A program made the translations under genes and the position numbers. Below the pieces are notes generated by a model, which worked only from the letters and a program-made list of their open reading frames with translations, had not been told where the DNA came from and did no database searches. Shown here piece after piece: positions 1 to 64,000 of a DNA stretch of 64,000 bases. Positions within the stretch are counted from its first letter, which is position 1. Every line of letters begins with the position of its first letter. Source of the stretch: an uncultured Bacteroidota bacterium (lineage in GTDB: Bacteria; Bacteroidota; Bacteroidia; AKYH767-A; OLB10); NCBI GenBank assembly GCA_900696575.1, contig CAADHD010000017.1, positions 824-64,823 on the forward strand, read 5' to 3'.

Positions 1-2088
1 GAAATGCTGAAAGAAGCCGTGATAGAAGCTGAAGCCCCGTTAGTGGAAACAAAAATTGATAAGCTGGTTTACAATGCTGATAAAGATATTTCTACCAAAG
101 GCGGAAACGGAACCGATGTACTTCGCAAAGTACCCATGCTAACGGTTGACCTTGACGGAAATGTTTCCATGCAGGGAACACAGAACATTAAGGTGCTGAT
201 CAACAATAAACCATCTTCAGTGATGGCATCCTCTGTTGCCGAGGCATTAAAAATGATTCCTGCCGATGAAATTGAAAAAGTGGAAGTGATTACCAGCCCT
301 TCGGCCAAATACGATGCGGAAGGAACAGGAGGTATCATCAATATTATCACTAAAAAGAAAAATGTGGAAGGCGTAAGCGGCTCTGTTTATGCCGGTGCCG
401 GTACGCGTTCAAGTAATTTATTTGGCAACATCAATTTAAGAAGCGGCAGGTACGGTACAGGTTTTAATGTGGGCGGTTTTGGTTACCGGGGGAAAGGTAA
501 ACTCGAAACCATTCGCACTACAGATTACAGTATATTGACTCAAAACGGAACCAATGAAAATCTTGGTTGGGGACCTTTCATTCAATGGACAAACGATTAC
601 GATTTTAACAGCAGGAACAACATCAGTTCCAGCATCCGTTTGCGCAACTTCCGTAATGAATCAGAGGGCGCTACTTACAACTCATTCAGTTCGCTCCTCC
701 TTCCGGTGAGCAGCGGCTATAACAATACGTTTGATTCAAAAACCGATGGATGGAACTACGATGCCAGCCTTGATTACAGAAGGAAATTTATTAAAGAAGA
801 CCAGGAATTTTCTGCCAGCGCTCAGATTACGCATAATGAGCGAAACACCGATTACGACATCACCCGCATATACGACTCTCCGATAATTGATCCGTATGCA
901 GAAAAAAGCATAAACGAGAGTACAAACAGCGAAATCACTTTTCAGGCCGATTACGTTCATCCGTTCAACAAGCAGGTTACGCTTGAAACAGGTGCAAAAA
1001 CAATTCTTCGTGATGTGGTAAGCGATTATTCTTACCAAACAAAAGTAAACGGCTACTATGAAGATGATGCTGGCAGAAATAATGTTTTTGATTACGAACA
1101 AAATGTGATGGCCGGCTATCTTCAGGGGGCTGTTAATCTGAAAACTTTCGGTTTTAAAGCAGGCGCACGTTATGAGCGTACCGAAGTAAACGGAAGTTTT
1201 AAAAAAGGAAATGCCTCCTCCTTCGGAAACGATTACGGAAATCTGGTGCCCAGCGGAACCGTTTCTTACCGCAAAGCAGGTAAGTATTCTTTCAAAATCA
1301 GCTACACACAACGCATACAGCGACCGAGCATGTTTTACCTTAATCCCTATGTGAATAACAGCGACCCCACCAGTATTTCCTATGGAAATCCTTACCTGAG
1401 TGCAGAGAAAAGTCATTCCTTCGAATTGGGAAACAGTCTCTTTAAAAAATTCGGTTCCATCAATACCAACATTTATCACCGCTTTACCAACAATGCCATT
1501 GAAAGTATCCGCTTTATTGATACGAATGATGTTTATGTTACCACTTATGATAACGTGGGAAAGAATTACTCTACCGGTATCAGCATTGGCAGCAATGTGA
1601 TGTGGAAAAAACTGATTATAGGCGGCAACCTGAATGCATGGTATTACAAAGTGAAATCAGCGGTAGAAAACGATGTTTACAATGACGGTATCAATTACAA
1701 TGTGAACCTGTTTATCAATTTTAAATTCAATGACAAATGGGGATTACAGAGTTTTGGAAATTTTAACGGACCGCGGTTCAGTCTGCAGGGAAAATCCACT
1801 TCCTTCTTTTATTACAACTTAAGCGTCCGTTATTCACTTAAAGGAGAAAAAGGCGGTATAGGGCTGGGGCTTGACAATTTTGCCACGCCTTACATCTGGT
1901 TCCGTAACGAATATAAAGGAAACGATTTTATTTACAACAATTCGAATAAAATAAACTTCCTTGGTGTGCGTCTGAGTTTTGATTACCGTTTCGGAAAAAT
2001 GACCTTCAGCAATCAGTCAAAAAAGAAAATCAGAAATGATGATCTGAAAGAAGGCGGTGAGGATAATCAGGGGCAAATGGGGCGTTAA
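1..2088 (+). CDS. TonB-dependent receptor, partial (N-terminus lies upstream of window)
   Basis: The reading frame is open from base 1. It has a plug-domain motif (VEVITSPSAKYDAEGTGGIINIITKK) and a long Gly/Tyr/Asn-rich beta-barrel region ending in an aromatic C-terminal segment. Confidence 0.8.
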   Translation, partial: EMLKEAVIEAEAPLVETKIDKLVYNADKDISTKGGNGTDVLRKVPMLTVDLDGNVSMQGTQNIKVLINNKPSSVMASSVAEALKMIPADEIEKVEVITSPSAKYDAEGTGGIINIITKKKNVEGVSGSVYAGAGTRSSNLFGNINLRSGRYGTGFNVGGFGYRGKGKLETIRTTDYSILTQNGTNENLGWGPFIQWTNDYDFNSRNNISSSIRLRNFRNESEGATYNSFSSLLLPVSSGYNNTFDSKTDGWNYDASLDYRRKFIKEDQEFSASAQITHNERNTDYDITRIYDSPIIDPYAEKSINESTNSEITFQADYVHPFNKQVTLETGAKTILRDVVSDYSYQTKVNGYYEDDAGRNNVFDYEQNVMAGYLQGAVNLKTFGFKAGARYERTEVNGSFKKGNASSFGNDYGNLVPSGTVSYRKAGKYSFKISYTQRIQRPSMFYLNPYVNNSDPTSISYGNPYLSAEKSHSFELGNSLFKKFGSINTNIYHRFTNNAIESIRFIDTNDVYVTTYDNVGKNYSTGISIGSNVMWKKLIIGGNLNAWYYKVKSAVENDVYNDGINYNVNLFINFKFNDKWGLQSFGNFNGPRFSLQGKSTSFFYYNLSVRYSLKGEKGGIGLGLDNFATPYIWFRNEYKGNDFIYNNSNKINFLGVRLSFDYRFGKMTFSNQSKKKIRNDDLKEGGEDNQGQMGR

Positions 2089-2169
2089 TTCTTTCTTTTT
2101 TATCATCGGAATTAAGCATTCATTTACAATTCCGCAAAAACCTTTAGGTTTGGATGCTGATTAAAACGC

Positions 2170-2718
2170 ATGCTCCGATCTGAAAACATTCTGCTTCGAG
2201 CCATCGAACCTTCCGATCTTGATCTGATGCATGAGTGGGAAAATAATCCTGCCATCTGGCATTTGGGACGAACGGTCTCTCCATTTTCAAAATACAATCT
2301 TGAAGAATACATACGTCATGTAGAGCATGATATTTATGCAACACGTCAGTTGCGTTTTGTTATTGAGCAATTAAATGATCCGAAGAAAACCATCGGCTAC
2401 ATTGACCTTTACGAATTTGATCCGCTTCACCGCAGGGCTGGCGTGGGTATTCTGATTGGCGATGAAAGCGAACGCAGAAAACGCTATGCGAGCGAAGCCC
2501 TTCGCTCCCTGATTCGCTACAGCTTCCATTTTCTGAATCTGCGGCAGTTGTTCTGTTACATCCCGGAGAATAATTTTCCGAGCAAAACCTTGTTTAGCAA
2601 AAATGGTTTTAAAGAATCCGGCATTTTGCTGGACTGGCTTCTGGTTTCAGGCGAATGGATTCCTGTTATTGTCATGCAACTTATCAACCATGAAAAGGAA
2701 GAAGAAATTGAGGAATAA
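2170..2718 (+). CDS. GNAT family N-acetyltransferase (RimJ/RimL-like)
   Basis: 182 aa with the typical GNAT fold signature (IEPSDLDLMHEWENNP ... RRAGVG ... YASEALRSLIRYSF). Confidence 0.7.
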   Translation: MLRSENILLRAIEPSDLDLMHEWENNPAIWHLGRTVSPFSKYNLEEYIRHVEHDIYATRQLRFVIEQLNDPKKTIGYIDLYEFDPLHRRAGVGILIGDESERRKRYASEALRSLIRYSFHFLNLRQLFCYIPENNFPSKTLFSKNGFKESGILLDWLLVSGEWIPVIVMQLINHEKEEEIEE

Positions 2719-4693
2719 CCTGATTGTTCTTCTTCTGCCCGTTTTGCTTCTTTCTGTATTGTTGATTCAATGGTCGTGCAACCGACAATCAGGAAAAAGT
2801 TATGCTTCGCTCAATCCCGAAACGCAGTATGTCGGTATGGAAACCTGCAAATCATGCCATTCTGATGTGTATGAAACTTTTTCGCACACCGGCATGGGGC
2901 TTTCTTTTGATCAGGCTTCTCAAAAAAAATCTTCTGCTGACTTTTCCAATCATGCTCCGGTATTTGATCATTTCAAAAAGCTCTGGTACTATCCGTTCTG
3001 GCAGAATGACAGTTTACGGATTATGGAATACAGAATTGAAGAAGGCGATACCGTTCATAAACTTATCGAAACAATTAGCTACATAGTAGGCAGCGGGCAG
3101 CATACTAACTCGCATATTATTGAACGGAACGGATATTTATTTCAGGCTCCGCTTACTTTTTACACACAGAAAGGTCAATGGGATTTGCCTCCGGGATTTG
3201 AAAGAGGAAGAAACTCACGTTTTGGCCGCATCATCGGCCTTGAGTGTATGACATGCCACAATGCTTATCCCGATTTTGTGAAAGGCTCTGAAAACAAATA
3301 TCTGAAAGTGAAGACCGGCATTGACTGTGAACGATGCCATGGCCCCGGATCACAGCATGTTAAAGAAAAACGCGAAGGAAAATTGGTGAATACAACTCAG
3401 GAAATTGATTATACCATTGTAAATCCTTCAAAACTTCCGGTGGATTTGCAGTTTGATGTCTGCCAGCGATGCCATATTCAAGGCAATGCCGTGCTGAACG
3501 AAGGGAAATCGTTTTTTGATTTCCGTCCGGGAATGAAGCTTGCGGAAGTGATGAATGTCTTCATGCCGGTTTATTCGGGAGCAGAAGATGAACACATCAT
3601 GGCCTCTCATGCCGAAAGACTCAAAATGAGCCGCTGCTTTCTGGAAACAGATAAAAAATCGCAAAAAGAAAATCAATCAGTGCTTAAGCCGAACATAAAA
3701 AGTTTGACCTGCATCACCTGTCATAATCCGCACCTTAGCGTCAGGAAAACAGAGAAGGATGTTTTTAATGCTTCGTGCAAAAAATGTCATTCATCAAAAG
3801 ACGATAGCCACGGTTGTGCGGCTGATAAAAATCTTTTGAAGAACGAATTATTCAACTGTATAAAATGCCACATGCCTGCCTCGGGAGCTACCGATATTCC
3901 TCATGTTCGCGTAACCGATCATTACATACGTAAACCTGTGCCTGCCCATCAGCAGGAAAAAATCAGAAAGTTTACCGGCATTGCTGCTATCAATAATCCC
4001 AATGCACCTGAATGGAGCAGAGGTATGGCTTTTATCAATTATTTCGAAAAATTTGGTTTTGAACCCTGGTCACTCGATTCGGCTTTGAAGTATTTCCCGA
4101 CATCCAACTCAAAAGAAACTGAAGAGAATCTGGAAGCGCTTATTCATATTCATTACCTGAAGAAAAATTACAGTCAGGTAGCGGAGTATGAAAATATGTT
4201 TCCTGATCTGATTAAACGCTTTTCAAAAATTTCATTTGATAACCGCCATGCCTTTACCTGTTACCGTATCGGTTTTTCGTTGGAGAATACCGGCCATGTG
4301 AATAAAGCAACAGGGTATTACAAACAGGCTGCGAATCTGGCGCCCTTGTATGCAGAGTTTCCGTTGGCTTATGCAGCTTCACTGACAGCTATGGGAGACA
4401 GCAGTAAAGCCATGTCTGTTTATGAGGATGTTCTTAAAGAACAACCCTTCAATGTGCGCGCTCTTTCCAATTACGGATTTCTGAAGTTGGCTTTGGAAGG
4501 CAATGCTTCTTTAGCCGAAGCCATGATCCGGAAAGCCATTGCTTATGACCCTGATTACCTGCAGGCGCATTACAATCTGGCAGGGCTATACCTGTTTCAA
4601 AACCGAAGAACGGAAGCGGAAAGCATTCTAAAAAAAATAGTTCAGCGGTTTCCCGAACAGCAAAAGGCACGCATGATTCTTCAGTCGTTATGA
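2690..4693 (+). CDS. multiheme c-type cytochrome (7 CxxCH) fused to C-terminal TPR repeats
   Basis: Signal peptide MKRKKKLRNNLIVLLLPVLLLSVLL. Seven CxxCH haem-binding motifs (CKSCH, CMTCH, CERCH, CQRCH, CITCH, CKKCH, CIKCH). The C-terminal ~250 aa are TPR-like (AYDPDYLQAHYNLAGLY). Start chosen at the internal Met that carries the signal peptide. Confidence 0.65.
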   Translation: MKRKKKLRNNLIVLLLPVLLLSVLLIQWSCNRQSGKSYASLNPETQYVGMETCKSCHSDVYETFSHTGMGLSFDQASQKKSSADFSNHAPVFDHFKKLWYYPFWQNDSLRIMEYRIEEGDTVHKLIETISYIVGSGQHTNSHIIERNGYLFQAPLTFYTQKGQWDLPPGFERGRNSRFGRIIGLECMTCHNAYPDFVKGSENKYLKVKTGIDCERCHGPGSQHVKEKREGKLVNTTQEIDYTIVNPSKLPVDLQFDVCQRCHIQGNAVLNEGKSFFDFRPGMKLAEVMNVFMPVYSGAEDEHIMASHAERLKMSRCFLETDKKSQKENQSVLKPNIKSLTCITCHNPHLSVRKTEKDVFNASCKKCHSSKDDSHGCAADKNLLKNELFNCIKCHMPASGATDIPHVRVTDHYIRKPVPAHQQEKIRKFTGIAAINNPNAPEWSRGMAFINYFEKFGFEPWSLDSALKYFPTSNSKETEENLEALIHIHYLKKNYSQVAEYENMFPDLIKRFSKISFDNRHAFTCYRIGFSLENTGHVNKATGYYKQAANLAPLYAEFPLAYAASLTAMGDSSKAMSVYEDVLKEQPFNVRALSNYGFLKLALEGNASLAEAMIRKAIAYDPDYLQAHYNLAGLYLFQNRRTEAESILKKIVQRFPEQQKARMILQSL

Positions 4694-5070
4694 GCGCGGA
4701 AAAAATGAGATTAGACAAATGGCTTTGGGCAGTACGTCTTTGCAAAACGCGTACGCTGGCAGCAGGGCTTTGCAACGATGGAAAAGTAACCGTTAACGGA
4801 CAACCGGCCAAAGCGGCAAAGACTATAAAATCAGGTGACAAAATTTCTGTGCGCAAGGGTGCTTTTACTTTCGAATATCGTGTACTGAAGGAAGTGCATA
4901 ACCGCTTGCCCGCCCGTGAAGTAGTGAACTATTTTACCGACATTACGCCAGAAGTAGTGATTGAAAAATTTAAAACTCATTTGGTAACCCTGAAAACCTA
5001 CCGGCAGTGGGGCAGCGGAAGACCGACTAAAAAAGACAGGCGCGACCTTGAAAATTTTCTCGACTGGTGA
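4690..5070 (+). CDS. S4-domain RNA-binding protein (Hsp15/HslR-like)
   Basis: 126 aa. MRLDKWLWAVRLCKTRTLAAGLC...GKVTVNGQPAKAAKTIKSGDKISV is the S4 fold of ribosome-associated heat-shock protein Hsp15. Its ATG overlaps the upstream stop codon (ATGA). Confidence 0.65.
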   Translation: MSAEKMRLDKWLWAVRLCKTRTLAAGLCNDGKVTVNGQPAKAAKTIKSGDKISVRKGAFTFEYRVLKEVHNRLPAREVVNYFTDITPEVVIEKFKTHLVTLKTYRQWGSGRPTKKDRRDLENFLDW

Positions 5071-6101
5071 AAAAGATTATTTTTATAATGCTGAAATGGA
5101 CTGGGATTATATTCCTTGTGCTGCTGTTGTTCAACATACGGTTGGTGATTTATGGATTGGAGCAGTTATCAGGGCAAATGCACATCATCCGTAATGCTGT
5201 ACCGGTTGAACTTGCTTTAAAAGATGAAACCTTAACTGACAGCTTAAAACAAAAACTCAGACTGATTGAAGAAATCCGAACGTTTGCTTTTGATTCTCTC
5301 GGATTGAAACGAAACAGCAATTACACCACCTTTTACAATCAGCAGGGCAAACCGGTATTGTGGAATGTTACAGGTTGTGATCCCTTCCGCCTGAAGGCTT
5401 ATCACTGGTGGTTCCCATTGCTTGGTAATGTGAGTTACAAGGGATTTTTCAAAAAAGAGAAAGCAGAAAAGGAGTTTTATAAATTGAAGAGCAAAGGCTA
5501 TGATGCCGACCTTTCGCCCGTAAGCGGATGGAGTACGTTGGGCTGGTTCAGCGATCCGGTGTTATCCAACATGTTACGAAGGCGCGAGGGTTCATTGGCT
5601 GAACTCATCATTCATGAGCTGACACATGGAACCATTTATCTGAAAAGCAGCGTTGACCTGAATGAAAACTTAGCCACCTTTGTGGGTGAGCAGGGTGCAG
5701 TACTTTTTTTGAAAAGTAAATACGGTGAAAACTCTTCGCAGCTTATTCGGTATTTGAGTTACAAATCAGACGAAGAAACTTACGGACGGCATATACTAAG
5801 CGGAGCACTTAAACTTGATTCGCTTTATACCTTGCCGGCTTTTCAATCGCTTCCGTTAAAACATAAGCTCAGGCAGAAATACGATTTAATTGCCGGTGTT
5901 TTGCTGGCTGTTCGTGATTTGCCTTTGCACAACAAAAAGGCTTACCTGCATGATTTTCTAAAAGAACCTCTTCCCGGTAACACTTACTTTATGAGCTACC
6001 TTCGTTACCGCAAAAAGCAGGATGTATTCTCTGAAAAACTGATGATTGAATACAACGGCTCGCTTCAGAATTTTATCAAAGGGATGAAAGAACAGGAGTA
6101 A
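5067..6101 (+). CDS. putative zinc-dependent aminopeptidase (HExxH)
   Basis: N-terminal TM/signal segment and a HELTHGT zinc-binding motif. The GTG start overlaps the upstream stop codon. Confidence 0.45.
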   Translation: MKKIIFIMLKWTGIIFLVLLLFNIRLVIYGLEQLSGQMHIIRNAVPVELALKDETLTDSLKQKLRLIEEIRTFAFDSLGLKRNSNYTTFYNQQGKPVLWNVTGCDPFRLKAYHWWFPLLGNVSYKGFFKKEKAEKEFYKLKSKGYDADLSPVSGWSTLGWFSDPVLSNMLRRREGSLAELIIHELTHGTIYLKSSVDLNENLATFVGEQGAVLFLKSKYGENSSQLIRYLSYKSDEETYGRHILSGALKLDSLYTLPAFQSLPLKHKLRQKYDLIAGVLLAVRDLPLHNKKAYLHDFLKEPLPGNTYFMSYLRYRKKQDVFSEKLMIEYNGSLQNFIKGMKEQE

Positions 6102-6172
6102 AATCTCTCTTCACCCTTCATTGCGCATCAGCCTGACGCGGTAGCGGATGACTGGTGGAGCAATCTCAGTTA

Positions 6173-6916
6173 TTACTTCCCCCCGAAAACTTTTTTCAAT
6201 AAATCGGTAGTCCTCGCCATCGGGTCTTTACGGATTTTCAGTTCTTCCTGTGCCAGAAGCGTAAATAACCCTTCCATTGCCTTAAGTGTAACATACTCAT
6301 CAAGGTCAGGATTTATTTTCTTCACCATCGGCAGTTTGTTGTACGACTTTGCCAGCGGATTCCAGTATTTGGTTATCTCTACTTTCTGCAATGATGATTT
6401 CACTACTGGTTTAAAAGCATCTTTCAAAGGGGAAGATGTATTCTGCTTGAGGTATTGCGTGGCGGCATCGTCACTTCCTTTTACAATGTTCACACCATCA
6501 GTAATGGTCATTTTCATTATGGCATCGGCAAAAATGGGAGCGGCTTTTCTGGCGGCATCTTCGGCAGCACGGTTCAATGCTTTTACAAAATCTCTGGTTT
6601 GCTGTGTCATGCCCATGTTGTTAAGCGTTTGCTCCATCTGCTGTGCTTCTTTTGGAAATGGAATTTTTATCTGCGGGTTTTTATAGAAGCCGTCCAACTG
6701 CGAAGCTTTGTCGGAAGAGTTTTTACTTCCGATAGTCAACGCTTCCTTCAGGCCTTTGATGATTTCATCGTTGGTCAGGCTGCTGCCTCCGGATCCGGTA
6801 AGGTTTTTAATGATGTTGCCGGTGTTGATTTGTGCGTTAAGCTGAAGAGTGGCTGTCATAAAAAATACAGCAAGGATGCTAATGGGTTTCATATATTTTT
6901 TGTTTGGGTTTTGCAT
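6173..6916 (-). CDS. DUF4197-like secreted protein
   Basis: Signal peptide (MKPISILAVFFMTATLQLNAQ) followed by LTGSGGSSLTNDEIIKGLKEALTIG, typical of the DUF4197 family. Confidence 0.4.
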   Translation of the reverse strand: MQNPNKKYMKPISILAVFFMTATLQLNAQINTGNIIKNLTGSGGSSLTNDEIIKGLKEALTIGSKNSSDKASQLDGFYKNPQIKIPFPKEAQQMEQTLNNMGMTQQTRDFVKALNRAAEDAARKAAPIFADAIMKMTITDGVNIVKGSDDAATQYLKQNTSSPLKDAFKPVVKSSLQKVEITKYWNPLAKSYNKLPMVKKINPDLDEYVTLKAMEGLFTLLAQEELKIRKDPMARTTDLLKKVFGGK

Positions 6917-6984
6917 TTCAAAGATGTTGCCCCGCTGTGCCGATTACCTTTGTACACTGATTTAATTCACAACGCATTCATACA

Positions 6985-8217
6985 ATGACGGCAGAAATCA
7001 TCACCATTGGCGATGAAATACTCATCGGGCAGATAATAGACAGCAATTCGGCATGGATGGCACAACAGCTTAATTTCATCGGCATCAAAGTAAAACAAAT
7101 CACTTCGGTATCCGACAGTGAGACGCACATCATAGAAGCACTTAATGCAGCCATTCAGCGCGCTGACATTATTCTGATGACAGGCGGCCTCGGACCCACC
7201 AATGACGACCTTACCAAACCCACTCTTTGCAAATACTTCAACACCGGTTTGCGGTTTGATGAAACAGCTTACCGCGATATTGAAGCATTATTTAAACAAC
7301 GCGGCAGGGAAGTAACTCCGCTTAACCGCATGCAGGCCGAAGTACCTGAAAATTGTAAAACCATTTACAACAAAAACGGCACGGCTCCGGGCATGTGGTT
7401 CGAAGAGAAAGGCAAAATTTTTATTTCCCTTCCCGGTGTTCCTTTTGAAATGAAATCCATGATGACGGAAAGCGTATTACCATGGCTTGCCGGGAAATTC
7501 AACCTTCCGCCTGTAATTCACCGCACCATCCTTACGCAGGGAATAGGCGAATCCATTTTAGCCGATAAAATAAAGGAATGGGAAAATGCATTACCGGCTG
7601 ACCTACGGCTTGCTTATTTGCCTTCCGTTGGAATGGTAAGGTTGAGGCTTTCTGCAGTTGGTGAGAAAAAAAAGACATCAGCCGAAATCAATTCGCAAAT
7701 TGAAAAAGTATTACCGTTGATTGATAAATATGTTTTCGGATTTGATGACGATACTTTGCAAAGCAGGGTAGGAGTGGAACTGAAAAAAAGGAATGCAACA
7801 TTGGTAGCTACTGAAAGCTGCACGGGTGGATACGTGGCACATTTAATTACATCGGTGCCCGGCAGCTCGGCTTATTTTAAAGGAGGAATTGTTTCATACT
7901 CCAATGAAATGAAAGTAGATGTACTGCATGTATCGGCAGATACACTTAAAAAACACGGAGCCGTAAGCGAAGAAACCGTAATGGAAATGGCAGAGAATGC
8001 AAAAAGAATTTTTAAAACAGATTATGCAGTTGCTACTTCAGGCATTGCCGGCCCTGATGGCGGCACACAGGAAAAACCCGTTGGTACTGTCTGGATTGCC
8101 GTAGCCACCCCCGATAAAATCATCAACCGCAAATTGCAGCTTGGCAATAAACGGTTACACATTATTGAAGTGGCTTCGCAAAGTGTATTGCATTTGCTGC
8201 TGAAAGACCTAGTTTAA
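6985..8217 (+). CDS. cinA: CinA family competence/damage-inducible protein (nicotinamide-nucleotide amidohydrolase)
   Basis: N-terminal MoaB/MogA-like domain (MTAEIITIGDEILIGQIIDSNSAWM) plus a C-terminal CinA deamidase domain. 410 aa. Confidence 0.85.
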   Translation: MTAEIITIGDEILIGQIIDSNSAWMAQQLNFIGIKVKQITSVSDSETHIIEALNAAIQRADIILMTGGLGPTNDDLTKPTLCKYFNTGLRFDETAYRDIEALFKQRGREVTPLNRMQAEVPENCKTIYNKNGTAPGMWFEEKGKIFISLPGVPFEMKSMMTESVLPWLAGKFNLPPVIHRTILTQGIGESILADKIKEWENALPADLRLAYLPSVGMVRLRLSAVGEKKKTSAEINSQIEKVLPLIDKYVFGFDDDTLQSRVGVELKKRNATLVATESCTGGYVAHLITSVPGSSAYFKGGIVSYSNEMKVDVLHVSADTLKKHGAVSEETVMEMAENAKRIFKTDYAVATSGIAGPDGGTQEKPVGTVWIAVATPDKIINRKLQLGNKRLHIIEVASQSVLHLLLKDLV

Positions 8218-8334
8218 CGGATTTGTTTTTTTTCATCCCATTTTGATTTTTCAGAATTTATTTACATTTGTATTTCTGATTTGGATCATGATCCGGCTCG
8301 AAAACACCAATCTCCCTCTGCACGGTTCTTGTAA

Positions 8335-8352
8335 TGTGTGTGTGTGTGTGTG
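8335..8352. repeat. (TG)9 dinucleotide microsatellite
   Basis: Perfect tgtgtgtgtgtgtgtgtg within intergenic repeat element A. The homologous copy at ~50988 has only (GT)4. Confidence 0.9.
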
Positions 8353-8388
8353 ACGACACGCTAAAAACCCAAACCGAGAAAAGTATAA

Positions 8389-8436
8389 TCCCGTTTTATC
8401 TCGTCCATGAAAGACGAGACAATACGGGATTTTTTA
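8389..8436 (+). terminator. rho-independent terminator downstream of cinA
   Basis: Hairpin TCCCGT...ATCTCGTC-catgaaa-GACGAGAC...ACGGGA followed by TTTTTT. Confidence 0.5.
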
Positions 8437-8600
8437 TGCTTATCGGTATGGTCGTATGGCTTGCAGCAGAATTGTATCAGGAAATGGAAAAGAAACAGGT
8501 AATAAGTTTATAAAACAAAATTAAAAGGAGGAAGCCGAAAATCCCTGCCTGCCCTTGGCAGGCTTTAACAGAGTAGGCAGAAAATAAAAACCAAATCAAT

Positions 8601-8732
8601 ATGTTAAAAAAATCATTTACTTTGGCTCTTGCAGTCATGCTAATGATGACCCTGAGCTGTCGGAAAGAACAACAGGTTAACACCCTTAACAAGAAAGGAG
8701 GTAATACGGCTGCCTTACGGCTGGCGCCTTAA
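8601..8732 (+). CDS. short lipoprotein signal-peptide ORF (probable 5' fragment of an interrupted gene)
   Basis: MLKKSFTLALAVMLMMTLSC with a lipobox Cys. It ends at a TAA that is in frame with the next ORF. Confidence 0.35.
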   Translation: MLKKSFTLALAVMLMMTLSCRKEQQVNTLNKKGGNTAALRLAP

Positions 8733-8813
8733 GAACTGGAGTCGGTAACCAACGACTTTATTACCCAATCGCTTTCACGGCAATGGAACCTTGGAACGTA
8801 TGAGTACGAAGAT

Positions 8814-9170
8814 GTGGTATTGATGCACGAAGGAGCGTTGAACTACCGCACCTGCACACCGCATGAGTATTATGATGAGATTGCCATAGACAGCGCTTCA
8901 AGGTTCATCACCATTGAACAATCAGAAACTGATGGGCCATGGGTTGTAAGTCCCGATGTACTGAGAGAATTCTGGGAAGATTTACTTACTCATGCACAGC
9001 AAACAGCCGAACGCTTAGAAAACGGAGAGTACTTCAACATAGTAGCTGATCTTGAAATCGGCCATGTTGACTACGAAGAAAAAAGGATAAGAGTGAGTGT
9101 GATAATGGTTGCAGGCATTAATATCTATGACATAAAAGCCTGCAATTTTGATCCAAATACAGATTATTAG
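8814..9170 (+). CDS. hypothetical protein (GTG start; probably the middle segment of a decayed lipoprotein gene)
   Basis: 118-aa ORF with no ATG start. It is in the same frame as 8601-8732 upstream and 9243-9623 downstream, separated from each only by single stop codons. Confidence 0.35.
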   Translation: MVLMHEGALNYRTCTPHEYYDEIAIDSASRFITIEQSETDGPWVVSPDVLREFWEDLLTHAQQTAERLENGEYFNIVADLEIGHVDYEEKRIRVSVIMVAGINIYDIKACNFDPNTDY

Positions 9171-9242
9171 AATTCTGCTTCTTTTGGCCCTTGTAATCCT
9201 GGTTCAGGAAGTTTCTCACTTGGCTCATGGGACATTATCCAA

Positions 9243-9623
9243 ATGAAATTAAATCCTTTTCTTAATTGCTATGAGCAGTATAATTGTGACTATTTTTCAG
9301 ACATTTCATGGAAATCCTTTTCGAATTATTATCCCCCTTGGCCCCCGTATAATCAATGTGGAACAGGATGTAATTCGCTTTCTGACATTTGGATGGGAAC
9401 ATACAATCAGTGTCTTACACCAACAGAATTAGAATGTGAGCGAGATGCGATTAGATCATTTTCTTATTGTAATAAACCTCTTGTTTCAGGTAGTTTAGTT
9501 CAATACAAATTACCAATTGTATATAATGTGACAGTTGATCCATTTTATACAAATCCTCAAGTCGCCTTTCATGGAGCGCAAGTTTTTTATGGCAAATGCA
9601 GTTCTTATTCAAGTGAAAATTAA
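9243..9623 (+). CDS. cysteine-rich hypothetical protein
   Basis: 126 aa with ~10 Cys (NCYEQYNCDY, CGTGCNS, CLTPTELECERD, YCNKP, GKCSSY). Very AT-rich. Confidence 0.35.
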   Translation: MKLNPFLNCYEQYNCDYFSDISWKSFSNYYPPWPPYNQCGTGCNSLSDIWMGTYNQCLTPTELECERDAIRSFSYCNKPLVSGSLVQYKLPIVYNVTVDPFYTNPQVAFHGAQVFYGKCSSYSSEN

Positions 9624-9625
9624 TT

Positions 9626-11137
9626 ATGAATATACAAATTGTTTTAAAATTTATTAGAAATCTTGTTTTAAGTATGATAATGACTGGGAATTTATATTCC
9701 CAGTCATTTGAATATATATACCAAACAACCGATGATGAAGTAATTTCTGATGCGGTTCAAGATGTTAAAGGAAATTATTTTTTAGTTGGAAGCATCGGTA
9801 ATAGCCTGCCACCATCACAGGGCGATAAAAGTGGATTAATTATTAAAATTGATAGCCTTGGGCAGTATATCGATTCTAAAATTATCAACAGCAATCAGGA
9901 TTACATTAGTTTGGGTAATATAATCCTTGATTCAGATTCTACATTCTTAATAACTGGTTATAGGATACCAATAGGAATGTCGAACAGTTTAATTTATACT
10001 TTAAAATTAGATACAGCTTTGAATATACTCTCTGAACAAAGCTTTGGGGACTTTGCTTATAACAATCAGATTTCTAAAATATATAAAATCAATCTTGATA
10101 CACTGATTTTTGTTGGAAGTGTGCAAACATATTCTCCCCAAATTAATTCAGACATAATTTTCGGAATGATGTCAACTAATGGAGATTCAATTAGTATGTT
10201 GAAATTTGGAAATCCTAATGGTTTTCAAATGGGATTTGATTTGTTAGTCTATAATAATAATATTGATTCTGTATATTTGTTTGTTTATGGAATGCTTAAT
10301 ACACCAATGTATCCATTGGAAGTTATTAAACTGAGTTCCAATTTTGGTTTGGATAGTATTGCTATAATACCTATATCCTCAACAATTAGAACTATGTCTG
10401 CAAAATGGATAAGCTTAACTACTTTCTTGGTTGGCACATCTGGATATGAAAACGTATGGTCATTAGATAAAAGTTTGGGTATAGGTAAGTTTGATATAAC
10501 TTTTAATTGTATTGATACATTGTTTTTTGGTGTGGCTGATACAAATGAACATGAAGCAGGTTTTTGTATAGATTTTAAAACTGTTGACAAGGTTTATTTT
10601 GGTGGAACAAAGAACTCTTCTCTATTCTTTTCTCCTTTCGAATCATATTATTACATCATAAGAATGGATACGAGTTTTAATGTAAGTTTTGTTAAATCTA
10701 TCGGATATCAAAATGATTGTCTTGGCCTATACAAAGTCCTCGCCACCAGCGATGGCGGAGTGCTGCTTGCGGGTACCAAATACGATGCAGCCACAGCCAA
10801 CGGGCAGGAGCGCGATATTTATGTCATCAAACTCGATTCGCTGGGCAACTATGTAACCGGTACCGGCAACAGCCCCATTGAACAGGTTCATGATTTTATT
10901 GTTTATCCCAACCCTGCTGCTTCACAACTTACGTTTTAATACTCACCACCAAAATCAACCGGCCATGCAACTGTTTACAATGTTTTAGGTGAAGCAGTGC
11001 AACAATTCACATTACCCCCTAACACCACCCGCCAGCAACTCAACATTACTCACTTGTCAGCAGGGCTTTATTTAATAAAGGTAGAGGCATATGGGAAAAG
11101 CGGAGTAAAGCGGTTTGTAAAGCTTGCCTGCCGATAG
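9626..11137 (+). pseudogene. T9SS C-terminal-sorting-domain protein (beta-propeller-like) interrupted by an in-frame TAA at 10937-10939
   Basis: The ORF 9626-10939 ends ...VYPNPAASQLTF*. The same frame continues YSPPKSTGHATVYNVLGEAVQQFTLPPNTTRQQLNITHLSAGLYLIKVEAYGKSGVKRFVKLA to TAG at 11135-11137. Together these form a canonical Por-secretion CTD split by a single nonsense codon. Confidence 0.6.
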
Positions 11138-11371
11138 GTATGGGAGTAGAAGAAAAAGCTAAATGAAAAATGAGCTCAGAAGTAACCAAGTCCGTAGTCG
11201 CCAGAGTGCAGTGCCGGGCTTCAGGCTACGGAGAGCGGGGGTTGGTGAAAAGAACACCTGCCAGGGCAAAATAAACGGTTACATATTATTGAAGTGGCTG
11301 CGCAAAGTGTATTGCATTTGTTGCTGAAGGAACTGAAATGATAGGTACATACAACCAGCAACAAAGCAGAG

Positions 11372-12196
11372 TCAAGTATAAATACTGGTCACAAACCTGT
11401 AATTCCCGATCAGGTCTTTCAGTAACTGCACTTCACGGAATCCATGCTGCATCATGTATTCAGGCAATGCTTTTCCATACTGAAAATGCACTTCGAAAAA
11501 TAAATGCCCCCCTTGCCTGAGTAATCTTTTCCTGCATAAGCCGATGATGGTTTTGTAAAAAAGCAGCGGGTCATCATTCGTTACAAATAAAGCTTCATGC
11601 GGTTCAAAGTCTGCAACGGAAGTCTGCATTTCCTGCTTTTCATTTAAGGTAACATAAGGAGGATTGCTGACAATTACATCAAACTCATTCCATGCATTGC
11701 AGCGTAGAATATCTTTTTGCAAAAACTCAATATCAAGATGATGCATAACGGCATTGGCTTTTGCGGTTTGCAGAGCTTTTTCGCTGATGTCGGATGCCGT
11801 GATATTCCACTTTGGAAAAAACTTTTTCAGCGCTAACGCTATGCAGCCTGAGCCTGTGCCTATGTCAAGCACTTTGATTTTTTCAGCAGCAAGGTCATGC
11901 AACCGGTCTTTTATCATAAATACCAGTTCTTCCGTCTCAGGGCGCGGAATCAGTACGGATGGATTCACCTGTAATTGCATTCCTGCAAATTCTGTCCACC
12001 CTGCCACATATTGAACAGGCTCATGATTCAGTAATCTTTTTTTGATGGATTCAAGTTCTTGCTCATTCATAATAGTCAATTTTTTTTCAGACCACCAATG
12101 AAGGATGTAATCAACAATGGCGCTGCCATCGTCCCTGCCAAACTCACGGGTTAAATCATCTTTTAAATAATTTTCAATTTCGTTGTGCGAAAGCAT
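11372..12196 (-). CDS. prmC: peptide chain release factor N5-glutamine methyltransferase
   Basis: 274 aa with the class I SAM-MTase motif VLDIGTGSGCIA and the NPPY motif (VSNPPYV). Confidence 0.85.
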   Translation of the reverse strand: MLSHNEIENYLKDDLTREFGRDDGSAIVDYILHWWSEKKLTIMNEQELESIKKRLLNHEPVQYVAGWTEFAGMQLQVNPSVLIPRPETEELVFMIKDRLHDLAAEKIKVLDIGTGSGCIALALKKFFPKWNITASDISEKALQTAKANAVMHHLDIEFLQKDILRCNAWNEFDVIVSNPPYVTLNEKQEMQTSVADFEPHEALFVTNDDPLLFYKTIIGLCRKRLLRQGGHLFFEVHFQYGKALPEYMMQHGFREVQLLKDLIGNYRFVTSIYT

Positions 12197-12235
12197 TCTA
12201 TTTTAGCCGCCCTGATGTATCCGCAAATAAAGTAT

Positions 12236-13243
12236 ATGCAACGCTGTCTCGAACTGGCAGCAAAAGGATTGGGAAGTGTTTCTCCCAATCCGATGGTGGG
12301 CTGTGTAATTGTTAAGGACGATAGAATCATAGGAGAAGGATTTCATGAAATATATGGCGGACCTCATGCCGAAGTGAATGCAATTCAAAATGCCTGTGGA
12401 AATTTCAGTGGCGATGAAGTCATGTATGTTTCTTTAGAGCCATGCAATCATCATGGAAAAACTCCTCCTTGTACCGAATTGATTTTACAATCCGGAATAA
12501 GGAATGTGATAATTGCCTGTAGTGATATAAAACAAAATTTTGAGGGGAATGGAGCGCAGCGCCTGAGAAAAGAAGGAGTGAATGTGATTAAAGGATTCAT
12601 GGAGAAGGAAGCTCGTGAACTCAACCAAAGGTTTTTCATTTATCATGAAAAGAAACGTCCTTACATCATTCTAAAATGGGCACAGACGGCTGACGGCTTC
12701 ATTGGTCATGCCGGCATATCAGCCAGCCGGTTGGTAGTATCGAATCAGGAAGCGCATATTCTTGTTCATCGCTGGAGGAGTGAAGAAGATGCCATCATGG
12801 CCGGAGCTAATACGCTGCTGACGGATAATCCTCAACTGACAACCCGGTTGTGGAAAGGAAAAAATCCGGCAAGAGTGTTTATTGACCGGAATTTATCGTT
12901 GCCGCAAAATCTCAATGTTTTTGATAACAATGCCCGGGTATTTATTCTGAATGAAAAGAAAACACTGACAGATGGCCATCTTCAGTTTATAAAAACCGAT
13001 TGTGGAAATTTAAATTCTGTTCTTGAAGTGTTGCATGGTTTGCAGATTCAGTCATTACTGGTTGAAGGCGGAACAAAAACACTGAACCGGTTTCTTGAAA
13101 AAAATCTTTATGACGAAATGCGGATTATTGTTTCACCTCATTATGTTGGCAATGGAGTAAAAGCGCCTGTGGTTAATCTTGCCGCAGCAGAAATTATTCC
13201 CATTGGCAACAATAAACTTTTTCAAATCTGCAACAGAGCATGA
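12236..13243 (+). CDS. ribD: bifunctional riboflavin biosynthesis protein RibD (deaminase/reductase)
   Basis: CMP/dCMP deaminase zinc motifs HAEVNAI and PCNHHGKTPPC, followed by a RibD C-terminal reductase domain. Start placed at the internal ATG (MQRCLELAAKG) to avoid overlapping prmC. Confidence 0.85.
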   Translation: MQRCLELAAKGLGSVSPNPMVGCVIVKDDRIIGEGFHEIYGGPHAEVNAIQNACGNFSGDEVMYVSLEPCNHHGKTPPCTELILQSGIRNVIIACSDIKQNFEGNGAQRLRKEGVNVIKGFMEKEARELNQRFFIYHEKKRPYIILKWAQTADGFIGHAGISASRLVVSNQEAHILVHRWRSEEDAIMAGANTLLTDNPQLTTRLWKGKNPARVFIDRNLSLPQNLNVFDNNARVFILNEKKTLTDGHLQFIKTDCGNLNSVLEVLHGLQIQSLLVEGGTKTLNRFLEKNLYDEMRIIVSPHYVGNGVKAPVVNLAAAEIIPIGNNKLFQICNRA

Positions 13244-14118
13244 GCATCATACTGTTACTCTCTATCATCTGCGCTTCGTTTCTGTTTATCGTTTTCAAGT
13301 ATTTCAAGGTATTTGGCATTGACAGCAGCCAGGGAATTGTTTTCAATTATTTTACGGCATCGGCTTGTTCTTTTTTTCTGAACTATACCATCAACGTTTA
13401 TCATCTGGCAGAGGTAAGTATCATCTGGCAGCCGGCATTGATGATTGGATTCCTTTTTATTCTTGTTTTTAATCTTACTTCCATCACCACCCGAAAACTC
13501 GGATTAGCAGTTGCTTCGGTAGCGGCCAAAATGTCGGTAGTCATTCCCGTTTCCGTTGGTATTTTTCTTTATTCAGAACAACCCGGCATTATCCGCATCA
13601 TCGGAATCGGAATTGCATTGCTTGCCGTCTTTTTTATCAGTTCAGGAAATAAAGAAGAAACCAAATCAGCTAAAGAGAAAAACGGATGGGCATGGCTGCT
13701 TCCTGCGGCTTTGTTTCTCGGAACAGGTTTGGTGGATGGAAGTATCAAGTATGCGCAGGCTGAGTTTATGAATGACGGCAACCGATATCTGGTTATGTCC
13801 GTGTTATTTGGTTTTGCCGGAACGATTGGCCTGATAAAATTAATGTTTGATTATGTAAAGCGACAAGCAGTGTTTGCATGGAAAAATGTGTTGGGTGGAA
13901 TTTGTCTCGGTTTATTCAATTATTTCTCGCTGCACTTCCTTGTCATATGCCTTGAAGAGCCGGGCGCGCAGAGCGCCATCATCTTTGCAGTGCTTAATGT
14001 CGGCATAGTGCTTACTTCAACACTTTACGCCATACTTATTTTTAAAGAAAAACTAAGCTTAATGAATAAAGCAGGTATCCTTTTCGCTTTAGCAGCAATG
14101 GTAATGCTGTTAGCCTGA
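13240..14118 (+). CDS. polytopic membrane protein (DMT/EamA-like, ~10 TM)
   Basis: Hydrophobic throughout, with two repeated 5-TM halves. No diagnostic motif was recognised. Confidence 0.35.
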   Translation: MSIILLLSIICASFLFIVFKYFKVFGIDSSQGIVFNYFTASACSFFLNYTINVYHLAEVSIIWQPALMIGFLFILVFNLTSITTRKLGLAVASVAAKMSVVIPVSVGIFLYSEQPGIIRIIGIGIALLAVFFISSGNKEETKSAKEKNGWAWLLPAALFLGTGLVDGSIKYAQAEFMNDGNRYLVMSVLFGFAGTIGLIKLMFDYVKRQAVFAWKNVLGGICLGLFNYFSLHFLVICLEEPGAQSAIIFAVLNVGIVLTSTLYAILIFKEKLSLMNKAGILFALAAMVMLLA

Positions 14119-14125
14119 AAAAGTT

Positions 14126-15040
14126 TCAATCAAATGATTTCGTTTTTTCTGAGATAGACATGGCCACTCCGGCCAGCCTAAAATAAGTTTTCATCACAGC
14201 AGTTTTTAGCGGGCTGTGCGGATGAATAATAAAAAAATCGTTGATATAACTATTCCACATTTTGTCATTGATAGAGTTGATGGAAACGGCTAAGGAGGTT
14301 GAAAGAATTTTTGTGCTGTGCCACCATCCGCTGGGTATAAACATGGTTTCACCCTGCTTCACTACAATCATGGAATAGTGAGCATTTTTAAACAACGGAA
14401 ATTTTTCCAGATCAGGATTAAACATATCCCTCACCTTACTTCGGTTAGGAATCCTTTCTTCGGGATACATGTAGGGCGATTGATCGGGAGGATAAAAATA
14501 AAACTCTTTATCGCCCCTTACCTGAGTAACAAAGGTATGCATGTGAAAACCGTCATAATGCAAGCCGGGAAATTTAGTGCCTTTTCCGGCAATCAATAAT
14601 TCAACTAAACCTTGTCTCATCCCCCAGGATGCAGGAATAAGATGGCTTTGAAGCCTGTCGGGTAAAGCATATTTGAGAAACGGTTTAAGTTCATCTGTCA
14701 GTTCCGGAAACATTTTATGAATGTTTACTTCGTTCAGGTATGGTGAAGGATTTTCAGCGGTTGAGTTATCAACGATATCAAGGTAATCGGAAAAAACATA
14801 TTCCTTACCCATAACAGATACTTTGCGGCTGCCGAATTTTTTGCGGAAGTAATCAGTACTCCATAGAGTATGCGCCTGCCAGCCGGCAGTTGCATCACTA
14901 ATGACTACCGGTTTGCATGGACGCAAATACTCATTTACAAATTCTTTGTGTGATAGGTTTGTTCTTTTTTCTACTTGTATCATTAGCCTTTGTAAGTTGT
15001 GTACAAAATTATTTAGAAAACAGTCTTTAGATTCGGACAT
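14126..15040 (-). CDS. cupin-like JmjC-domain protein
   Basis: HxD...H iron-binding pattern (GLHYDGFHMH ... WWHST) in a ~300-aa cupin-4/JmjC-like sequence. Confidence 0.5.
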   Translation of the reverse strand: MSESKDCFLNNFVHNLQRLMIQVEKRTNLSHKEFVNEYLRPCKPVVISDATAGWQAHTLWSTDYFRKKFGSRKVSVMGKEYVFSDYLDIVDNSTAENPSPYLNEVNIHKMFPELTDELKPFLKYALPDRLQSHLIPASWGMRQGLVELLIAGKGTKFPGLHYDGFHMHTFVTQVRGDKEFYFYPPDQSPYMYPEERIPNRSKVRDMFNPDLEKFPLFKNAHYSMIVVKQGETMFIPSGWWHSTKILSTSLAVSINSINDKMWNSYINDFFIIHPHSPLKTAVMKTYFRLAGVAMSISEKTKSFD

Positions 15041-15082
15041 TCAGTTTTTTTAAAAATACTTTTGCACAGATCATTTTTAAAC

Positions 15083-15961
15083 ATGGAAATACCCAAAGGA
15101 AAACTGATTGCCATTGGCGGCAATGAAGATAAAGGGACGGAAAGCGAGCCGGATTATGCTCAAAAAAGTAATCTTCATTTTTTCGAATTACAGATTCTCA
15201 GTCGCATTGTTCATGAACTACCCCATGGAAAAGATTCGAGAATTGAAGTAGTAACAAGCGCCTCTTCCATTCCTAAGGAAGTAGGGCAGAATTACCTGCA
15301 TGCCTTTTCAAAGTTGGGATGTAATAATATCGGTATTCTTGATATCCGTTCCCGCGAAGATGCACAGAAGAACGAGGTAATTCAGCGTATTAACAAATGC
15401 GATGGAATCATGTTCAGCGGAGGAAACCAGTTGCGGCTTACGGCCATTTTCGGTGGTACAGAATTTCTGGAGCTTGTTCAGCAGCGGTACAGTAATGAAA
15501 ACTTTATAGTTGCCGGTACAAGTGCAGGCGCCATGGCCATGAGCAATACCATGATTTATCAGGGCAGCAGTTCAGGAGCATTGATTAAAGGTGAAGTGAA
15601 AATAACTACAGGTTTGGGATTTATTAAGAATGTAATTATTGACTCTCATTTTGATAAACGCGGCCGTTTCGGACGGCTGGCGCAGGCCGTAGCCAGCAAT
15701 CCGGCCTGTATCGGTATTGGTTTAGGAGAAGATACCGGTGTTTATATTTCAGATGGAAACCATCTTGAGGCTATCGGTTCGGGTTTGGTGGTAGTGGTTG
15801 ACGGACATAATATCCGCCACAGCAACATTGCTGATCAGCAGGAAGGAACTCCCATCAGTATCGAAAATCTTATTGTGCATGTGATGACCAAGGGAGATTG
15901 TTATGAAATTAATCAGCGGAAGTTCACTCCTGATCAGCTCTCCATCAGGTCTTCATCATAA
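15083..15961 (+). CDS. cphB: cyanophycinase (peptidase S51)
   Basis: KLIAIGGNEDKG N-terminus and the nucleophile motif AGTSAGAMAMS, with S51 family architecture. Confidence 0.7.
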   Translation: MEIPKGKLIAIGGNEDKGTESEPDYAQKSNLHFFELQILSRIVHELPHGKDSRIEVVTSASSIPKEVGQNYLHAFSKLGCNNIGILDIRSREDAQKNEVIQRINKCDGIMFSGGNQLRLTAIFGGTEFLELVQQRYSNENFIVAGTSAGAMAMSNTMIYQGSSSGALIKGEVKITTGLGFIKNVIIDSHFDKRGRFGRLAQAVASNPACIGIGLGEDTGVYISDGNHLEAIGSGLVVVVDGHNIRHSNIADQQEGTPISIENLIVHVMTKGDCYEINQRKFTPDQLSIRSSS

Positions 15962-16008
15962 CCGGAAATAAACCTTTGTTTCTTCGCGTTGTCTGCAGGT
16001 TATAGAAA

Positions 16009-17394
16009 ATGAACAGCCAGCAACGCAAAATCAATCATTTGTTATGGCGCTCCGGTTTCGGGCCGGTTGCACAGCAGCATCTGAACACTTCCGGATCGTT
16101 ACAAACCTGGATTGATGAAATTACCGATAAAAGAAAACCTCTGTTTTATCTTGATTATTCCGACAAAGCCATTGCCGGTTTGCAAAAGAAATCAGGTATG
16201 GAAATGATGGAAAGAGCCGGGAATAAAGTGGTAAGGCGTTTGTTATTTGTCGGTACAAATCATTACTGGCTGCAAACCATGATAAACAGCAGCAATGATT
16301 TGCATGAGCGGATGACTTTATTCTGGGCCGGAATTTTCGCCTGCCAGAATCTTTTGGCCCGCCAAGGAGAAAGTTATATCAATACTATCCGGGAGCATGC
16401 GCTTGGAAAATTTCCCGATTTGCTTTCTGCTGTTTCAAAGCATCCTTCCATGCTCCGTTTTCTGAATAATAAGCAGAACAGAAAAGAACATCCTAATGAA
16501 AATTTTGCCCGCGAAGTGATGGAACTTTTTACGCTGGGCAGAGGAAATTATTCCGAGAATGACATCCGCGAAGCTGCCCGTGCTTTTACAGGATGGGGGT
16601 TTGACAACCGCGAAAATTTTATTTTCAGAAAGCAGCATCATGACGATGGCGAGAAAGAGTTTCTCGGCATGAAAGGAAAATTTGATGGCGATGATATCTT
16701 AAATATCATCACTTCACAGAAGCAGTGTGCACGGTATTTAAGTACACGGATTTATATGCACTTTGTAAATGATCAGCCTGATGAGAAAATTATTGAAGAA
16801 TTAACTGCCCGCTTTTTCAATTCGGGCTATGATATTCATGTTTTAATGAAGCACATCTTCAGCAGTGATTGGTTTTATGCAGAAGAAAATATAGGAGTGA
16901 AAGTAAAATCACCTGTTGTACTGCTGGTAAATCTTTCGCGCAATTTCAATATCCGTTTTGCCGATCATGCAGAAGTCCTCCGCATACAACGCATTCTCGG
17001 TCAGGTGCTTCTATTTCCGCCCAATGTAGCCGGTTGGCCCGAAGGTAAAAACTGGATTGACAGCAGTACGCTGCTTTACCGGCTTAACCTTCCTTCCATG
17101 TTGCTGAAAGCTTCTAATATTCCCATTAAAGCGAGAAAAGAATTTGATGCCCAATTGGCCGATGCCGATGTGAGCGAAGAAGATAAAAGCAGGGTGAAAA
17201 TTTATTCTGACACCAAGGCATTTGAAGATTCTGTCCGTGCCATAAAGCCTGAATTATGGAAATCGCAGTTAGCCGGATTATTGCTTCAGACCCCCAACAC
17301 CGACACCATTCTCCATAAATGGAAAGAGCGTTATACCTCGCCCGCAGAAGCCGCTCTCTACCTTATGTCATTACCCGAATTTCAACTGAGCTGA
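16009..17394 (+). CDS. DUF1800 domain-containing protein
   Basis: 461 aa, immediately followed by a Tat-signal DUF1501 protein. This is the conserved DUF1800/DUF1501 gene pair. Confidence 0.6.
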   Translation: MNSQQRKINHLLWRSGFGPVAQQHLNTSGSLQTWIDEITDKRKPLFYLDYSDKAIAGLQKKSGMEMMERAGNKVVRRLLFVGTNHYWLQTMINSSNDLHERMTLFWAGIFACQNLLARQGESYINTIREHALGKFPDLLSAVSKHPSMLRFLNNKQNRKEHPNENFAREVMELFTLGRGNYSENDIREAARAFTGWGFDNRENFIFRKQHHDDGEKEFLGMKGKFDGDDILNIITSQKQCARYLSTRIYMHFVNDQPDEKIIEELTARFFNSGYDIHVLMKHIFSSDWFYAEENIGVKVKSPVVLLVNLSRNFNIRFADHAEVLRIQRILGQVLLFPPNVAGWPEGKNWIDSSTLLYRLNLPSMLLKASNIPIKARKEFDAQLADADVSEEDKSRVKIYSDTKAFEDSVRAIKPELWKSQLAGLLLQTPNTDTILHKWKERYTSPAEAALYLMSLPEFQLS

Positions 17395-17396
17395 GT

Positions 17397-18587
17397 ATGA
17401 AAGTATCCCGCAGAAAATTTATAGGCACCACTGCATTGGCATCCTCTGCTTTGTTTCTGCCTGATTTTATCCGAGCGACAGCATGGCAGAACAAGGGAGG
17501 GTTTATCGGAAAACGACTTGTTATCATTCAATTATCCGGTGGCAATGACGGCCTCAATACGCTTATTCCCTTTGAAGATGATTTGTATTACCGGTTGCGC
17601 CCATCCCTGAGCCTTGATTCTGATCAGATAATTAAAATCAATGAACTTGCTGCCTGGAACAATGCCTTGTTGCCGCTGCATAAATTATATGAAAGCGGTG
17701 AATTAGCTGTATTAAACAGCGTTGGATATCCCAATCCTGATTTTTCGCATTTCCGCAGTATGGACATCTGGCATTCCGCTTCGGGAAGTGAGAAAACCAT
17801 CAATACCGGCTGGATTGGGCGTTACCTCGATTCGCAATGTCATGAGTGCAGAGCGCATACAGCCATTGAGTTTGATGATACCTTAAGCATGGTGATGAAA
17901 GGAGAGAAAACCTTCGGACTGGCCGTTAATCATCCTGAAAAGTTTTACCGGATGACTAACAATCTGTTTAATAGCCACGATTTCCGTTACGGCTCAACCG
18001 GCATTGATGCGCTTGATTACATGTACAAAGTGATGGCCGATGCCAATGAATCGGCTGCGGTGATAAAGGAAAAGTTTGATGTCAAAGAATCAACAGCCGC
18101 ATATCCCGACCATGCGTTCGGAAAAGATTTGAAGAACATTGCTTCTTTGATTACAGCCGGGCTTGACACTACCTTTTATTATGTTTCGCTGAGCGGTTTC
18201 GATACCCATATTAATCAGAAACAAAATCATAACAACCTGCTGAAAACGTTAGCAGGAGGCATAAGCGCTTTTTGTGAAGACCTTAAAAAGAAAAACGAGT
18301 TCAGCAATACCCTGGTCATGGTTTTTTCTGAATTTGGCAGACGGGTTAAACAAAATGCAAGCAACGGTACAGATCATGGAGCGGCCAATGCTATGTTTCT
18401 GATTAGCGGCAGCCTTAAACAAAAAGGATTACTCAATCCTGTTCCTGATTTAAGCAAATTAGACGATGGCAACCTTACTTATGAAGTTGATTTCCGCTCG
18501 GTGTATGCTACCATTCTTACGAGTTGGCTGAATGCTGATGCAGAAAAAGTAATCGGTAAAAAATTTGAGAATTTGGGCTTTGTGTAA
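17397..18587 (+). CDS. DUF1501 domain-containing protein (sulfatase-like, Tat signal)
   Basis: Twin-arginine signal MKVSRRKFIGTTALASSALF. The sulfatase-like fold is inferred from the family. Confidence 0.6.
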   Translation: MKVSRRKFIGTTALASSALFLPDFIRATAWQNKGGFIGKRLVIIQLSGGNDGLNTLIPFEDDLYYRLRPSLSLDSDQIIKINELAAWNNALLPLHKLYESGELAVLNSVGYPNPDFSHFRSMDIWHSASGSEKTINTGWIGRYLDSQCHECRAHTAIEFDDTLSMVMKGEKTFGLAVNHPEKFYRMTNNLFNSHDFRYGSTGIDALDYMYKVMADANESAAVIKEKFDVKESTAAYPDHAFGKDLKNIASLITAGLDTTFYYVSLSGFDTHINQKQNHNNLLKTLAGGISAFCEDLKKKNEFSNTLVMVFSEFGRRVKQNASNGTDHGAANAMFLISGSLKQKGLLNPVPDLSKLDDGNLTYEVDFRSVYATILTSWLNADAEKVIGKKFENLGFV

Positions 18588-19745
18588 TCAGCCTTCCATC
18601 CAGCTTTTATAGTAATCGTCAATCGAAATGCGCATGGCTTCTTTGGTAAGCCATAGCGGTCGGAAAGTGTCTATCATTACGGCTAATTCGCGTGTTTCTT
18701 TCTGCCCAATGCTTTTCTCCACCGTGCCCGGATGCGGTCCGTGAGGAATACCTGCCGGATGTAAGGTGATCTGTCCTTTTTCTACATTCTTGCGGCTCAT
18801 GAATTCTCCATCCACATAATAAAGCACCTCGTCCGAATCAATGTTGCTGTGATTGTACGGAGCTGGTATTGCCTGCGGATGATAATCATAAAGACGCGGC
18901 ACGAATGAACAGACTACAAAATTGTTCGCTTCAAAAGTCTGATGGATGGGAGGCGGCAGATGTACACGACCTGTTATAGGTTCAAAATCATGAATAGAAA
19001 ATGCCCAGGGATAACAGTTGCCGTCCCAGCCGATGGCATCAAAAGGATGAGTAGCATAAATAAAAGGATAAACGATTCCCTGCTTTTTAACCATTACGGT
19101 GAATTCGCCTTTTTCATCGTATGTTTTAAGGTTCAGTGGTTTGCGGATGTCGCGTTCGCAAAACGGAGCATGTTCTTCTAACTGTCCGTAAGCATTACGG
19201 TATCTGCGCGGTGTTTCAATAGCGCTGAAGGAATCAACCACCAGAAGACGGTTATTGCTGTCGTTAAAATGCAGTTGAAAAACCGTTCCTCTCGGAATGA
19301 TAAGGTAATCGCCATAGCCGAATTCGATTTCACCATAAAGCGAAACCATTTTACCGCTTCCATGATGAACAAAAATCATTTCATCGGCATCGGCATTTTT
19401 CAGAAAGTAATCCGTGATGGATTTTTTAGGAGCAGCCAGGGAAATGTGCAAATCATTATTCACCAGAACAGGTTTTTTGCTCCTGATGTAATCATCTTCC
19501 GGCTCAATCATGAATCCTTTAAAGCTGTGATGTTTCAGAAAACGCTGATGAACAACTTCCGGTTCTCGCGAAAAAGGTTCTAATGTTTTTTTGATAAGGG
19601 TAGGAGGATAGAGGTGATAAATAAGCGAATATACATTGCTGAAGCCATGGGTAGAAAAAAGTTCTTCGGAATACAATGAACCATCCGGTTTTCGGAATTG
19701 CGTATGGCGTTTATGAGGAATCTGACCTAAGGTGTGATACTGCGG
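18588..19745 (-). CDS. hmgA: homogentisate 1,2-dioxygenase
   Basis: ~385 aa cupin dioxygenase. The N-terminus MPQYHTLGQIPHKRHTQF...PDGSLYSEELFSTHGF is typical of Bacteroidota HmgA. Confidence 0.7.
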   Translation of the reverse strand, partial: PQYHTLGQIPHKRHTQFRKPDGSLYSEELFSTHGFSNVYSLIYHLYPPTLIKKTLEPFSREPEVVHQRFLKHHSFKGFMIEPEDDYIRSKKPVLVNNDLHISLAAPKKSITDYFLKNADADEMIFVHHGSGKMVSLYGEIEFGYGDYLIIPRGTVFQLHFNDSNNRLLVVDSFSAIETPRRYRNAYGQLEEHAPFCERDIRKPLNLKTYDEKGEFTVMVKKQGIVYPFIYATHPFDAIGWDGNCYPWAFSIHDFEPITGRVHLPPPIHQTFEANNFVVCSFVPRLYDYHPQAIPAPYNHSNIDSDEVLYYVDGEFMSRKNVEKGQITLHPAGIPHGPHPGTVEKSIGQKETRELAVMIDTFRPLWLTKEAMRISIDDYYKSWMEG

Positions 19746-19811
19746 CATAATTTTTTTTTGGCTTGCCAAAAGTAGAAAGAATGCATTTGCAGGATGTGAT
19801 TAAAATCAATA

Positions 19812-19845
19812 AAAAAAACGCTGCATTATGCAGCGTCTTCGTATT
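19812..19845 (-). terminator. rho-independent terminator (minus strand)
   Basis: Reverse complement reads AAGACGCTGCAtaaTGCAGCGTTTTTTTT. It lies just downstream of the small minus-strand ORF. Confidence 0.55.
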
Positions 19846-19862
19846 TAATAAAATGGTATGAC

Positions 19863-20090
19863 TCAGTCTTTTCTTCTGGTACCCGGTACTTCCGATTTTC
19901 TCACGCAGCATTTGTCAGTATGGCGGTCCTTTTTAACCTGACGTACATTTTCACCGGATGGCTGCTGCCTTCTTTCCTTTTCCTGAGTTTGTACAGGGGT
20001 ACGATTTGGTTGCTGACGGTTAACTGCATGCTGGGCATGAGCAAATAATCCCAGCATGGATAAGAGAAGAGTAACAACCAGTGCTTTCAT
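19863..20090 (-). CDS. small secreted basic protein (hypothetical)
   Basis: Signal peptide MKALVVTLLLSMLGLFAHAQ, then an R/K/Q-rich tail. A terminator follows it. Confidence 0.35.
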   Translation of the reverse strand: MKALVVTLLLSMLGLFAHAQHAVNRQQPNRTPVQTQEKERRQQPSGENVRQVKKDRHTDKCCVRKSEVPGTRRKD

Positions 20091-20145
20091 GTTTTCTTTC
20101 TATTACGCCACAAAGGTGATAATGTTGCTCTGAATTACAAGTGAA

Positions 20146-21486
20146 TCAAACAGTACTTTTCCTGAATACAAGCCTGAATGTACTTCCTTCATTCAGTGTG
20201 GATTGAACGGAAATATCAATTCTATGAAATTCTGCAATGGTTTTAACTATCGGTAAGCCAAGCCCGAAACTGTTGTCATCATCCTTATTGAGTTTCTTAA
20301 ATCGGGTGAAGATATGTTCAATCTGGCTTTTATCAATACCGCAGCCGGTATCTTTTATTTCCAGCACATAATCATTTCCGGAAACTTTTCCCGAAATATC
20401 AATGCTTCCGTTATCCTTGTTGTATTTAATGGCATTGTTAACCAGGTTAAAAATCATGGTGTAGATAAGGCTTCGGTTGCATGGCTGGTATTGAAAGTTT
20501 TCGGTTTGTTGTGAAATACTGATGTTTCTTGACTGAGCGCGGTCTTCCAGTTCATCTACAGCTTCGTTAATCACTGATTTCAATTCGGCTTTCTCATCTT
20601 TCAGATATTGTTCGTTTTCAATTCTCGAAATCATCAGCAAGGCTCTGATGATGCGGCTAAGGCGATGGATGGTTTTCTGTGATTCCATCACCTTTAACGA
20701 TACATGTTCAGGGGTAGAAGGATCAGCTACAATGTTTTCAAGCCGCGATTTAAGTATGGATAGCGGAGTGAGCAATTCATGCGATACATTCGAAATAAAT
20801 TCTCTTTCTATGTTGAATGCATCCTGAATTTTCTTCATCAGGTTATCAATGCTTTCATCGAGATATGCGAATTCGTAAGTGGTGCTTTTTATTTTGTGAA
20901 AATGAAACTGCATGGGCGAATTGGTTCTCCGCAGCTTCTTGTCAACAATCAGGTAAAAGGGGCGCAGCAATAACCTTGAAAAACCTAAATCGAAAAAAAC
21001 TGAAATAAGAACAATTAAAGCCATGCTGTACAATGAAAATGTTACAATGGTGCGTTTAAGCTGTTCAATAGCCGATACCCCTTCGCCAATGTTCAGTTCA
21101 TACCATTGGTTATCGTAAAGAAAAGGCTGCCTTATTACGCGGTGCTCCTGCTGATTACCTTCGTCAATATTCCAGATTTCGTTACTGAATACCGATGAAT
21201 CCGGATTATGCGCTCCATCATTGCTGATAGGCTGAATGGAGATAAATTCTTCCTTAAAAATGTTGTAATCGTCAAAACTGCAGTCTTCTTCGAGCAGCGC
21301 CTGATCAAGACCTCCAAGTTTTATTTTTTTAAGTATAAGATCGCGCCTGGCTTCCAGCCTGCTGTCAATGTGTTTATATACAACCTGCTCGGCAATGGCA
21401 GGAAGCAAAAGAGCGAAAGCGCCAATAATCAGCGCTTTCGAAAGGGCATTGTAAATGACAAATTTTAACTGAAGCCTCATGGGCAA
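20146..21486 (-). CDS. sensor histidine kinase
   Basis: Two TM segments, a HisKA region (SHELLTPLS) and a HATPase_c region (N...DTGCGI...GLGL). Confidence 0.8.
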   Translation of the reverse strand: MPMRLQLKFVIYNALSKALIIGAFALLLPAIAEQVVYKHIDSRLEARRDLILKKIKLGGLDQALLEEDCSFDDYNIFKEEFISIQPISNDGAHNPDSSVFSNEIWNIDEGNQQEHRVIRQPFLYDNQWYELNIGEGVSAIEQLKRTIVTFSLYSMALIVLISVFFDLGFSRLLLRPFYLIVDKKLRRTNSPMQFHFHKIKSTTYEFAYLDESIDNLMKKIQDAFNIEREFISNVSHELLTPLSILKSRLENIVADPSTPEHVSLKVMESQKTIHRLSRIIRALLMISRIENEQYLKDEKAELKSVINEAVDELEDRAQSRNISISQQTENFQYQPCNRSLIYTMIFNLVNNAIKYNKDNGSIDISGKVSGNDYVLEIKDTGCGIDKSQIEHIFTRFKKLNKDDDNSFGLGLPIVKTIAEFHRIDISVQSTLNEGSTFRLVFRKSTV

Positions 21487-22170
21487 TTATGTTCCCGGCA
21501 GGTTAAATCGGTAACCTATTCCTCTTTCAGTTTCGAACCAATCAATAGGCGCAAACGCTGTAAGTTTCTTGCGAAGATTTTTAACATGTACGTCAATAAA
21601 GTTTGAATCATATTCCTCGTCCATCGTATCGCCCCAGATATGTTCTATCAGTTGCATCCTTGTAAGTACGCGGTTACGGTTTAAGGCAAGGTAATGCATC
21701 AGGTCAAATTCTTTTTTGGTAAGCGGAACAAGGTTTCCGTTATGATGTACAGTGCGGTTGTTAATGTCCATCACAAAATCTTTAATCTGCAGGGTGTTTG
21801 ACTTCAAACCATGCTTTCTGCGTAGAATAGCCTGCATACGCGCCTGCAATTCTGCAAGTGAAAATGGTTTTGACAGGTAATCATCAGCGCCCATTTCAAG
21901 TCCTTTTACTTTGTCATCTACATGGCCGCGGGCAGTAAGTATAATGAATGCCGCTTCGCAACCTTTGGCTTTTGCTTCTTTAAGCACCAGCAAGCCGTCA
22001 GTATCGGGCAAGCCTAAATCAAGCAACACAAAGTCATAGCTGTTCTCTTCTATTCGCTGAAGAGCTATGGCTCCGCTGAATGCGGCATCGCAGTGATATC
22101 CTTCTTTGGTCAGAAAAATTTCGATTTCGTGGCTGAGGCTTCGCTCGTCTTCTACAATCAGTACAGTCAT
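21487..22170 (-). CDS. OmpR-family response regulator transcription factor
   Basis: Receiver domain (LIVEDE...DLGLPD...K) plus a winged-helix C-terminus. It is adjacent to the kinase. Confidence 0.85.
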   Translation of the reverse strand: MTVLIVEDERSLSHEIEIFLTKEGYHCDAAFSGAIALQRIEENSYDFVLLDLGLPDTDGLLVLKEAKAKGCEAAFIILTARGHVDDKVKGLEMGADDYLSKPFSLAELQARMQAILRRKHGLKSNTLQIKDFVMDINNRTVHHNGNLVPLTKKEFDLMHYLALNRNRVLTRMQLIEHIWGDTMDEEYDSNFIDVHVKNLRKKLTAFAPIDWFETERGIGYRFNLPGT

Positions 22171-22175
22171 AAGTT

Positions 22176-23369
22176 TTAAGTTTTAGAAGTTACAGTGTTT
22201 ACGGATGATAAAATGATTTTACAAGCAGTTTGAATTTCGTGCAGACTTATGTTCAGTGGGGGCGCAATTCTCAGTTTTTTCGGTGCAAATAAAAACCAAT
22301 CGGTAATTATTCCGTTGAGGATACATTGCTTTATTACCTGCTGACATATTTCTGTATTTTCAAACTCAATACCAAGAAGCAGGCCTTTGCCGCTGATGTT
22401 GATGATGGAAGGATGAACGAGCATCTGCCTGATAAGATTTTCTCTCTCATAGATTTCCTTTTCGCTGATTGCTGAAATTATTTTTAGTGATGCTTCTGCA
22501 GCAGCACAACAGACCGGATGCCCTCCGAAGGTGGTAATGTGTCCGAGCGGAGGATTTTCACTAAGCGTCTGCATTATTTTTCTGCCGGCAATAAAAGCAC
22601 CTAAGGGCATTCCGCCACCGAATGCTTTAGCCAATACTAAAACATCAGGCACGGTTCCATAGTGTTCAAAGGCAAACAGTTTTCCTGTTCGCCTCATGCC
22701 GGTCTGAATTTCATCGGCAATGAGTAAGGTGCCTGTTTCATCACAACGTTTTTTCAGTGCAGCAAAAAAGGAATCTTCGGCAGTAAGCGCTCCGGCTTCG
22801 GCCTGCACAAATTCGGTTACAATGGCAGCCGTGTTTTCGGTGATAAGTTTCAGGTGAGAAGCATTGCCAAAATCTATCCATTTAATGCCGGGAACCAGCG
22901 GACGGAAGGCATCTTTAAAATATGAATTGCTCATCAGGCTCAGGGCTCCTGCCGTGCTGCCATGATAGGCATTGCGGAATGCCATGATTTCATACCGGCC
23001 TGTAAATCGCCTGGCCAATTTCAAAGCGCCTTCAATGGCTTCAGTTCCTGAGTTTACAAAATAACAACTGTTCAAAGTTGAAGGCAGCAGCGAACAAAGA
23101 AGTTCGGCAAGGTTGTTTTGAGGCGCTTGAATAAACTCTCCGTAAACCATCACATGGGCATGTTTATCAAGCTGACGGATGATTGCCTTTTTAATTTCGG
23201 TATGATTATGACCCAGGCTGCTTACTGAAATGCCTGAAATAAGGTCAATGTACTTTTTGCCTGACGTATCGGTAATTATGCTTCCTTCTGCGCTTTCTAT
23301 TTCAAGCATCAGTGGAGCCGTACTGGTAGGGGCAAGGTAACGAAGAAAAATTTCGCGGGCAGCAGACAT
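22176..23369 (-). CDS. class III (acetylornithine/GABA-type) aminotransferase
   Basis: 397 aa with LIADEIQTG and a PLP-lysine region (LAKAFGGGMPLGA). Confidence 0.7.
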   Translation of the reverse strand: MSAAREIFLRYLAPTSTAPLMLEIESAEGSIITDTSGKKYIDLISGISVSSLGHNHTEIKKAIIRQLDKHAHVMVYGEFIQAPQNNLAELLCSLLPSTLNSCYFVNSGTEAIEGALKLARRFTGRYEIMAFRNAYHGSTAGALSLMSNSYFKDAFRPLVPGIKWIDFGNASHLKLITENTAAIVTEFVQAEAGALTAEDSFFAALKKRCDETGTLLIADEIQTGMRRTGKLFAFEHYGTVPDVLVLAKAFGGGMPLGAFIAGRKIMQTLSENPPLGHITTFGGHPVCCAAAEASLKIISAISEKEIYERENLIRQMLVHPSIINISGKGLLLGIEFENTEICQQVIKQCILNGIITDWFLFAPKKLRIAPPLNISLHEIQTACKIILSSVNTVTSKT

Positions 23370-23485
23370 GAGCCAAAGAAAATGAATCAGGATGAAAATT
23401 GTTTTTTGAACTGGCTAATACCTGAGTGGTTGCTCTTGATTTTAAATTTCCTCTGTTCACTATTACCGTTCCGTCAAAGTTTAAA

Positions 23486-23493
23486 TACATTTG
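23486..23493 (+). promoter_or_regulatory. Bacteroidota -7 promoter element TAnnTTTG upstream of tRNA-His
   Basis: TACATTTG lies ~13 bp upstream of the tRNA 5' end. Confidence 0.35.
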
Positions 23494-23505
23494 CGCCCCC
23501 GAAAC

Positions 23506-23580
23506 GGTGATTGTAGCTCAGTTGGTTAGAGCGCCAGATTGTGGCTCTGGAGGTCGCGGGTTCGAGTCCCGTCTTTCACC
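23506..23580 (+). tRNA. tRNA-His (anticodon GTG) with an encoded G-1
   Basis: D-arm GCTCAGTTGGTTAGAGC. Anticodon stem-loop CCAGA-TTGTGGC-TCTGG. T-arm GCGGGTTCGAGTCCCGT. An extra 5' G pairs with C73. Acceptor-stem positions 5:68 and 6:67 are T:T mismatches. Confidence 0.7.
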
Positions 23581-23600
23581 CTTATTGTTCAGTCTTAAGG

Positions 23601-25514
23601 ATGAGGTATGTTTTGCTGCTTTTAATACTGCCTTTTTTCGCTAACAGCCAAAAGCCGTTACCCTGTCCGCCTCCTGCATCATCCAAAGCCAAAAGCCTTT
23701 TCGAGAAAGCTGTATCGGCCCGTAAAACCGGTAAGAAGTACGAGCAGGTAAAAGAGCTTGCCTTTAAAGCCGTTGAAGAAGACACTGCTTATGCCGATGC
23801 CTGGAAACTGATTGGCGATATGGCTTTCAACATGCGTGATTACAAGGTGATGAAAGAAGCATACGCCAAACTGATTGCCGCTTGCCCCGATGCTTCGCCC
23901 GAATCGCATTTCCGTTTGGGAAGTTACTTGTACGACACAAAAAAGTATGCAGAATGCGAAAAATACCTGAAAAGTTTTCTTGATTTCGGCAGCCAGGCAA
24001 AAGAGGATCAGATCAAACGTGCAGAATTACTTCTGGTAAGAGCTAAGCTGATGGCCAATCCCGTTTCTTTTAATCCTGTTGTGGTAAAGGAAATAAGCAC
24101 ATCAGACCCGGAGTATCTTGCCGTTATATCTGCCGATAACGAGCAGTGTTTTTTTACACGCAGGTTCGAAATCACCAGCAAATCGGCATTAACACCCATC
24201 AGCGTTGAAAAATTTATGACAGCAAAAAGAAAAGCAGATGGAAATTTTGAACGTGGCGAACCAATGCCACCACCATTCAACTCAAGAAATTCCAATAATG
24301 AAGGAGGCCCTTCGGTCACCATAGATAACCTTGTCATTTATTTCACAGTTAATCAGGGCGGCAATTTTGATATCTGCTATTCCGAATGGAAAAAAGATGC
24401 CTGGGGGCCTATCACTAATCTTGGATATGAGGTGAATGACCCAAAGCAGTGGGATTCGCAGCCCAGCATTTCTTCCGATGGAAAAACACTGTACTTCGCT
24501 TCCTTCCGCGATTCGGTTACCATGACATCTGACATTTATGTTACCAGAAAAACCAACGGTAAGTGGAGCAAAGCAAAACCATTAAGCAGCATGATTAACA
24601 CAAACGGAAACGAAAAAACACCCTTTATTCATCCTGACGGAAAATCGCTTTACTTCTCATCCGACAGTTTGCCCGGCATGGGCGGCTTTGATATTTTCGT
24701 CAGCCGCATGGATGATAAAGGCAACTGGAGTAAACCGGTTAACCTTGGTTACCCGATCAATACCGAAGGCGATGAAGTAGGTTTTTTTGTAAGCACCGAT
24801 GGCCGCACAGGATATTTTGCTTCTAACACAGTCATTTCCGGAAAAGGTTATGACATTTACTCTTTCGATATTCCTGAACAGGTTAAACCCGAGAAAGTAT
24901 TGATGGTAACAGGTACATTGATGGATGAAGAAAAAGAAGTTCCTAAGGCAGCGAAGATTGAACTGAAGAATATAACTACAAATGACATTACCAATCTTGA
25001 GTACGATACACTTACCGGGCGGTATGCTTCTGTTGTTCCTTTTAAAGATGATTACATGCTTACGGTAAAAAAGGATAATGCCGCATTCGCTTCTTCCTAT
25101 TTTTCGAAAGAAGATACCGTCAATTTTGCACCGGTGAAAGTAAATTTTGAATTAAAGAAAATAGAACTGGGCGTAAGTTACACCTTGCCTGATATTCTTT
25201 TTGCTACCGATTCTTATGAACTGTCTTTAGGCTCAAAAAGAGTGATTGCCGAATTCAAAGAGTTTCTCGATAAAAATCCCAAATTGCATATTGCCATTAA
25301 CGGCCATACCGATAACAGCGGCACTGCAGAGAAAAATCTTGTGCTTAGCCAGCAGCGTGCAAAAGCGGTTTACAATTTTCTTATCAGCCTTGGTATTTCC
25401 CCTTCGCGGTTAACCTCACAGGGATTCGGCCAATCCAAACCTGTTGATTCCAATTTGACTGCCGAAGGGCGGGCTAAGAACCGCAGAACTGAATTTGTAA
25501 TCACCGCCAAGTAA
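23601..25514 (+). CDS. OmpA-family peptidoglycan-binding protein with N-terminal TPR and PD40/WD40-like beta-propeller repeats (PorE-like architecture)
   Basis: Signal peptide, TPR region, repeated ...G...LYF(A)S.R propeller blades, and a C-terminal OmpA_C domain (NGHTDNSGTAEKNLVLSQQRAKAV...NRRTEF). Confidence 0.65.
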   Translation: MRYVLLLLILPFFANSQKPLPCPPPASSKAKSLFEKAVSARKTGKKYEQVKELAFKAVEEDTAYADAWKLIGDMAFNMRDYKVMKEAYAKLIAACPDASPESHFRLGSYLYDTKKYAECEKYLKSFLDFGSQAKEDQIKRAELLLVRAKLMANPVSFNPVVVKEISTSDPEYLAVISADNEQCFFTRRFEITSKSALTPISVEKFMTAKRKADGNFERGEPMPPPFNSRNSNNEGGPSVTIDNLVIYFTVNQGGNFDICYSEWKKDAWGPITNLGYEVNDPKQWDSQPSISSDGKTLYFASFRDSVTMTSDIYVTRKTNGKWSKAKPLSSMINTNGNEKTPFIHPDGKSLYFSSDSLPGMGGFDIFVSRMDDKGNWSKPVNLGYPINTEGDEVGFFVSTDGRTGYFASNTVISGKGYDIYSFDIPEQVKPEKVLMVTGTLMDEEKEVPKAAKIELKNITTNDITNLEYDTLTGRYASVVPFKDDYMLTVKKDNAAFASSYFSKEDTVNFAPVKVNFELKKIELGVSYTLPDILFATDSYELSLGSKRVIAEFKEFLDKNPKLHIAINGHTDNSGTAEKNLVLSQQRAKAVYNFLISLGISPSRLTSQGFGQSKPVDSNLTAEGRAKNRRTEFVITAK

Positions 25515-25516
25515 TC

Positions 25517-26179
25517 ATGCTTGAGGAGAATTTGAAAACCATTTCGGCCGAAGCTGAAAAGCATCAGGCTGTTTTGGTAGCCGTTTCTAAGACTAAAAGC
25601 ATGGATGAGATTCTTCAGGTTTATGATAAAGGCATCCGTCATTTCGGTGAGAATTATGCCGATGAACTTGTCGCGAAACACATCCGGCTTCCCGATGATA
25701 TATTCTGGCACTTCATCGGCCATCTTCAATCGAATAAAGCCAAACTTATTGCTCCTTTTGTTTATCTCATTCATTCGGTTGACAGCATCCGGTTGCTTAA
25801 TGAACTGGAAAAACAAGGCTCAAAATACAACCGGGTAATAAAATGTCTGCTGCAGGTCCATATTGCTAAGGAAGAAAGCAAGTTTGGCATCAAACCTGAG
25901 AAGCTGATGGATTTCATTCACGAATCATTAAAAACAAAACGCAGGCATGTTCTGATTGACGGGCTGATGGGAATGGCTACGCTTACCGGTGATGAACAAA
26001 GCATCCGCAATGAATTCAGACAACTTAAATTGCTTTTTGAAGAAGCAAAAAAACTATTGCCCCAAATTTCCATTCTCAGCATGGGCATGACCAGCGATTA
26101 TACCATTGCCCTTGAAGAAGGCAGCACCATGATTCGCATAGGCAGCGCCATATTTGGCGAGAGGAATAGTGGAACATGA
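25517..26179 (+). CDS. YggS family PLP homeostasis protein
   Basis: 220 aa with an alanine-racemase N-terminal-like fold (AVSKTKSMDEILQVYDKGIRHFGENY). Confidence 0.8.
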   Translation: MLEENLKTISAEAEKHQAVLVAVSKTKSMDEILQVYDKGIRHFGENYADELVAKHIRLPDDIFWHFIGHLQSNKAKLIAPFVYLIHSVDSIRLLNELEKQGSKYNRVIKCLLQVHIAKEESKFGIKPEKLMDFIHESLKTKRRHVLIDGLMGMATLTGDEQSIRNEFRQLKLLFEEAKKLLPQISILSMGMTSDYTIALEEGSTMIRIGSAIFGERNSGT

Positions 26180-26297
26180 GCAGTAAGCTCGGTTTTGAAT
26201 TATGGAGCTGTAATGTACCGCTTGTAGTCTGCTGCTGAGTGTAACTTAAACACTCGCTCATTTCTTACTTTTGCCCTCCGTTTTTAAAAACCAGATT

Positions 26298-27923
26298 ATG
26301 TCAACCGGATTTTACAAAGTACCCGTAGCCGTTAATGAACCCATTCTTGATTATGCGCCCGGCAGCCCCGAGCGCGATGCATTAAAGAGAACCATTGAAC
26401 AAATGCGCTCTGTGCAGATAGATGCACCCATGATCATTGATGGCAAACCTGTGGATACCGGTAAAAAAGGACGCATGGCTCCGCCTCATGACCATAAACA
26501 TACTCTTGGGCACTACTCCATTGGCAGCACTACCCATGTAAAGCAGGCCATTGATGCAGCACTGAAAGCCAAAGCCGGTTGGGCAGCTATGAACTGGGAA
26601 CACCGGCTTGCCATCTTTCTAAAAGCCGCTGAGTTGCTTGCAGGACCTTACCGTTATAAAATTAATGCGGCCACCATGCTTGGCCAAAGCAAAAATGTTT
26701 TTCAGGCTGAGATTGATGCTGCCTGCGAAATGATAGATTTCCTGCGCTTCAATGTTCAGTATGCAACGGAGATTTACAGCCAGCAGCCCATATCCTCCAG
26801 AGGTGTATGGAACAGGGTAGAACAACGCCCGCTCGAAGGGTTTGTATTTGCGCTTACACCATTCAACTTTACAGCCATAGCGGGCAACCTGCCAACCTCT
26901 GTTGCCATGATGGGCAATACCGTAGTGTGGAAACCGGCCTTTGCTCAGATTTATTCCGCGCAGGTGCTGATGGAAGTATTTATGAAAGCCGGATTGCCCG
27001 ATGGAGTTATCAACCTCATTTATGTATCAGGACAGGAAACCGGTGAGGTTATCTTTAAGCATCCCGATTTTGCCGGAATACATTATACCGGAAGCACCGG
27101 TGTGTTTCAGGGTATATGGTCAGAGATAGGGAAGTACATCAGCTTTTACAAAACATATCCCCGTATTGTAGGCGAAACCGGTGGCAAAGATTTCATCCTT
27201 GCCCATCCGAGTGCTGATGTGGATGTGCTGGTAACAGCTCTTACCCGTGCGGCATTTGAGTATCAGGGTCAGAAATGCAGTGCAGCCTCGCGTGCTTACA
27301 TACCTGAAAGCCTGTGGCCTGAGCTCAGAAAAAAACTGACCGATAACATTTCCTCATTCAAAACAGGAGGGACTGAAGATTTTTCCTGCTTCTTCAATGC
27401 AGTGATTGACGAAAAAGCATTTGATAAAATTGCCGCTTACATTGATGCTGCCAAAAAGAGCAAAGACATTGAAGTGATTGCAGGAGGTAATTACGATAAA
27501 TCGAACGGTTATTTTATTGAGCCTACCGTTCTGCGTACCTCCAATCCCTACTACGTAACCATGTGCGAAGAAATCTTCGGGCCCGTACTTACGCTTTATG
27601 TATATCCTGATAATAAGTTTGAAGAGATACTTGATGTGGTTGACAAAACGGCAGTGTATGCACTTACAGGCGCTATCATAGCACAAGACCGTTATGCCAT
27701 TCAGCTTGCCACCTCACGGCTTAGCAATGCAGCCGGTAATTTTTATATCAACGATAAGTGTACGGGAGCCGTTGTAGGTCAACAACCCTTTGGCGGAGGC
27801 CGTGCATCGGGTACCAACGATAAAGCCGGCAGCATGATCAACCTGTTGCGTTGGGTTTCACCTCGTACTATCAAAGAACTGTTTGTTCCTCCGGTTAATT
27901 ACCGCTATCCGTTTATGAAATAA
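26298..27923 (+). CDS. pruA: L-glutamate gamma-semialdehyde (1-pyrroline-5-carboxylate) dehydrogenase
   Basis: ~540-aa aldehyde dehydrogenase with VGETGGKDF and the catalytic Cys in GQKCSAAS. A -7-like TACTTTTG lies upstream. Confidence 0.7.
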   Translation: MSTGFYKVPVAVNEPILDYAPGSPERDALKRTIEQMRSVQIDAPMIIDGKPVDTGKKGRMAPPHDHKHTLGHYSIGSTTHVKQAIDAALKAKAGWAAMNWEHRLAIFLKAAELLAGPYRYKINAATMLGQSKNVFQAEIDAACEMIDFLRFNVQYATEIYSQQPISSRGVWNRVEQRPLEGFVFALTPFNFTAIAGNLPTSVAMMGNTVVWKPAFAQIYSAQVLMEVFMKAGLPDGVINLIYVSGQETGEVIFKHPDFAGIHYTGSTGVFQGIWSEIGKYISFYKTYPRIVGETGGKDFILAHPSADVDVLVTALTRAAFEYQGQKCSAASRAYIPESLWPELRKKLTDNISSFKTGGTEDFSCFFNAVIDEKAFDKIAAYIDAAKKSKDIEVIAGGNYDKSNGYFIEPTVLRTSNPYYVTMCEEIFGPVLTLYVYPDNKFEEILDVVDKTAVYALTGAIIAQDRYAIQLATSRLSNAAGNFYINDKCTGAVVGQQPFGGGRASGTNDKAGSMINLLRWVSPRTIKELFVPPVNYRYPFMK

Positions 27924-27967
27924 TCAATCCGCCCGAAACGGTTTGATTTATTTGTCCGTTCCTCATC

Positions 27968-29125
27968 ATGGATAAACTGAAAGCCCTTTTGCTGAACAGG
28001 TATTTTGTATTTGCAGTTTATACCCTGTTTGCTGTAGCTGCTGCGATAGGGCAGATGATGAAAGCAAAGCCCGGTGATACTTTCAGCCGCTATAACAATT
28101 ACCTCATCTTTAAAGAATCATTTACTAACCTGAAGAACGGGGTTAACATGTATGTGCCTCATCCCGAACAGCATTATGACCTGTATAAATACAGCCCTTC
28201 ATTTGCCGTACTGTTTGCACCTTTCGGATGGTTGAATGATACGGCAGGTCTTATCCTGTGGAACCTGCTCAATGCCTTGCCGCTGCTGCTGGCCGTGTTT
28301 CTTATTCCGTATGACGGAGACAAAAAGAAAATCTATGTGTTGTGGTTCATTGTGCTTGAACTGATGACCAACATGCAGAATTCGCAAAGCAACGGTTTAA
28401 TTGCCGCATTGCTTATTGGCGCATTTGTTTCATTCGAAAGGCATAACAACATGATGGCGGCTCTGTTCATCATACTTTCTGTTTACATCAAAGTATTCGG
28501 GTTGCTCATGGCCGTTATGTTTATGGTTTATGAAAAGCGGCAGCAGTTCATGTTGTGGTTTGCCGCATGGGGAATAATAATTTTCATGCTTCCGTTATTG
28601 TTTACCTCTTCGCAGGGATACATAATACAAATGGAAGGATGGATGCATTTGTTGCGGAGTGACCACGGCATTTCCGATGGTATTTCTGTTTTCGGTATTA
28701 TGCATTCGTGGTTTGGCATTGTGCATCTGAAAGGAGCGATATTGATCTTTGGTTTGCTGCTGATGCTTTTGCCCATTCTTTTTATCCGTCATTTTATTTC
28801 CTTCCGATTCAGGCTATGGTATTTTACCTCGCTGTTGGTCTGGTTGGTTATCTTTAATCATCGTGCCGAATCGCCAACATATATCATAGCCACAGCAGGT
28901 GCGGCTTTATGGTATTTTCAGAAAGACCAACCTTCAAGGTTTGAAACCGGAATGATGATTCTGCTCTTTGTGCTGACTGTCCTTTCGCCCACCGATGTAT
29001 TTCCCCGTATTTTAAGAAATGAATGGGTAGTACCTTATTCGCTTAAAGCCTTACCCTGCGTAATCGTGTATTTTAAAATTTTCGCAGATATGATAAGACA
29101 AACACGCTCTGCCCCGCAGCTATGA
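27968..29125 (+). CDS. polytopic membrane protein (DUF2029/GT87-like)
   Basis: ~10 TM segments. Sequence character resembles GT-C-fold mannosyltransferase-like proteins. Confidence 0.35.
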   Translation: MDKLKALLLNRYFVFAVYTLFAVAAAIGQMMKAKPGDTFSRYNNYLIFKESFTNLKNGVNMYVPHPEQHYDLYKYSPSFAVLFAPFGWLNDTAGLILWNLLNALPLLLAVFLIPYDGDKKKIYVLWFIVLELMTNMQNSQSNGLIAALLIGAFVSFERHNNMMAALFIILSVYIKVFGLLMAVMFMVYEKRQQFMLWFAAWGIIIFMLPLLFTSSQGYIIQMEGWMHLLRSDHGISDGISVFGIMHSWFGIVHLKGAILIFGLLLMLLPILFIRHFISFRFRLWYFTSLLVWLVIFNHRAESPTYIIATAGAALWYFQKDQPSRFETGMMILLFVLTVLSPTDVFPRILRNEWVVPYSLKALPCVIVYFKIFADMIRQTRSAPQL

Positions 29126-29686
29126 GTATTGAGGAAACAAGATGTGTTTCTTTATTTGCAATGCCTGAAGCAGATGCCTTTTTACATGGCGGTTATGAAG
29201 CATGAGCGCTTCGCCAATGTTTACATGAATAAAAGAAAAGTTAGGAGGGATAAGGTACCCCGATGAAATATCAGCCTGACTGAATTTTACAGAATATGAT
29301 TTCAATCTTTCCTGCACTTCATAAAATTCTTCAAGGCATACTTTGCCGGTGATGAGGTGATGGGGTATGAAAATGGCAGGAGATTTAAGTTTAATTTTAG
29401 CTTCGGGAGTAATGATTTTAAGAAGGTATTTGCTCAGTATTCCCGGTTGAAACTTATCAGGTGTTCCGGCTTTGAGTTTCTTCTTTGGTATTTTTTCAAA
29501 CTGCCTGAGCCAGTGGGTGCCTGTCATGTTCAGGTGCTGTATGCACTGCGCAATGCTCCAAACCGATGGGCGATATCTCCAGTTGAACTGATCTTCTTCC
29601 AAGTCGGAAAAATGCAATCTGGCGAATGTTGTATTCGTGTCGCATTCTGCCGCGAAGGTTTCTAAAAGACCGGTGCGTGTAATCAT
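29120..29686 (-). CDS. DinB/YfiT-like (DinB_2 family) protein
   Basis: 188 aa. Histidine spacing (WSIAQCIQHL...H) is consistent with the DinB superfamily four-helix bundle. Confidence 0.35.
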   Translation of the reverse strand: MITRTGLLETFAAECDTNTTFARLHFSDLEEDQFNWRYRPSVWSIAQCIQHLNMTGTHWLRQFEKIPKKKLKAGTPDKFQPGILSKYLLKIITPEAKIKLKSPAIFIPHHLITGKVCLEEFYEVQERLKSYSVKFSQADISSGYLIPPNFSFIHVNIGEALMLHNRHVKRHLLQALQIKKHILFPQYS

Positions 29687-31200
29687 TCTTTTTTTACAAA
29701 ACGGTAAGGCATGTAATCAATAAAATCATTCACTTTGATTGTAACGGCAGAAATCCGGTTTGCGTCAACTTCAAATGTAATCTTTTGAATTCCGTAGGTT
29801 ACATCCGAGTAATGGCAAAGAAAATCATTTTCACCCAAAGAAGTGAGTTTTCCTTTAAGTCGCGGATGATATTCAAAACTCATTACCAACATGCCTTTGT
29901 CAATTATTATTTCCATCGTGCCATACACTTCATTCTTAAAAGTGCCGGTGTAACTTTCCAAAGAAAGGGCAGGCGAGGGGTTTGATGCTGCTATTTGTTT
30001 AAGCGAGTCAAGTTGTTTCTGATGTTCTTCTGTTTCCTTCGCATAATTCTGATAAAATATTTCGCTGAGGTTACGGTATGGCAATCCGGCAAAGGCTTCG
30101 GTAAGCTGAAAGGACAAAGCCTGATAAAACTCATTCACATCTGTATTGGTAAGTACCACAAAGCCTGCCTGTTCACCGGGCATCAGTGTGGTAAGGGTAA
30201 CAAAGCCGTTAGCTCCCCCACCGTGTTTGATAACTCTACGTCCGTAATAATCCTCCACAAACCAGCCCAGTCCGTAAGCCGACAGTGTACGGTAAGGAAA
30301 CAGGGGGCTGTTAAGGCTGCGCACCAACATGTTGGCTGCCCAGGTATTAAGAATAACCTGCTTCGGAAAAATTTCCTTGCCGTCAAGCCTGCCGGTGTCA
30401 AGCTGTGTTTTTACCCACTGCGTCATGTCATAAACCGATGAATTGATGGAAGCAGCCGGGCCCAGCGCATCAATATAAGCATAATCAAGCCGCGTTAATT
30501 TATTTTCGAAAAGGGTATAAGGCTTTGCGGCATTGGTTGCTTCGGTTATGCCCTGATAGGTAGTGGAAGATCGGTTCATGCCCATGGGCAGAAAAAAATG
30601 ATATTTTATAAAATCATCCCATGAAGTATCGGTAACGGCAGGAATAATTTCACCGGCTGTAAGGAAACACACATTGCAGTAACCGTATCGCGAGCGGAAA
30701 GGATGCACGGGTTTTACATTGCGCATATTTTCGATAAGCGCATACCTTGTGGCGCGGGCATCCCAATTAAGAAAATCGCTCTGGAAAGTCTGAAAACCGA
30801 TACGGTGACACAGCATATCGCGAATGGTGGCATTTTCAGCCGCATATTCATCATACAGATCGAAGTAGGGGAGGTGCTTTTTCACCCGATCGTTAAGCGA
30901 AAGCTGCTTGCGGTAATCCAGCAACGAAAGCGCTGTTCCGGTAAAGGCTTTTGAATTGGAGGCCACCTGAAACAATGTATGTTCATTTACTTTTTCCTTT
31001 CCACCGGCCTCGGTAGTTCCATAGCCTTTCATGAACACCGTCTGGCCTTTATAAACAACCGATACGGCTACAGCCGGTATTTTCCACCGTTGCATTTCGC
31101 GGTTGATGTAAGTATCGAGGCTGTCTTTTACGAAGGATGGCTGGGCTGTAAGCCGGATGCTGTAAAGCAGGAGAATAATAACGAATAAAAAGGTTCTCAT
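29683..31200 (-). CDS. beta-lactamase-family serine hydrolase with C-terminal extension
   Basis: Signal peptide MRTFLFVIILLLYSIRLTAQ, SxxK motif (ASNSKAF), YxN (YCNV) and an HGG triad element. Confidence 0.7.
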   Translation of the reverse strand: MRTFLFVIILLLYSIRLTAQPSFVKDSLDTYINREMQRWKIPAVAVSVVYKGQTVFMKGYGTTEAGGKEKVNEHTLFQVASNSKAFTGTALSLLDYRKQLSLNDRVKKHLPYFDLYDEYAAENATIRDMLCHRIGFQTFQSDFLNWDARATRYALIENMRNVKPVHPFRSRYGYCNVCFLTAGEIIPAVTDTSWDDFIKYHFFLPMGMNRSSTTYQGITEATNAAKPYTLFENKLTRLDYAYIDALGPAASINSSVYDMTQWVKTQLDTGRLDGKEIFPKQVILNTWAANMLVRSLNSPLFPYRTLSAYGLGWFVEDYYGRRVIKHGGGANGFVTLTTLMPGEQAGFVVLTNTDVNEFYQALSFQLTEAFAGLPYRNLSEIFYQNYAKETEEHQKQLDSLKQIAASNPSPALSLESYTGTFKNEVYGTMEIIIDKGMLVMSFEYHPRLKGKLTSLGENDFLCHYSDVTYGIQKITFEVDANRISAVTIKVNDFIDYMPYRFVKKE

Positions 31201-31444
31201 TGAAATTTTATTTGTGTGTAAAATTAATGGAAATGGGCAAGCAGCTTCCGTAACTGTTTCTGCGTGCATGCGCGGTAATGCTTGTCATGAAACAAAACCT
31301 CTTAGCACTTGCCCTGTAGGCTAAAGAAGAGGTATTCGCCATGATTTTCCTGCCGGAGATGGAGGCATTTTCTGTTTCTATGCTTGTTATGCCGACCAAC
31401 GGGACGAGTCTCCCCACCTCAGCGACCGTGGACCTAAGTCTTGA

Positions 31445-31759
31445 AACAAAGAATATATTGGCTTGCTCAATAAACACGAAATCAAATTTGGCATGACCGA
31501 AAATGGCGACCCACTTGAAAACGCTGTTGCAGAAATAGTAAACTGAATTTTGAAAGAAGAGTATTTATATGCTCAGAAAATAAAATCGGTGAAAGAAGCC
31601 GTTGCAATCAAATTATACAACAGGGAAAGACCTCATTTGAGTATCAGTAAACTCACTCCCGATAAAGTTCATCATGCAAATGAACCAATGAATGTAAAGC
31701 GAGGCCGGAAGAATTATTACCAGAATAATAAACTAACTGTAAACCAATATCAGGACTAA
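31445..31759 (+). pseudogene. IS3-family transposase (integrase-core C-terminal) remnant
   Basis: EYIGLLNKHEIKFGMTENGDPLENAVAEIVN*ILKEEYLY...EAVAIKLYNRERPHLSISKLTP matches the conserved IS3 OrfB tail (...NAVAESFFGTLKTE...YNxxRPHSSLGYLTP). An in-frame TGA falls at the conserved Gly. There is no N-terminal part and no orfA. Confidence 0.6.
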
Positions 31760-32123
31760 AACTAAATTTTTAAATCAATATCAGGATTAACAACAACGAC
31801 TGTAAACTTTTTTCAGGACGTGTTAATAAAAAACAACAGACTGCTAACAGGGGGATTACAATAGCGGGGGTTCCGTGCTTTGCTGACACCTAAGAGCAAG
31901 GTTCAGGTTCAGTTTTCCGTAAAAGTGTAATGCTAAAACTTACATCCATTCAACGAAAAAACTTTGAAACAATGTTTGGCCTGCAAGCCGGAATGAAGGC
32001 ATCAACCTTCAAAGTAATTAGGTTGGGCATGGCGGATATAACTACAGAATGGCTTCTTTTGCATTGTTATATTCGCTGAAACAATTTTTCAAATTTTAAA
32101 CGGATTTTCTGATAATCATCCCT

Positions 32124-32582
32124 ATGGTAAAACTTCAATTCAACATTAAAATCAATGCGACTGCAGACAAAGTTTATGACAAAATGTTGGGCATTTCAAA
32201 CAAAGCTACCTATGAACAATGGACTGCCTTATTCAATCCAACATCTACCTATGATGGCAGTTGGAATAAGGGAAGCAGAATTTTCTTTGTCGGAACGGAT
32301 GAGAAAGGAGAAAAGGGAGGAATGGTTTCTGAGATTGATGATAACATTCCCAACCGTTTTGTTTCCATAAAGCACCTTGGCATTTTAAAGGGTGGAAAAC
32401 AAATTACAGAAGGCCCCGAAGTTGAAAAATGGGCAGGAGGATTGGAAAACTATTCTTTTGAAGAAAGCAACGGCACTACCACCGTTAATGTTGAAATGGA
32501 TTCGGCTGAAGATTATATTGAATACATGAATCAAACTTATCCGAAAGCACTGTGTAAACTGAAGGAAATTTGTGAGGAGTGA
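32124..32582 (+). CDS. SRPBCC/AHSA1-family protein
   Basis: 152 aa with an Activator-of-Hsp90-ATPase-like START/Bet v1 fold signature. Confidence 0.5.
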   Translation: MVKLQFNIKINATADKVYDKMLGISNKATYEQWTALFNPTSTYDGSWNKGSRIFFVGTDEKGEKGGMVSEIDDNIPNRFVSIKHLGILKGGKQITEGPEVEKWAGGLENYSFEESNGTTTVNVEMDSAEDYIEYMNQTYPKALCKLKEICEE

Positions 32583-32641
32583 AATGACAGCAGTGTCTAT
32601 TTACTCCGTGTAAATGCAGTTTCAAGCGGTTACTTGAATTA

Positions 32642-33922
32642 TCATCCTGCCATCACCAGGTAATAATTTTTCTTCCCTTTCTGCACCACTAAATACTTAT
32701 TTCTGATTAGTTGTGTCTTACCAAGCATGGTATTGGCATCAGTGAGTTTTACTTTATTAATGCTTACGCCACCGGCAATAATCATTTTGCGTGCTTCCGC
32801 TTTACTTGGAAATACCGGGGTGTTTACTGCCAGCAGATCAACAACATTAACTTCGTTTTCAAACATATTTTTATTCACCGTAAACTGCGGCACTCCATCC
32901 ATAATGTCAAGTAGTATTTCTTCGCTCAGCGAATTCAGGCTATCTGCTGTTGATTTGCCAAACAAAATTTCTGAAGCTTCCACCGCTTGCTTTAATCCGG
33001 CTTCAGAATGTGTTCGTGCTGTGATATCTTCTGCCAGTGCTTTTTGCAACAGGCGTAAATGCGGCTGCTCTTTATGCAAAGCAATCAGGGCATCGCATTC
33101 TTCTTTTTTCTTTAACGTAAAAATTTTGATATAATTCTCAGCATCCTCATCCGAAGTGTTCAGCCAGAACTGATAATACCGGTAAGGAGAAGTGCGCCCG
33201 GCATCAAGCCATACATTGCCGCTTTCTGTCTTTCCGAACTTGCTTCCATCGGCTTTAGTTAACAGTTTGGTGGTTACGGCATAGGCTTCGCCCTGCTCAA
33301 TTCTTCTGATCAGTTCAGTGCCGGTTACCATATTGCCCCACTGGTCGCTGCCGCCCATCTGAAGCCGGCATCCATATTTCCGGTACAGATGCAGAAAATC
33401 ATATCCTTGAATCAACTGATAAGTAAATTCAGTAAACGAAAGTCCGGTTTCAAGTCTTTTTTGAACCGAATCTTTAGCCATCATATAGCTGATAGTAATA
33501 TGCTTTCCCGTATCACGGATAAAATCAAGCAGTTTGAAATTTTCAAACCAGTCGTAATTATTCACCATTATGGCTCCACGGCTGTCATCAGAGAAATCAA
33601 TAAACTTCTGAAGCTGTTTTTTAATGCCTTCGAGGTTATGATTAATGGCTTCTGCCGAAAGTAAATTACGTTCTTCACTCTTACCTGACGGATCGCCAAC
33701 CATTCCTGTTGCACCGCCAACTAAAGCAATAGGCCTGTGCCCGCAGCGCTGAAAATGCAGCAATGTCATTATCTGAACAAGACTGCCTACATGCAGCGAA
33801 TCGGACGTAGGGTCAAAACCGATATATCCTGACTGGGGTGTTTCCAGAAGTTTATCAGCTCCGGGCATCATGTCATGCAACATGCCGCGCCATCTCAGTT
33901 CTTCAATAAAATTATTCTTCAT
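32642..33922 (-). CDS. tyrS: tyrosine--tRNA ligase
   Basis: HIGH motif (SLHVGSL), KMSKS motif (KFGKT) and a C-terminal S4 domain. Confidence 0.9.
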
Positions 33923-34033
33923 ATCAGCGAGCGAAGATAAACACGGCATTCAATCATGCTGCAAGAATGCAATTGCAATTGTCTCTATATGACGGTTGAT
34001 AACCATTCACCTACCTTTGAACCTTCAATTATT

Positions 34034-35326
34034 ATGAAATCATTCAGAAAAAAGAGAACAGATAAACCTTCATTCGATAAAAAGCGAAGTAAAAACAAGG
34101 GCGAAAGACCATTCAGGAAATCAGGTAAACCAACTTTTGAAAAAAGACGAGATGAAAGCGGAGGCGAAAGACCATTCAGGAAAACAGGTAAACCAACTTT
34201 TGAAAGAAGACGAGATGAGAGCACAGGCGAAAGACCATTCAGGAAATCAAGTAAACCTGCATTTGAAAGAAAACGAGATGAAAGCGGAGGCGAAAGACCA
34301 TTCAGGAAAACAGGTAAACCAACTTTTGAAAGAAGACGAGATGAGAGCACAGGCGAAAGACCATTCAGGAAATCAGGTAAACCTGCATTTGAAAGAAAAC
34401 GAGATGAAAGCGCAGGTGAAAGACCATTTCGGAAATCAAGTAAACCTGCTTTTGAAAGAAGAGATGAAAGCGCAGGCGATAGACCATTCAGAAAATCTGA
34501 CAAACCTTCTTATCCTAAGAGAAGAGATGACTTCGGTGAGAAGAAGCCATTTAAGAAATCATTTGCTCCACAGCAAAAGCAAACAGAAAGTTCAGGGTTA
34601 ATTCGCCTGAATAAATACATTTCTAACAGCGGAATCTGCAGCAGGAGAGAAGCGGATGAATTAATCAAAGCCGGATTGATTATGGTGAATGGCAAGATTA
34701 TAACTGAAATGGGGACTAAGATTAATGCAGAGGATGAGGTAAAATATAATGGTGAGAAGATGCGCAATGAACGCAAACAATACGTTCTTCTGAATAAACC
34801 TAAAGATTACATCACAACAACAGATGATCCTGAAAACAGGAATACCGTGATGGAACTTATTAAAGGAGCCTGCAAAGAGCGTGTTTATCCTGTCGGCAGG
34901 CTTGACCGTAATACTACTGGGTTGCTTTTGTTTACCAATGACGGTGAACTGGCAAGAGCATTGATGCATCCATCTTCCAACATAAGCAAGTTGTATCATG
35001 TTGAAACAGATAAGCCGGTGCGTTACGAAGATTTAAAAAAGATAGCAGAAGGAATTGAACTGGAAGACGGTATTGCGCACGTAGATGCAGTAGAGTATGA
35101 TCATCCTGCTTTGAAAACACATATTGGTTTGCAGATTCACGAAGGCAGAAACCGTATTGTACGCAGAATCTTCGAAACGCTCGGTTATGAGATTCACAAA
35201 TTAGACCGTACCATGTTTGCAGGATTAACCAAAAAAGACCTTCCGCGCGGGCGTTGGCGCCATCTCAGCGAGATGGAAATAAATATGCTTAAAATGATTA
35301 CCGGGCGGAAGGCTAAAAAAGATTAA
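34034..35326 (+). CDS. rluB: RluB/RsuA-family rRNA pseudouridine synthase with an N-terminal basic tandem-repeat extension
   Basis: S4 domain (IRLNKYISNSGICSRREADELIKAG) and catalytic region (YPVGRLDRNTTGLLLFTNDG). The N-terminus carries ~8 x 21-aa repeats of (GERPFRKTGKPTFERRRDES). Confidence 0.8.
   Translation: MKSFRKKRTDKPSFDKKRSKNKGERPFRKSGKPTFEKRRDESGGERPFRKTGKPTFERRRDESTGERPFRKSSKPAFERKRDESGGERPFRKTGKPTFERRRDESTGERPFRKSGKPAFERKRDESAGERPFRKSSKPAFERRDESAGDRPFRKSDKPSYPKRRDDFGEKKPFKKSFAPQQKQTESSGLIRLNKYISNSGICSRREADELIKAGLIMVNGKIITEMGTKINAEDEVKYNGEKMRNERKQYVLLNKPKDYITTTDDPENRNTVMELIKGACKERVYPVGRLDRNTTGLLLFTNDGELARALMHPSSNISKLYHVETDKPVRYEDLKKIAEGIELEDGIAHVDAVEYDHPALKTHIGLQIHEGRNRIVRRIFETLGYEIHKLDRTMFAGLTKKDLPRGRWRHLSEMEINMLKMITGRKAKKD
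34099..34520 (+). repeat. ~63-bp coding tandem repeat array (~7-8 units)
   Basis: Repeating ggcgaaagaccattcaggaaa(t/a)caggtaaacc(a/t)(a/g)ctt ttgaaagaagacgagatgaaagc units. They are in frame and encode an Arg/Lys-rich low-complexity N-terminus of rluB. Confidence 0.85.
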
Positions 35327-35332
35327 TCTGAT

Positions 35333-36556
35333 TTAATAGGTGGTTAAATGGCCGATTATTTTTTCAATTGCCCCTGCCCGCTCTGCAACATAATTTCTCT
35401 GACCAATTTTCAACTCTGATAATGAGTTGCTCTCATTCAATTTGTCAAATACAGATTTCAATTCTTCCGTTGAACTGACAGTAAACCCGGTTCCATTTTT
35501 AATCATCGCTTTTGCTTCCGGATTTTTATCTATGCGGTTTCCGAAAATTACAGGCAGTCCGTAAGCAGCCGGTTCAAGGATGTTATGCAATCCTCTTCCC
35601 AATCCTCCGCCTACATAAGCTGTATCACCATATTGATAAGCAGATGAAAGCATGCCGATGTTGTCAATAATCATAACATCATTTTCAGTGTTGTTGAGTT
35701 TTGAATACCGCACCGTTTTTTTTCTGATTCCGGAAATTAAAAAGCTGATATGCGATTCGCTGATTTCATGAGGAACAATAATAAATTTCCAGTCATCTTT
35801 AGAATGATTGATCATATCGAAAAGCAGTTTCTCATCTTCAGGCCAGGTACTACCGGCAATGAAAACTTTTTTGCCTGAACTGAACTTTGCTATTTCGGGA
35901 AACTGTTTTGGATTGGAAGCAATCTCCATTACTCTGTCATAACGTGTATCTCCGCTGACGGAACAGTTTTTTATTCCGGCATGGAAACAGAGTTGAAGGG
36001 AATTTTCATCCTGAACAAAAATATGTTTGGCTTTTCTGAGCATGGCCCGGAAAAACCTTCCATACCCTTTAAAGAAGATCTGATTCTTCCTGAAACGTGC
36101 AGAGATAAAATAAAGCGGTATGTTTCTGATGTATAGTTCGTGGATGTAAAAGTGCCAGAATTCATACTTGATGAAAAAAACCATTTCCGGTTTTATCATA
36201 TTCAGAAACCGTCTGGCATTGGCCGGACCATCGGCCGGCAAGTAAAAAACATAATCAGCCAAAGAAGTATTCTTCTTCAATTCATAACCGGAAGGGGAGA
36301 AGAAGGTCAGAATGAATTTATGTGATGGATATTTCTGTTTCAGTTTTTTGATAAGCGGAACTGCCTGTTCAAATTCGCCAAGCGATGCACAATGAAACCA
36401 GATTCGTTTTGAAGAATCCTTCCCGAGCTTATTTTCAATCTTTTCAAAAATCCTTTTTCTTCCTTTAATCCATAACGCAGCTTTATTGTTAAAAGGAGAT
36501 ACAAGCCAAATCAGAAACGAATAAAGTTTAACGGCAATCAGGTAAATCCACTGCAT
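35333..36556 (-). CDS. waaA: 3-deoxy-D-manno-octulosonic acid (KDO) transferase
   Basis: ~408 aa with WFHCASLGEFEQAVPLIKKLK, typical of KdtA/WaaA. Confidence 0.8.
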   Translation of the reverse strand: MQWIYLIAVKLYSFLIWLVSPFNNKAALWIKGRKRIFEKIENKLGKDSSKRIWFHCASLGEFEQAVPLIKKLKQKYPSHKFILTFFSPSGYELKKNTSLADYVFYLPADGPANARRFLNMIKPEMVFFIKYEFWHFYIHELYIRNIPLYFISARFRKNQIFFKGYGRFFRAMLRKAKHIFVQDENSLQLCFHAGIKNCSVSGDTRYDRVMEIASNPKQFPEIAKFSSGKKVFIAGSTWPEDEKLLFDMINHSKDDWKFIIVPHEISESHISFLISGIRKKTVRYSKLNNTENDVMIIDNIGMLSSAYQYGDTAYVGGGLGRGLHNILEPAAYGLPVIFGNRIDKNPEAKAMIKNGTGFTVSSTEELKSVFDKLNESNSLSELKIGQRNYVAERAGAIEKIIGHLTTY

Positions 36557-36558
36557 GT

Positions 36559-37311
36559 TCAGTAGAAATAAAACTTTTGCGGAGCGCGTCTGTAAACAGG
36601 CAGCATCCATCCGGCACGGATCCCGAACAGCAGATCCACCCGTTTGGTTTCATCCTTTTTCATTTCATCAAAATTGTAACTGCGCCTGTTTTCGGTAAAT
36701 GCCTGAATAAATTCGAAGCCTGCATAAAAGTTGATGAGATGCTTGTTTCCGAAATGATAATAGCCGATCATTTCATGCAGCGACAAACCGTTGCTCAGCC
36801 TGTCATATCCTTTTTTGTATTCTTTATCCAATTGTGGAACGGTATTGCCGATGGTTTCAATTCTGATTTTATGCTGTAGCAATCCGGCACCACCCATGAG
36901 AATTATTCCTGAATTTGGATTCGGTTTATTCCATGACAACATTTTACCTGCCGACAATGAGCAATGAAAACCTCTTTCAAAAAAACGGATATCGGCAAAC
37001 AATCCGTCCTTGTCAACAATTCCGCCACCTTCGCCCTGCAACGCACGGAGCATATTATTCTCCTTCACCTGATTTCCGAAAAGGAATCCGCCATTTGCAC
37101 CCAACAGCAAATTTGATTTCAGTTTGAAATAATAACTTCCTTCAATCATGCTGTTCCATCCGAACCGGTCGGCCAGATCACCGGCCGGCAGTTGAAAAGA
37201 GTAGCCGATGCCAACTATATGCATGTTGATGCTCGAATCTCGGATGCTTACCTGCGAATGAGATTCTGATACAGCGGATAGCAGGAAACAGAATGCAAAC
37301 AGTCTTTTCAT
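36559..37311 (-). CDS. putative outer-membrane beta-barrel protein (hypothetical)
   Basis: Signal peptide MKRLFAFCFLLSAVSESHSQ, alternating amphipathic strands and a C-terminal aromatic ...FYFY. Confidence 0.4.
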   Translation of the reverse strand: MKRLFAFCFLLSAVSESHSQVSIRDSSINMHIVGIGYSFQLPAGDLADRFGWNSMIEGSYYFKLKSNLLLGANGGFLFGNQVKENNMLRALQGEGGGIVDKDGLFADIRFFERGFHCSLSAGKMLSWNKPNPNSGIILMGGAGLLQHKIRIETIGNTVPQLDKEYKKGYDRLSNGLSLHEMIGYYHFGNKHLINFYAGFEFIQAFTENRRSYNFDEMKKDETKRVDLLFGIRAGWMLPVYRRAPQKFYFY

Positions 37312-37316
37312 GTTGT

Positions 37317-38129
37317 TTAAATCTGCTTCAGCAATTCTGTAACTATGGAGCTTACTTTCTTCTCTGCTTCCTGTGCAACTTTCAATACTTCTTCGTGGGT
37401 AATCACTTCAAGCTGTTCGCCACCGCCTATATCAGTTATAATAGAAATACCGAAACAGGGCATGCCCATGTGGCGTGCAACAATCACTTCAGGAACGGTA
37501 CTCATTCCTACGGCATCAGCGCCTATGGTACGTATGAAACGGTATTCGGCACGTGTTTCAAAGCAAGGGCCTGTAACTGCAGAGTAAACTCCTGTGTGGC
37601 AACGATAGCCGGCCTCATCGGCAATGGCTTTTGCTTTTTTGATAAGGGTTTTATCATACGGCTCGCTCATGTCAGGAAAACGGGGGCCAAGCCTGTCATC
37701 ATTTGATCCGATAAGCGGATTCACACCCATCAGATTTATCTGGTCATCAATAATCATCAAATCGCCCACTCTGAATTGCGGATTTACTCCACCGCTGGCA
37801 TTTGAAACAATCAGCAGGTTGGCTCCGAAATATTTTAGTACCCTTACAGAAAAGGAAAGTTCCTGCATGGTATAGCCTTCGTAAAAGTGAAATCGCCCTT
37901 GCAGGGCAGCTACTTTTTTACCGCTCAGTTCGCCAAGAATGAGTTTGCTGCCATGTCCTTTAACGGTCGAAACAGGAAAGTTTGGTATCTCTGTGTACGG
38001 AATTTCAAATTGCTTGTTGATTTTATCAGTCAATCCTCCTAATCCGCTGCCAAGAATGATGGCTACATCGGGAGTAAAAGATGTTTTTGATTTAAGCCAT
38101 GAAACGGTTTCGTTAATTTTTTCGAGCAT
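37317..38129 (-). CDS. purine-nucleoside phosphorylase (PNP/MTAP family 1)
   Basis: 270 aa with AIILGSGLGGL ... SVRVLKYFGANLLIVSNASGGVN, typical of PunA-type PNP. Confidence 0.8.
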   Translation of the reverse strand: MLEKINETVSWLKSKTSFTPDVAIILGSGLGGLTDKINKQFEIPYTEIPNFPVSTVKGHGSKLILGELSGKKVAALQGRFHFYEGYTMQELSFSVRVLKYFGANLLIVSNASGGVNPQFRVGDLMIIDDQINLMGVNPLIGSNDDRLGPRFPDMSEPYDKTLIKKAKAIADEAGYRCHTGVYSAVTGPCFETRAEYRFIRTIGADAVGMSTVPEVIVARHMGMPCFGISIITDIGGGEQLEVITHEEVLKVAQEAEKKVSSIVTELLKQI

Positions 38130-39156
38130 GTTTTATCAGTTCTGTTTTCAGTAATTCTTCTTCATCAGGCAGAAAATCATGTTCAACAGGAAGAAAGTAC
38201 AGAGGTAAGATTCTCAGTTCTTCAGATTGTTTCAGTTTAACGGCATCTTTTCCTGTCGTGATGATGATTTTTTTATCACCGGCAATATTATTGAATCTGC
38301 GGGCAATCATTCCTGCATCTTCATTTGTGTAATGATGATGATTGGGAAAGCGAATGCTTTCCGTTTTTAACGCTTGCCTTTTGATGTTACCTGTAAATGT
38401 TTCATCATTTGAAATTCCTGAAACAGTAAGACAATGATACCCGCTTAAGGATTCATTAAACGTTTCTCCGGTAAAAACATGCTTCAAAGGTTTGTATGCA
38501 AGGGTTGAAAAAATGACCGGTGCATTACTATGCTTTTTTATACGGCTGATAAGATGCTGCTTTGATTCACGGCTTGTTTCTTGCGGAGTTTTGGTAACTA
38601 CAATTAACTGTGCCCTGTGTGCCGCATTGGCCGGTTCGCGCAGGTATCCTGCCGGAAGCAGATGATCGGATGTAAAAGGATTCTGAAAGGCTGTAAGCAG
38701 TATGTTCAAGGATGGTATTACCCAACGGTGCTGAAAGCCATCATCCATCACCACAACATCAGTTTCGGGAAACTGATGCAGAATGGATTCTATTCCTTTT
38801 ACACGATTGCCCGACAAAACAACAGGCACATTTCCGAAATGCTGAAAGAGGATCATCGGCTCATCTCCGGTATCATTAACGAAAGAATTACCGCTGACAA
38901 TATGTATTTCCTCAGTACTTCTTTTGTATCCGCGCGAAAGTATGGCAGGCTTCAATCCCGAATGAAGAAGCATTTCCACTGCCTTTATGACCATGGGTGT
39001 TTTTCCCGTTCCACCTGCAGCCAGGTTGCCGATGCATATTACAGGAACATCAAATTCCTTAGCTGAAATAATACCTTTGTCGAACAAAAAATTTTTAAAC
39101 CTTACGCCTGCTCCGAATAAAAAAGAAAGCGGCAAATAGAGTTTCGAAGGCTTCAC
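38113..39156 (-). CDS. lpxK: tetraacyldisaccharide 4'-kinase
   Basis: P-loop GNLAAGGTGKTPMV and LpxK length/architecture. Confidence 0.85.
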   Translation of the reverse strand: MKPSKLYLPLSFLFGAGVRFKNFLFDKGIISAKEFDVPVICIGNLAAGGTGKTPMVIKAVEMLLHSGLKPAILSRGYKRSTEEIHIVSGNSFVNDTGDEPMILFQHFGNVPVVLSGNRVKGIESILHQFPETDVVVMDDGFQHRWVIPSLNILLTAFQNPFTSDHLLPAGYLREPANAAHRAQLIVVTKTPQETSRESKQHLISRIKKHSNAPVIFSTLAYKPLKHVFTGETFNESLSGYHCLTVSGISNDETFTGNIKRQALKTESIRFPNHHHYTNEDAGMIARRFNNIAGDKKIIITTGKDAVKLKQSEELRILPLYFLPVEHDFLPDEEELLKTELIKHARKN

Positions 39157-39180
39157 AATTCACAAAAGTAAACTTCTGTT

Positions 39181-40293
39181 ATGTACCTGATAAAAGACAT
39201 CGTTTCAGTTCTTGAAAATTTAGCTCCGCCTGTTTACAGCGAAAGTTATGATAATACCGGCCTGCTTTGCGGAAACAGTGATTGGAAATGCAACGGAGCC
39301 ATAATAGCACTTGATTGCATTGAAACGGTAATTGACGAAGCCATCAGCCTTGGTTGCAATCTCGTTATTGCTCATCATCCCACAGTATTTTCAGGATTGA
39401 AGAAAATTACAGGAAACAATTATGTGGAAAGAACAATAATAAAGGCCATTAAGAATGACATTGCCATTTATGCCATTCATACCAATCTTGATAATGTTTA
39501 CCACGGAGTAAACCTTAAAATCTGTGAAAAACTGGGATTGAAAAATACCCGGATTCTTCAACCCAAACGGGGAGCGCTAAGTAAGCTGGTTACCTTCTGC
39601 CCCAAAGATAAAAGTGCTCAGGTGCTTGATGCGTTATTTGCTGCAGGTGCCGGTGAGATTGGCAATTACAGCGAATGCAGTTTTAACCTTGACGGAACAG
39701 GAACATTTAAAGGCAACGAACAAGCCGACCCTTATGTGGGTGAGAAAGGCAAAAGGCACCATGAACACGAAACACGCATTGAAGTAATTTTTGAATCGGT
39801 TAAGCAATCCTCTGTTATGAGTGCTTTGCACAATAGCCATCCTTACGAAGAGGTTGCCTATTACCTTACCAAACTCGAAAATGAGTTTCAATCGGTTGGG
39901 TCGGGTATGATGGGTGAGTTTGAAAAACCGTTGTCTGAGGACCAGCTTCTTAAGCTTCTTTACACCTCTTTTAGTCTTAAAGTGATAAGACATACAGCAC
40001 TTACCGGTGCAGAAATCAGGCAAATAGCCGTTTGCGGAGGATCTGGAAGTTTTCTTTTGAAAAATGCATTAAATGCTGGTGCTCAAGCTTTTATCACTGC
40101 AGATTTCAAGTATCATCAATTCTTTGATGCTGAAGAAAAAATCCTGATTGCCGACATAGGCCACTACGAAAGCGAACAATTTACAGGGGAGTTGATTGCA
40201 AACGAGTTAAGGAAGAATTTACCTACATTTGCGCTCCATTTAACAAAACAGCACACCAATCCTGTTCATTACTACTATCAGTATGGCCACTAA
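39181..40293 (+). CDS. Nif3-like dinuclear metal center protein (GTP cyclohydrolase 1 type 2 homologue)
   Basis: 370 aa with a NIF3/YqfO signature N-terminus (VLENLAPPVYSESYDNTGLL...IAHHP). Confidence 0.8.
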   Translation: MYLIKDIVSVLENLAPPVYSESYDNTGLLCGNSDWKCNGAIIALDCIETVIDEAISLGCNLVIAHHPTVFSGLKKITGNNYVERTIIKAIKNDIAIYAIHTNLDNVYHGVNLKICEKLGLKNTRILQPKRGALSKLVTFCPKDKSAQVLDALFAAGAGEIGNYSECSFNLDGTGTFKGNEQADPYVGEKGKRHHEHETRIEVIFESVKQSSVMSALHNSHPYEEVAYYLTKLENEFQSVGSGMMGEFEKPLSEDQLLKLLYTSFSLKVIRHTALTGAEIRQIAVCGGSGSFLLKNALNAGAQAFITADFKYHQFFDAEEKILIADIGHYESEQFTGELIANELRKNLPTFALHLTKQHTNPVHYYYQYGH

Positions 40294-41179
40294 AACCGTA
40301 ACACGCAGAAAAAAACTTTCTGAAAAAAAGGAACAACGCGTTCACAAAACTTCTGACTTTACCGAGATTCCAAAACTCGATTTTGAAGTAAAACTCTTCA
40401 TAAAAAACAAAAACGATGCGCCTGTAGAGCAAAAACTTCTTGCACTGCTTCAGTTGCAGTTGATTGATTCGCAGATTGACAAGATAAAAACCATCCGGGG
40501 CGAGCTTCCTATGGAAGTTGCCGACTTGGAAGATGAGGTAGCCGGTCTTCAAACCCGCATTAACAACCTTGCCGAAGAAGCCAAGGAGATACAGGATCAG
40601 ATTGCCATGAAGAAGCAGGCTATTAAAGAGGCTAACCAGATGATTAAGAAATACCAGTCTCAGCAAAACAACGTTAAAAATAACCGTGAGTTCGAATCGC
40701 TGAACAAGGAAATAGAATTTCAGCATCTGGAAATTCAGTTAGCCGAGAAGCGTATTAAAGAGCACATTGCCGACAACAACATTAAAGTAAGCATGATAGA
40801 GCAGGCGCAGCAGCAATTAAATGACCGCATCAACGACCTTAAACAAAAGAAAAGCGAACTTTCCGGAGTGGTGGATGAAACCCAGAAAGAAGAAGAGAAC
40901 CTTACCGAGAGTTCAGAAAAAGCAGCATCCATTATTGAAGAGCGATTGTTAAATGCCTATCATCGCATCCGCAGTAATGCCCGCAATGGTTTGGCGGTTG
41001 TGCCGGTTGAGCGCGATGCCTGCGGTGGATGTTTCAATAAAATTCCGCCTCAGCGACAGATTGACATCAGGCAACGCAAAAAAATCATCGTATGCGAACA
41101 CTGCGGTCGAATTCTGGTTGATAATAAACTGGTTGAAATACTTAAAGGTGCACCTGAGCCGCAAGCGCAGCAAGCATGA
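40283..41179 (+). CDS. C4-type zinc-ribbon coiled-coil protein (COG1579-like)
   Basis: Long coiled coil followed by CGGC...CEHCGRIL. This is the conserved neighbour of Nif3. Confidence 0.7.
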   Translation: MATKTVTRRKKLSEKKEQRVHKTSDFTEIPKLDFEVKLFIKNKNDAPVEQKLLALLQLQLIDSQIDKIKTIRGELPMEVADLEDEVAGLQTRINNLAEEAKEIQDQIAMKKQAIKEANQMIKKYQSQQNNVKNNREFESLNKEIEFQHLEIQLAEKRIKEHIADNNIKVSMIEQAQQQLNDRINDLKQKKSELSGVVDETQKEEENLTESSEKAASIIEERLLNAYHRIRSNARNGLAVVPVERDACGGCFNKIPPQRQIDIRQRKKIIVCEHCGRILVDNKLVEILKGAPEPQAQQA

Positions 41180-41195
41180 TTGATTAAAGGATAAA

Positions 41196-41230
41196 AAGCA
41201 AGTCCCGCCAATAAAGCGGGACTTTTTTTA
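41196..41230 (+). terminator. rho-independent terminator
   Basis: AAGTCCCGC-caataaa-GCGGGACTT followed by TTTTTT. Confidence 0.6.
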
Positions 41231-41324
41231 TGCGCAAATCTCCAACTCTTCTCATGCCATCCTGTTCTTGGTTTGTCATGTCGGGGAACGAGGCATCTCC
41301 CCATATCTCAACGAATTCATCTAA

Positions 41325-41362
41325 GCAAAAAGCCCTCCCGTTATTAATAACGGGAGGGCTTT
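41325..41362. terminator. bidirectional rho-independent terminator
   Basis: AAAAAGCCCTCCCGTTAttaaTAACGGGAGGGCTTTTT palindrome with U-runs on both strands. It lies between convergent genes. Confidence 0.6.
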
Positions 41363-41380
41363 TTGTTTAAAGTTTTCAGC

Positions 41381-43513
41381 TTATTCAGAAATCGTAACCT
41401 TTTCAGTTACCACTCCTTTAGCGGTTTCAACTTTTACTAAATAAACTCCTGTTGCAAAACCGGAAAGATCAACTTCCAGTGTTTGAGTAATACCTTTAAT
41501 TTTTGCTGAATAAACATCTTTACCCATTACATCAGTCATCATAATTTTTGCATCGCTGTAGCTGTCAAACTGCAGGCTGATGTTCAATTTGTCTTTGGCA
41601 GGATTCGGGAAGATGTTCATATACACACCGGCAGTCTGCTCCTGAATAGATGTAGGTGTAACGCCAATGTCGTCAATGTAAAGATTGTTTCCACCGCCAT
41701 GCGTGTTACGGAAAGCAATCAGCAGGTTTTTAACTCCGAGATAGGAAGAAAGACTTACTGTCTCTTCTCTCCATTCAGCACTGGTAGGTACAAAGACCGA
41801 AGCGTTATTGGCAGCAGCTGTGGCTAAAGTGCTTCCCCATTTTTTGTAAATGGAAGTATATGTTTTTCCGCAGTCGGTAGAAGCAAAAACTTCTAGCGTA
41901 TCATTAGTAGTAGCTGTTCTTTGCGCATAAGCAACCCAGAATTTAAGACCGGCATTGGCAGGAGCGCTGCTCATGTCAATAGGTTGAATAATCATTTCAT
42001 CCATCACTCCGATCTGCGTAGCTGTTTGGGTAAAATTGGTGTAGGTCAGAGAATAAGTGCCTGAATGTGCAGCAGTATTAAGGCGCTGCCACGCTGTACC
42101 GCAATCATAATTTCTGTTAGCCCATCCAACAGGAGGGAAGGGTGTTGATTCAAAACCCTGAGTAATAGGGAATGCTCCGTTTATAGCATGACCTATAAAG
42201 TTTCTTGATGTTCTGTCGTTTACTGCATTTCCATCTGTTCCGCCATTGGGCAAAGTAGTCCATGCGTAGAAGATATGATCGGTGGCATTATTGCTCGCGC
42301 CTAAAGTTTGCTGAGGAAGGGTTACGGAAGTTGTTGCCCCTGAAGCCAGATTACCGCTCCAGCTATATGTGCTGGTTGCTCCGTTATCAATTTTGTAATT
42401 GATGGTAGCAGAAGTAAGCGCAGACGTACCGAAGTTTTTCAACTGTACTTCGGGTATAAAACTCCGTGAAGTAAAATCGCATGGCGAAAAAGCCGGGCTT
42501 GTTATTTCCGATATGCCTGCATCCAGTGCAGGCACTGTTACCGGATTTAAGCCGGGTGAAGTTGACAAGGAAGCACGTGTTGAATTAAGTACGGCCCACA
42601 TGCGGTCTGCCTGTCCTTGAGAAAACATATACATGCATTTATCATCGGTATAATCCATATAGTTCATATACATATCACCAACAGGCTGATTGCTACACGT
42701 AAATGCATGGCATGAAGGGCAACCGAAGTTAGAAGTAGAATGAGTGGGGGTATCAGCAACCAAATCGCTTCCGCAGGAAGCATCGCCCCAGATATGACGA
42801 AGGTTTAACCAGTGGCCTACTTCGTGAGTTACCGTACGTCCGTAGTTATAAGGAGCAGCAGCGCTAATGCGTCCAAAAGCCGAGTAAAGAATAACAACAC
42901 CATCCGTAGCCGCTGTACCACCCGGAAATTGAGCATACCCAAGCAAGCCGCCACCAAGATTACAAACCCACATATTAAGGTACTGGGTTGTATTCCATGC
43001 ATTGCTTCCGCCCTGTGCCGTGTATTTTACAGCATTATTCTGGCTGAAAGAAGTTATCGTAGTTGAAACACGTACAATACCATTTGTAGCAACTCCGCTT
43101 GGGTCGCGTTTGGCAAGTTCAAAACGAATGCCTGTATCATTGGCTAAGCGGCCTCTGAAAAACGGTGGTGTTTTAATAATATCGGAATTATAACCGCCAA
43201 AGTCTTCATTAAATACATCAATCTGCGATTTAATAAGTTCATCGGAGATGTTTTGTGCAGCGCCATTGTAAACCACATGCACCACTACCGGAATAACAAT
43301 GTTGTTTCCCTGCTTTCTCAGGTTATTTTTGTTATGCAACAGCCATTGTTCTACTGCCTCATTAGCAGCATCCATTCCCTGAGCCGAAGCAGGGTCGTTG
43401 GCGCGGAGCCATGCATTATATTCATCGGTTCCGCAGCGCTGATAAGTGCCCTGAGCTTGTATTGCCAAAGCAGAAAGGCAGAACAGTGTTAAAACGAGTA
43501 ATTGTTTTTTCAT
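41381..43513 (-). CDS. T9SS-secreted M43 (cytophagalysin/pappalysin-like) zinc metalloprotease
   Basis: Signal peptide MKKQLLVLTLFCLSALAIQAQ, zincin motif HEVGHWLNLRHIWGD, and a C-terminal Por-secretion sorting domain (VYMNIFPNPAKDKLNISL...GVYLVKVETAKGVVTEKVTI). Confidence 0.8.
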   Translation of the reverse strand: MKKQLLVLTLFCLSALAIQAQGTYQRCGTDEYNAWLRANDPASAQGMDAANEAVEQWLLHNKNNLRKQGNNIVIPVVVHVVYNGAAQNISDELIKSQIDVFNEDFGGYNSDIIKTPPFFRGRLANDTGIRFELAKRDPSGVATNGIVRVSTTITSFSQNNAVKYTAQGGSNAWNTTQYLNMWVCNLGGGLLGYAQFPGGTAATDGVVILYSAFGRISAAAPYNYGRTVTHEVGHWLNLRHIWGDASCGSDLVADTPTHSTSNFGCPSCHAFTCSNQPVGDMYMNYMDYTDDKCMYMFSQGQADRMWAVLNSTRASLSTSPGLNPVTVPALDAGISEITSPAFSPCDFTSRSFIPEVQLKNFGTSALTSATINYKIDNGATSTYSWSGNLASGATTSVTLPQQTLGASNNATDHIFYAWTTLPNGGTDGNAVNDRTSRNFIGHAINGAFPITQGFESTPFPPVGWANRNYDCGTAWQRLNTAAHSGTYSLTYTNFTQTATQIGVMDEMIIQPIDMSSAPANAGLKFWVAYAQRTATTNDTLEVFASTDCGKTYTSIYKKWGSTLATAAANNASVFVPTSAEWREETVSLSSYLGVKNLLIAFRNTHGGGNNLYIDDIGVTPTSIQEQTAGVYMNIFPNPAKDKLNISLQFDSYSDAKIMMTDVMGKDVYSAKIKGITQTLEVDLSGFATGVYLVKVETAKGVVTEKVTISE

Positions 43514-43568
43514 AATTTTTTTGATTTTAAGTTTTGAGGTTGACAAAGCTAAAAAAAACCTATAAAAT

Positions 43569-44171
43569 TCAAACTTTCCCGTCTTTAAACTTCCACAGAT
43601 ACATACATGCATAACTGCGGTAGGGTACCCAGTTTTCGGCTATTTTTTGCATTTGCGTAATCCGTTTCTTTTTATCAGGTGAACTGATGCCGTAAAGATT
43701 CTTCATTGCAGCAATAATTCCTCCGTCATCCACGGGAAAAACATCCTCTCTTCCCAGAGAAAACATTAACACCATTTCTACCGTCCAACGGCCTACGCCT
43801 TTTATTTCGGTGAGGTATTCAATCACTTCTTCGTTTTCCATTTTATTGAGTTTGCCGTATGTTAACCCTTTATCAATGGCAAAAGAGGCTACATTTTTAA
43901 GGTAGCAGCTCTTGGCTTCAGATAATCCTGCTTGGCGCATCATTTCAGTTTCAATTCGCAAAAGTTCTTCAGGTAAAGGGATTTTATTTTCATTCAGATT
44001 CAGAAAACGGCTTTTGATAGTCCGTGCTGCCGAAACCGAAAGCTGTTGTGAAATAATACTTGAACACAAATACCAGAATACATTTCTGTTGGTTGTCAAT
44101 TCAACAGGACCATGCTTCCTTATTACCGGCTCGAGTATTTTGTCTTTTTTAAGATGACGGATGTGTTTCAT
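43569..44171 (-). CDS. HhH-GPD DNA glycosylase (AlkA-like 3-methyladenine glycosylase II family)
   Basis: 200 aa with a helix-hairpin-helix/GPD region (GVGRWTVEMVLMFSLGREDVFPVDD). Confidence 0.65.
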   Translation of the reverse strand: MKHIRHLKKDKILEPVIRKHGPVELTTNRNVFWYLCSSIISQQLSVSAARTIKSRFLNLNENKIPLPEELLRIETEMMRQAGLSEAKSCYLKNVASFAIDKGLTYGKLNKMENEEVIEYLTEIKGVGRWTVEMVLMFSLGREDVFPVDDGGIIAAMKNLYGISSPDKKKRITQMQKIAENWVPYRSYACMYLWKFKDGKV

Positions 44172-44177
44172 GGTGGG

Positions 44178-45317
44178 CTATCGCGGGCCGAAAAACGGAA
44201 GTTTAGCAATAAATATAATTCCTGCTGCCACATGCATGGCAAACACCATAAATGCGACTCTCGATTTCAAACCGGTTTTTTGTTTAAGCAGAAAGATGAT
44301 GGAAGAAAGAAACAGTATGAAGTTGCATATAATGGTTTGCCAGCTGAAATTGCCGTGAATGGCTCTTGCTCCGGTTTCGTTAAGCAGGATGTAAAGAATA
44401 AGTCCGGTAAAAAAACTCAGCCATGCATATTGGAGCAATTTATTTTTTAGTGCTTGCCGCGGATAAAGAACTATCACCATTAATGGAAATGCAACAGATA
44501 CAATTAAGCTTAACGGAATGTTATTGCTCCATGTTCGCCAGGCTTCGAATGGTTTTATAATCACCTGCGAATCCGATCCTGAATAAACATAGTGCCGTAT
44601 TATAATCATGGCAACAAGTCCGGCTGCACAGATAATGATAACAGCTATCAGTGGTTTCGAAAACTTATGGTTCAGGAACCAGAACACCGGAAAAGCAATT
44701 ACAAACACAAAGAAAAAACTTGGTTTAATAAGTACAGACAACACGGTAAGCAGCATCAACCCCAGTGCTTCTTTACTGAAAAACGTTTTCTGTTTTGATT
44801 GAATAAAATCAAAAGATTTAAAAAACAACAGCAGTGCGGCCGGCATCAGCATTATGGTGGTGGAGTTATGCCAGGTATTCACCGGTATGTAACCCAACGC
44901 CATCGTTGCACTGAATTTACAGATGAGGTTCTGTGCCAGGCAAAGAAACATGGCAAGCACCGAAGCATTTATCAGAAACCCGTATCCTCCGGATGTTTGT
45001 GTATATTTTATGATCATCCTGTCTGTAATTATAAATTTTAAAATCACCATAGTTGAAAGCAGCACCACGGCAGCAGCCTCCATCCATGTTCTGTTATAAG
45101 TGAAGAAGGAAAGTAGGTTAATAACATGGAAATACAAAGAGTAAAGTTTAGCCTCCGGATCGCCCTCATGCCATCGGGTAATAAAATCAAGATGGTGGGG
45201 AATGTCCACCTGATTTTGCATGATGCTGATGACTGTCCATGAAGCCATCACCACTGCCGGTATGGCCATGAGCAGGTAATAAGTTCGGCTGCGCTTCATG
45301 AGTTTAATCAGGCGCAA
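44178..45317 (-). CDS. polytopic membrane protein (hypothetical)
   Basis: ~11 predicted TM helices. No catalytic motif recognised. Confidence 0.3.
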   Translation of the reverse strand: MRLIKLMKRSRTYYLLMAIPAVVMASWTVISIMQNQVDIPHHLDFITRWHEGDPEAKLYSLYFHVINLLSFFTYNRTWMEAAAVVLLSTMVILKFIITDRMIIKYTQTSGGYGFLINASVLAMFLCLAQNLICKFSATMALGYIPVNTWHNSTTIMLMPAALLLFFKSFDFIQSKQKTFFSKEALGLMLLTVLSVLIKPSFFFVFVIAFPVFWFLNHKFSKPLIAVIIICAAGLVAMIIIRHYVYSGSDSQVIIKPFEAWRTWSNNIPLSLIVSVAFPLMVIVLYPRQALKNKLLQYAWLSFFTGLILYILLNETGARAIHGNFSWQTIICNFILFLSSIIFLLKQKTGLKSRVAFMVFAMHVAAGIIFIAKLPFFGPR

Positions 45318-45386
45318 AGGAAAGATTGTATGTTTAATTTAAGTGTGGTTGTTTTATTTTTGAATCCGAAACCATCAATTAAAGCT

Positions 45387-45806
45387 ATGAATTACAACGA
45401 AAAAAGAATTGGCGTTTGGCTTGATCATCATCATGCCCATTTTATTGAACTTAACGGTGAGGAAGTAATTACTCAAACAATTGAATCAGGCTTTACACGG
45501 CATGAACGCGAAGAAGGCGAAGGCGCTACGGGTTCTCGCTTCGGCCAACATTCAACTAATAACGAGAACAACAAAAACAACCGTATGCAAAATGAATTGA
45601 AGGGTTATTACAAACTAATAACTGACCGTTTGGCCGGCTATGATCATGTGCTTCTTTTCGGCCCGACCACTGCCAAAAACGAACTGCATAACTACATAAA
45701 AGAGCAGAAGACCTTTTTAAACAAGAGGATTGAACTTAAGAACAGCGACAAGCTTACCGAAAATCAACTTAAGGCAGCAGTAAGAGAGCATTTTACAAAA
45801 ACCTGA
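45387..45806 (+). CDS. hypothetical protein
   Basis: ~140-aa ORF (MNYNEKRIGVWLDHHHAHFIEL...) with coding-like composition. No family recognised. Confidence 0.3.
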   Translation: MNYNEKRIGVWLDHHHAHFIELNGEEVITQTIESGFTRHEREEGEGATGSRFGQHSTNNENNKNNRMQNELKGYYKLITDRLAGYDHVLLFGPTTAKNELHNYIKEQKTFLNKRIELKNSDKLTENQLKAAVREHFTKT

Positions 45807-45904
45807 CAAGAGAAATGCAGAAACTTCCGTGCTGCGGGAAGGCATACCATACGGGTTGGTGAGCAGGGGTGTATTAACATGAGTATTGGCAGGAGCATGA
45901 CGGG

Positions 45905-47806
45905 CTAATGTATTTCCTCTTCCGGTTCTTCCACATCAAAATCAGGAAGTGAATCTGCAGGCATAACTAAGGCAGCAGCGCGTCCTGAAATTTTTAAAAC
46001 AGGGCTTACCGATAAAAATTCTTCTTCCGTTATTTTTTCTTTCATCAGCAAACGTTCCGAAACTATTTTGAAAAACGATTGAAAATAATTACGCAGGTTG
46101 CCTTCCTTGTCAAAGGCAAAACGGAAGTATTTCGGATTCGGAATGATGCCGGCCAGAAAAATGCATTCATTCAAGGTAAGCTGATCTGCTTTTTTATTGA
46201 AGTAATACTGAGCTGCTTCGCCAATACCATACACATCCGGACCCCATTCTATTATGTTCAGGTATATCTCCAACATCCGCTCTTTTGAAACCATTCGTTT
46301 GTTTTCAATAAACCACACCCACAGCGCTTCTTCCATTTTGCGTGAAATGTTTTTATCCCTTCCTAAATAAAGATTTTTAACCAACTGCATGGAAATCGTA
46401 CTTCCACCGCGCGCAAACCTTTTCTCTTTAATGTTAGTGATGATGCTCTGACGGAATGCTTCTTCGTTAAATCCGGAATGTGAAAAAAACGAACCGTCTT
46501 CTGCCGTAAGCACACAGTTAACCAGTGCAGCAGGAATTTGTGAGTAAGAAACAAAGTGAGGGTTATCTGTTCCCACTGTAATTCTCCTTACCGGCCTGCC
46601 TTTTTCATATGCTGTATGTTCAAACGAATCGTTCAGACGGTACGGGTTTACTTCCCCGAATTGCTGAAGCCTTATTTTTTTTCCATTGAAAGCACTTTCA
46701 AAAATCAAACTGTCGGGCAAGGAAAGATCAACAGAAAAATTTAAGGTATAACCCAGCTCGCCTTCTGCTTTTATGTTTTTGAATGATTGGAATAAACCAT
46801 CAGGCAATGAATTGAAAAAGGCCTGAGCCGGCATCACAGGTATTCCCGCTTTAAGTTGGATGGAAGTCTTTTCATTTCTTTCAATTATTAGTTCTGTGTT
46901 TATGCTGATGTCATTAATCTGTAATGAGGAGGAGGGGGCGAGGGCTAAAGAGTTGTCATGAACAACAGCATGCTGGCTGGTTTCAAATCGGTTTATCTTA
47001 ATGGTATCCTGCGAAAGGCGCCAGTGAAATAACTGCAAACCTTCAGTCTTTATAAGGCAATGTGTTACCAGTTCTGATTTTGACCAATTGTTCTTTTTAA
47101 GAATCAATGATGCTGACCTGAACGAAAACTGTAAGGCTTGGCTGTCCAGCGTTGCAGCAATCAAACCATAGCCTTTCATCCGTGCATTAAGCTCATACGT
47201 TCTCGGGCCGTTGGTGATGTTTGCATTTACGGCAATCTCAGCCCCGTTTTCTGTCTTCACCAATCCTTTCATTTTGGAATTATCCCATTCAAAATCGTCA
47301 ATGCTCCATTGTCTCAGATTCTTGTTTTTCAAAATAGTAATTTCTGCATGGCGGATGTTTACCTTTTCAGGAAGATTTTTAATGATTTTATTTTCCAAAT
47401 GAAAAAGGCGGGCAGCAAATCCGGTTTCAGTTTCATTTTGATGGGCTACGGTTGATGCTGATGCAGAGTCAATACCGGGTTTTTTAAAAACAGACAGCGA
47501 GTCAATCGAAATCAAATTCACCGGAAATCGTGCTGTTAAATACCTGAAAACAGAATATCCTATTTTACCATGCCGGATAGTAAGGAGAGTATCATTTGCT
47601 GCATTTATAACAATGAGCGAATCGAAAGAAATTTTGTTGATACCGGAACCAGACCAATTGACTGTTCTTAAATCATAACCGTTTTGAGCAGCCGCAGATT
47701 TTACTTTTTTTAATGTTAAGGATGGAACCAAAAAATAAAGGCAGGCTGAGTAAATCAACATGATGACGACTGCCGAAAACAGAATGATAGCCGCTTTACT
47801 TTTCAG
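45905..47806 (-). CDS. peptidoglycan transglycosylase (GT51) domain protein with large N-terminal membrane-anchored domain
   Basis: N-terminal TM, ~400 aa of unknown function, then a GT51 core (EDGSFFSHSGFN ... GGSTISMQLVKNLYL ... RKMEEA). Confidence 0.7.
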   Translation of the reverse strand: MKSKAAIILFSAVVIMLIYSACLYFLVPSLTLKKVKSAAAQNGYDLRTVNWSGSGINKISFDSLIVINAANDTLLTIRHGKIGYSVFRYLTARFPVNLISIDSLSVFKKPGIDSASASTVAHQNETETGFAARLFHLENKIIKNLPEKVNIRHAEITILKNKNLRQWSIDDFEWDNSKMKGLVKTENGAEIAVNANITNGPRTYELNARMKGYGLIAATLDSQALQFSFRSASLILKKNNWSKSELVTHCLIKTEGLQLFHWRLSQDTIKINRFETSQHAVVHDNSLALAPSSSLQINDISINTELIIERNEKTSIQLKAGIPVMPAQAFFNSLPDGLFQSFKNIKAEGELGYTLNFSVDLSLPDSLIFESAFNGKKIRLQQFGEVNPYRLNDSFEHTAYEKGRPVRRITVGTDNPHFVSYSQIPAALVNCVLTAEDGSFFSHSGFNEEAFRQSIITNIKEKRFARGGSTISMQLVKNLYLGRDKNISRKMEEALWVWFIENKRMVSKERMLEIYLNIIEWGPDVYGIGEAAQYYFNKKADQLTLNECIFLAGIIPNPKYFRFAFDKEGNLRNYFQSFFKIVSERLLMKEKITEEEFLSVSPVLKISGRAAALVMPADSLPDFDVEEPEEEIH

Positions 47807-47831
47807 CATGAAGAAAAGCAAGAAAGGAGAA

Positions 47832-48566
47832 TCACTTTACCACATCAAGCATGCCGTAACCTTCATCGGTCAGCATGCCAATGCCTGTTTGCCAGATGAA
47901 ACGGTGAACGTCCGGATGTGCATGAAGCGTAAACGGAAGCAGATATCCAGTCATCGGCAGGCCTGAACTGCATTTGTATTGCCGGGCAAACTTTTTCCCT
48001 TCATGATGCACTTTATTGATGTATTCGCTGTCGGGAATAATTTCAAATTCTGCGTATTGGTTGAGTTGTTCTTCAGTAAAACCTGCCTTCTCCATTTTTT
48101 CTATCACCGAATTGTAAAGCATGTCGCTGAATTCATGCGAAGCCGGGTCAACAACCTGCATCGCTTTTTCGGCATCGTTATTCGGGTTTACCAATACTAT
48201 CGGAGAAATGCAGAGGTACCGCATCCGTGTTTGAAAATCGGGGTCTTCAATTTTAATTTTTCCTTTTACGCGAAGGGTAAGCCGGCCTATAATCAGTTTC
48301 GGATGCTCAAAAATTTTCTCTTTCAACTGCCTTACTTCATCCTCTTTTCTTCCCGATATAACCAAAGTGATTTTTGCCGAAAGAAGTTTCATGTATCCGT
48401 TCTGGATTTTGGACGTTGCTTTCAGCGATGAAAAATTGAAGTCGTACCGGTTATTGGAAATCGAATCAATCATCGGCCCAAGCGCATCGTTAATCAGTTT
48501 CTGATGATGCAGCGGAATGGTGTTCGTTGAGTTTTTCTCGCGGACAAAAGTGATTTTGTAACGCAT
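47832..48566 (-). CDS. Cas6-like RAMP endoribonuclease homologue (orphan)
   Basis: 244 aa. N-terminus MRYKITFVREKNSTNTIPLHHQKLINDALGPMIDS is like Cas6 (MR.K.TL....IPLNYQY). The C-terminal glycine-rich loop GIGMLTDEGYG matches GhGxxxxxGhG. No array or cas genes in the window. Confidence 0.5.
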   Translation of the reverse strand: MRYKITFVREKNSTNTIPLHHQKLINDALGPMIDSISNNRYDFNFSSLKATSKIQNGYMKLLSAKITLVISGRKEDEVRQLKEKIFEHPKLIIGRLTLRVKGKIKIEDPDFQTRMRYLCISPIVLVNPNNDAEKAMQVVDPASHEFSDMLYNSVIEKMEKAGFTEEQLNQYAEFEIIPDSEYINKVHHEGKKFARQYKCSSGLPMTGYLLPFTLHAHPDVHRFIWQTGIGMLTDEGYGMLDVVK

Positions 48567-48729
48567 ATTGGCAAGGTTTAGCGGGTTATAAAAACAGTTA
48601 AAGGCAAGCGTCAGTTATGGTCTGTACTCATTAAGAAAAACAACATTGAAATGGTGTTTTAATAGTCCGGTTATCAGCCGCTTCAAAGTCAATGCAAACG
48701 TACATTTTTTATGAATAGTCGCAACTTCC

Positions 48730-49869
48730 CTAATAAAAATCTTCTGCTCTAAAACGGGCAAACAGGGGGTAATGATCAGACAAATACTTCCTGATTATCC
48801 TGAATTCAAGGCAACCCATTTCCCGGCTGTGAAAGATGTAGTCAATTCTGAAAGCAGGAAACGGGCCGGAATAGGTAATTCCAAATCCTTTTCCTTTCTG
48901 AATAAACGAATCGTTCAGTTGTTTGGTAACTTGCCAATATGCCCAGGAGGAAGGGGTGTCGTTAAAATCGGTGCAGAATAAAACAGGATAGGAACTTTGC
49001 TCCGTATGTGCTAGTACTTTTTTCAATTGCTCTGTACGCATTTCAAGGGCGAATTTCATTCTGTGGGCTATAGACTTCATACCTTTCAGATTTTCTTCTG
49101 ATGCCTGCAAGTGGTTATTCAGCATCATTTTATACTCGTCAGGCCCGAAACGGATAGATTGAAAATGGACATTGTAAACCCTTACAGTATCATGTTTGAT
49201 TTTTATATCGGCATAAAGGCAAAGATTAATACTGCTTCCTTTTCGATTAAACTGCGGTTTCGGAAGTTCAATTTCACCTGTGTTTACTATAGGGTAACGG
49301 CTGTAAATGGCCATGCCCCAGTGATGATGTTTATACAAGGTTACCGGCATTACCACAAATTGTTCTTGGTAGCCCAGTGTATCGGTCATGTATTGCCGTA
49401 TGCGGTATTTGCCTGTATCGCAATGAAAAAATTCCTGAAAGCAGATTATATCAGGATTCAGTTTACGGATCATATCCATGGCATCCTGCCTGATGGTGGA
49501 TGTACCGAAATAGTTACCCGACCAATTGTAAAAATCAAAATTACGGGCATTGAAGGAAAGAACAGTAAAATCGGAATCTGATTTTGTTTTTGTAATGCTG
49601 TTCCATGCCCATTGAACGTTGAATGTTTTAAAGCCTGTTACAAAAACAATCAAGTGAAAACTTAAAAGCAGCCATTTTCTTCTGCTCAGCCAGAAAATCA
49701 GAAAGATAAAATTGAGCAGGAACAAAAACGGGAATACAATTCCTGAAAGGGAGATAACCCAGTATTTTCCGGGCGTAATGTAAGCCGCCATGGTTGACAT
49801 TCCCGCGACAACCCATACCAGGAGTGAAAAGGGTAAAAGAAACCAATCGAAAAAACGCAGGCCTTTCAT
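48730..49869 (-). CDS. membrane-anchored endonuclease/exonuclease/phosphatase (EEP) family protein
   Basis: Three N-terminal TM helices, then an EEP fold (SFNARNFD ... DIICFQEF ... CTDFNDTPSS ... DYIF). Confidence 0.7.
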   Translation of the reverse strand: MKGLRFFDWFLLPFSLLVWVVAGMSTMAAYITPGKYWVISLSGIVFPFLFLLNFIFLIFWLSRRKWLLLSFHLIVFVTGFKTFNVQWAWNSITKTKSDSDFTVLSFNARNFDFYNWSGNYFGTSTIRQDAMDMIRKLNPDIICFQEFFHCDTGKYRIRQYMTDTLGYQEQFVVMPVTLYKHHHWGMAIYSRYPIVNTGEIELPKPQFNRKGSSINLCLYADIKIKHDTVRVYNVHFQSIRFGPDEYKMMLNNHLQASEENLKGMKSIAHRMKFALEMRTEQLKKVLAHTEQSSYPVLFCTDFNDTPSSWAYWQVTKQLNDSFIQKGKGFGITYSGPFPAFRIDYIFHSREMGCLEFRIIRKYLSDHYPLFARFRAEDFY

Positions 49870-50730
49870 TTACTTTTTACTGGCCTTGAACAGTATTTCT
49901 TTTTCTGCCGATGTTAAACTTTCATAACCCGACTGACTGATTTTATCCAGTATGCGGTCAATGGTTTCCTGATCGGTAACCTCAGCGTTTTTTTTGCGGT
50001 GAACCACGCGCATAACCGGTTTGTTCTTTGAAAAGAGATTCTCAATAAATGTTGTAAGGCTATCCATCCATGCACCGATATTAGTTCTGCTGCGTAATTG
50101 TTTAACATAAATGAATCCGAACAATGCACCGCCAAGATGGGCAATATGTCCACCGGCATTAGGCCCTGCCATACTCAGCAGGTCTAAAACAACAGCAGCA
50201 ACAGCAAGATATTTCAATTTTACCTGACCGAAAAAAAGTAACCCGATAGAGTAGTCAGGAACTAATGTGGCGGCAGCAACGGTAATGGCCAATACACTGC
50301 CCGATGCCCCGATAACACTACCAAATTCGCGTATGCCTGAAAACAAAGGCAATGCCTGATAGGCAGTCATAAACAACACTGCTCCCGTCATTCCGCCAAT
50401 CAGATAAACACTCAATAATTTACGGCTGCCGAGAAATTCCATAAAAATCCTGCCCATCCAGTACAACCAAAGCATATTGAACAATAAATGCAGAATACCG
50501 CTATGAACAAACTGATAAGTAATAATACCCCAGGGATGTGCAAGAAAAGATTTCCATCCCGAATACATGGCAAAGTAACCGTTAACCGTTTCCGTAAATC
50601 TGCTGTTGTTGCCGCCAAGGCTGATGAACACTCCCGTCAGATTGATAATGATAAACACAGCTACATTCAGTATAATGAGCCGCGTAAGCACATTCCCAAA
50701 CTTTAACTCATGTCTTAATTCATCAAGCAT
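49870..50730 (-). CDS. rhomboid family intramembrane serine protease
   Basis: GASGSVLAI (GxSG) and HLGGALFG (catalytic His) within a 6-7 TM core. Confidence 0.8.
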   Translation of the reverse strand: MLDELRHELKFGNVLTRLIILNVAVFIIINLTGVFISLGGNNSRFTETVNGYFAMYSGWKSFLAHPWGIITYQFVHSGILHLLFNMLWLYWMGRIFMEFLGSRKLLSVYLIGGMTGAVLFMTAYQALPLFSGIREFGSVIGASGSVLAITVAAATLVPDYSIGLLFFGQVKLKYLAVAAVVLDLLSMAGPNAGGHIAHLGGALFGFIYVKQLRSRTNIGAWMDSLTTFIENLFSKNKPVMRVVHRKKNAEVTDQETIDRILDKISQSGYESLTSAEKEILFKASKK

Positions 50731-50954
50731 TTTTTCAATTCCGGTTTAGCGGTACTATTAAATACGATGGCTGTCTTAATGCGCACAAAGATATTCATCC
50801 AATACCATGGTTTGTGATACACACTATTAATGGCCGAAGGTCAGGTTTTAATCGTTGTTGATATAAGTAGCCGTTTGCTGAAAGTTTATTCTCCTTTTTT
50901 ATTTCTCAAAAGTTATCTGATTTTGTATTCCCGGTATGGATTATGACCTGTTCC

Positions 50955-51085
50955 GGAGACATAAAACTCCCACTGCACGATTTCAGTAGTGTGTGTGACG
51001 GCACGCTGACTACCCAAGCTGATAAAATTTTAATGCCACTTGCCTTTCAGAGACGAGAGGTGATTTTGTTACGTCTGTAAAAAAT
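50955..51085. repeat. intergenic repeat element A' (homologue of 8301-8436)
   Basis: ctcccactgcacgatttcagtaGTGTGTGTGacgGcacgctgactacccaagctgataaaa aligns with ctccctctgcacggttcttgtaaTGTG..TGacgAcacgctaaaaacccaaaccgagaaaa. Confidence 0.6.
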
Positions 51086-51275
51086 AGTTTTCCGTTTCCA
51101 TTTTTTTTATCACCGGTATTTCCGTGCTTATCAGAAGGGCTTCCGTGCTACGCAGCGAAAGGGCGCCCTTCAGGGCTACGGGTGCGCGCAGAAATTTCAG
51201 TTTACTGCATACATCAGGGCTACAGCCTGTTCAAAAATGTGAGAAAGTGCGAACAGGCAGAACACCCGTCACGGG

Positions 51276-51345
51276 TAAAAACTAAATGAAAAATGATTTC
51301 AGAAGTAACAAACTCAATAGTTGCCAGAGCGCCAGGCAGGGCTAA
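51276..51345. repeat. intergenic repeat element B' (homologue of 11152-11230)
   Basis: aaaactaaatgaaaaatgatttcagaagtaacaaactcaatagttgccagagcgccaggcagggc aligns with aaagctaaatgaaaaatgagctcagaagtaaccaagtccgtagtcgccagagtgcagtgccgggc. Confidence 0.6.
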
Positions 51346-51426
51346 AGACTATGGACATAGGGAAATTTACGAAGCATACTATTCACTCCTAAACTCCCAA
51401 CTCCGAACCAATTACTCCCCGCTATC

Positions 51427-52941
51427 CTAACTCCACTCCTCATCCATCCTTCTGTTTCTTTGTTTTTTCCGCCACTGCATCCGGCCGAATCCGAATACGA
51501 TTATAGCGGCAATGGGCAAAAGAAAATTGGCATACTTGTAAAATGAGCGTTGGCCGTCTTCCAGTTGGTCAAGCGGACGGGAAGTAATTCCTTTGGTACG
51601 CAATTCCATCAGTCCTGTATTATCGGTAAGCCATTCTAAGGAGTTGACAAGCAGGTTAACATTATCAGGAGGAAGCTGAGAGGCACGTTCACCGCTGCCG
51701 TTAACTCCGAAACCGCCATTGCTAATCACAATCATTCTGGAAGGGGTGTTGCCCGAAAGTTTTCCTGTAAAAGCGGCTCCCATTACAATTTTTGATTGAG
51801 GGAAGTCGGCATTGTTCCATTGCTTCTGAACATTGAAAAACACCGGTGCCGGTTGCGTTCCTGCCTTGTCTGATGAGAGTAGCAGCGGAGTAAATATTAC
51901 CGATGAATCACCGTGGTAAGTTATCGGACTGGCAAACTGCAGAATGACCTGTTCCAGGCCTTTCACAGCCGGATGTTCTCCAAACTTGCTTACAATGGGG
52001 AAGTAGGGAAAACTGATGTTGTTTATAAAGCTGAAAAATCCCTGTTGCTGCCTTACCTGTACACTGCCGCACTGCGCATCAATTACTAACTGGTCTTCAA
52101 TGATGATATTTTTTTGTTTCAGCCATTCTTCCAAACCTGTGGTCTTACTGTTGGCCATGCTGGTTTGCAGGTCGGCTGTCTGGCGGCTATAAGAGATAAA
52201 AATATTTTTTCCCTGAGCGAGGAAGGCATCTAACTGAGCTAAATGAGTGGAAGGAAAAGAATCTTTGGCATCAATAATGGCAAGCGTGGAATATCGGTCG
52301 GGAATAGGGAGAGAATCATTCATTTCATATTCTTCCACATTGTTAAGTACTAACAATCCGGCAGAGGCTTGTTGCAAATCTTTCAGCTCGGCTTCGCCAT
52401 GTCCTTTCAGCAATGCCACTACAGGCTTATCTTTTACACTGAGTTTTTTAATGGCTGATGAAAGTGCAAACTCCATAGGCGAACCGGGCTGCATAAAGGG
52501 AATGGATTCTTTTTTATCGCCCAATTGAATCTGTGCACCGAGGTAAGCCTTCTGTTGTTTCATCTGGTCTTTATCGCGCACATTAATCACTACGGGCTGT
52601 ATGCCGTTTTGCATTGCTTCGGTTTCTTTCTCTGTACTTTCATTTGGGTTGATAAAACTATAAACCACCTTTCCTTTGGATCTGCGGCTGTATTCAATAA
52701 GCAGGTCTTTAAAATCGCGCTTCACTTTTGAAATATCAGGCGGCATGTTATCAGAAAAGTATGCTTTTACAGTAACCGGTTCTTCGAGCGACTTCAAAAG
52801 GTCGGTGGTTGAATTACTGAGTGTATATTCTTTATCCTGCGTTACATCCCATCTGAAAAAATAACGGAATGAAAGCAGGTTGGCCAGTACAAATACAATG
52901 GCGATGATGAGCAGCCGTTGGTTGTAATTCGCTTTTTTCAT
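51427..52941 (-). CDS. gldG: gliding-motility ABC transporter auxiliary component GldG
   Basis: 504 aa with N- and C-terminal TM anchors, downstream of ABC ATPase and ABC-2 permease genes. N-terminus ...FRWDVTQDKEYTLSNSTTDLLKSLEEPVTVKAYFS is typical of GldG. Confidence 0.65.
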   Translation of the reverse strand: MKKANYNQRLLIIAIVFVLANLLSFRYFFRWDVTQDKEYTLSNSTTDLLKSLEEPVTVKAYFSDNMPPDISKVKRDFKDLLIEYSRRSKGKVVYSFINPNESTEKETEAMQNGIQPVVINVRDKDQMKQQKAYLGAQIQLGDKKESIPFMQPGSPMEFALSSAIKKLSVKDKPVVALLKGHGEAELKDLQQASAGLLVLNNVEEYEMNDSLPIPDRYSTLAIIDAKDSFPSTHLAQLDAFLAQGKNIFISYSRQTADLQTSMANSKTTGLEEWLKQKNIIIEDQLVIDAQCGSVQVRQQQGFFSFINNISFPYFPIVSKFGEHPAVKGLEQVILQFASPITYHGDSSVIFTPLLLSSDKAGTQPAPVFFNVQKQWNNADFPQSKIVMGAAFTGKLSGNTPSRMIVISNGGFGVNGSGERASQLPPDNVNLLVNSLEWLTDNTGLMELRTKGITSRPLDQLEDGQRSFYKYANFLLPIAAIIVFGFGRMQWRKKQRNRRMDEEWS

Positions 52942-52944
52942 GGG

Positions 52945-53670
52945 TTATTGAGCTAATTTTCTTTTTGATAAAGTCATTTCTGTGGCAATCATAAATACAA
53001 GAATGAGGGAGGCAAAGTAGATGAGGTCTTTGCTGTCAATCACTCCGCGTGTTACCGATTCGTAATGGGAAGAAAGGCTGAGGTAACTGAGCAGTGTACC
53101 TAAGGTTCCGGTAAAGTTTCCGGCCAGCACATCAAAAATGATATTAAAGAATAATCCTGCAAACAGGGCGGAGAGAAATGCCACAATCTGATTTCCGGTA
53201 ACGCTGCTTGTAAATAATCCGATGCTTATATACACGCTGCTCATCAGCAACAGGCCGAGATAGCCGGTTATGGTTGCGCCATGGTCAATGTTGCCAAGTT
53301 TCCAAACGGTGAGGTAATAAGGTAATGTCAATCCAAGTGCAATAGCAACCAGCAGCAGGCAGGCAAGAAATTTTCCCATTACCACCTGCCATTCGGTTAT
53401 GGGTTTGGTAAGGAGCAGTTCTATAGTGCCTGTGCGGTTTTCTTCGGCAAACATGCGCATGGTGATGGCAGGAATGAAAAAGAATAAAGTCCAGTAAGCA
53501 ATGCTGAAAAATACTTTAAGGTCAGCTTGATTACGGAGGAAAATATCGGTTCCGTAAAGCCAGGTAAAGAATCCGCTGAAACCGATAAAGGCTACAAGCA
53601 TGATATAGGCCGTAAGCGAATCAAAAAATGCCTGTAATTCTTTAATAGCAATGATCCACGATTTTTTCAT
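52945..53670 (-). CDS. gldF: gliding-motility ABC transporter permease GldF (ABC-2 type)
   Basis: 241 aa with 6 TM segments, in the gldA-F-G operon context. Confidence 0.65.
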   Translation of the reverse strand: MKKSWIIAIKELQAFFDSLTAYIMLVAFIGFSGFFTWLYGTDIFLRNQADLKVFFSIAYWTLFFFIPAITMRMFAEENRTGTIELLLTKPITEWQVVMGKFLACLLLVAIALGLTLPYYLTVWKLGNIDHGATITGYLGLLLMSSVYISIGLFTSSVTGNQIVAFLSALFAGLFFNIIFDVLAGNFTGTLGTLLSYLSLSSHYESVTRGVIDSKDLIYFASLILVFMIATEMTLSKRKLAQ

Positions 53671-53677
53671 AGTTCAA

Positions 53678-54607
53678 TCAGTTTAAGGTAAGGTCTCTGA
53701 ACAGGTCTTCAAGTTTGGTTTCGACAGGGGTCATTTCGGTAAGCACGTAGCCTTTCTCTTTGCAGAGATTAAAAATGTTTCTTCGAGAGGAAAGATTTTC
53801 ATGGCTCTGTACTTCAAAATAATTGGAAGTTCCCGGCATGGGGTCAACCATGGCTACTGTATCAAGCGAGCGCAGGTTCATGAATACTGTGTCGCGGTCG
53901 GCATCTTCAATTTTAATTCTCAGCAGTTCGCGGCCTGTGGCTTGTTTGCGCAAAGTATCCGGTGTTCCGTCTGCCACAATTTTTCCTTTGTTGATAATAA
54001 GGATGCGGTCGCAGGTGGCTTCTACTTCAGGAAGAATGTGCGTACTCAATATCACTGTTTTTTCACGCCCTAATTCTTTTATCAGTTTACGAATCTCTAC
54101 AATCTGATTCGGGTCAAGGCCGGTGGTAGGCTCATCCAGAATCAGCACTTTCGGGTCGTGAATCATGGCTTGCGCCAGGCCTACACGCTGCCGGTAACCT
54201 TTGGATAGTTCACCGATCAGTTTATGTTTTTCAACTCCCAGTCCGCACAGCCTGATCATCTCTGCAATACGGGGTTTTATTTTCGGCTCTTCAATGCCCT
54301 GCAACCGTGCGCTGTAAGCCAGGTAATCAATCACACCCATGTCGGGATATAACGGATTGTTTTCCGGTAAATAGCCAATCAGCTTTTTTACTTCTTCGGG
54401 CTGTTTGGTTACAGAATAATTTCCCACGGAAACATCACCATTGTTGGGAGCAAGCAGCCCTGTAATGATTTTCATGGTGGTAGTTTTACCGGCACCGTTA
54501 GGCCCCAGGAAACCCAGCACCTCACCGGTGCGCACATGAAACGAAATGTTGTCAACCGCTTTCTGTATTCCGTACTTGCGGGTAAGGTTTTCTACGGTTA
54601 TATTCAT
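53678..54607 (-). CDS. gldA: gliding-motility ABC transporter ATP-binding protein GldA
   Basis: Walker A GPNGAGKTT, signature LSKGYRQR and Walker B LILDEP. It is first in the operon with gldF and gldG. Confidence 0.7.
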   Translation of the reverse strand: MNITVENLTRKYGIQKAVDNISFHVRTGEVLGFLGPNGAGKTTTMKIITGLLAPNNGDVSVGNYSVTKQPEEVKKLIGYLPENNPLYPDMGVIDYLAYSARLQGIEEPKIKPRIAEMIRLCGLGVEKHKLIGELSKGYRQRVGLAQAMIHDPKVLILDEPTTGLDPNQIVEIRKLIKELGREKTVILSTHILPEVEATCDRILIINKGKIVADGTPDTLRKQATGRELLRIKIEDADRDTVFMNLRSLDTVAMVDPMPGTSNYFEVQSHENLSSRRNIFNLCKEKGYVLTEMTPVETKLEDLFRDLTLN

Positions 54608-54694
54608 GATGGTACTTCAGAATGGCGAGGGCGAATTTAATTCTGCCTGCATGACTGCTCAACAGGTTTAAGCCTGCAGCCTCTTAAACTTTTG

Positions 54695-54973
54695 TTAAAT
54701 GATAACCTGATAAATGGAATGAAGCGGAATATCCACGCCTGCTTTAATTTCGACATGCGAATCGGTAAGCGCCCACAGGGTGGTTTCCACTGCTTTGATA
54801 CCTGAAGTGGTACCGAAAATCAATTTTACTTTTTGTTTGAAGTCGTTGCCAAGAGCCACTGCGCTTTCAAGCATTGATTTTCTGCGGCTTCGGCTTTCCT
54901 CATCAGGCAATACTTCATCCGGTACAAAATGCAGTTCAGGTAATTTTTCTTTTTCAATCAGTTCGTAGGTCAT
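54695..54973 (-). CDS. small hypothetical protein
   Basis: 92-aa ORF with coding-like composition. No family recognised. Confidence 0.3.
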   Translation of the reverse strand: MTYELIEKEKLPELHFVPDEVLPDEESRSRRKSMLESAVALGNDFKQKVKLIFGTTSGIKAVETTLWALTDSHVEIKAGVDIPLHSIYQVII

Positions 54974-55020
54974 ATCGGTTTAAAATGCGCTCCCAAACTT
55001 AAAAATTTTCATCCAGTGAC

Positions 55021-56088
55021 TCAGGAGCGGGCAGGGAAATAACGATCACGGATTTTCAGCATCGGGAATTCAATGATTTTCGAAAAGATAACTGCAGAGG
55101 CGATAGACAGCGCAACGTAGATCCAGAAAGCATAAGGCAGGCTGCTCAGGTTTTCATATCTATCCATCACCATCTCACGAATGAAAACATGGAACAGGTA
55201 AATAGAATAGGAATATACGCCTGTGCTGCTTATTAAAGTAACCAGCCAATTCCATGGTGGGAATACATGGAAATGGTTCAGGTTAATGGTTCCCGTAATT
55301 AAAAGCAGAAGGATGTTGCCATAGGAAACATACAGCAAGGCATCTTTAATGGGGTTGAAGTAAGGAATTTTGTAAAGCGGAAGAATCAGGGCACCTGCAA
55401 TGGAAAACAACAGCAATGGAATACGGAAGCGTTGCAGTAAAAGTAAAAGCTTTTGGCGGTTAAAGCGATAATGGTAAGAAATGAAAACACCGTACAACAA
55501 AGAATCAAAGCAGTACTGTGTCTGCACCCTGCGTGCCCATTCATTGAAAAAATAATTTCTGGCAATATGATTTTCACACATCACATTGAACAATTCAATA
55601 ACGATGCTGAACAGAAAGAAAAAAATAAAAGCACGGTTTACTTTTTTCACATTCATCCATTTTTCCCGTTTAATGTAAAACATCAGGAATGCAATGCTGA
55701 AATAAAAGTGTTCTTCCACACAAAGCGTCCAAGTGTGTACCCAGAAACCACCCAGAAAATTTCTGGTGAAGGTGATTTCGGTAAAAATGTATGCGATGTT
55801 TATTTTATCTCCGTAAAAAAAACAGGCAGCAAGCGTGAGGAAAATAAAAAAGTAAAAAAGCGGATAGATTTTAAATCCGCGCCTGATGAGAAATCGAATC
55901 GGTTTTACATCTCCGAATTTTTCCTGCTCACGGAAGAGCAATCCCGAAATAAGGAATCCGCTCAGTACAAAAAACAAATCCACACCGGCATATCCTGTTT
56001 TTTCGAGGTAAGGAACCAGCGGGTAATGAAAGAAAACAACCAGCAGTACGGCAATGCCTCTCAAAAAATCAAGTTCCTTAATTCTCAC
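55021..56088 (-). CDS. acyltransferase 3 (OafA-like) family membrane protein
   Basis: MRIKELDFLRGIAVLLVVFFHY plus ~10 TM helices. Confidence 0.75.
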   Translation of the reverse strand: MRIKELDFLRGIAVLLVVFFHYPLVPYLEKTGYAGVDLFFVLSGFLISGLLFREQEKFGDVKPIRFLIRRGFKIYPLFYFFIFLTLAACFFYGDKINIAYIFTEITFTRNFLGGFWVHTWTLCVEEHFYFSIAFLMFYIKREKWMNVKKVNRAFIFFFLFSIVIELFNVMCENHIARNYFFNEWARRVQTQYCFDSLLYGVFISYHYRFNRQKLLLLLQRFRIPLLLFSIAGALILPLYKIPYFNPIKDALLYVSYGNILLLLITGTINLNHFHVFPPWNWLVTLISSTGVYSYSIYLFHVFIREMVMDRYENLSSLPYAFWIYVALSIASAVIFSKIIEFPMLKIRDRYFPARS

Positions 56089-58469
56089 AACCGACTATAA
56101 TTTTTTTTTGAATGAGGTTTTAACATGAGTTTACGTCTGAGCGATTTATGACTCTTTTCAAAAACCATTTTACGGTAATCGCCATTCAGGTACATAACTG
56201 ACTGGTCATCATAATGCCTGCTCATAAAATGTCCCGATTGCCCGGTGGGAAGTATGCTTTCTCCTGCATTCATATCGCTGAGGTCAATCACAATTCGCAT
56301 GGCAGGTCCATAAGCCACTTTGTAATTTCCATTTGATGCCACCGGAAAACCTGAGCAACTGATGGTTTCATTTCCTCCCGGTGCAGCAAAGGGTCCGACA
56401 TTGAAAAAATAATCCATAGGCGGCTGCCTTCCGATGGCATGAACATGGGTGAGCGTATGCACACGGCTCCATGTCCAGTTAGCCGGGTTGGGGCCTAACT
56501 GATTTTCGAGTGCGGAGACTGAGGCAATAAAAGCATCAGCCAGAATATCGTTTCGGGTTTCTGTTTTATCAGGGGTAAGTTTATTATCCCACCAGGGAGA
56601 ATCTTCAGTAAATAAAAACTTATGATAGATATTTTTTACATGATGTGATGTTTTAATGGTGATGTAAGAAAGCGAATCCAGTTCATCAGCCATAGAGCGG
56701 TCAAGTAATTCCGAAAGCAGTTTGTAAAATGCTGACGGCCCGGTTGAATGCAACTCATGTTCGCCTTTCCACTGCTGAAGAATTTCAAGAAATGATTCTC
56801 CGTTTTTTGAAACGGTAACATTCATCGTTTTTAGTTCATCGGCAAAGCGATGAGCGATAGAAGCATAGTTTTCATTGACATTATCCCTCTGAATTCTTTT
56901 CATGTACGGAATATCAAACTTGTCTTTTTCTCCCAGCAGTTTTTCAATTCGCATGGAGCGGTCAGGCGGAGCATAATAACCCGGATGACGGTGCAGCAAT
57001 GAATCAGGAACACGGTTGGCTGAAAATACATACCCGCACTGCGGATTTATTTCATGCGGGTTTTCCTCAAAACTATAGTATTCTATCGTAGTGTTTTCGC
57101 TTTTGGTTCCGTCAATAAAAACTTTGGTGTTGAAATGCACAGGTCGTTTCATCATTTTGCCTGCAGCCCATAGGGCAATATTTCCCGAAGTATCAGCATA
57201 AATGATATTGAGACCCGGTGAAACCATTGTTTTACATGCCTTACGCATTTCATCCATAGAGGTGGCATACATCATAAGTCTTGATGCCTGCAGTGCCACA
57301 TTTTCAAATTTTGTAAACAGCCACCAAAGCGAAAAAGCCGCAGTATTTTCAGCCGGAAGGTTATCCATTACCTCATTTATGATCGGGCCGTTGTGTGTAC
57401 TGCGAATGATAATGGAAGTATCGGCAGCATCTTTTCTTTTAATGATTTCTTTACGGAGCTGAAGGGAATGCCATTCATTTCCTGCCAGATATTTAGCGGA
57501 ATTGCTGCTCAGTTTTTCCGAATAAAAATCCATATCATCATTTTCGAGCATGGTCATTCCCCAGGCATGATGGCGCGTATGGCCGATAAGGGGAAATGGA
57601 AAACCGGCCAGAAAATTTCCGTAAATGCTCATGCCCGGGTATTCAAGATGTGCTTCGTACCACACGCAAGGCTGGGCATAGCCAATGTGCGTATCGTTGG
57701 CAAACAGCGGTTTTCCTGAAAGTGATTTGGCAGACGATACAGCCCATGCATTGCTTCCTATTATTGGCGGAACCATTAGTTGATTTAAAACGGAAAGCAA
57801 CGGAGCGGTAACCTCAGCAGCAGTTGAATCAAATGATGTTTCACTGATAACATTAAAATACTCCGGCCCGAGGTTGTGCAGAATGTTATTCATAACCGGA
57901 TCTGTTTTTATGGCCTCGGCAAATGAGAATGCCATGTAACCCGTAATGCAGAAAACATCCTGCAAGCTGAAAGGCTCTTTCGAAATACCGGGCAACAGAT
58001 ATTCGGGAGGAGTTTTTCCATGCTTTACAAATTCATTTACTCCATCCAGGTAAGCGAAGGTTTCGGTTTTTAAAGATTCATCAGCATGTTGTAAAAAATT
58101 TTTCGCTGATTCCGAAGCATGTTCAGCAATACCAAGTGTTCGGAAAAAAGCATCAATGCGGGTTAATTCTTTTCCGAAAATTTCTGACAGCCTTCCGCTG
58201 CCAACCCTACGCAGTAAATCCATCTGAAACAACCGTTCCTGCGCATGTAAATAGCCCAGTGCATAAAAAGCATCGTAATTATTTCCGGCATTGATATGTG
58301 GAATGCCATAATCATCAAACCTTACTTCCACATTGTTTTGCGGGCTGTGAAGCTGCAAAACTCCTTCATAAACAGGCTTTGATTTTTCGAGAATAAACAG
58401 GAGAATAAGTCCGGCAACAATGAGTGCGCTTAATAGAATGAGTAATGCAATTTTCAGTTTTTTCATCAA
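56085..58469 (-). CDS. penicillin acylase / Ntn-hydrolase S45 family protein (possible acyl-homoserine lactone acylase)
   Basis: 794 aa with a signal/TM N-terminus and the beta-subunit N-terminal nucleophile motif GSNAWAVS. Alpha/beta organisation is typical of S45. Confidence 0.7.
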   Translation of the reverse strand: MMKKLKIALLILLSALIVAGLILLFILEKSKPVYEGVLQLHSPQNNVEVRFDDYGIPHINAGNNYDAFYALGYLHAQERLFQMDLLRRVGSGRLSEIFGKELTRIDAFFRTLGIAEHASESAKNFLQHADESLKTETFAYLDGVNEFVKHGKTPPEYLLPGISKEPFSLQDVFCITGYMAFSFAEAIKTDPVMNNILHNLGPEYFNVISETSFDSTAAEVTAPLLSVLNQLMVPPIIGSNAWAVSSAKSLSGKPLFANDTHIGYAQPCVWYEAHLEYPGMSIYGNFLAGFPFPLIGHTRHHAWGMTMLENDDMDFYSEKLSSNSAKYLAGNEWHSLQLRKEIIKRKDAADTSIIIRSTHNGPIINEVMDNLPAENTAAFSLWWLFTKFENVALQASRLMMYATSMDEMRKACKTMVSPGLNIIYADTSGNIALWAAGKMMKRPVHFNTKVFIDGTKSENTTIEYYSFEENPHEINPQCGYVFSANRVPDSLLHRHPGYYAPPDRSMRIEKLLGEKDKFDIPYMKRIQRDNVNENYASIAHRFADELKTMNVTVSKNGESFLEILQQWKGEHELHSTGPSAFYKLLSELLDRSMADELDSLSYITIKTSHHVKNIYHKFLFTEDSPWWDNKLTPDKTETRNDILADAFIASVSALENQLGPNPANWTWSRVHTLTHVHAIGRQPPMDYFFNVGPFAAPGGNETISCSGFPVASNGNYKVAYGPAMRIVIDLSDMNAGESILPTGQSGHFMSRHYDDQSVMYLNGDYRKMVFEKSHKSLRRKLMLKPHSKKNYSRL

Positions 58470-58475
58470 TACAAT

Positions 58476-59468
58476 TTAAACTGAAAATCCGATTGCAGTT
58501 CGAACTAATTTCAGGGTTTCGTTAGCGCTTTGATGAGCTTTTTCTTTACCGATGGAAATGGCTTTTTGAAGCAGAGAAGTATCAGCTTCGGTTTCTTTAA
58601 TTTTTTCGGAAATTGGAGTTGTAAAAACGACCATGTCTTCAGCCAATTGTTTTTTCATATCCCCATAACGGATGCTGCAGTTGTTATAAGCTTCTTCAAA
58701 GTACTTTACTGTTTCGGGTTTTGAAACAATACTCATCAAGGTAAAAAGATTTTGAATGGCTTCCGGTTTAGGAGAGTTAGAAACTGTGGGTCCTGAATCG
58801 GTAACGGCACGCATTACTTTTTTGCGGATTACATCCGGAGCATCACTCAGAAAAATGGCATTGCCTTCGCCTTCTGATTTTCCCATTTTGCCCGAACCGT
58901 CCAGTCCCGGAACTTTAACCAGTTGCTTTCCGAAATTAAACGCCACCGGCTCCGGAAAAATGTCAGACTTGTAAATGCGGTTAAAGCGGTTTCCGAAAGT
59001 GCGTGTCATTTCTAAATGCTGCTCCTGATCTTTGCCTACCGGAACCTTGGCTGCACGGTGAATAAGAATATCGGCAGCCATCAGCACGGGGTAGGTGAGC
59101 AGTCCTGCATTTACATTGTCAGGCTGCTGCCGTACTTTGTCTTTAAACGTGGTGGAGCGTTCAAGCTCGCCCACATAAGCATGCATGTTGAGAAGCAGGT
59201 AAAGCTCAGCTGTTTGCGGCAAATCGCTTTGTATGTAAAGTGTGCATTGATCAGGGTCCAGGCCGCAGGCCAGGTATTCGGCTAAGACGGTTCGCACATT
59301 TCCTTTCAGGTTTTGAGGATTGGGGTGGGTAGTGAGCGAATGGTAATCGGCAATGAAAAAGAAGCACTGATGTTCATGCTGCATCTGCAAAAAATTTTTT
59401 AGTGCTCCGAAGTAGTTTCCAAGGTGCAGTCTTCCTGTAGGCCTTATGCCGCTTACAACTCTATCCAT
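58476..59468 (-). CDS. trpS: tryptophan--tRNA ligase
   Basis: HIGH region (PTGRLHLGNYFGAL) and KMSKS (KMGKS). Start set at MDRVVSGIRPTG. The longer upstream ORF extension is probably not translated. Confidence 0.85.
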   Translation of the reverse strand: MDRVVSGIRPTGRLHLGNYFGALKNFLQMQHEHQCFFFIADYHSLTTHPNPQNLKGNVRTVLAEYLACGLDPDQCTLYIQSDLPQTAELYLLLNMHAYVGELERSTTFKDKVRQQPDNVNAGLLTYPVLMAADILIHRAAKVPVGKDQEQHLEMTRTFGNRFNRIYKSDIFPEPVAFNFGKQLVKVPGLDGSGKMGKSEGEGNAIFLSDAPDVIRKKVMRAVTDSGPTVSNSPKPEAIQNLFTLMSIVSKPETVKYFEEAYNNCSIRYGDMKKQLAEDMVVFTTPISEKIKETEADTSLLQKAISIGKEKAHQSANETLKLVRTAIGFSV

Positions 59469-59726
59469 GCGGGCGAAGATAAAGCGGGCGATGAAATGAA
59501 GGGTGGGACGTGAGGGAGAAATAATTCTCGATTTATGATTCATAATGTACAATTTGTTGATGCCTGAAATAGGTTGACTTCTTAGCTCTTCTTTGCGCCC
59601 TTTGCCTCTCTGGTTCCTCTGCGCGAAACAAATGTTGTACAATAGATTTCATGGAATTTCAATTTTAGTCATTTTCAAATCCTCATATTCTTTTGCCATC
59701 TCTCCAATGTTTCCAATCTTTGTCGC

Positions 59727-60503
59727 ATGAAATACATCAAATCAGAACTGAAGGGCGCAGTGGCTGTTATCTTGCTTAACCGTCCTGACAAGTACAATGC
59801 TTTTATCCGCGAAATGTCGCTCGAACTGCAAAAGGCCATTGATGAGGCATCGGGCAATGAAGCAGTGAGAGCCATTTTAATTACCGGTGAAGGAAAAGCA
59901 TTTTGTTCAGGTCAGGATTTAAGCGAAGCCATCCATCCCGAAGGACCGGGCATACGTAAAATTGTGGAAGAGCATTACAATCCCATCATCCTTAAAATCC
60001 GTCATGCAAAAAAACCGGTCATTGCAGCCGTTAACGGAGTAGCAGCCGGAGCCGGAGCCAATATTGCTTTGGCATGCGATATTGTTCTTGCCAACCGGTC
60101 GGCTGCGTTTATTCAGGCGTTCAGCAAAATAGGGTTGATACCCGACAGCGGAGGTACGTTCATGCTTCCTCGTCTTGTCGGTTTTCAGCGGGCGCTGGCT
60201 TTGTGTATGACCGGTGATAAAGTAACTGCTGCTGAAGCCTTGAATATGGGGATGGTTTACAAAGTTTTTGATGATGATATATTTATGGAAGAAACGCTTG
60301 CATTTGCTTCCATGATTGCTTCCATGCCAACGCAGGGATTGGTTTATACCAAAGAATTGTTCAATCAATCCATGACCCATTCGCTGGAACAGCAGTTGAA
60401 AGCCGAAGGCGATTACCAGGTAAAAGCCACTGCTACATACGATTTTAACGAAGGCGTAAAAGCATTTCTCGAAAAACGCAAACCTGAATTCAAAGGCAAA
60501 TGA
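59727..60503 (+). CDS. enoyl-CoA hydratase/isomerase (crotonase) family protein
   Basis: 258 aa with LNRPDKYNAF ... GEGKAFCSGQDL ... AAVNGVAAGAG. Confidence 0.75.
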   Translation: MKYIKSELKGAVAVILLNRPDKYNAFIREMSLELQKAIDEASGNEAVRAILITGEGKAFCSGQDLSEAIHPEGPGIRKIVEEHYNPIILKIRHAKKPVIAAVNGVAAGAGANIALACDIVLANRSAAFIQAFSKIGLIPDSGGTFMLPRLVGFQRALALCMTGDKVTAAEALNMGMVYKVFDDDIFMEETLAFASMIASMPTQGLVYTKELFNQSMTHSLEQQLKAEGDYQVKATATYDFNEGVKAFLEKRKPEFKGK

Positions 60504-61663
60504 GCAAACTGAGAATAGGAGTGGCAGGCGCTGGCGCTATGGGCAGCGGCATTGCACAAACGGCCGCCATGGCAGGACATACAGTATTGTTGTTTGACGA
60601 AAGCAAACAGGCCGTTGAAAAAGCTTTCTCTTCCATCACATCCTCCCTTCAGAAATTGGAGGAAAAAGGAAAAATTAAAAATGCCGGTGAAGTCATAAAA
60701 AAAATCACAGCCATTGAGGCATTAAAAGATTTTGCGCCCTGCGGATTTTTTATCGAAGCCATTATCGAAAACCTTGAAGCAAAACGGAAATTGTTTTCAG
60801 CAGTTGAAGCCGTTATTTCTGATGAGTGCATACTTGCCAGCAACACTTCTTCGCTTTCCATTGCTTCGCTGGCAGCTTCCTGCAAAAATCCGGAACGATT
60901 TATCGGAGTACATTTTTTCAATCCACCTGTGCTGATGAAATTAGTAGAAATCATTCCGGGCATCAGAACAAGTCAGGAGGTAACAGTGCAAACATTACGG
61001 CTTATTCAATCGTGGAGCAAAACAACGGTGATTGCCGAGGATACTCCGGGCTTTATCGTAAACCGTATTGCACGGCCTTATTACGGTGAGGCCATCCGTA
61101 TTTTTGAAGAAGGCATTGCCTCGCCTGCCACTATTGACCATGCCATGAAAACGCTGGGTGGTTTTAAGATGGGCCCGTTTGAATTGATGGATTTCATTGG
61201 CAATGACATCAATTTTAATGTTACCGAAACCGTATGGAAGCAGATGTTTTATGATGCCCGTTACCGACCTTCTCAAACACAGAAACGGTTGTACGAAGCC
61301 GGTATGTTCGGGCGCAAATCAGGAAGAGGTTATTATGAGTACAAAGACGGACAAGCCGTTATTCCGCCTCCTGCAGAGGACAAAAAACTGCTGGAAGAAA
61401 TTTTTATGCGCATACTCTTCATGCTGATTAACGAAGCGGCAGATGCACTGCATTTTCAGATTGCTTCGGCACAGGATATTGAAACAGCCATGACCCTCGG
61501 AGTTAACTATCCGAAAGGGTTGTTGCATTGGGCTGATGAAACCGGAATTGAAAAAGTTTACAGGACACTTCTGCAACTTAACGATACGTATCGCGAAGAA
61601 CGCTACCGGCCTTCGGTGTTATTGAAGAGAAAGGCGGAATCGGATGAGAAGTTTCTGGGTTAA
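60500..61663 (+). CDS. 3-hydroxyacyl-CoA dehydrogenase family protein
   Basis: Rossmann motif IGVAGAGAMGSGIAQ and a 3HCDH C-terminal domain with an extra C-terminal repeat. Translationally coupled to the hydratase. Confidence 0.75.
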   Translation: MSKLRIGVAGAGAMGSGIAQTAAMAGHTVLLFDESKQAVEKAFSSITSSLQKLEEKGKIKNAGEVIKKITAIEALKDFAPCGFFIEAIIENLEAKRKLFSAVEAVISDECILASNTSSLSIASLAASCKNPERFIGVHFFNPPVLMKLVEIIPGIRTSQEVTVQTLRLIQSWSKTTVIAEDTPGFIVNRIARPYYGEAIRIFEEGIASPATIDHAMKTLGGFKMGPFELMDFIGNDINFNVTETVWKQMFYDARYRPSQTQKRLYEAGMFGRKSGRGYYEYKDGQAVIPPPAEDKKLLEEIFMRILFMLINEAADALHFQIASAQDIETAMTLGVNYPKGLLHWADETGIEKVYRTLLQLNDTYREERYRPSVLLKRKAESDEKFLG

Positions 61664-61675
61664 TGTAAACTTTCT

Positions 61676-64000
61676 CTACTTCACAACTATCAACTTCTCC
61701 GTCTGCACTACTTTGTTCTTCTGAATCAGGTTCACAAAATATGTTCCTGCAGCAATGCGTGAAGTATTAAACTCAACACTGTCATTCAAAATAGTTTCGA
61801 ATACAATGATGCCACGGTTATCAGCCACTTTCAGCTTGGAGTTTTTAGATAAACTTTTTAATGCTTCAAATTTTACATGATGGGAGGCAGGATTGGGAAT
61901 CATGCTGAATAATTTTTCTTTCGGATCAATCTGTTCTGCCACAGATGTAACCGAGTAGTCATAATAGCCGAAAACATATTCGCCTTTCTTCAAAGTATCA
62001 ATAGTAATGGAGCCGCGCTTATCAGTCGGGTTGGCAATGACGCGTGTAAAACCGTTTACTACCTGCCAGTCGTCCCATGTACCGGCACGGTAAAGAATAA
62101 TGACACTGTCTTCGGGGCCGGTAATCAGGTTGTTGTCGAGATAGCCGTTGGTCAGGCTTGTTGAGCCATCATACAGAAAAGTGGCTTTGCTGAGAAAACC
62201 TGTAATCCATATTCCATCCACCGACCAGTAATGATAATCGCTCAGGCGTATGCCGGGATTGGATTGTTTTAATCCATCCGGTGTTACATAATGATGTTCA
62301 ATACGGGTTTTATTACTCATGAGGGGAGGAACTGTAATACCCAGCGATTGTACATTAAGCGTAACACCGGTTTCGGGAAAAGTCTGATTACCGAGCGTGG
62401 TTATGTCTCTTTCAAAATCCACAATGGCATCGCCTACTTTCCGGTTGCGGTCGAGCATAATCCAGTCGGCAGTTTGAATCAGCGGAATGTGAAACATGTT
62501 GGTAACCGAATCAATCACCATGGTAACGGTCGTATCCTGCACCCCGTTGGAGAAAGTGATTTCGACCGGCATTTTGTAAATGTGATTGTTATTTCCGCGC
62601 GAGCGCTGGCGGGTGTAAACGAAATAATGGTCAAGCCCACCGGGAATATACACAACAGAATCAATGGAGAAGTGGGGCCAGCCTGGCGTAAAAATCCAGT
62701 CATCAAAAAAACGGCTCATATTAATTCCGGTTGGCACTTCGAGGTCATCGCGCAGATCGTAGCTGGTGGCATTACCGTAAGCATGATTGCCATGGAAGAA
62801 TTTGCAACCTTCAAAGAAAGCCGAATCGCCCATGTAATAACGCATGGTATGTATAAGGTCGGCTGCTTTCTGATACACATGCATACCGTAGGTATGTGTT
62901 TCGGGAATGTTGTTCATAGTTAAATAGGAGCCATCGTTTTGCGGAACATGGGCAAACTGAAGCACTTTACGGTGGTTGGCATGAATCCAGTTTTGGTAAG
63001 CAGGTTTTCCATAAACGGCTTCTGTCATCAAGGCTTCGTTGTAGGTAGCCCATCCTTCGTTAAGCCACATATCCTGAGCCGTGAGGCAGGTTGCATTATC
63101 ACCCCACCACATGTGTGCAAGCTCATGTGCCCACAGGGTTTCATAAGTAAGGGTACCATTAATAAATGCCCTGCCAATGGCAATGTTGGTAGCATGTTCC
63201 ATCGCACCGCTATTGAAAGGAACCAACGAATACCCGACCTTGCTGAAAGGATATGGCCCCCAGGCATTAATAAAAGTACTGAGTACCGTATCAAGATTCT
63301 GAAAAGTGTTGTTGATGTTGGTAGTATCAGTATAAATACAAGCCCATTCAACCGGAAGCCCATTGGAGGTTTTTGTTTTGGTGATGTAAGGACCAACGGC
63401 CATACAGGCAAGATAGGTGGGTATGGGGTCTGTCATTTTCCAGTGCCAGGTTTTAGTTCCGTTGGGATTGATGATTTCAGCCTGTAAAATGCCATTGGCA
63501 AAAGCTTTATTGGCAGCAGAAGTGGTGATGAAAAATTCGTATTCGGCTTTGTCATTGAAAACATCAATACAAGGAAACCACACTTTGCCGAGGTTATGCG
63601 GAATGGCCTGAAAGCCTACCCCGAGATTGAAAGCGTAAAGTCCGGTGAAATAAAATCCGCCCCAGCCCGAAGCATCCTGTTTAGGATTGCCGCGGTAATA
63701 CACTGTAATGGCAAGCGAATCACCAAAATTGGCCGAAGGAATTACAGGAATGGAAATGACAGTATCGTTGTACGAATAACTTACAGTCTGCCCGTTAAGT
63801 CGCAGCGAATCAATGGTAAGCTGAAGCAAATCAAGTCGAAGCTGGTTTACGCCATTAACTTTTGCAATGGCTTTTACTTCTGTTTTGGCCCGAAGGGTCT
63901 TAGCTACAAAGTCAAGTGTATCAATGGTGATAATATATCTGGCAACGCGAACCGAATCGGTGATGCTCTGGGAAGAAGAAAATCCTGATTTTAAGGCAGG
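61676..64000 (-). CDS. T9SS-secreted M1-family (aminopeptidase N-like) zinc metallopeptidase, partial (N-terminus beyond window)
   Basis: GAMEH exopeptidase motif and HELAHMWWGD ... E zinc site. C-terminal Por-secretion sorting domain (LFSMIPNPASHHVKFEALK ... GTYFVNLIQKNKVVQTEKLIVVK). The frame stays open to the window edge. Confidence 0.8.
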   Translation of the reverse strand, partial: PALKSGFSSSQSITDSVRVARYIITIDTLDFVAKTLRAKTEVKAIAKVNGVNQLRLDLLQLTIDSLRLNGQTVSYSYNDTVISIPVIPSANFGDSLAITVYYRGNPKQDASGWGGFYFTGLYAFNLGVGFQAIPHNLGKVWFPCIDVFNDKAEYEFFITTSAANKAFANGILQAEIINPNGTKTWHWKMTDPIPTYLACMAVGPYITKTKTSNGLPVEWACIYTDTTNINNTFQNLDTVLSTFINAWGPYPFSKVGYSLVPFNSGAMEHATNIAIGRAFINGTLTYETLWAHELAHMWWGDNATCLTAQDMWLNEGWATYNEALMTEAVYGKPAYQNWIHANHRKVLQFAHVPQNDGSYLTMNNIPETHTYGMHVYQKAADLIHTMRYYMGDSAFFEGCKFFHGNHAYGNATSYDLRDDLEVPTGINMSRFFDDWIFTPGWPHFSIDSVVYIPGGLDHYFVYTRQRSRGNNNHIYKMPVEITFSNGVQDTTVTMVIDSVTNMFHIPLIQTADWIMLDRNRKVGDAIVDFERDITTLGNQTFPETGVTLNVQSLGITVPPLMSNKTRIEHHYVTPDGLKQSNPGIRLSDYHYWSVDGIWITGFLSKATFLYDGSTSLTNGYLDNNLITGPEDSVIILYRAGTWDDWQVVNGFTRVIANPTDKRGSITIDTLKKGEYVFGYYDYSVTSVAEQIDPKEKLFSMIPNPASHHVKFEALKSLSKNSKLKVADNRGIIVFETILNDSVEFNTSRIAAGTYFVNLIQKNKVVQTEKLIVVK

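Follow-up and report, generated by a model that had tools for sequence, protein, structure and literature searches.

Among integrative elements and prophages are those that integrate at the 3' terminus of tRNA or protein genes, with an attP site that carries a replacement 3' end; for the integrases of such elements, an identity segment of 66 bp lies within the known range. Derivatives called CIMEs have been described for streptococcal elements at gene 3' ends. CIMEs are decayed remnants of ICEs or IMEs that keep attL and attR but no longer have integration and transfer genes (PMC5704250). The mutS-cinA region of Pseudomonas is a hot spot for tailocin and prophage clusters (PMC2647930). The locus analysed here is an insertion of 3,124 bp, counting one copy of a repeat, between cinA and the convergent prmC gene; it lies in a window of 64 kb, i.e. 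the whole stretch of DNA that was analysed (64,000 nt). It is an ordinary small decayed genomic islet and not a new kind of system.

The islet is bracketed by a 66-nt direct repeat made of the cinA tail, whose two copies are spaced 3,124 bp apart and are identical at 60 positions (6 mismatches) when aligned together with the tails of relatives (Table 1). A repeat search on the window paired 8146-8210 with 11270-11334 (65 nt, 92%), and BLAST of the window against its own sequence gave the same pair with E=5e-21. A 30-nt core pattern of the repeat occurs exactly twice in the 64 kb, with 0 occurrences expected from shuffles. The direct repeat is confirmed and is far beyond chance. It reads AATAAACGG...GAACTG in both copies and is followed by GTTTAA after copy 1 versus AAATGA after copy 2. 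The junctions are sharp: homology begins exactly at AATAAACGG in the right copy and stops exactly after GAACTG in the left one. The initial annotation had reported 71-bp repeats of ~88% identity; the repeat is real and both copies are in frame, encoding the CinA C-terminal peptides given there, but the duplicated segment is 66 nt long, its start is shifted by one base, and identity over the 72 nt then considered is about 86% because the last 6 nt differ between the copies.

Table 1. Features of the cinA-prmC islet and its borders (positions in the window)
Feature	Position	Strand	Remarks
cinA, intact	6985..8217	+	410 aa; MoCF_biosynth + CinA_KH + CinA/PncC domains; from ORF list and Pfam
Repeat copy 1 (attL-like)	8146..8211	+	66 nt; encodes NKRLHIIEVASQSVLHLLLKDL; functional cinA end
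New last codon and stop, GTT TAA	8212..8217	+	From insert; replaces native AAA TGA
Leader (non-coding)	8218..8600	+	Microsatellite, terminator-like hairpin, module promoter/5'UTR
Lipoprotein pseudogene	8601..9623	+	341 codons; signal peptide, lipobox LSC; Cys-rich C-terminal half
Low-GC divergent module core	9101..10725	+	29-35% GC; reaches from the 3' half of gene 1 through the 5' two-thirds of gene 2
T9SS-cargo pseudogene	9626..11137	+	504 codons; Por_Secre_tail domain
Trailer (non-coding)	11138..11269	+	52% GC; last ~50 nt unique
Repeat copy 2 (attR-like) and native AAA TGA	11270..11341	+	Displaced original cinA 3' end
prmC-like methyltransferase	11372..12196	-	Convergent with cinA; ancestral right-hand neighbour

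Copy 1 is colinear on its left side with the cinA body of relatives, and the last 24 codons of the gene (Pfam match of the CinA domain, 2.3e-55) lie in or after it. Copy 2 has neither a start codon nor a cinA body upstream, and the displaced cinA stop is 30 nt from that of prmC. As had been proposed, the incoming DNA went into the 3' end of cinA and supplied the end of the gene: the reading frame is restored by insert DNA, CinA remaining full length because the insert joins the new GTT TAA and a strong hairpin terminator to copy 1. The GTTTAA junction is also found in two other strains (L055 and L095).

The uninterrupted cinA-prmC junction that the initial annotation proposed to look for was found in two related metagenome contigs, L078 (~90% nucleotide identity) and L056 (~86%). 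Both have the order cinA-tail-prmC-ribD, with the 62-66-nt overlap segment present once. Their tail agrees with copy 2 wherever the two window copies differ, save at one site that varies among relatives, and it leads into the same downstream DNA as copy 2, which has 3-5 mismatches to the tails of relatives as compared with 8-9 for copy 1. Since the single tail of these relatives is of the copy-2 type, copy 2 represents the displaced native 3' end, and the comparison shows that cinA convergent with prmC was the ancestral order. The derived changes of copy 1, at repeat positions 31, 52, 60, 63 and 66 and at the end, are all located 3' of a 30-nt block that is identical but for the variable site. 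L095, a 96%-identical strain, has a tail with only 2/66 differences from copy 2, which indicates that the duplicate was nearly identical when it formed and that copy 1 acquired most of the present divergence later, by drift. There is no demonstration in the sequence that the tail came from a foreign cinA gene; the near-identity of the original duplicate fits self-duplication as well as an attP site.

Near-identity of the copies at formation, together with the absence of an integrase, could also point to transposition or to an illegitimate insertion with an unusually long target-site duplication of 66 bp. We consider this very unlikely. Target duplications in known bacterial transposition measure only a few to roughly 15 bp, far less than the duplication seen here. 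No terminal inverted repeats linking the islet ends were found, nor does the islet have a transposase. Replacement of the last codon and stop with cinA kept intact is moreover typical of att-type elements, not of random insertion.

The empty sites of L078 and L056 might themselves be secondary, the islet being old and having been lost precisely by recombination between the 66-nt repeats. Such recombination within the first 30 nt of the repeats would indeed restore a copy-2-type tail joined to prmC, and the 96% relative already has the tail and leader, so the insertion is older than the divergence of the strains. However, this reading, which appears unlikely to us, bears only on timing and still requires an original insertion. 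The tail duplication is absent from all 64 other cinA loci examined, which are more distant, and a relative with 84% nucleotide identity (L102) combines a copy-2-like tail body with another downstream neighbour. The same 64 loci indicate that cinA is not a widely used att site and, with only two copies in the window, they dispose of the possibility raised initially that the repeat is dispersed genome-wide.

In L102, cinA runs to ...GAATTG and then meets an Ig-like/amidohydrolase block, with the break within 1 nt of the islet junction point, which suggests a preferred recombination point. Three downstream partners are thus joined within 1 nt of the same position at the end of cinA, namely prmC, the leader of the islet and the Ig-like block. 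It is conceivable, although we hold it to be improbable, that in this Bacteroidia clade an unrecognised recombinase acts in trans on this end (...CTGAAGGAAYTG^) as a live recombination site. If so, such a recombinase would move integrase-less surface-protein cassettes, composed of the leader with lipoprotein/T9SS or PKD cargo, between loci and would also rearrange the chromosome, and the cargo would be kept silent by nonsense codons only.

The leader of the islet harbours a (TG)9 microsatellite (8335-8352), indels that differ between strains, and a strong terminator-like hairpin (8390-8428; fold -27.3 kcal/mol, z=-5.9) with T6 behind it at 8430-8435. A conserved module promoter/5'UTR starts at 8434, the position from which homology to L090 also begins, and a DUF805b-like hairpin at 8525-8579 scored 31.3 bits in Rfam, below the gathering score of 35.6. 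The trailer contains a 79-nt dispersed repeat (11154-11232) also present at 51277-51355 and after the T9SS gene of a paralogous module. We found no arm-type repeats common to leader and trailer.

As had been noted, the islet contains a lipoprotein/Cys-rich gene and a T9SS cargo gene, but the ORFs labelled 'lipoprotein' and 'Cys-rich' belong to a single gene that in-frame stop codons divide, and the T9SS gene is also interrupted in frame. The first gene matched no Pfam family and aligns over its full length with an intact 351-aa protein (L089; 57% identity); its nonsense codons are TAA at 8730-8732, where the paralog has GAA, and TAG at 9168-9170, where homologs have TGG (Trp). The second gene has a Por_Secre_tail sorting domain (PF18962, 8e-13), and the match runs across a TAA codon (10937-10939) at which homologs have Gln. 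The product would therefore be devoid of its sorting signal. All three nonsense codons are identical in independent assemblies, and the stops counted in three genes of two strains are six in number, all in frame, with no frameshift. Both cargo genes are dead, so that the cargo consists of two pseudogenes and not of three genes. For annotation, this means that the three ORF calls represent pieces of two pseudogenes and that the 23-codon cinA fragment beside prmC is a relic.

Homologous modules are found elsewhere. The same species has a resident paralogous module (L087) that is 92% identical to 8539-9101 and 81% identical to 10726-11217, and intact homologous modules occur at unrelated loci of other genomes. 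The genomic contexts in which homologous modules lie are four in number and differ from one another. The search for other copies proposed initially thus yielded paralogous and homologous modules, but no full-length element with an integrase. In the conserved 5' part of the paralogs dN/dS is 0.16, indicating that inactivation is recent relative to paralog divergence. The cargo consists of ordinary chromosomal-type surface-protein genes with a resident paralog rather than typical element genes, an observation that speaks against an element origin.

The base composition of the islet is uneven. GC content is 34.6% at 9101-9623 and 29.5% at 9626-10725, for a window mean of 42%; the values for the remaining parts are 38% (leader), 44% (first gene, 5' part), 48% (T9SS gene, 3' part) and 52% (trailer). 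The earlier description of the whole 3.1 kb as AT-rich holds for the central ~1.6 kb but not for the other parts, which were taken to be at or above the mean. A low-GC centre is present in every homologous module, with 33.8% in the resident paralog and, in other genomes, 34.5% as well as 37.8% on a background of 46%. AT-richness therefore characterises this gene family and does not prove a foreign origin, of which it had been taken as a sign. With native homologs sharing the low-GC centre and islet ends of normal composition, the islet does not have the compositional profile of a horizontally acquired island.

No integrase, recombinase or transposase is encoded in the insert, as stated initially, or anywhere in the 64-kb window, and no excisionase, transfer or conjugation gene or fragments of these are present. 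The islet has no match in phage, plasmid and viral collections, and an integrase-bearing parent element was found neither there nor in the related loci examined. In at least 12 samples, unitigs continue unbranched past both junctions, without any sign at that level of an excised or empty-site subpopulation. This speaks indirectly against an abundant excised form, and the islet appears to be immobile and fixed at present.

Independent assemblies contain the left junction (L043-L047), the right junction (L048-L053 and L093) or both (L055). The second MAG, L055, spans the whole islet with 99.75% identity, and a JGI contig, L093, spans 8446-11902 with 99.8% identity. We considered an assembly artefact, namely a chimeric join or a collapsed repeat in the MAG, because unitigs assembled from short reads of the species end at 8367/8371, 9023, 10843 and 11094. 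These breaks are explained by k-mers in common with the resident paralog L087, and many independent contigs from different studies cross both junctions, in agreement with L055 and L093. The artefact is refuted, and we give it a negligible probability.

We find it somewhat probable that the islet goes back to an integration event at an att-like site in the cinA tail and, after decay, is a CIME-like remnant of it whose cargo was later turned over. A circular element carrying a 66-bp copy of the cinA tail (attP) would have recombined with the chromosomal tail (attB) by means of a tyrosine- or serine-type integrase, the crossover lying within the first ~30 nt of the repeat, and the duplication would have been left as an attL/attR pair. 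Subsequent loss of the integration and transfer genes would have produced the CIME-like remnant, whose cargo may then have been exchanged by homologous recombination, with the conserved leader/5'UTR as the left arm and, as the right arm, the trailer together with the highly conserved DNA of the T9SS sorting domain. Such turnover would explain why L094 and L095 match the locus with 96% identity through cinA, tail and leader to 8596 and then carry unrelated PKD-domain cargo, and why the module ends resemble the resident paralog while the centre does not. Regarding the site-specific integration proposed initially, the cinA 3' end as insertion point and the empty site are borne out; an integrase-driven origin is what we infer, as other recombination would leave the same footprint.

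One such possibility, to which we attach a real though distinctly lower probability, is that a fragment from a related strain (cinA end-leader-module-trailer) was gained by transformation or transduction and fixed without an integrase. One route would be circularisation of the fragment and a Campbell-type single homologous crossover within the 66-nt homology; the other would be homology-facilitated illegitimate recombination, with cinA as the anchor and the far end joined just upstream of AATAAACGG. Consistent with this, neither insert nor window has a recombinase, the duplicate was ~97% identical to the resident tail at its origin, as expected from a close relative, and L102 and L094/95 have other DNA right after cinA, so that such donor orders exist. 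At the joint, the trailer ...GGGCAA adjoins AATAAACGG, compared with GGCAATAAACGG in the native sequence; this may be microhomology, although it yields the observed joint only if two A's are added. A single crossover on 66 bp is however an inefficient event, and a circularised chromosomal fragment needs a separate explanation. An integrase-free gain also leaves unexplained the L102 break within 1 nt of the same position, and it merely shifts the origin of the leader-GAACTG join to the donor.

The islet shares with the Pseudomonas mutS-cinA hot spot a variable, strain-specific insert adjoining cinA. In Pseudomonas, in contrast, the insert is intergenic and upstream of cinA, consists of phage-tail gene clusters without duplication of the cinA 3' end, and belongs to an unrelated phylum (PMC2647930). 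Homology-facilitated illegitimate or Campbell-type insertions resemble the islet in that one-sided cinA homology could serve as an anchor, with possible microhomology at the far joint and no dedicated recombinase. Such events in naturally transformable bacteria usually replace or delete recipient DNA, whereas the islet shows a clean 66-bp duplication.

As in CIMEs, the direct repeats of the islet include the 3' end of the target, putative attL and attR are kept without integrase or transfer genes, only cargo is present and the target is intact. Unlike CIMEs, it has no recognisable ICE/IME gene remnant from which such a derivation could be read and no known cognate integrase-bearing element; its host is an uncultured Bacteroidia bacterium, its target is cinA, and no accretion or tandem structure was seen. 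The islet differs from integrative elements at gene 3' ends in having no att-adjacent integrase, their defining feature, a size of only 3.1 kb and cargo with a chromosomal paralog. Like them, it has an empty site (attB) in relatives, flanking 3'-end repeats, a sharp-edged identity segment of tens of bp, insert DNA that restores the reading frame and a native end displaced to the far junction. It reveals no new mechanism, and its wider interest is limited to the use of cinA, a target not previously reported, to the breakpoint that recurs in relatives and to the exclusively nonsense mutations. Among these systems, the islet is a clean and completely bracketed case of the 3' end of a housekeeping gene as a landing pad, with empty site, both junctions and displaced end, and a strain-variable slot for cell-surface (T9SS/lipoprotein) genes that were afterwards inactivated.

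The 3' end of cinA is duplicated just before the prmC-like gene, as the initial annotation had proposed. A repeat search in the window aligned 8146-8210 with 11270-11334 (65 nt, 92% identity), and BLAST of the window against itself recovered the tail repeat with E=5e-21. Alignment with relatives delimited the directly repeated unit to 66 nt, AATAAACGG...GAACTG, at 8146-8211 (copy 1) and 11270-11335 (copy 2), with 6 mismatches. The closing codons directly 3' of the 66-mer also differ: GTT TAA in copy 1 vs AAA TGA in copy 2. Upstream of copy 2, no further cinA homology was found, and an in-frame TGA occurs at 11246. The left junction of the insertion (hereafter the islet) reads GTTTAACGGATTTG.. 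on the leader side, and the right junction ..CCAGGGCAA on the trailer side. The alternative of a dispersed repeat was tested with the 30-nt repeat core, which occurs exactly twice in the 64 kb, while shuffled sequences are expected to contain none.

Features of the islet and of the genes that flank it
Feature	Coordinates	Strand	Description	Basis
cinA	6985-8217	+	410 aa, three CinA-type Pfam domains	
Leader	8218-8600		(TG)9 tract, hairpin and T-run, conserved 5'UTR	
First gene (lipoprotein), 341 codons	ORFs 8601-8732, 8814-9170, 9243-9623		In-frame TAA (8730) and TAG (9168)	Frame analysis
Second gene (T9SS cargo)	ORF 9626-10939, in frame to 11137		In frame through TAA (10937)	Frame analysis
Trailer	11138-11269		79-nt repeat, with further copies at 51277-51355 and behind the T9SS gene of the paralog	
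prmC-like methyltransferase gene	11372-12196	-	3.15 kb from cinA	

A metagenome scan with CinA identified two close relatives, L078 (~90% nucleotide identity) and L056 (~86%), in which prmC and then ribD directly follow cinA. Their contigs align to window positions 7298/7726-8207 and 11270-12305/12452, and the 62-63-nt overlap between these alignments means that each contig carries the repeat only once. Uninterrupted cinA-prmC junctions with a single tail, ending in KEFK* in L078 and KELK* in L056, are thus found in relatives. This tail agrees with copy 2 wherever the window copies differ, except at one site that is variable among relatives, and it runs on into the same downstream DNA as copy 2. 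Relative to the 66-mers of L078, L056 and a third relative, L102, copy 2 has 3-5 mismatches and copy 1 has 8-9. The tail agreement, the shared downstream DNA and the mismatch counts together indicate that copy 2 is the displaced native end of cinA. Copy 1 represents the junction that the insertion created; the insert supplied its final codon, its stop and the hairpin that follows. The empty sites of the relatives may never have been occupied or, less probably, may represent secondary losses. A CinA search of genome contigs yielded a best relative at 59% protein identity without conserved synteny, which is too distant and non-syntenic to be of use for the junction question.

The MAG contig JAEUTJ010000006.1 (L055) is 99.75% identical to the window and carries the same islet except for the (TG)n length and a 13-nt indel at 8363-8378, the (TG)9 microsatellite and the adjacent indel (window 8335-8378) thus being polymorphic within the species. 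A JGI contig (L093) spans 8446-11902 with 99.8% identity, and in at least 12 sequencing runs, contigs pass the left or the right junction with no branching there. Runs in which the species is present include SRR29931266, SRR24948965, SRR35280553, ERR3169472 and SRR14932582. A misassembly is excluded, as L055 carries the islet and the contigs of many runs cross its junctions, L093 passing the right one. The islet looks fixed, and judging from the unbranched junction contigs of those runs, an abundant excised form is absent. In short-read assemblies of the species, unitigs are interrupted at 8367/8371, 9023, 10843 and 11094; these breaks are accounted for by k-mers shared with the resident paralog of the islet genes and hence do not point to a misassembly.

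A 96%-identical strain (L094/L095) has a GTTTAA-type cinA tail and shares the leader up to 8596, with an additional 118-nt REP-like insert. It carries a different cargo, a single PKD-domain gene that is at least 843 codons long, has normal GC and is itself broken by TAA and TAG. Only 2 of the 66 positions in the tail of this strain deviate from window copy 2, which indicates that the duplicate was near-exact at formation and that the present divergence arose mostly later, in copy 1. In L102 (84% nucleotide identity), cinA ends in ...GAATTG and is followed by an Ig-like/amidohydrolase/NlpC-P60/thiolase/adk/purEK block. In the window species, this block follows paralog module A, the resident paralogous module described below (L102 11162-11440 vs L087 2812 onward). 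The order in L102 reflects a rearrangement of the chromosome, with a breakpoint at the same place as the left junction of the islet. Thus, prmC, the islet leader and the Ig-like block are three downstream partners joined to cinA within 1 nt of the same point. Other CinA relatives (P0119-P0125; 81-91% identity) vary in the C-terminal tail at LLLKxL (ELIG, ELTT, ELV, ALV, VLDH, QL), with IG, TT, V, K, DH or no residue after it; ELIG, ELTT, ALV, QL and VLDH are the tails of P0119, P0121 and P0123-P0125. Such variation could stem from additional, separately formed junctions at this site or simply from drift of the C-terminus.

The empty site in relatives, the sharp-edged 66-bp identity segment, the restored reading frame, the displacement of the native end to the far junction and the fact that every derived position of copy 1 lies 3' of a near-invariant 30-nt block constitute an att-type footprint. 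From these sequence comparisons, the islet may well have arisen by integration at an att site overlapping the cinA 3' end, with the recombinase being lost afterwards (CIME-like). The initial claim of integration into a gene 3' end therefore holds for the footprint; as to the process, the recombinase is absent, and rival recombination routes give the same structure. The main rival route, the integrase-free recombination of a related-strain fragment by single crossover or homology-facilitated illegitimate recombination, requires no lost genes. It leaves the coincident L102 breakpoint unexplained and calls for either a circularisation that is itself unaccounted for or a joint at which the microhomology fits imperfectly; we consider it less probable. 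Pfam annotation of the insert and its ±10 kb flanks, as well as the remaining ORFs of the 64-kb window, revealed no integrase, transposase or conjugation gene, in agreement with the first reading of the insert as devoid of recombinases; it is improbable that a transposase generated a long target duplication here.

The full-length, integrase-bearing element envisaged initially was not found among phages, plasmids or viral contigs: 8146-11341 had no matches in phages and plasmids (blastn, distant mode), and exact-pattern searches of viral contigs gave 0 matches for the repeat core and for one piece each of leader and trailer. The leader and trailer have no arm-type or terminal repeats in common beyond chance, nor are there terminal inverted repeats. 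As a test of recurrent use of the site, up to 8 kb of downstream DNA was searched for the final 120 nt of cinA at 64 other loci, and a tail duplication was found at 0 of them. Elsewhere in the window, an orphan Cas6-like ORF (47832-48566, - strand; Cas_Cas6_C, 1e-16) lies amid housekeeping genes, with no cas genes seen among its scanned neighbours.

The insert had been described as carrying a T9SS cargo gene and a lipoprotein/Cys-rich gene. The T9SS gene is there, albeit interrupted, and the lipoprotein and Cys-rich ORFs are one gene split by stops. Along its full length, the product of this first gene is 57% identical to an intact 351-aa protein encoded on metagenome contig L089. In place of the two stops, L089 has Asp and Trp, and the resident paralog has GAA and Trp. 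The T9SS sorting domain of the second gene (PF18962, 8e-13) spans the TAA, where homologs have Gln. All three islet stops recur in independent assemblies and are thus real. Stop-codon recoding was rejected, as homologs have differing residues at the stops (Glu/Asp, Trp, Gln) and the neighbouring housekeeping genes terminate normally with all three stops. Over ~2,200 codons of three genes in two strains, the disrupted genes at or related to the islet harbour six in-frame stops, all TAA or TAG, and zero indels (window 8730, 9168, 10937; L087 ~436-438; L095 3873, 4578). This nonsense-only pattern could be due to chance, to a substitution-biased mutation process or to selection for the loss of surface proteins. 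No other broken genes were seen in the 64-kb window, and two T9SS cargo genes with a Por_Secre_tail, coding for an M43 and an M1 peptidase (41381-43612 and 61676-63829, - strand), are intact; T9SS cargo in the window is thus not generally decayed.

In the leader, a strong hairpin followed by a T-run is predicted at 8390-8435 (-27.3 kcal/mol, z=-5.9). The sole Rfam match in the islet is a sub-threshold DUF805b-like hairpin at 8525-8579 (31.3 bits, below the gathering threshold of 35.6, with E=6e-5 over the entire window), which is also present at L095 ~3410-3465 and L090 ~8830. The repeat of the trailer is a dispersed intergenic element of ~79 nt (11154-11232, 51277-51355 and L087 2661-2736; 78-83% identity), found 3' of T9SS genes and within a 700-nt intergenic region at 50.7-51.4 kb. 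There it adjoins a REP-like motif, GGGCGCCCTTCAGGGCTACGG (51160-51181), which recurs in the additional 118-nt stretch found in the leader of the sister strain (L095 3266-3382). No significant fold was found.

The paralogous module of the same species is located on contig JAEUTJ010000021.1 (L087) of MAG GCA_016787965.1, a contig that begins within the leader. The module matches window 8539-9101 at 92% and 10726-11217 at 81% identity, and its centre is divergent. The lipoprotein gene of the paralog has a TGG-to-TAG nonsense codon of its own, and the T9SS gene is intact. A dN/dS of 0.16 for the conserved 5' portions of the islet and paralog copies indicates that both were under selection through most of their divergence. 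Intact modules also adjoin gyrB/parE-like genes (L089) or are flanked by a DUF2400 and an MBOAT gene (L090-L092); no flanking duplications were found at these sites.

Low GC is confined to the islet centre, with 34.6% at 9101-9623 and 29.5% at 9626-10725, and the drop begins and ends within the two reading frames; the ends have 38-52% vs 42% for the window. A divergent low-GC centre between conserved ends is also present in the paralog (33.8%), and the modules of other organisms have centres of 34.5% and, in another, 37.8% against a 46% background. It is thus a trait of the gene pair rather than a sign of recent foreign origin. The AT-richness first ascribed to the insert applies to 9101-10725, but neither to its ends nor as a mark of recent acquisition from a foreign source.

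The conserved 5'UTR with its hairpin precedes different secreted-protein genes, namely a lipoprotein gene (window, L090) or a PKD gene (sister strain, L095), and leader homology between cargo types ends at the start codon. At the other end, the T9SS sorting-domain region has 67-80% protein identity across a number of T9SS proteins, and this MAG encodes no fewer than three of them (P0004, P0014 and the islet gene product). It is plausible that these conserved ends serve as anchors by which cargo would be swapped through homologous replacement, which would explain both the mosaic identity to the paralog and the different cargo of the sister strain.

The islet is well documented yet ordinary, and only the recurrent breakpoint and the nonsense codons without frameshifts could lead further. 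None of the literature searched describes the cinA 3' end as an att site. The prophage hot spot at mutS/cinA of Pseudomonas lies between genes, on the upstream side of cinA (PMC2647930), unlike the islet, which lies in the cinA 3' end. In streptococci, an integrase-less att-flanked structure is defined as a CIME (PMC5704250). The islet has the same recombinase-less att-type footprint. It adds another case to the well-known att-flanked integrase-less islets, and both its target gene and its host clade are new.

Follow-up and report, generated by a model that had tools for sequence, protein, structure and literature searches.

Elements A and B at two loci of an uncultured Bacteroidota bacterium: candidate ends of a decayed insertion module

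Just downstream of cinA in this genome, a short intergenic sequence (A) is followed by a 2.7-kb cargo and then by a second short sequence (B). Diverged copies of both recur in the noncoding region between a rhomboid protease gene and gldG. What are these paired sequences, and how did they come to stand at two loci? The original prediction, drawn from the window (the whole 64-kb stretch of DNA analysed here), took A and B for the ends of a cargo-carrying mobile or recombination element, filled at cinA (locus 1) and empty at gldG (locus 2), or else for members of a structured RNA or regulatory family. Four segments are at issue:

8238 to 8455, + strand: element A in its full extent, the left end segment of the insert, as delimited by blastn and nhmmer
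50893 to 51090, + strand: element A', a diverged and apparently degenerate second copy of A
11146 to 11250, + strand: element B, the right end segment of the insert, with a hairpin at 11192-11231
51269 to 51373, + strand: element B', the other copy of B; the gldG stop codon is about 55 nt away

The repeats themselves are well founded. When A was compared with the whole 64-kb window by blastn, its sole matches were itself and A' (8238-8392 against 50893-51037, 68.4% identity over 155 nt, E = 4e-18), a similarity far above chance that confirms two diverged copies at the places first proposed. Within the segments first delimited, 8301-8436 and 50955-51085, column identity in a MAFFT alignment is 78%, with a 10-nt gap inside a (GT)n run. 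The homology begins ~60 nt further 5' than had been given, at 8238 and 50893, and it continues weakly beyond the hairpin of A, to about 8455 and 51120. B and B' match over 11154-11239 and 51277-51362 (77%, E = 1e-14, blastn within the window). The surroundings are also as described. A starts about 20 nt past the cinA stop (8217), and A' lies within the 696-bp spacer that separates the rhomboid gene (49870-50730, - strand) from gldG (51427-52941, - strand). The A-to-B order and the + strand are identical at both loci; A and B bracket 2.7 kb of cargo at locus 1, whereas A' and B' lie ~190 bp apart at locus 2 with no cargo between them.

Only two copies of A and two of B were seen, each as part of an oriented A-B pair. 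Profiles built from each pair and run with nhmmer detected no further copy, either in the window or across ~150 kb of relatives' loci; the A/A' profile matched these two sites and the allele of a second assembly (L013, described below), and the B/B' profile matched the two sites only. The homology between the two units ends sharply at 8238/50893 on the left and 11249/51372 on the right, and neither their outer flanks nor their interiors are related to one another in local alignments (z 0.3-1.8). Repetition of another kind occurs elsewhere in the window, where a 63-nt (21-codon) unit is repeated in tandem about 8-9 times (33991-34561) within the N-terminal part of a pseudouridine synthase ORF (33956-35326; S4 + PseudoU_synth_2).

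Comparison with relatives indicates how the units came to be there. In a related species (L034, cinA 82% identical in amino acids), the cinA stop lies 70 bp from the stop of the convergent prmC; the DNA to either side aligns with the window, as far as 8239 and again from 11391, and there is no A, cargo or B. The spacer between gldG and the rhomboid gene is 178 bp in L036 (gldG 90% identical in amino acids) and 117 bp in L037-L039 (81%), against 696 bp in the window, and the excess of 520-580 bp is close to the 480 bp of the A'..B' unit. These spacers are not alignable and their boundaries are inexact, so the evidence for insertion at locus 2 is this length excess in two outgroup lineages. Since sister species have short or empty sites, we regard both A..B units as insertions. 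The contrast of empty and filled sites thus survives in part: A and B do appear to be the ends of inserted DNA, but locus 2 carries both ends, and the empty sites are those of L034 and L036-L039. Locus 2 is therefore a second, cargo-less copy of the unit and not an empty target. In L033 and L035, the closest sister lineage (cinA 90% identical in amino acids), synteny breaks straight after cinA, where a gene for a 203-aa Bact_surface_Ig-like protein and other, unrelated genes take the place of prmC (L033 11237-12050, L035 8823-9636). Independent rearrangements downstream of cinA have occurred in at least two lineages.

Homologous ends, a fixed order, unrelated interiors and sites that are short or empty in relatives together make the case for an insertion module with conserved ends. 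The reading that we favour, with a confidence a little short of even, is that A and B are the left and right ends of such a module, specific to this lineage, present twice and surviving as decayed relics without an integrase. A competing account, possible though on the whole we doubt it, sees in A and B no more than the sequences that natively flank one lineage of a lipoprotein/T9SS operon, with A as the 5' flank (promoter and leader) and B as the 3' flank. Together with these flanks and an upstream cinA fragment, the operon would have come from another strain; one junction would be a homologous recombination within cinA and the other an illegitimate join (homology-facilitated illegitimate recombination, HFIR, or 3'-end displacement). 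Locus 2 would then be another such import, or else an ectopic duplicate in which deletion or replacement has since removed the ORFs, and A and B would have no dedicated mobility function. The evidence from cinA, from the cargo and from locus 2 bears on both accounts.

The cinA gene is ORF 6985-8217 (PF00994/PF18146/PF02464). Its last 65-75 nt (8141/8146-8212) recur 3.1 kb downstream, at 11263/11270-11336, so that the insert sits between two copies of the cinA 3' end:

8141 to 8217, + strand: DR1, the functional cinA 3' end (last ~75 nt), the left direct repeat flanking the insert
11263 to 11336, + strand: DR2, the displaced remnant of a cinA 3' end, adjoining the prmC stop (11372)

The two copies are 92% identical over 65 nt (8146-8210 and 11270-11334, E = 1e-18), and the repeat extends to 8141/11263 with a 2-nt indel. 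DR2 stands beside prmC as an unannotated fragment of cinA. At three to four of the five differing sites, DR1 has a derived base and DR2 the base of L033/L034; identity to the cinA end of L033 is 95.5% for DR2 and 87% for DR1; and DR2 encodes ...VAAQSVLHLLLKELK*, like the AAQ...KEL of the relatives. This comparison, which rests on about five sites, suggests that DR2 is the displaced ancestral end of cinA and that DR1 came with the insert. Integrative elements that supply a substitute end for their target gene leave such a duplication behind, which suits the insertion module. A duplicated 3' end of the upstream gene, with the old end shifted downstream, is also the signature of displacement (PMC5361080), and it counts in favour of an imported operon, as does the fact that a third lineage (L033/L035) is rearranged beyond cinA too. 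Against such an import, the part of cinA upstream of DR1 has no stretch of raised divergence: sliding identity to L033/L034 lacks the step that an imported tract would leave.

Between A and B, and reaching into A at its promoter, lie the parts of the cargo operon:

8242 to 8270, + strand: within A, a promoter consensus of the Bacteroidetes type (TTTG-N17-TAcaTTTG), directed towards the cargo operon
8525 to 8579, + strand: DUF805b-like RNA motif in the cargo leader, outside A (RF02914, E = 5e-7; 31.3 bits in a local search, below the gathering score of 35.6)
8601 to 9623, + strand: cargo gene 1, a lipoprotein pseudogene with in-frame TAA at 8730 and TAG at 9168, in no Pfam family
9626 to 11137, + strand: cargo gene 2, a pseudogene of a T9SS-secreted protein, with in-frame TAA at 10937, before the Por_Secre_tail domain

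The in-frame stops at 8730, 9168 and 10937 show that the cargo is a decaying operon, and all three are identical in the window and in the second assembly. Positions 8586-11125 are homologous to an intact two-gene operon of a related species (L047, 85-2646; JGI sample 3300043543), whose neighbour is a gyrB/parE-like gene and not cinA. Cargo gene 1 aligns in a single frame (8586-9617) with an intact 351-aa L047 protein (56.7%, E = 2e-131, tblastn), and cargo gene 2 aligns over 9680-11125 with an intact 488-aa L047 protein (55%). Homologues of gene 2 are 474-500 aa long with the tail intact; in the window the PF18962 tail lies at 10997-11137. A fragment from another sample (P0243) is 86% identical to gene 2 and has Gln where the window has the third stop. 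The AT-richness of the cargo was ruled out as a sign of foreign origin, the intact L047 operon having the same core of 29-35% GC. The DUF805b-like motif contains a 21-nt hairpin insertion and lies 20 nt upstream of the lipoprotein start, not before a DUF805 gene; it is absent at locus 2. Metagenome contigs from many samples break within the cargo at 9023, 10843 and 11094, where two full assemblies agree, and paralogous copies elsewhere in the genome, or further alleles, are possible causes.

Several of these features suit an operon that brought its own flanks. The full promoter consensus in A points into the operon, B begins about 10 nt past the operon stop, and the intact 86% homologue P0243 in another sample means that donors are available. 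The promoter is a lead and not a proof, since the window has two exact matches in all and chance alone would give 3.3. The flanks of the L047 operon, the closest intact one available with its context, are unlike A or B, which speaks against native flanks, although only 84 nt upstream were compared and the operon is 55% diverged.

Locus 2 is where the two accounts part most clearly, and its interior is the segment that matters:

51091 to 51268, + strand: locus-2 middle, with no detectable homology to the locus-1 cargo

If locus 2 were a copy of locus 1 stripped of its ORFs, remnants of ~70% identity should be detectable. None were found: local alignments of the middle with the sequence after A and before B gave z 0.3-1.4, which rules out a cargo remnant. 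The middle does contain a weak B-core-like unit at 51141-51187 (z 2.5). For an imported operon it is awkward that the 190-bp middle retains no trace of operon sequence although A and B are still 68-77% identical to their copies, and that two independent rare events would be needed, both keeping exactly A and B. Nor does A' have a cinA-like anchor beside it: neither such an anchor left of A' (z 1.8) nor a DR2-like sequence right of B' reached significance. It is this occurrence of A'..B' without an operon remnant or a cinA anchor that leads us to favour an insertion module over imported operon flanks. The preference is a slight one because locus 2 has no att-like repeat. Its boundaries show no flanking direct repeat of at least 7 nt and no terminal inverted repeats, so the att-like signature is found at only one of the two copies. 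Near locus 2 there is also a stand-alone Cas6-like ORF (47832-48566, - strand; PF01881, E = 1e-16), in a window with no CRISPR array or other cas gene; its synteny beside the exo/endo-phosphatase and rhomboid genes is kept in L036-L039. A link between this gene and the A'..B' unit was ruled out, because the gene is syntenic in relatives without the unit.

The more specific proposals for an element of this kind (integron, MITE or tRNA island) find no support. No integrase, transposase, invertase or other recombinase was found in the ORFs of at least 150 aa in the 64-kb window, a result that also agrees with the import of an operon. In the search for terminal inverted repeats, the best match of a left end with a reverse-complemented right end was 12 nt, at either locus. 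There is no short target-site duplication: no 7-mer is shared across the locus-2 boundaries, and the locus-1 repeat, at 65-75 nt, is not one. The only tRNA in the window is 12 kb away. Searches for a wider family gave little. The strict A-core pattern CTGCACG-N5-35-GTGTGACGNCACGCT had 15 matches in 185,579 species genomes, all in unrelated high-GC taxa and with no further similarity; this collection evidently lacks the source species and is thus silent on copy number in this genome. The B-core pattern had two chance matches only in the JGI metagenomes, and the A and B patterns had none in IMG/VR. In blastn searches, A matched nothing in a phage collection, and the A'..B' unit nothing in a plasmid collection. 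As the A-core and B-core patterns find nothing real, there is no evidence of a spreading family.

How might an insertion module have produced the two loci? The A..B units are absent in sister species, their ends are shared and their interiors are not, and the cinA 3' end is duplicated. On this basis, the locus-1 module (about 8218-11269) would comprise A, the DUF805b-like leader, the dead lipoprotein and T9SS operon, and B. It may have arrived with a replacement 3' end of cinA, pushing the ancestral last ~70 nt 3.1 kb downstream. The gldG/rhomboid spacer would hold the second copy, whose ends, 68-77% identical to those of locus 1, keep their order but enclose ~190 bp of unrelated sequence. We infer that a recombinase supplied in trans moved the module, and that A and B would have been required in cis, as att-arm-like sequences adjoining attL and attR. 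The present copies would be decayed, integrase-less relics, comparable to cis-mobilizable elements, and on every reading they are probably inert, given the pseudogenes, the indel polymorphism and the degenerate A'. Besides the lack of a recombinase in the window's ORFs of at least 150 aa and of an att-like repeat at locus 2, it weighs against an insertion module that only two copies are known and that the two insertions lie in different target contexts. A bolder reading is that A and B define an undescribed family of small, integrase-less integrative elements in this Bacteroidia lineage, in which the ends are cis sites, or A encodes a guide or helper RNA from its own promoter, while the recombinase lies elsewhere and the interior (an operon, or nothing) is freely exchangeable. 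We consider this unlikely; if true, the cinA event would be a gene-end-restoring integration by such an element.

Variation within the species shows that A itself is unstable. The window is 99.75% identical to GCA_016787965.1 (L013), a MAG labelled 'Bacteroidia bacterium', and the flanks of the two differ by scattered SNPs; within A, L013 has a 2-nt (TG) and a 13-nt deletion (8363-8378; L013 8720-8760). The tract is (TG)9 in the window and (TG)8 in L013 and in one metagenome contig (L004). Five short-read metagenome contigs that reach A from the cinA side and have identical cinA (L001-L005) all end at 8367 or 8371, where the alleles diverge. As these ends coincide with the divergence of the window and L013 alleles, A is best described as an indel hotspot, and the left contig break was ruled out as a sign that A is multicopy. 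Locus 2 is more uniform: A' is 100% identical in three contigs of the same species that span the spacer, two shorter contigs have 1-2 SNPs elsewhere in the spacer, and the locus assembles through at k=31. It also speaks against an insertion module that no presence/absence polymorphism was seen within the species, as locus 2 is identical in the three full-length contigs and both locus-1 junctions are present in every sample examined.

A quite unlikely alternative is that the units work as RNA. In this account, A would be an sRNA gene or a member of a cis-regulatory leader family, with A' as its paralogue, B and B' as a second structured RNA, and the A-B pairing functional. Transcription from the promoter at 8242-8270 would start at about 8277 and stop at the terminator (8436), giving an RNA of about 160 nt. 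The relevant parts of A, besides the promoter, are as follows:

8283 to 8294, no strand assigned: perfect 12-nt palindrome GGATCATGATCC, a small predicted hairpin
8335 to 8378, + strand: hypervariable core, consisting of (TG)9, a GUGU-GACG-ACAC mini-hairpin and an indel-prone A/C-rich spacer
8387 to 8436, + strand: hairpin and T-run at the 3' end of A, intrinsic-terminator-like (arms 8387-8405/8413-8431)

Some of this anatomy is what an RNA gene would have. A combines a promoter consensus with a terminator-like hairpin, and the overlap of A with a strong terminator hairpin, noticed at the outset, is clear: the 19-nt arms are 89% complementary and a T-run follows. The fold of A beats its shuffles (z -3.6), and the blocks CTCCCnCTGCACG and GTGTGTGTGACGnCACGCT, which in A come after the palindrome and before the (TG)9 tract, are conserved between A and A'. 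The 40-nt hairpin of B (11192-11231, CCGTAGTC...GGCTACGG) persists in B', where one pair shows a compensatory double change (G-C to A-U), two pairs are changed on one side and one is broken. However, nearly all of the stability of A is due to the terminator hairpin, and A' (fold z -0.8) has not conserved this hairpin. Its counterpart there is weak, with 9 pairs, and uses different bases; the shared AGACGAGA block forms the 3' arm in A and the loop and (start of) the 3' arm in A'. The 5' palindrome is imperfect in A' (GGATTATGACC), the promoter motif is degenerate there (TGATTTTG, without the -33 TTTG), and the (TG)9 tract of A (8335-8352) is only (GT)4. By these sequence features, A' looks degenerate.

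The natural 13-nt deletion in L013 also argues against a structured RNA, since it abolishes the central predicted stem of A, as do the absence of both copies in sister species and the absence of the A-core pattern from the 185,579 species genomes, among which the source species is evidently not included. At gathering score, Rfam yields tRNA-His only in the whole window and no family for A, A', B or B'; relaxed searches of these four gave only spurious hairpin matches to miRNA, snoRNA and lncRNA families. The earlier suggestion of a structured ncRNA or regulatory family thus finds no backing in Rfam or in the comparison of the copies, and a REP/BIME or terminator family fits no better, as the hairpin of A is not conserved in A' and the conserved part is ~150 nt long and non-palindromic. 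A was also ruled out as coding sequence by the indels of 2, 10 and 13 nt between copies and alleles. Elsewhere in the window, a near-perfect 24+24-nt palindrome with zero spacer (41322-41369, 96% complementary) lies between two convergent genes and is likely a bidirectional terminator.

We give hardly any credence to a phase-variable switch, either an invertible segment (as in Bacteroides invertons) or (TG)n slippage, that controls the downstream operon: a 17/20 inverted repeat (51061-51080 / 51297-51316) at the inner edges of A' and B' does flank a 216-bp locus-2 middle, (TG)n length does differ between strains and the operon encodes surface or secreted proteins, but locus 1 has no equivalent inverted repeat (the arm in B' is conserved in B there, with no partner arm beside A), five locus-2 contigs show a single orientation, the window has no invertase or recombinase, locus 2 has no downstream gene on that strand, and the locus-1 operon is a pseudogene pair.

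These results carry warnings for annotation. The ORFs between A and B are pseudogenes, 11263-11336 is a cinA fragment, and A is a polymorphic spot that breaks assemblies. The discovery of many A..B units with differing contents across the genome would raise the interest of the system.

Which known systems do the A..B units resemble? CIMEs are decayed integrative elements that keep attL and attR without integrase and transfer genes, as in the ICESt1-related islands of Streptococcus (PMC5704250). With its restored target-gene end and no integrase, the locus-1 unit would fit this definition. As in a CIME, it adjoins the 3' end of a protein gene whose terminal segment is directly repeated on its two sides; the element-proximal copy keeps cinA intact, the cargo is decayed and the site is empty in a relative. 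Unlike CIMEs, the A..B units have no known cognate ICE, IME or integrase, and A'..B' has no detectable att-like repeat and sits at a different target. The cinA repeat also has a considerable length, 65-75 nt, with an identity of only 92%, the phylum is another one, and the A..B units are at most putatively mobile.

Displacement of gene 3' ends (C-terminal displacement) is known at Rhs and T6SS effector-immunity loci, with HFIR proposed as a possible mechanism (PMC5361080). The likeness is that an incoming homologous gene end brings new downstream DNA and leaves the old end orphaned downstream. The known cases, however, are polymorphic toxin loci with repeated rounds, whereas here there is one event at the housekeeping gene cinA, and the mechanism alone leaves the second unit, A'..B', unexplained. 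MITEs and other non-autonomous transposons share with the locus-2 unit its short length (about 480 bp), its non-coding nature, its absence in relatives, and conserved ends around a varying interior, but the A..B units lack TIRs and a TSD, the window has no related transposase, and only two copies were seen in 64 kb. Integron cassettes likewise have conserved sequences that bracket variable cargo; here the window has neither intI nor a cassette array, and a promoter-like sequence belongs to the cargo itself. Bacteroidetes invertons are a poor match, as the inverted repeat occurs at locus 2 only, five contigs show one orientation, and no recombinase was found in the window. In all, a CIME or a displaced-end islet is the closest likeness for the A..B unit, which is best read as a relic of a known kind of process, confined to its lineage and low in copy number. 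If this is true, the unit is a small example of how Bacteroidia genomes acquire surface-protein operons at the 3' ends of housekeeping genes and later lose them, and the scars that remain are paired end sequences and an orphaned gene end.
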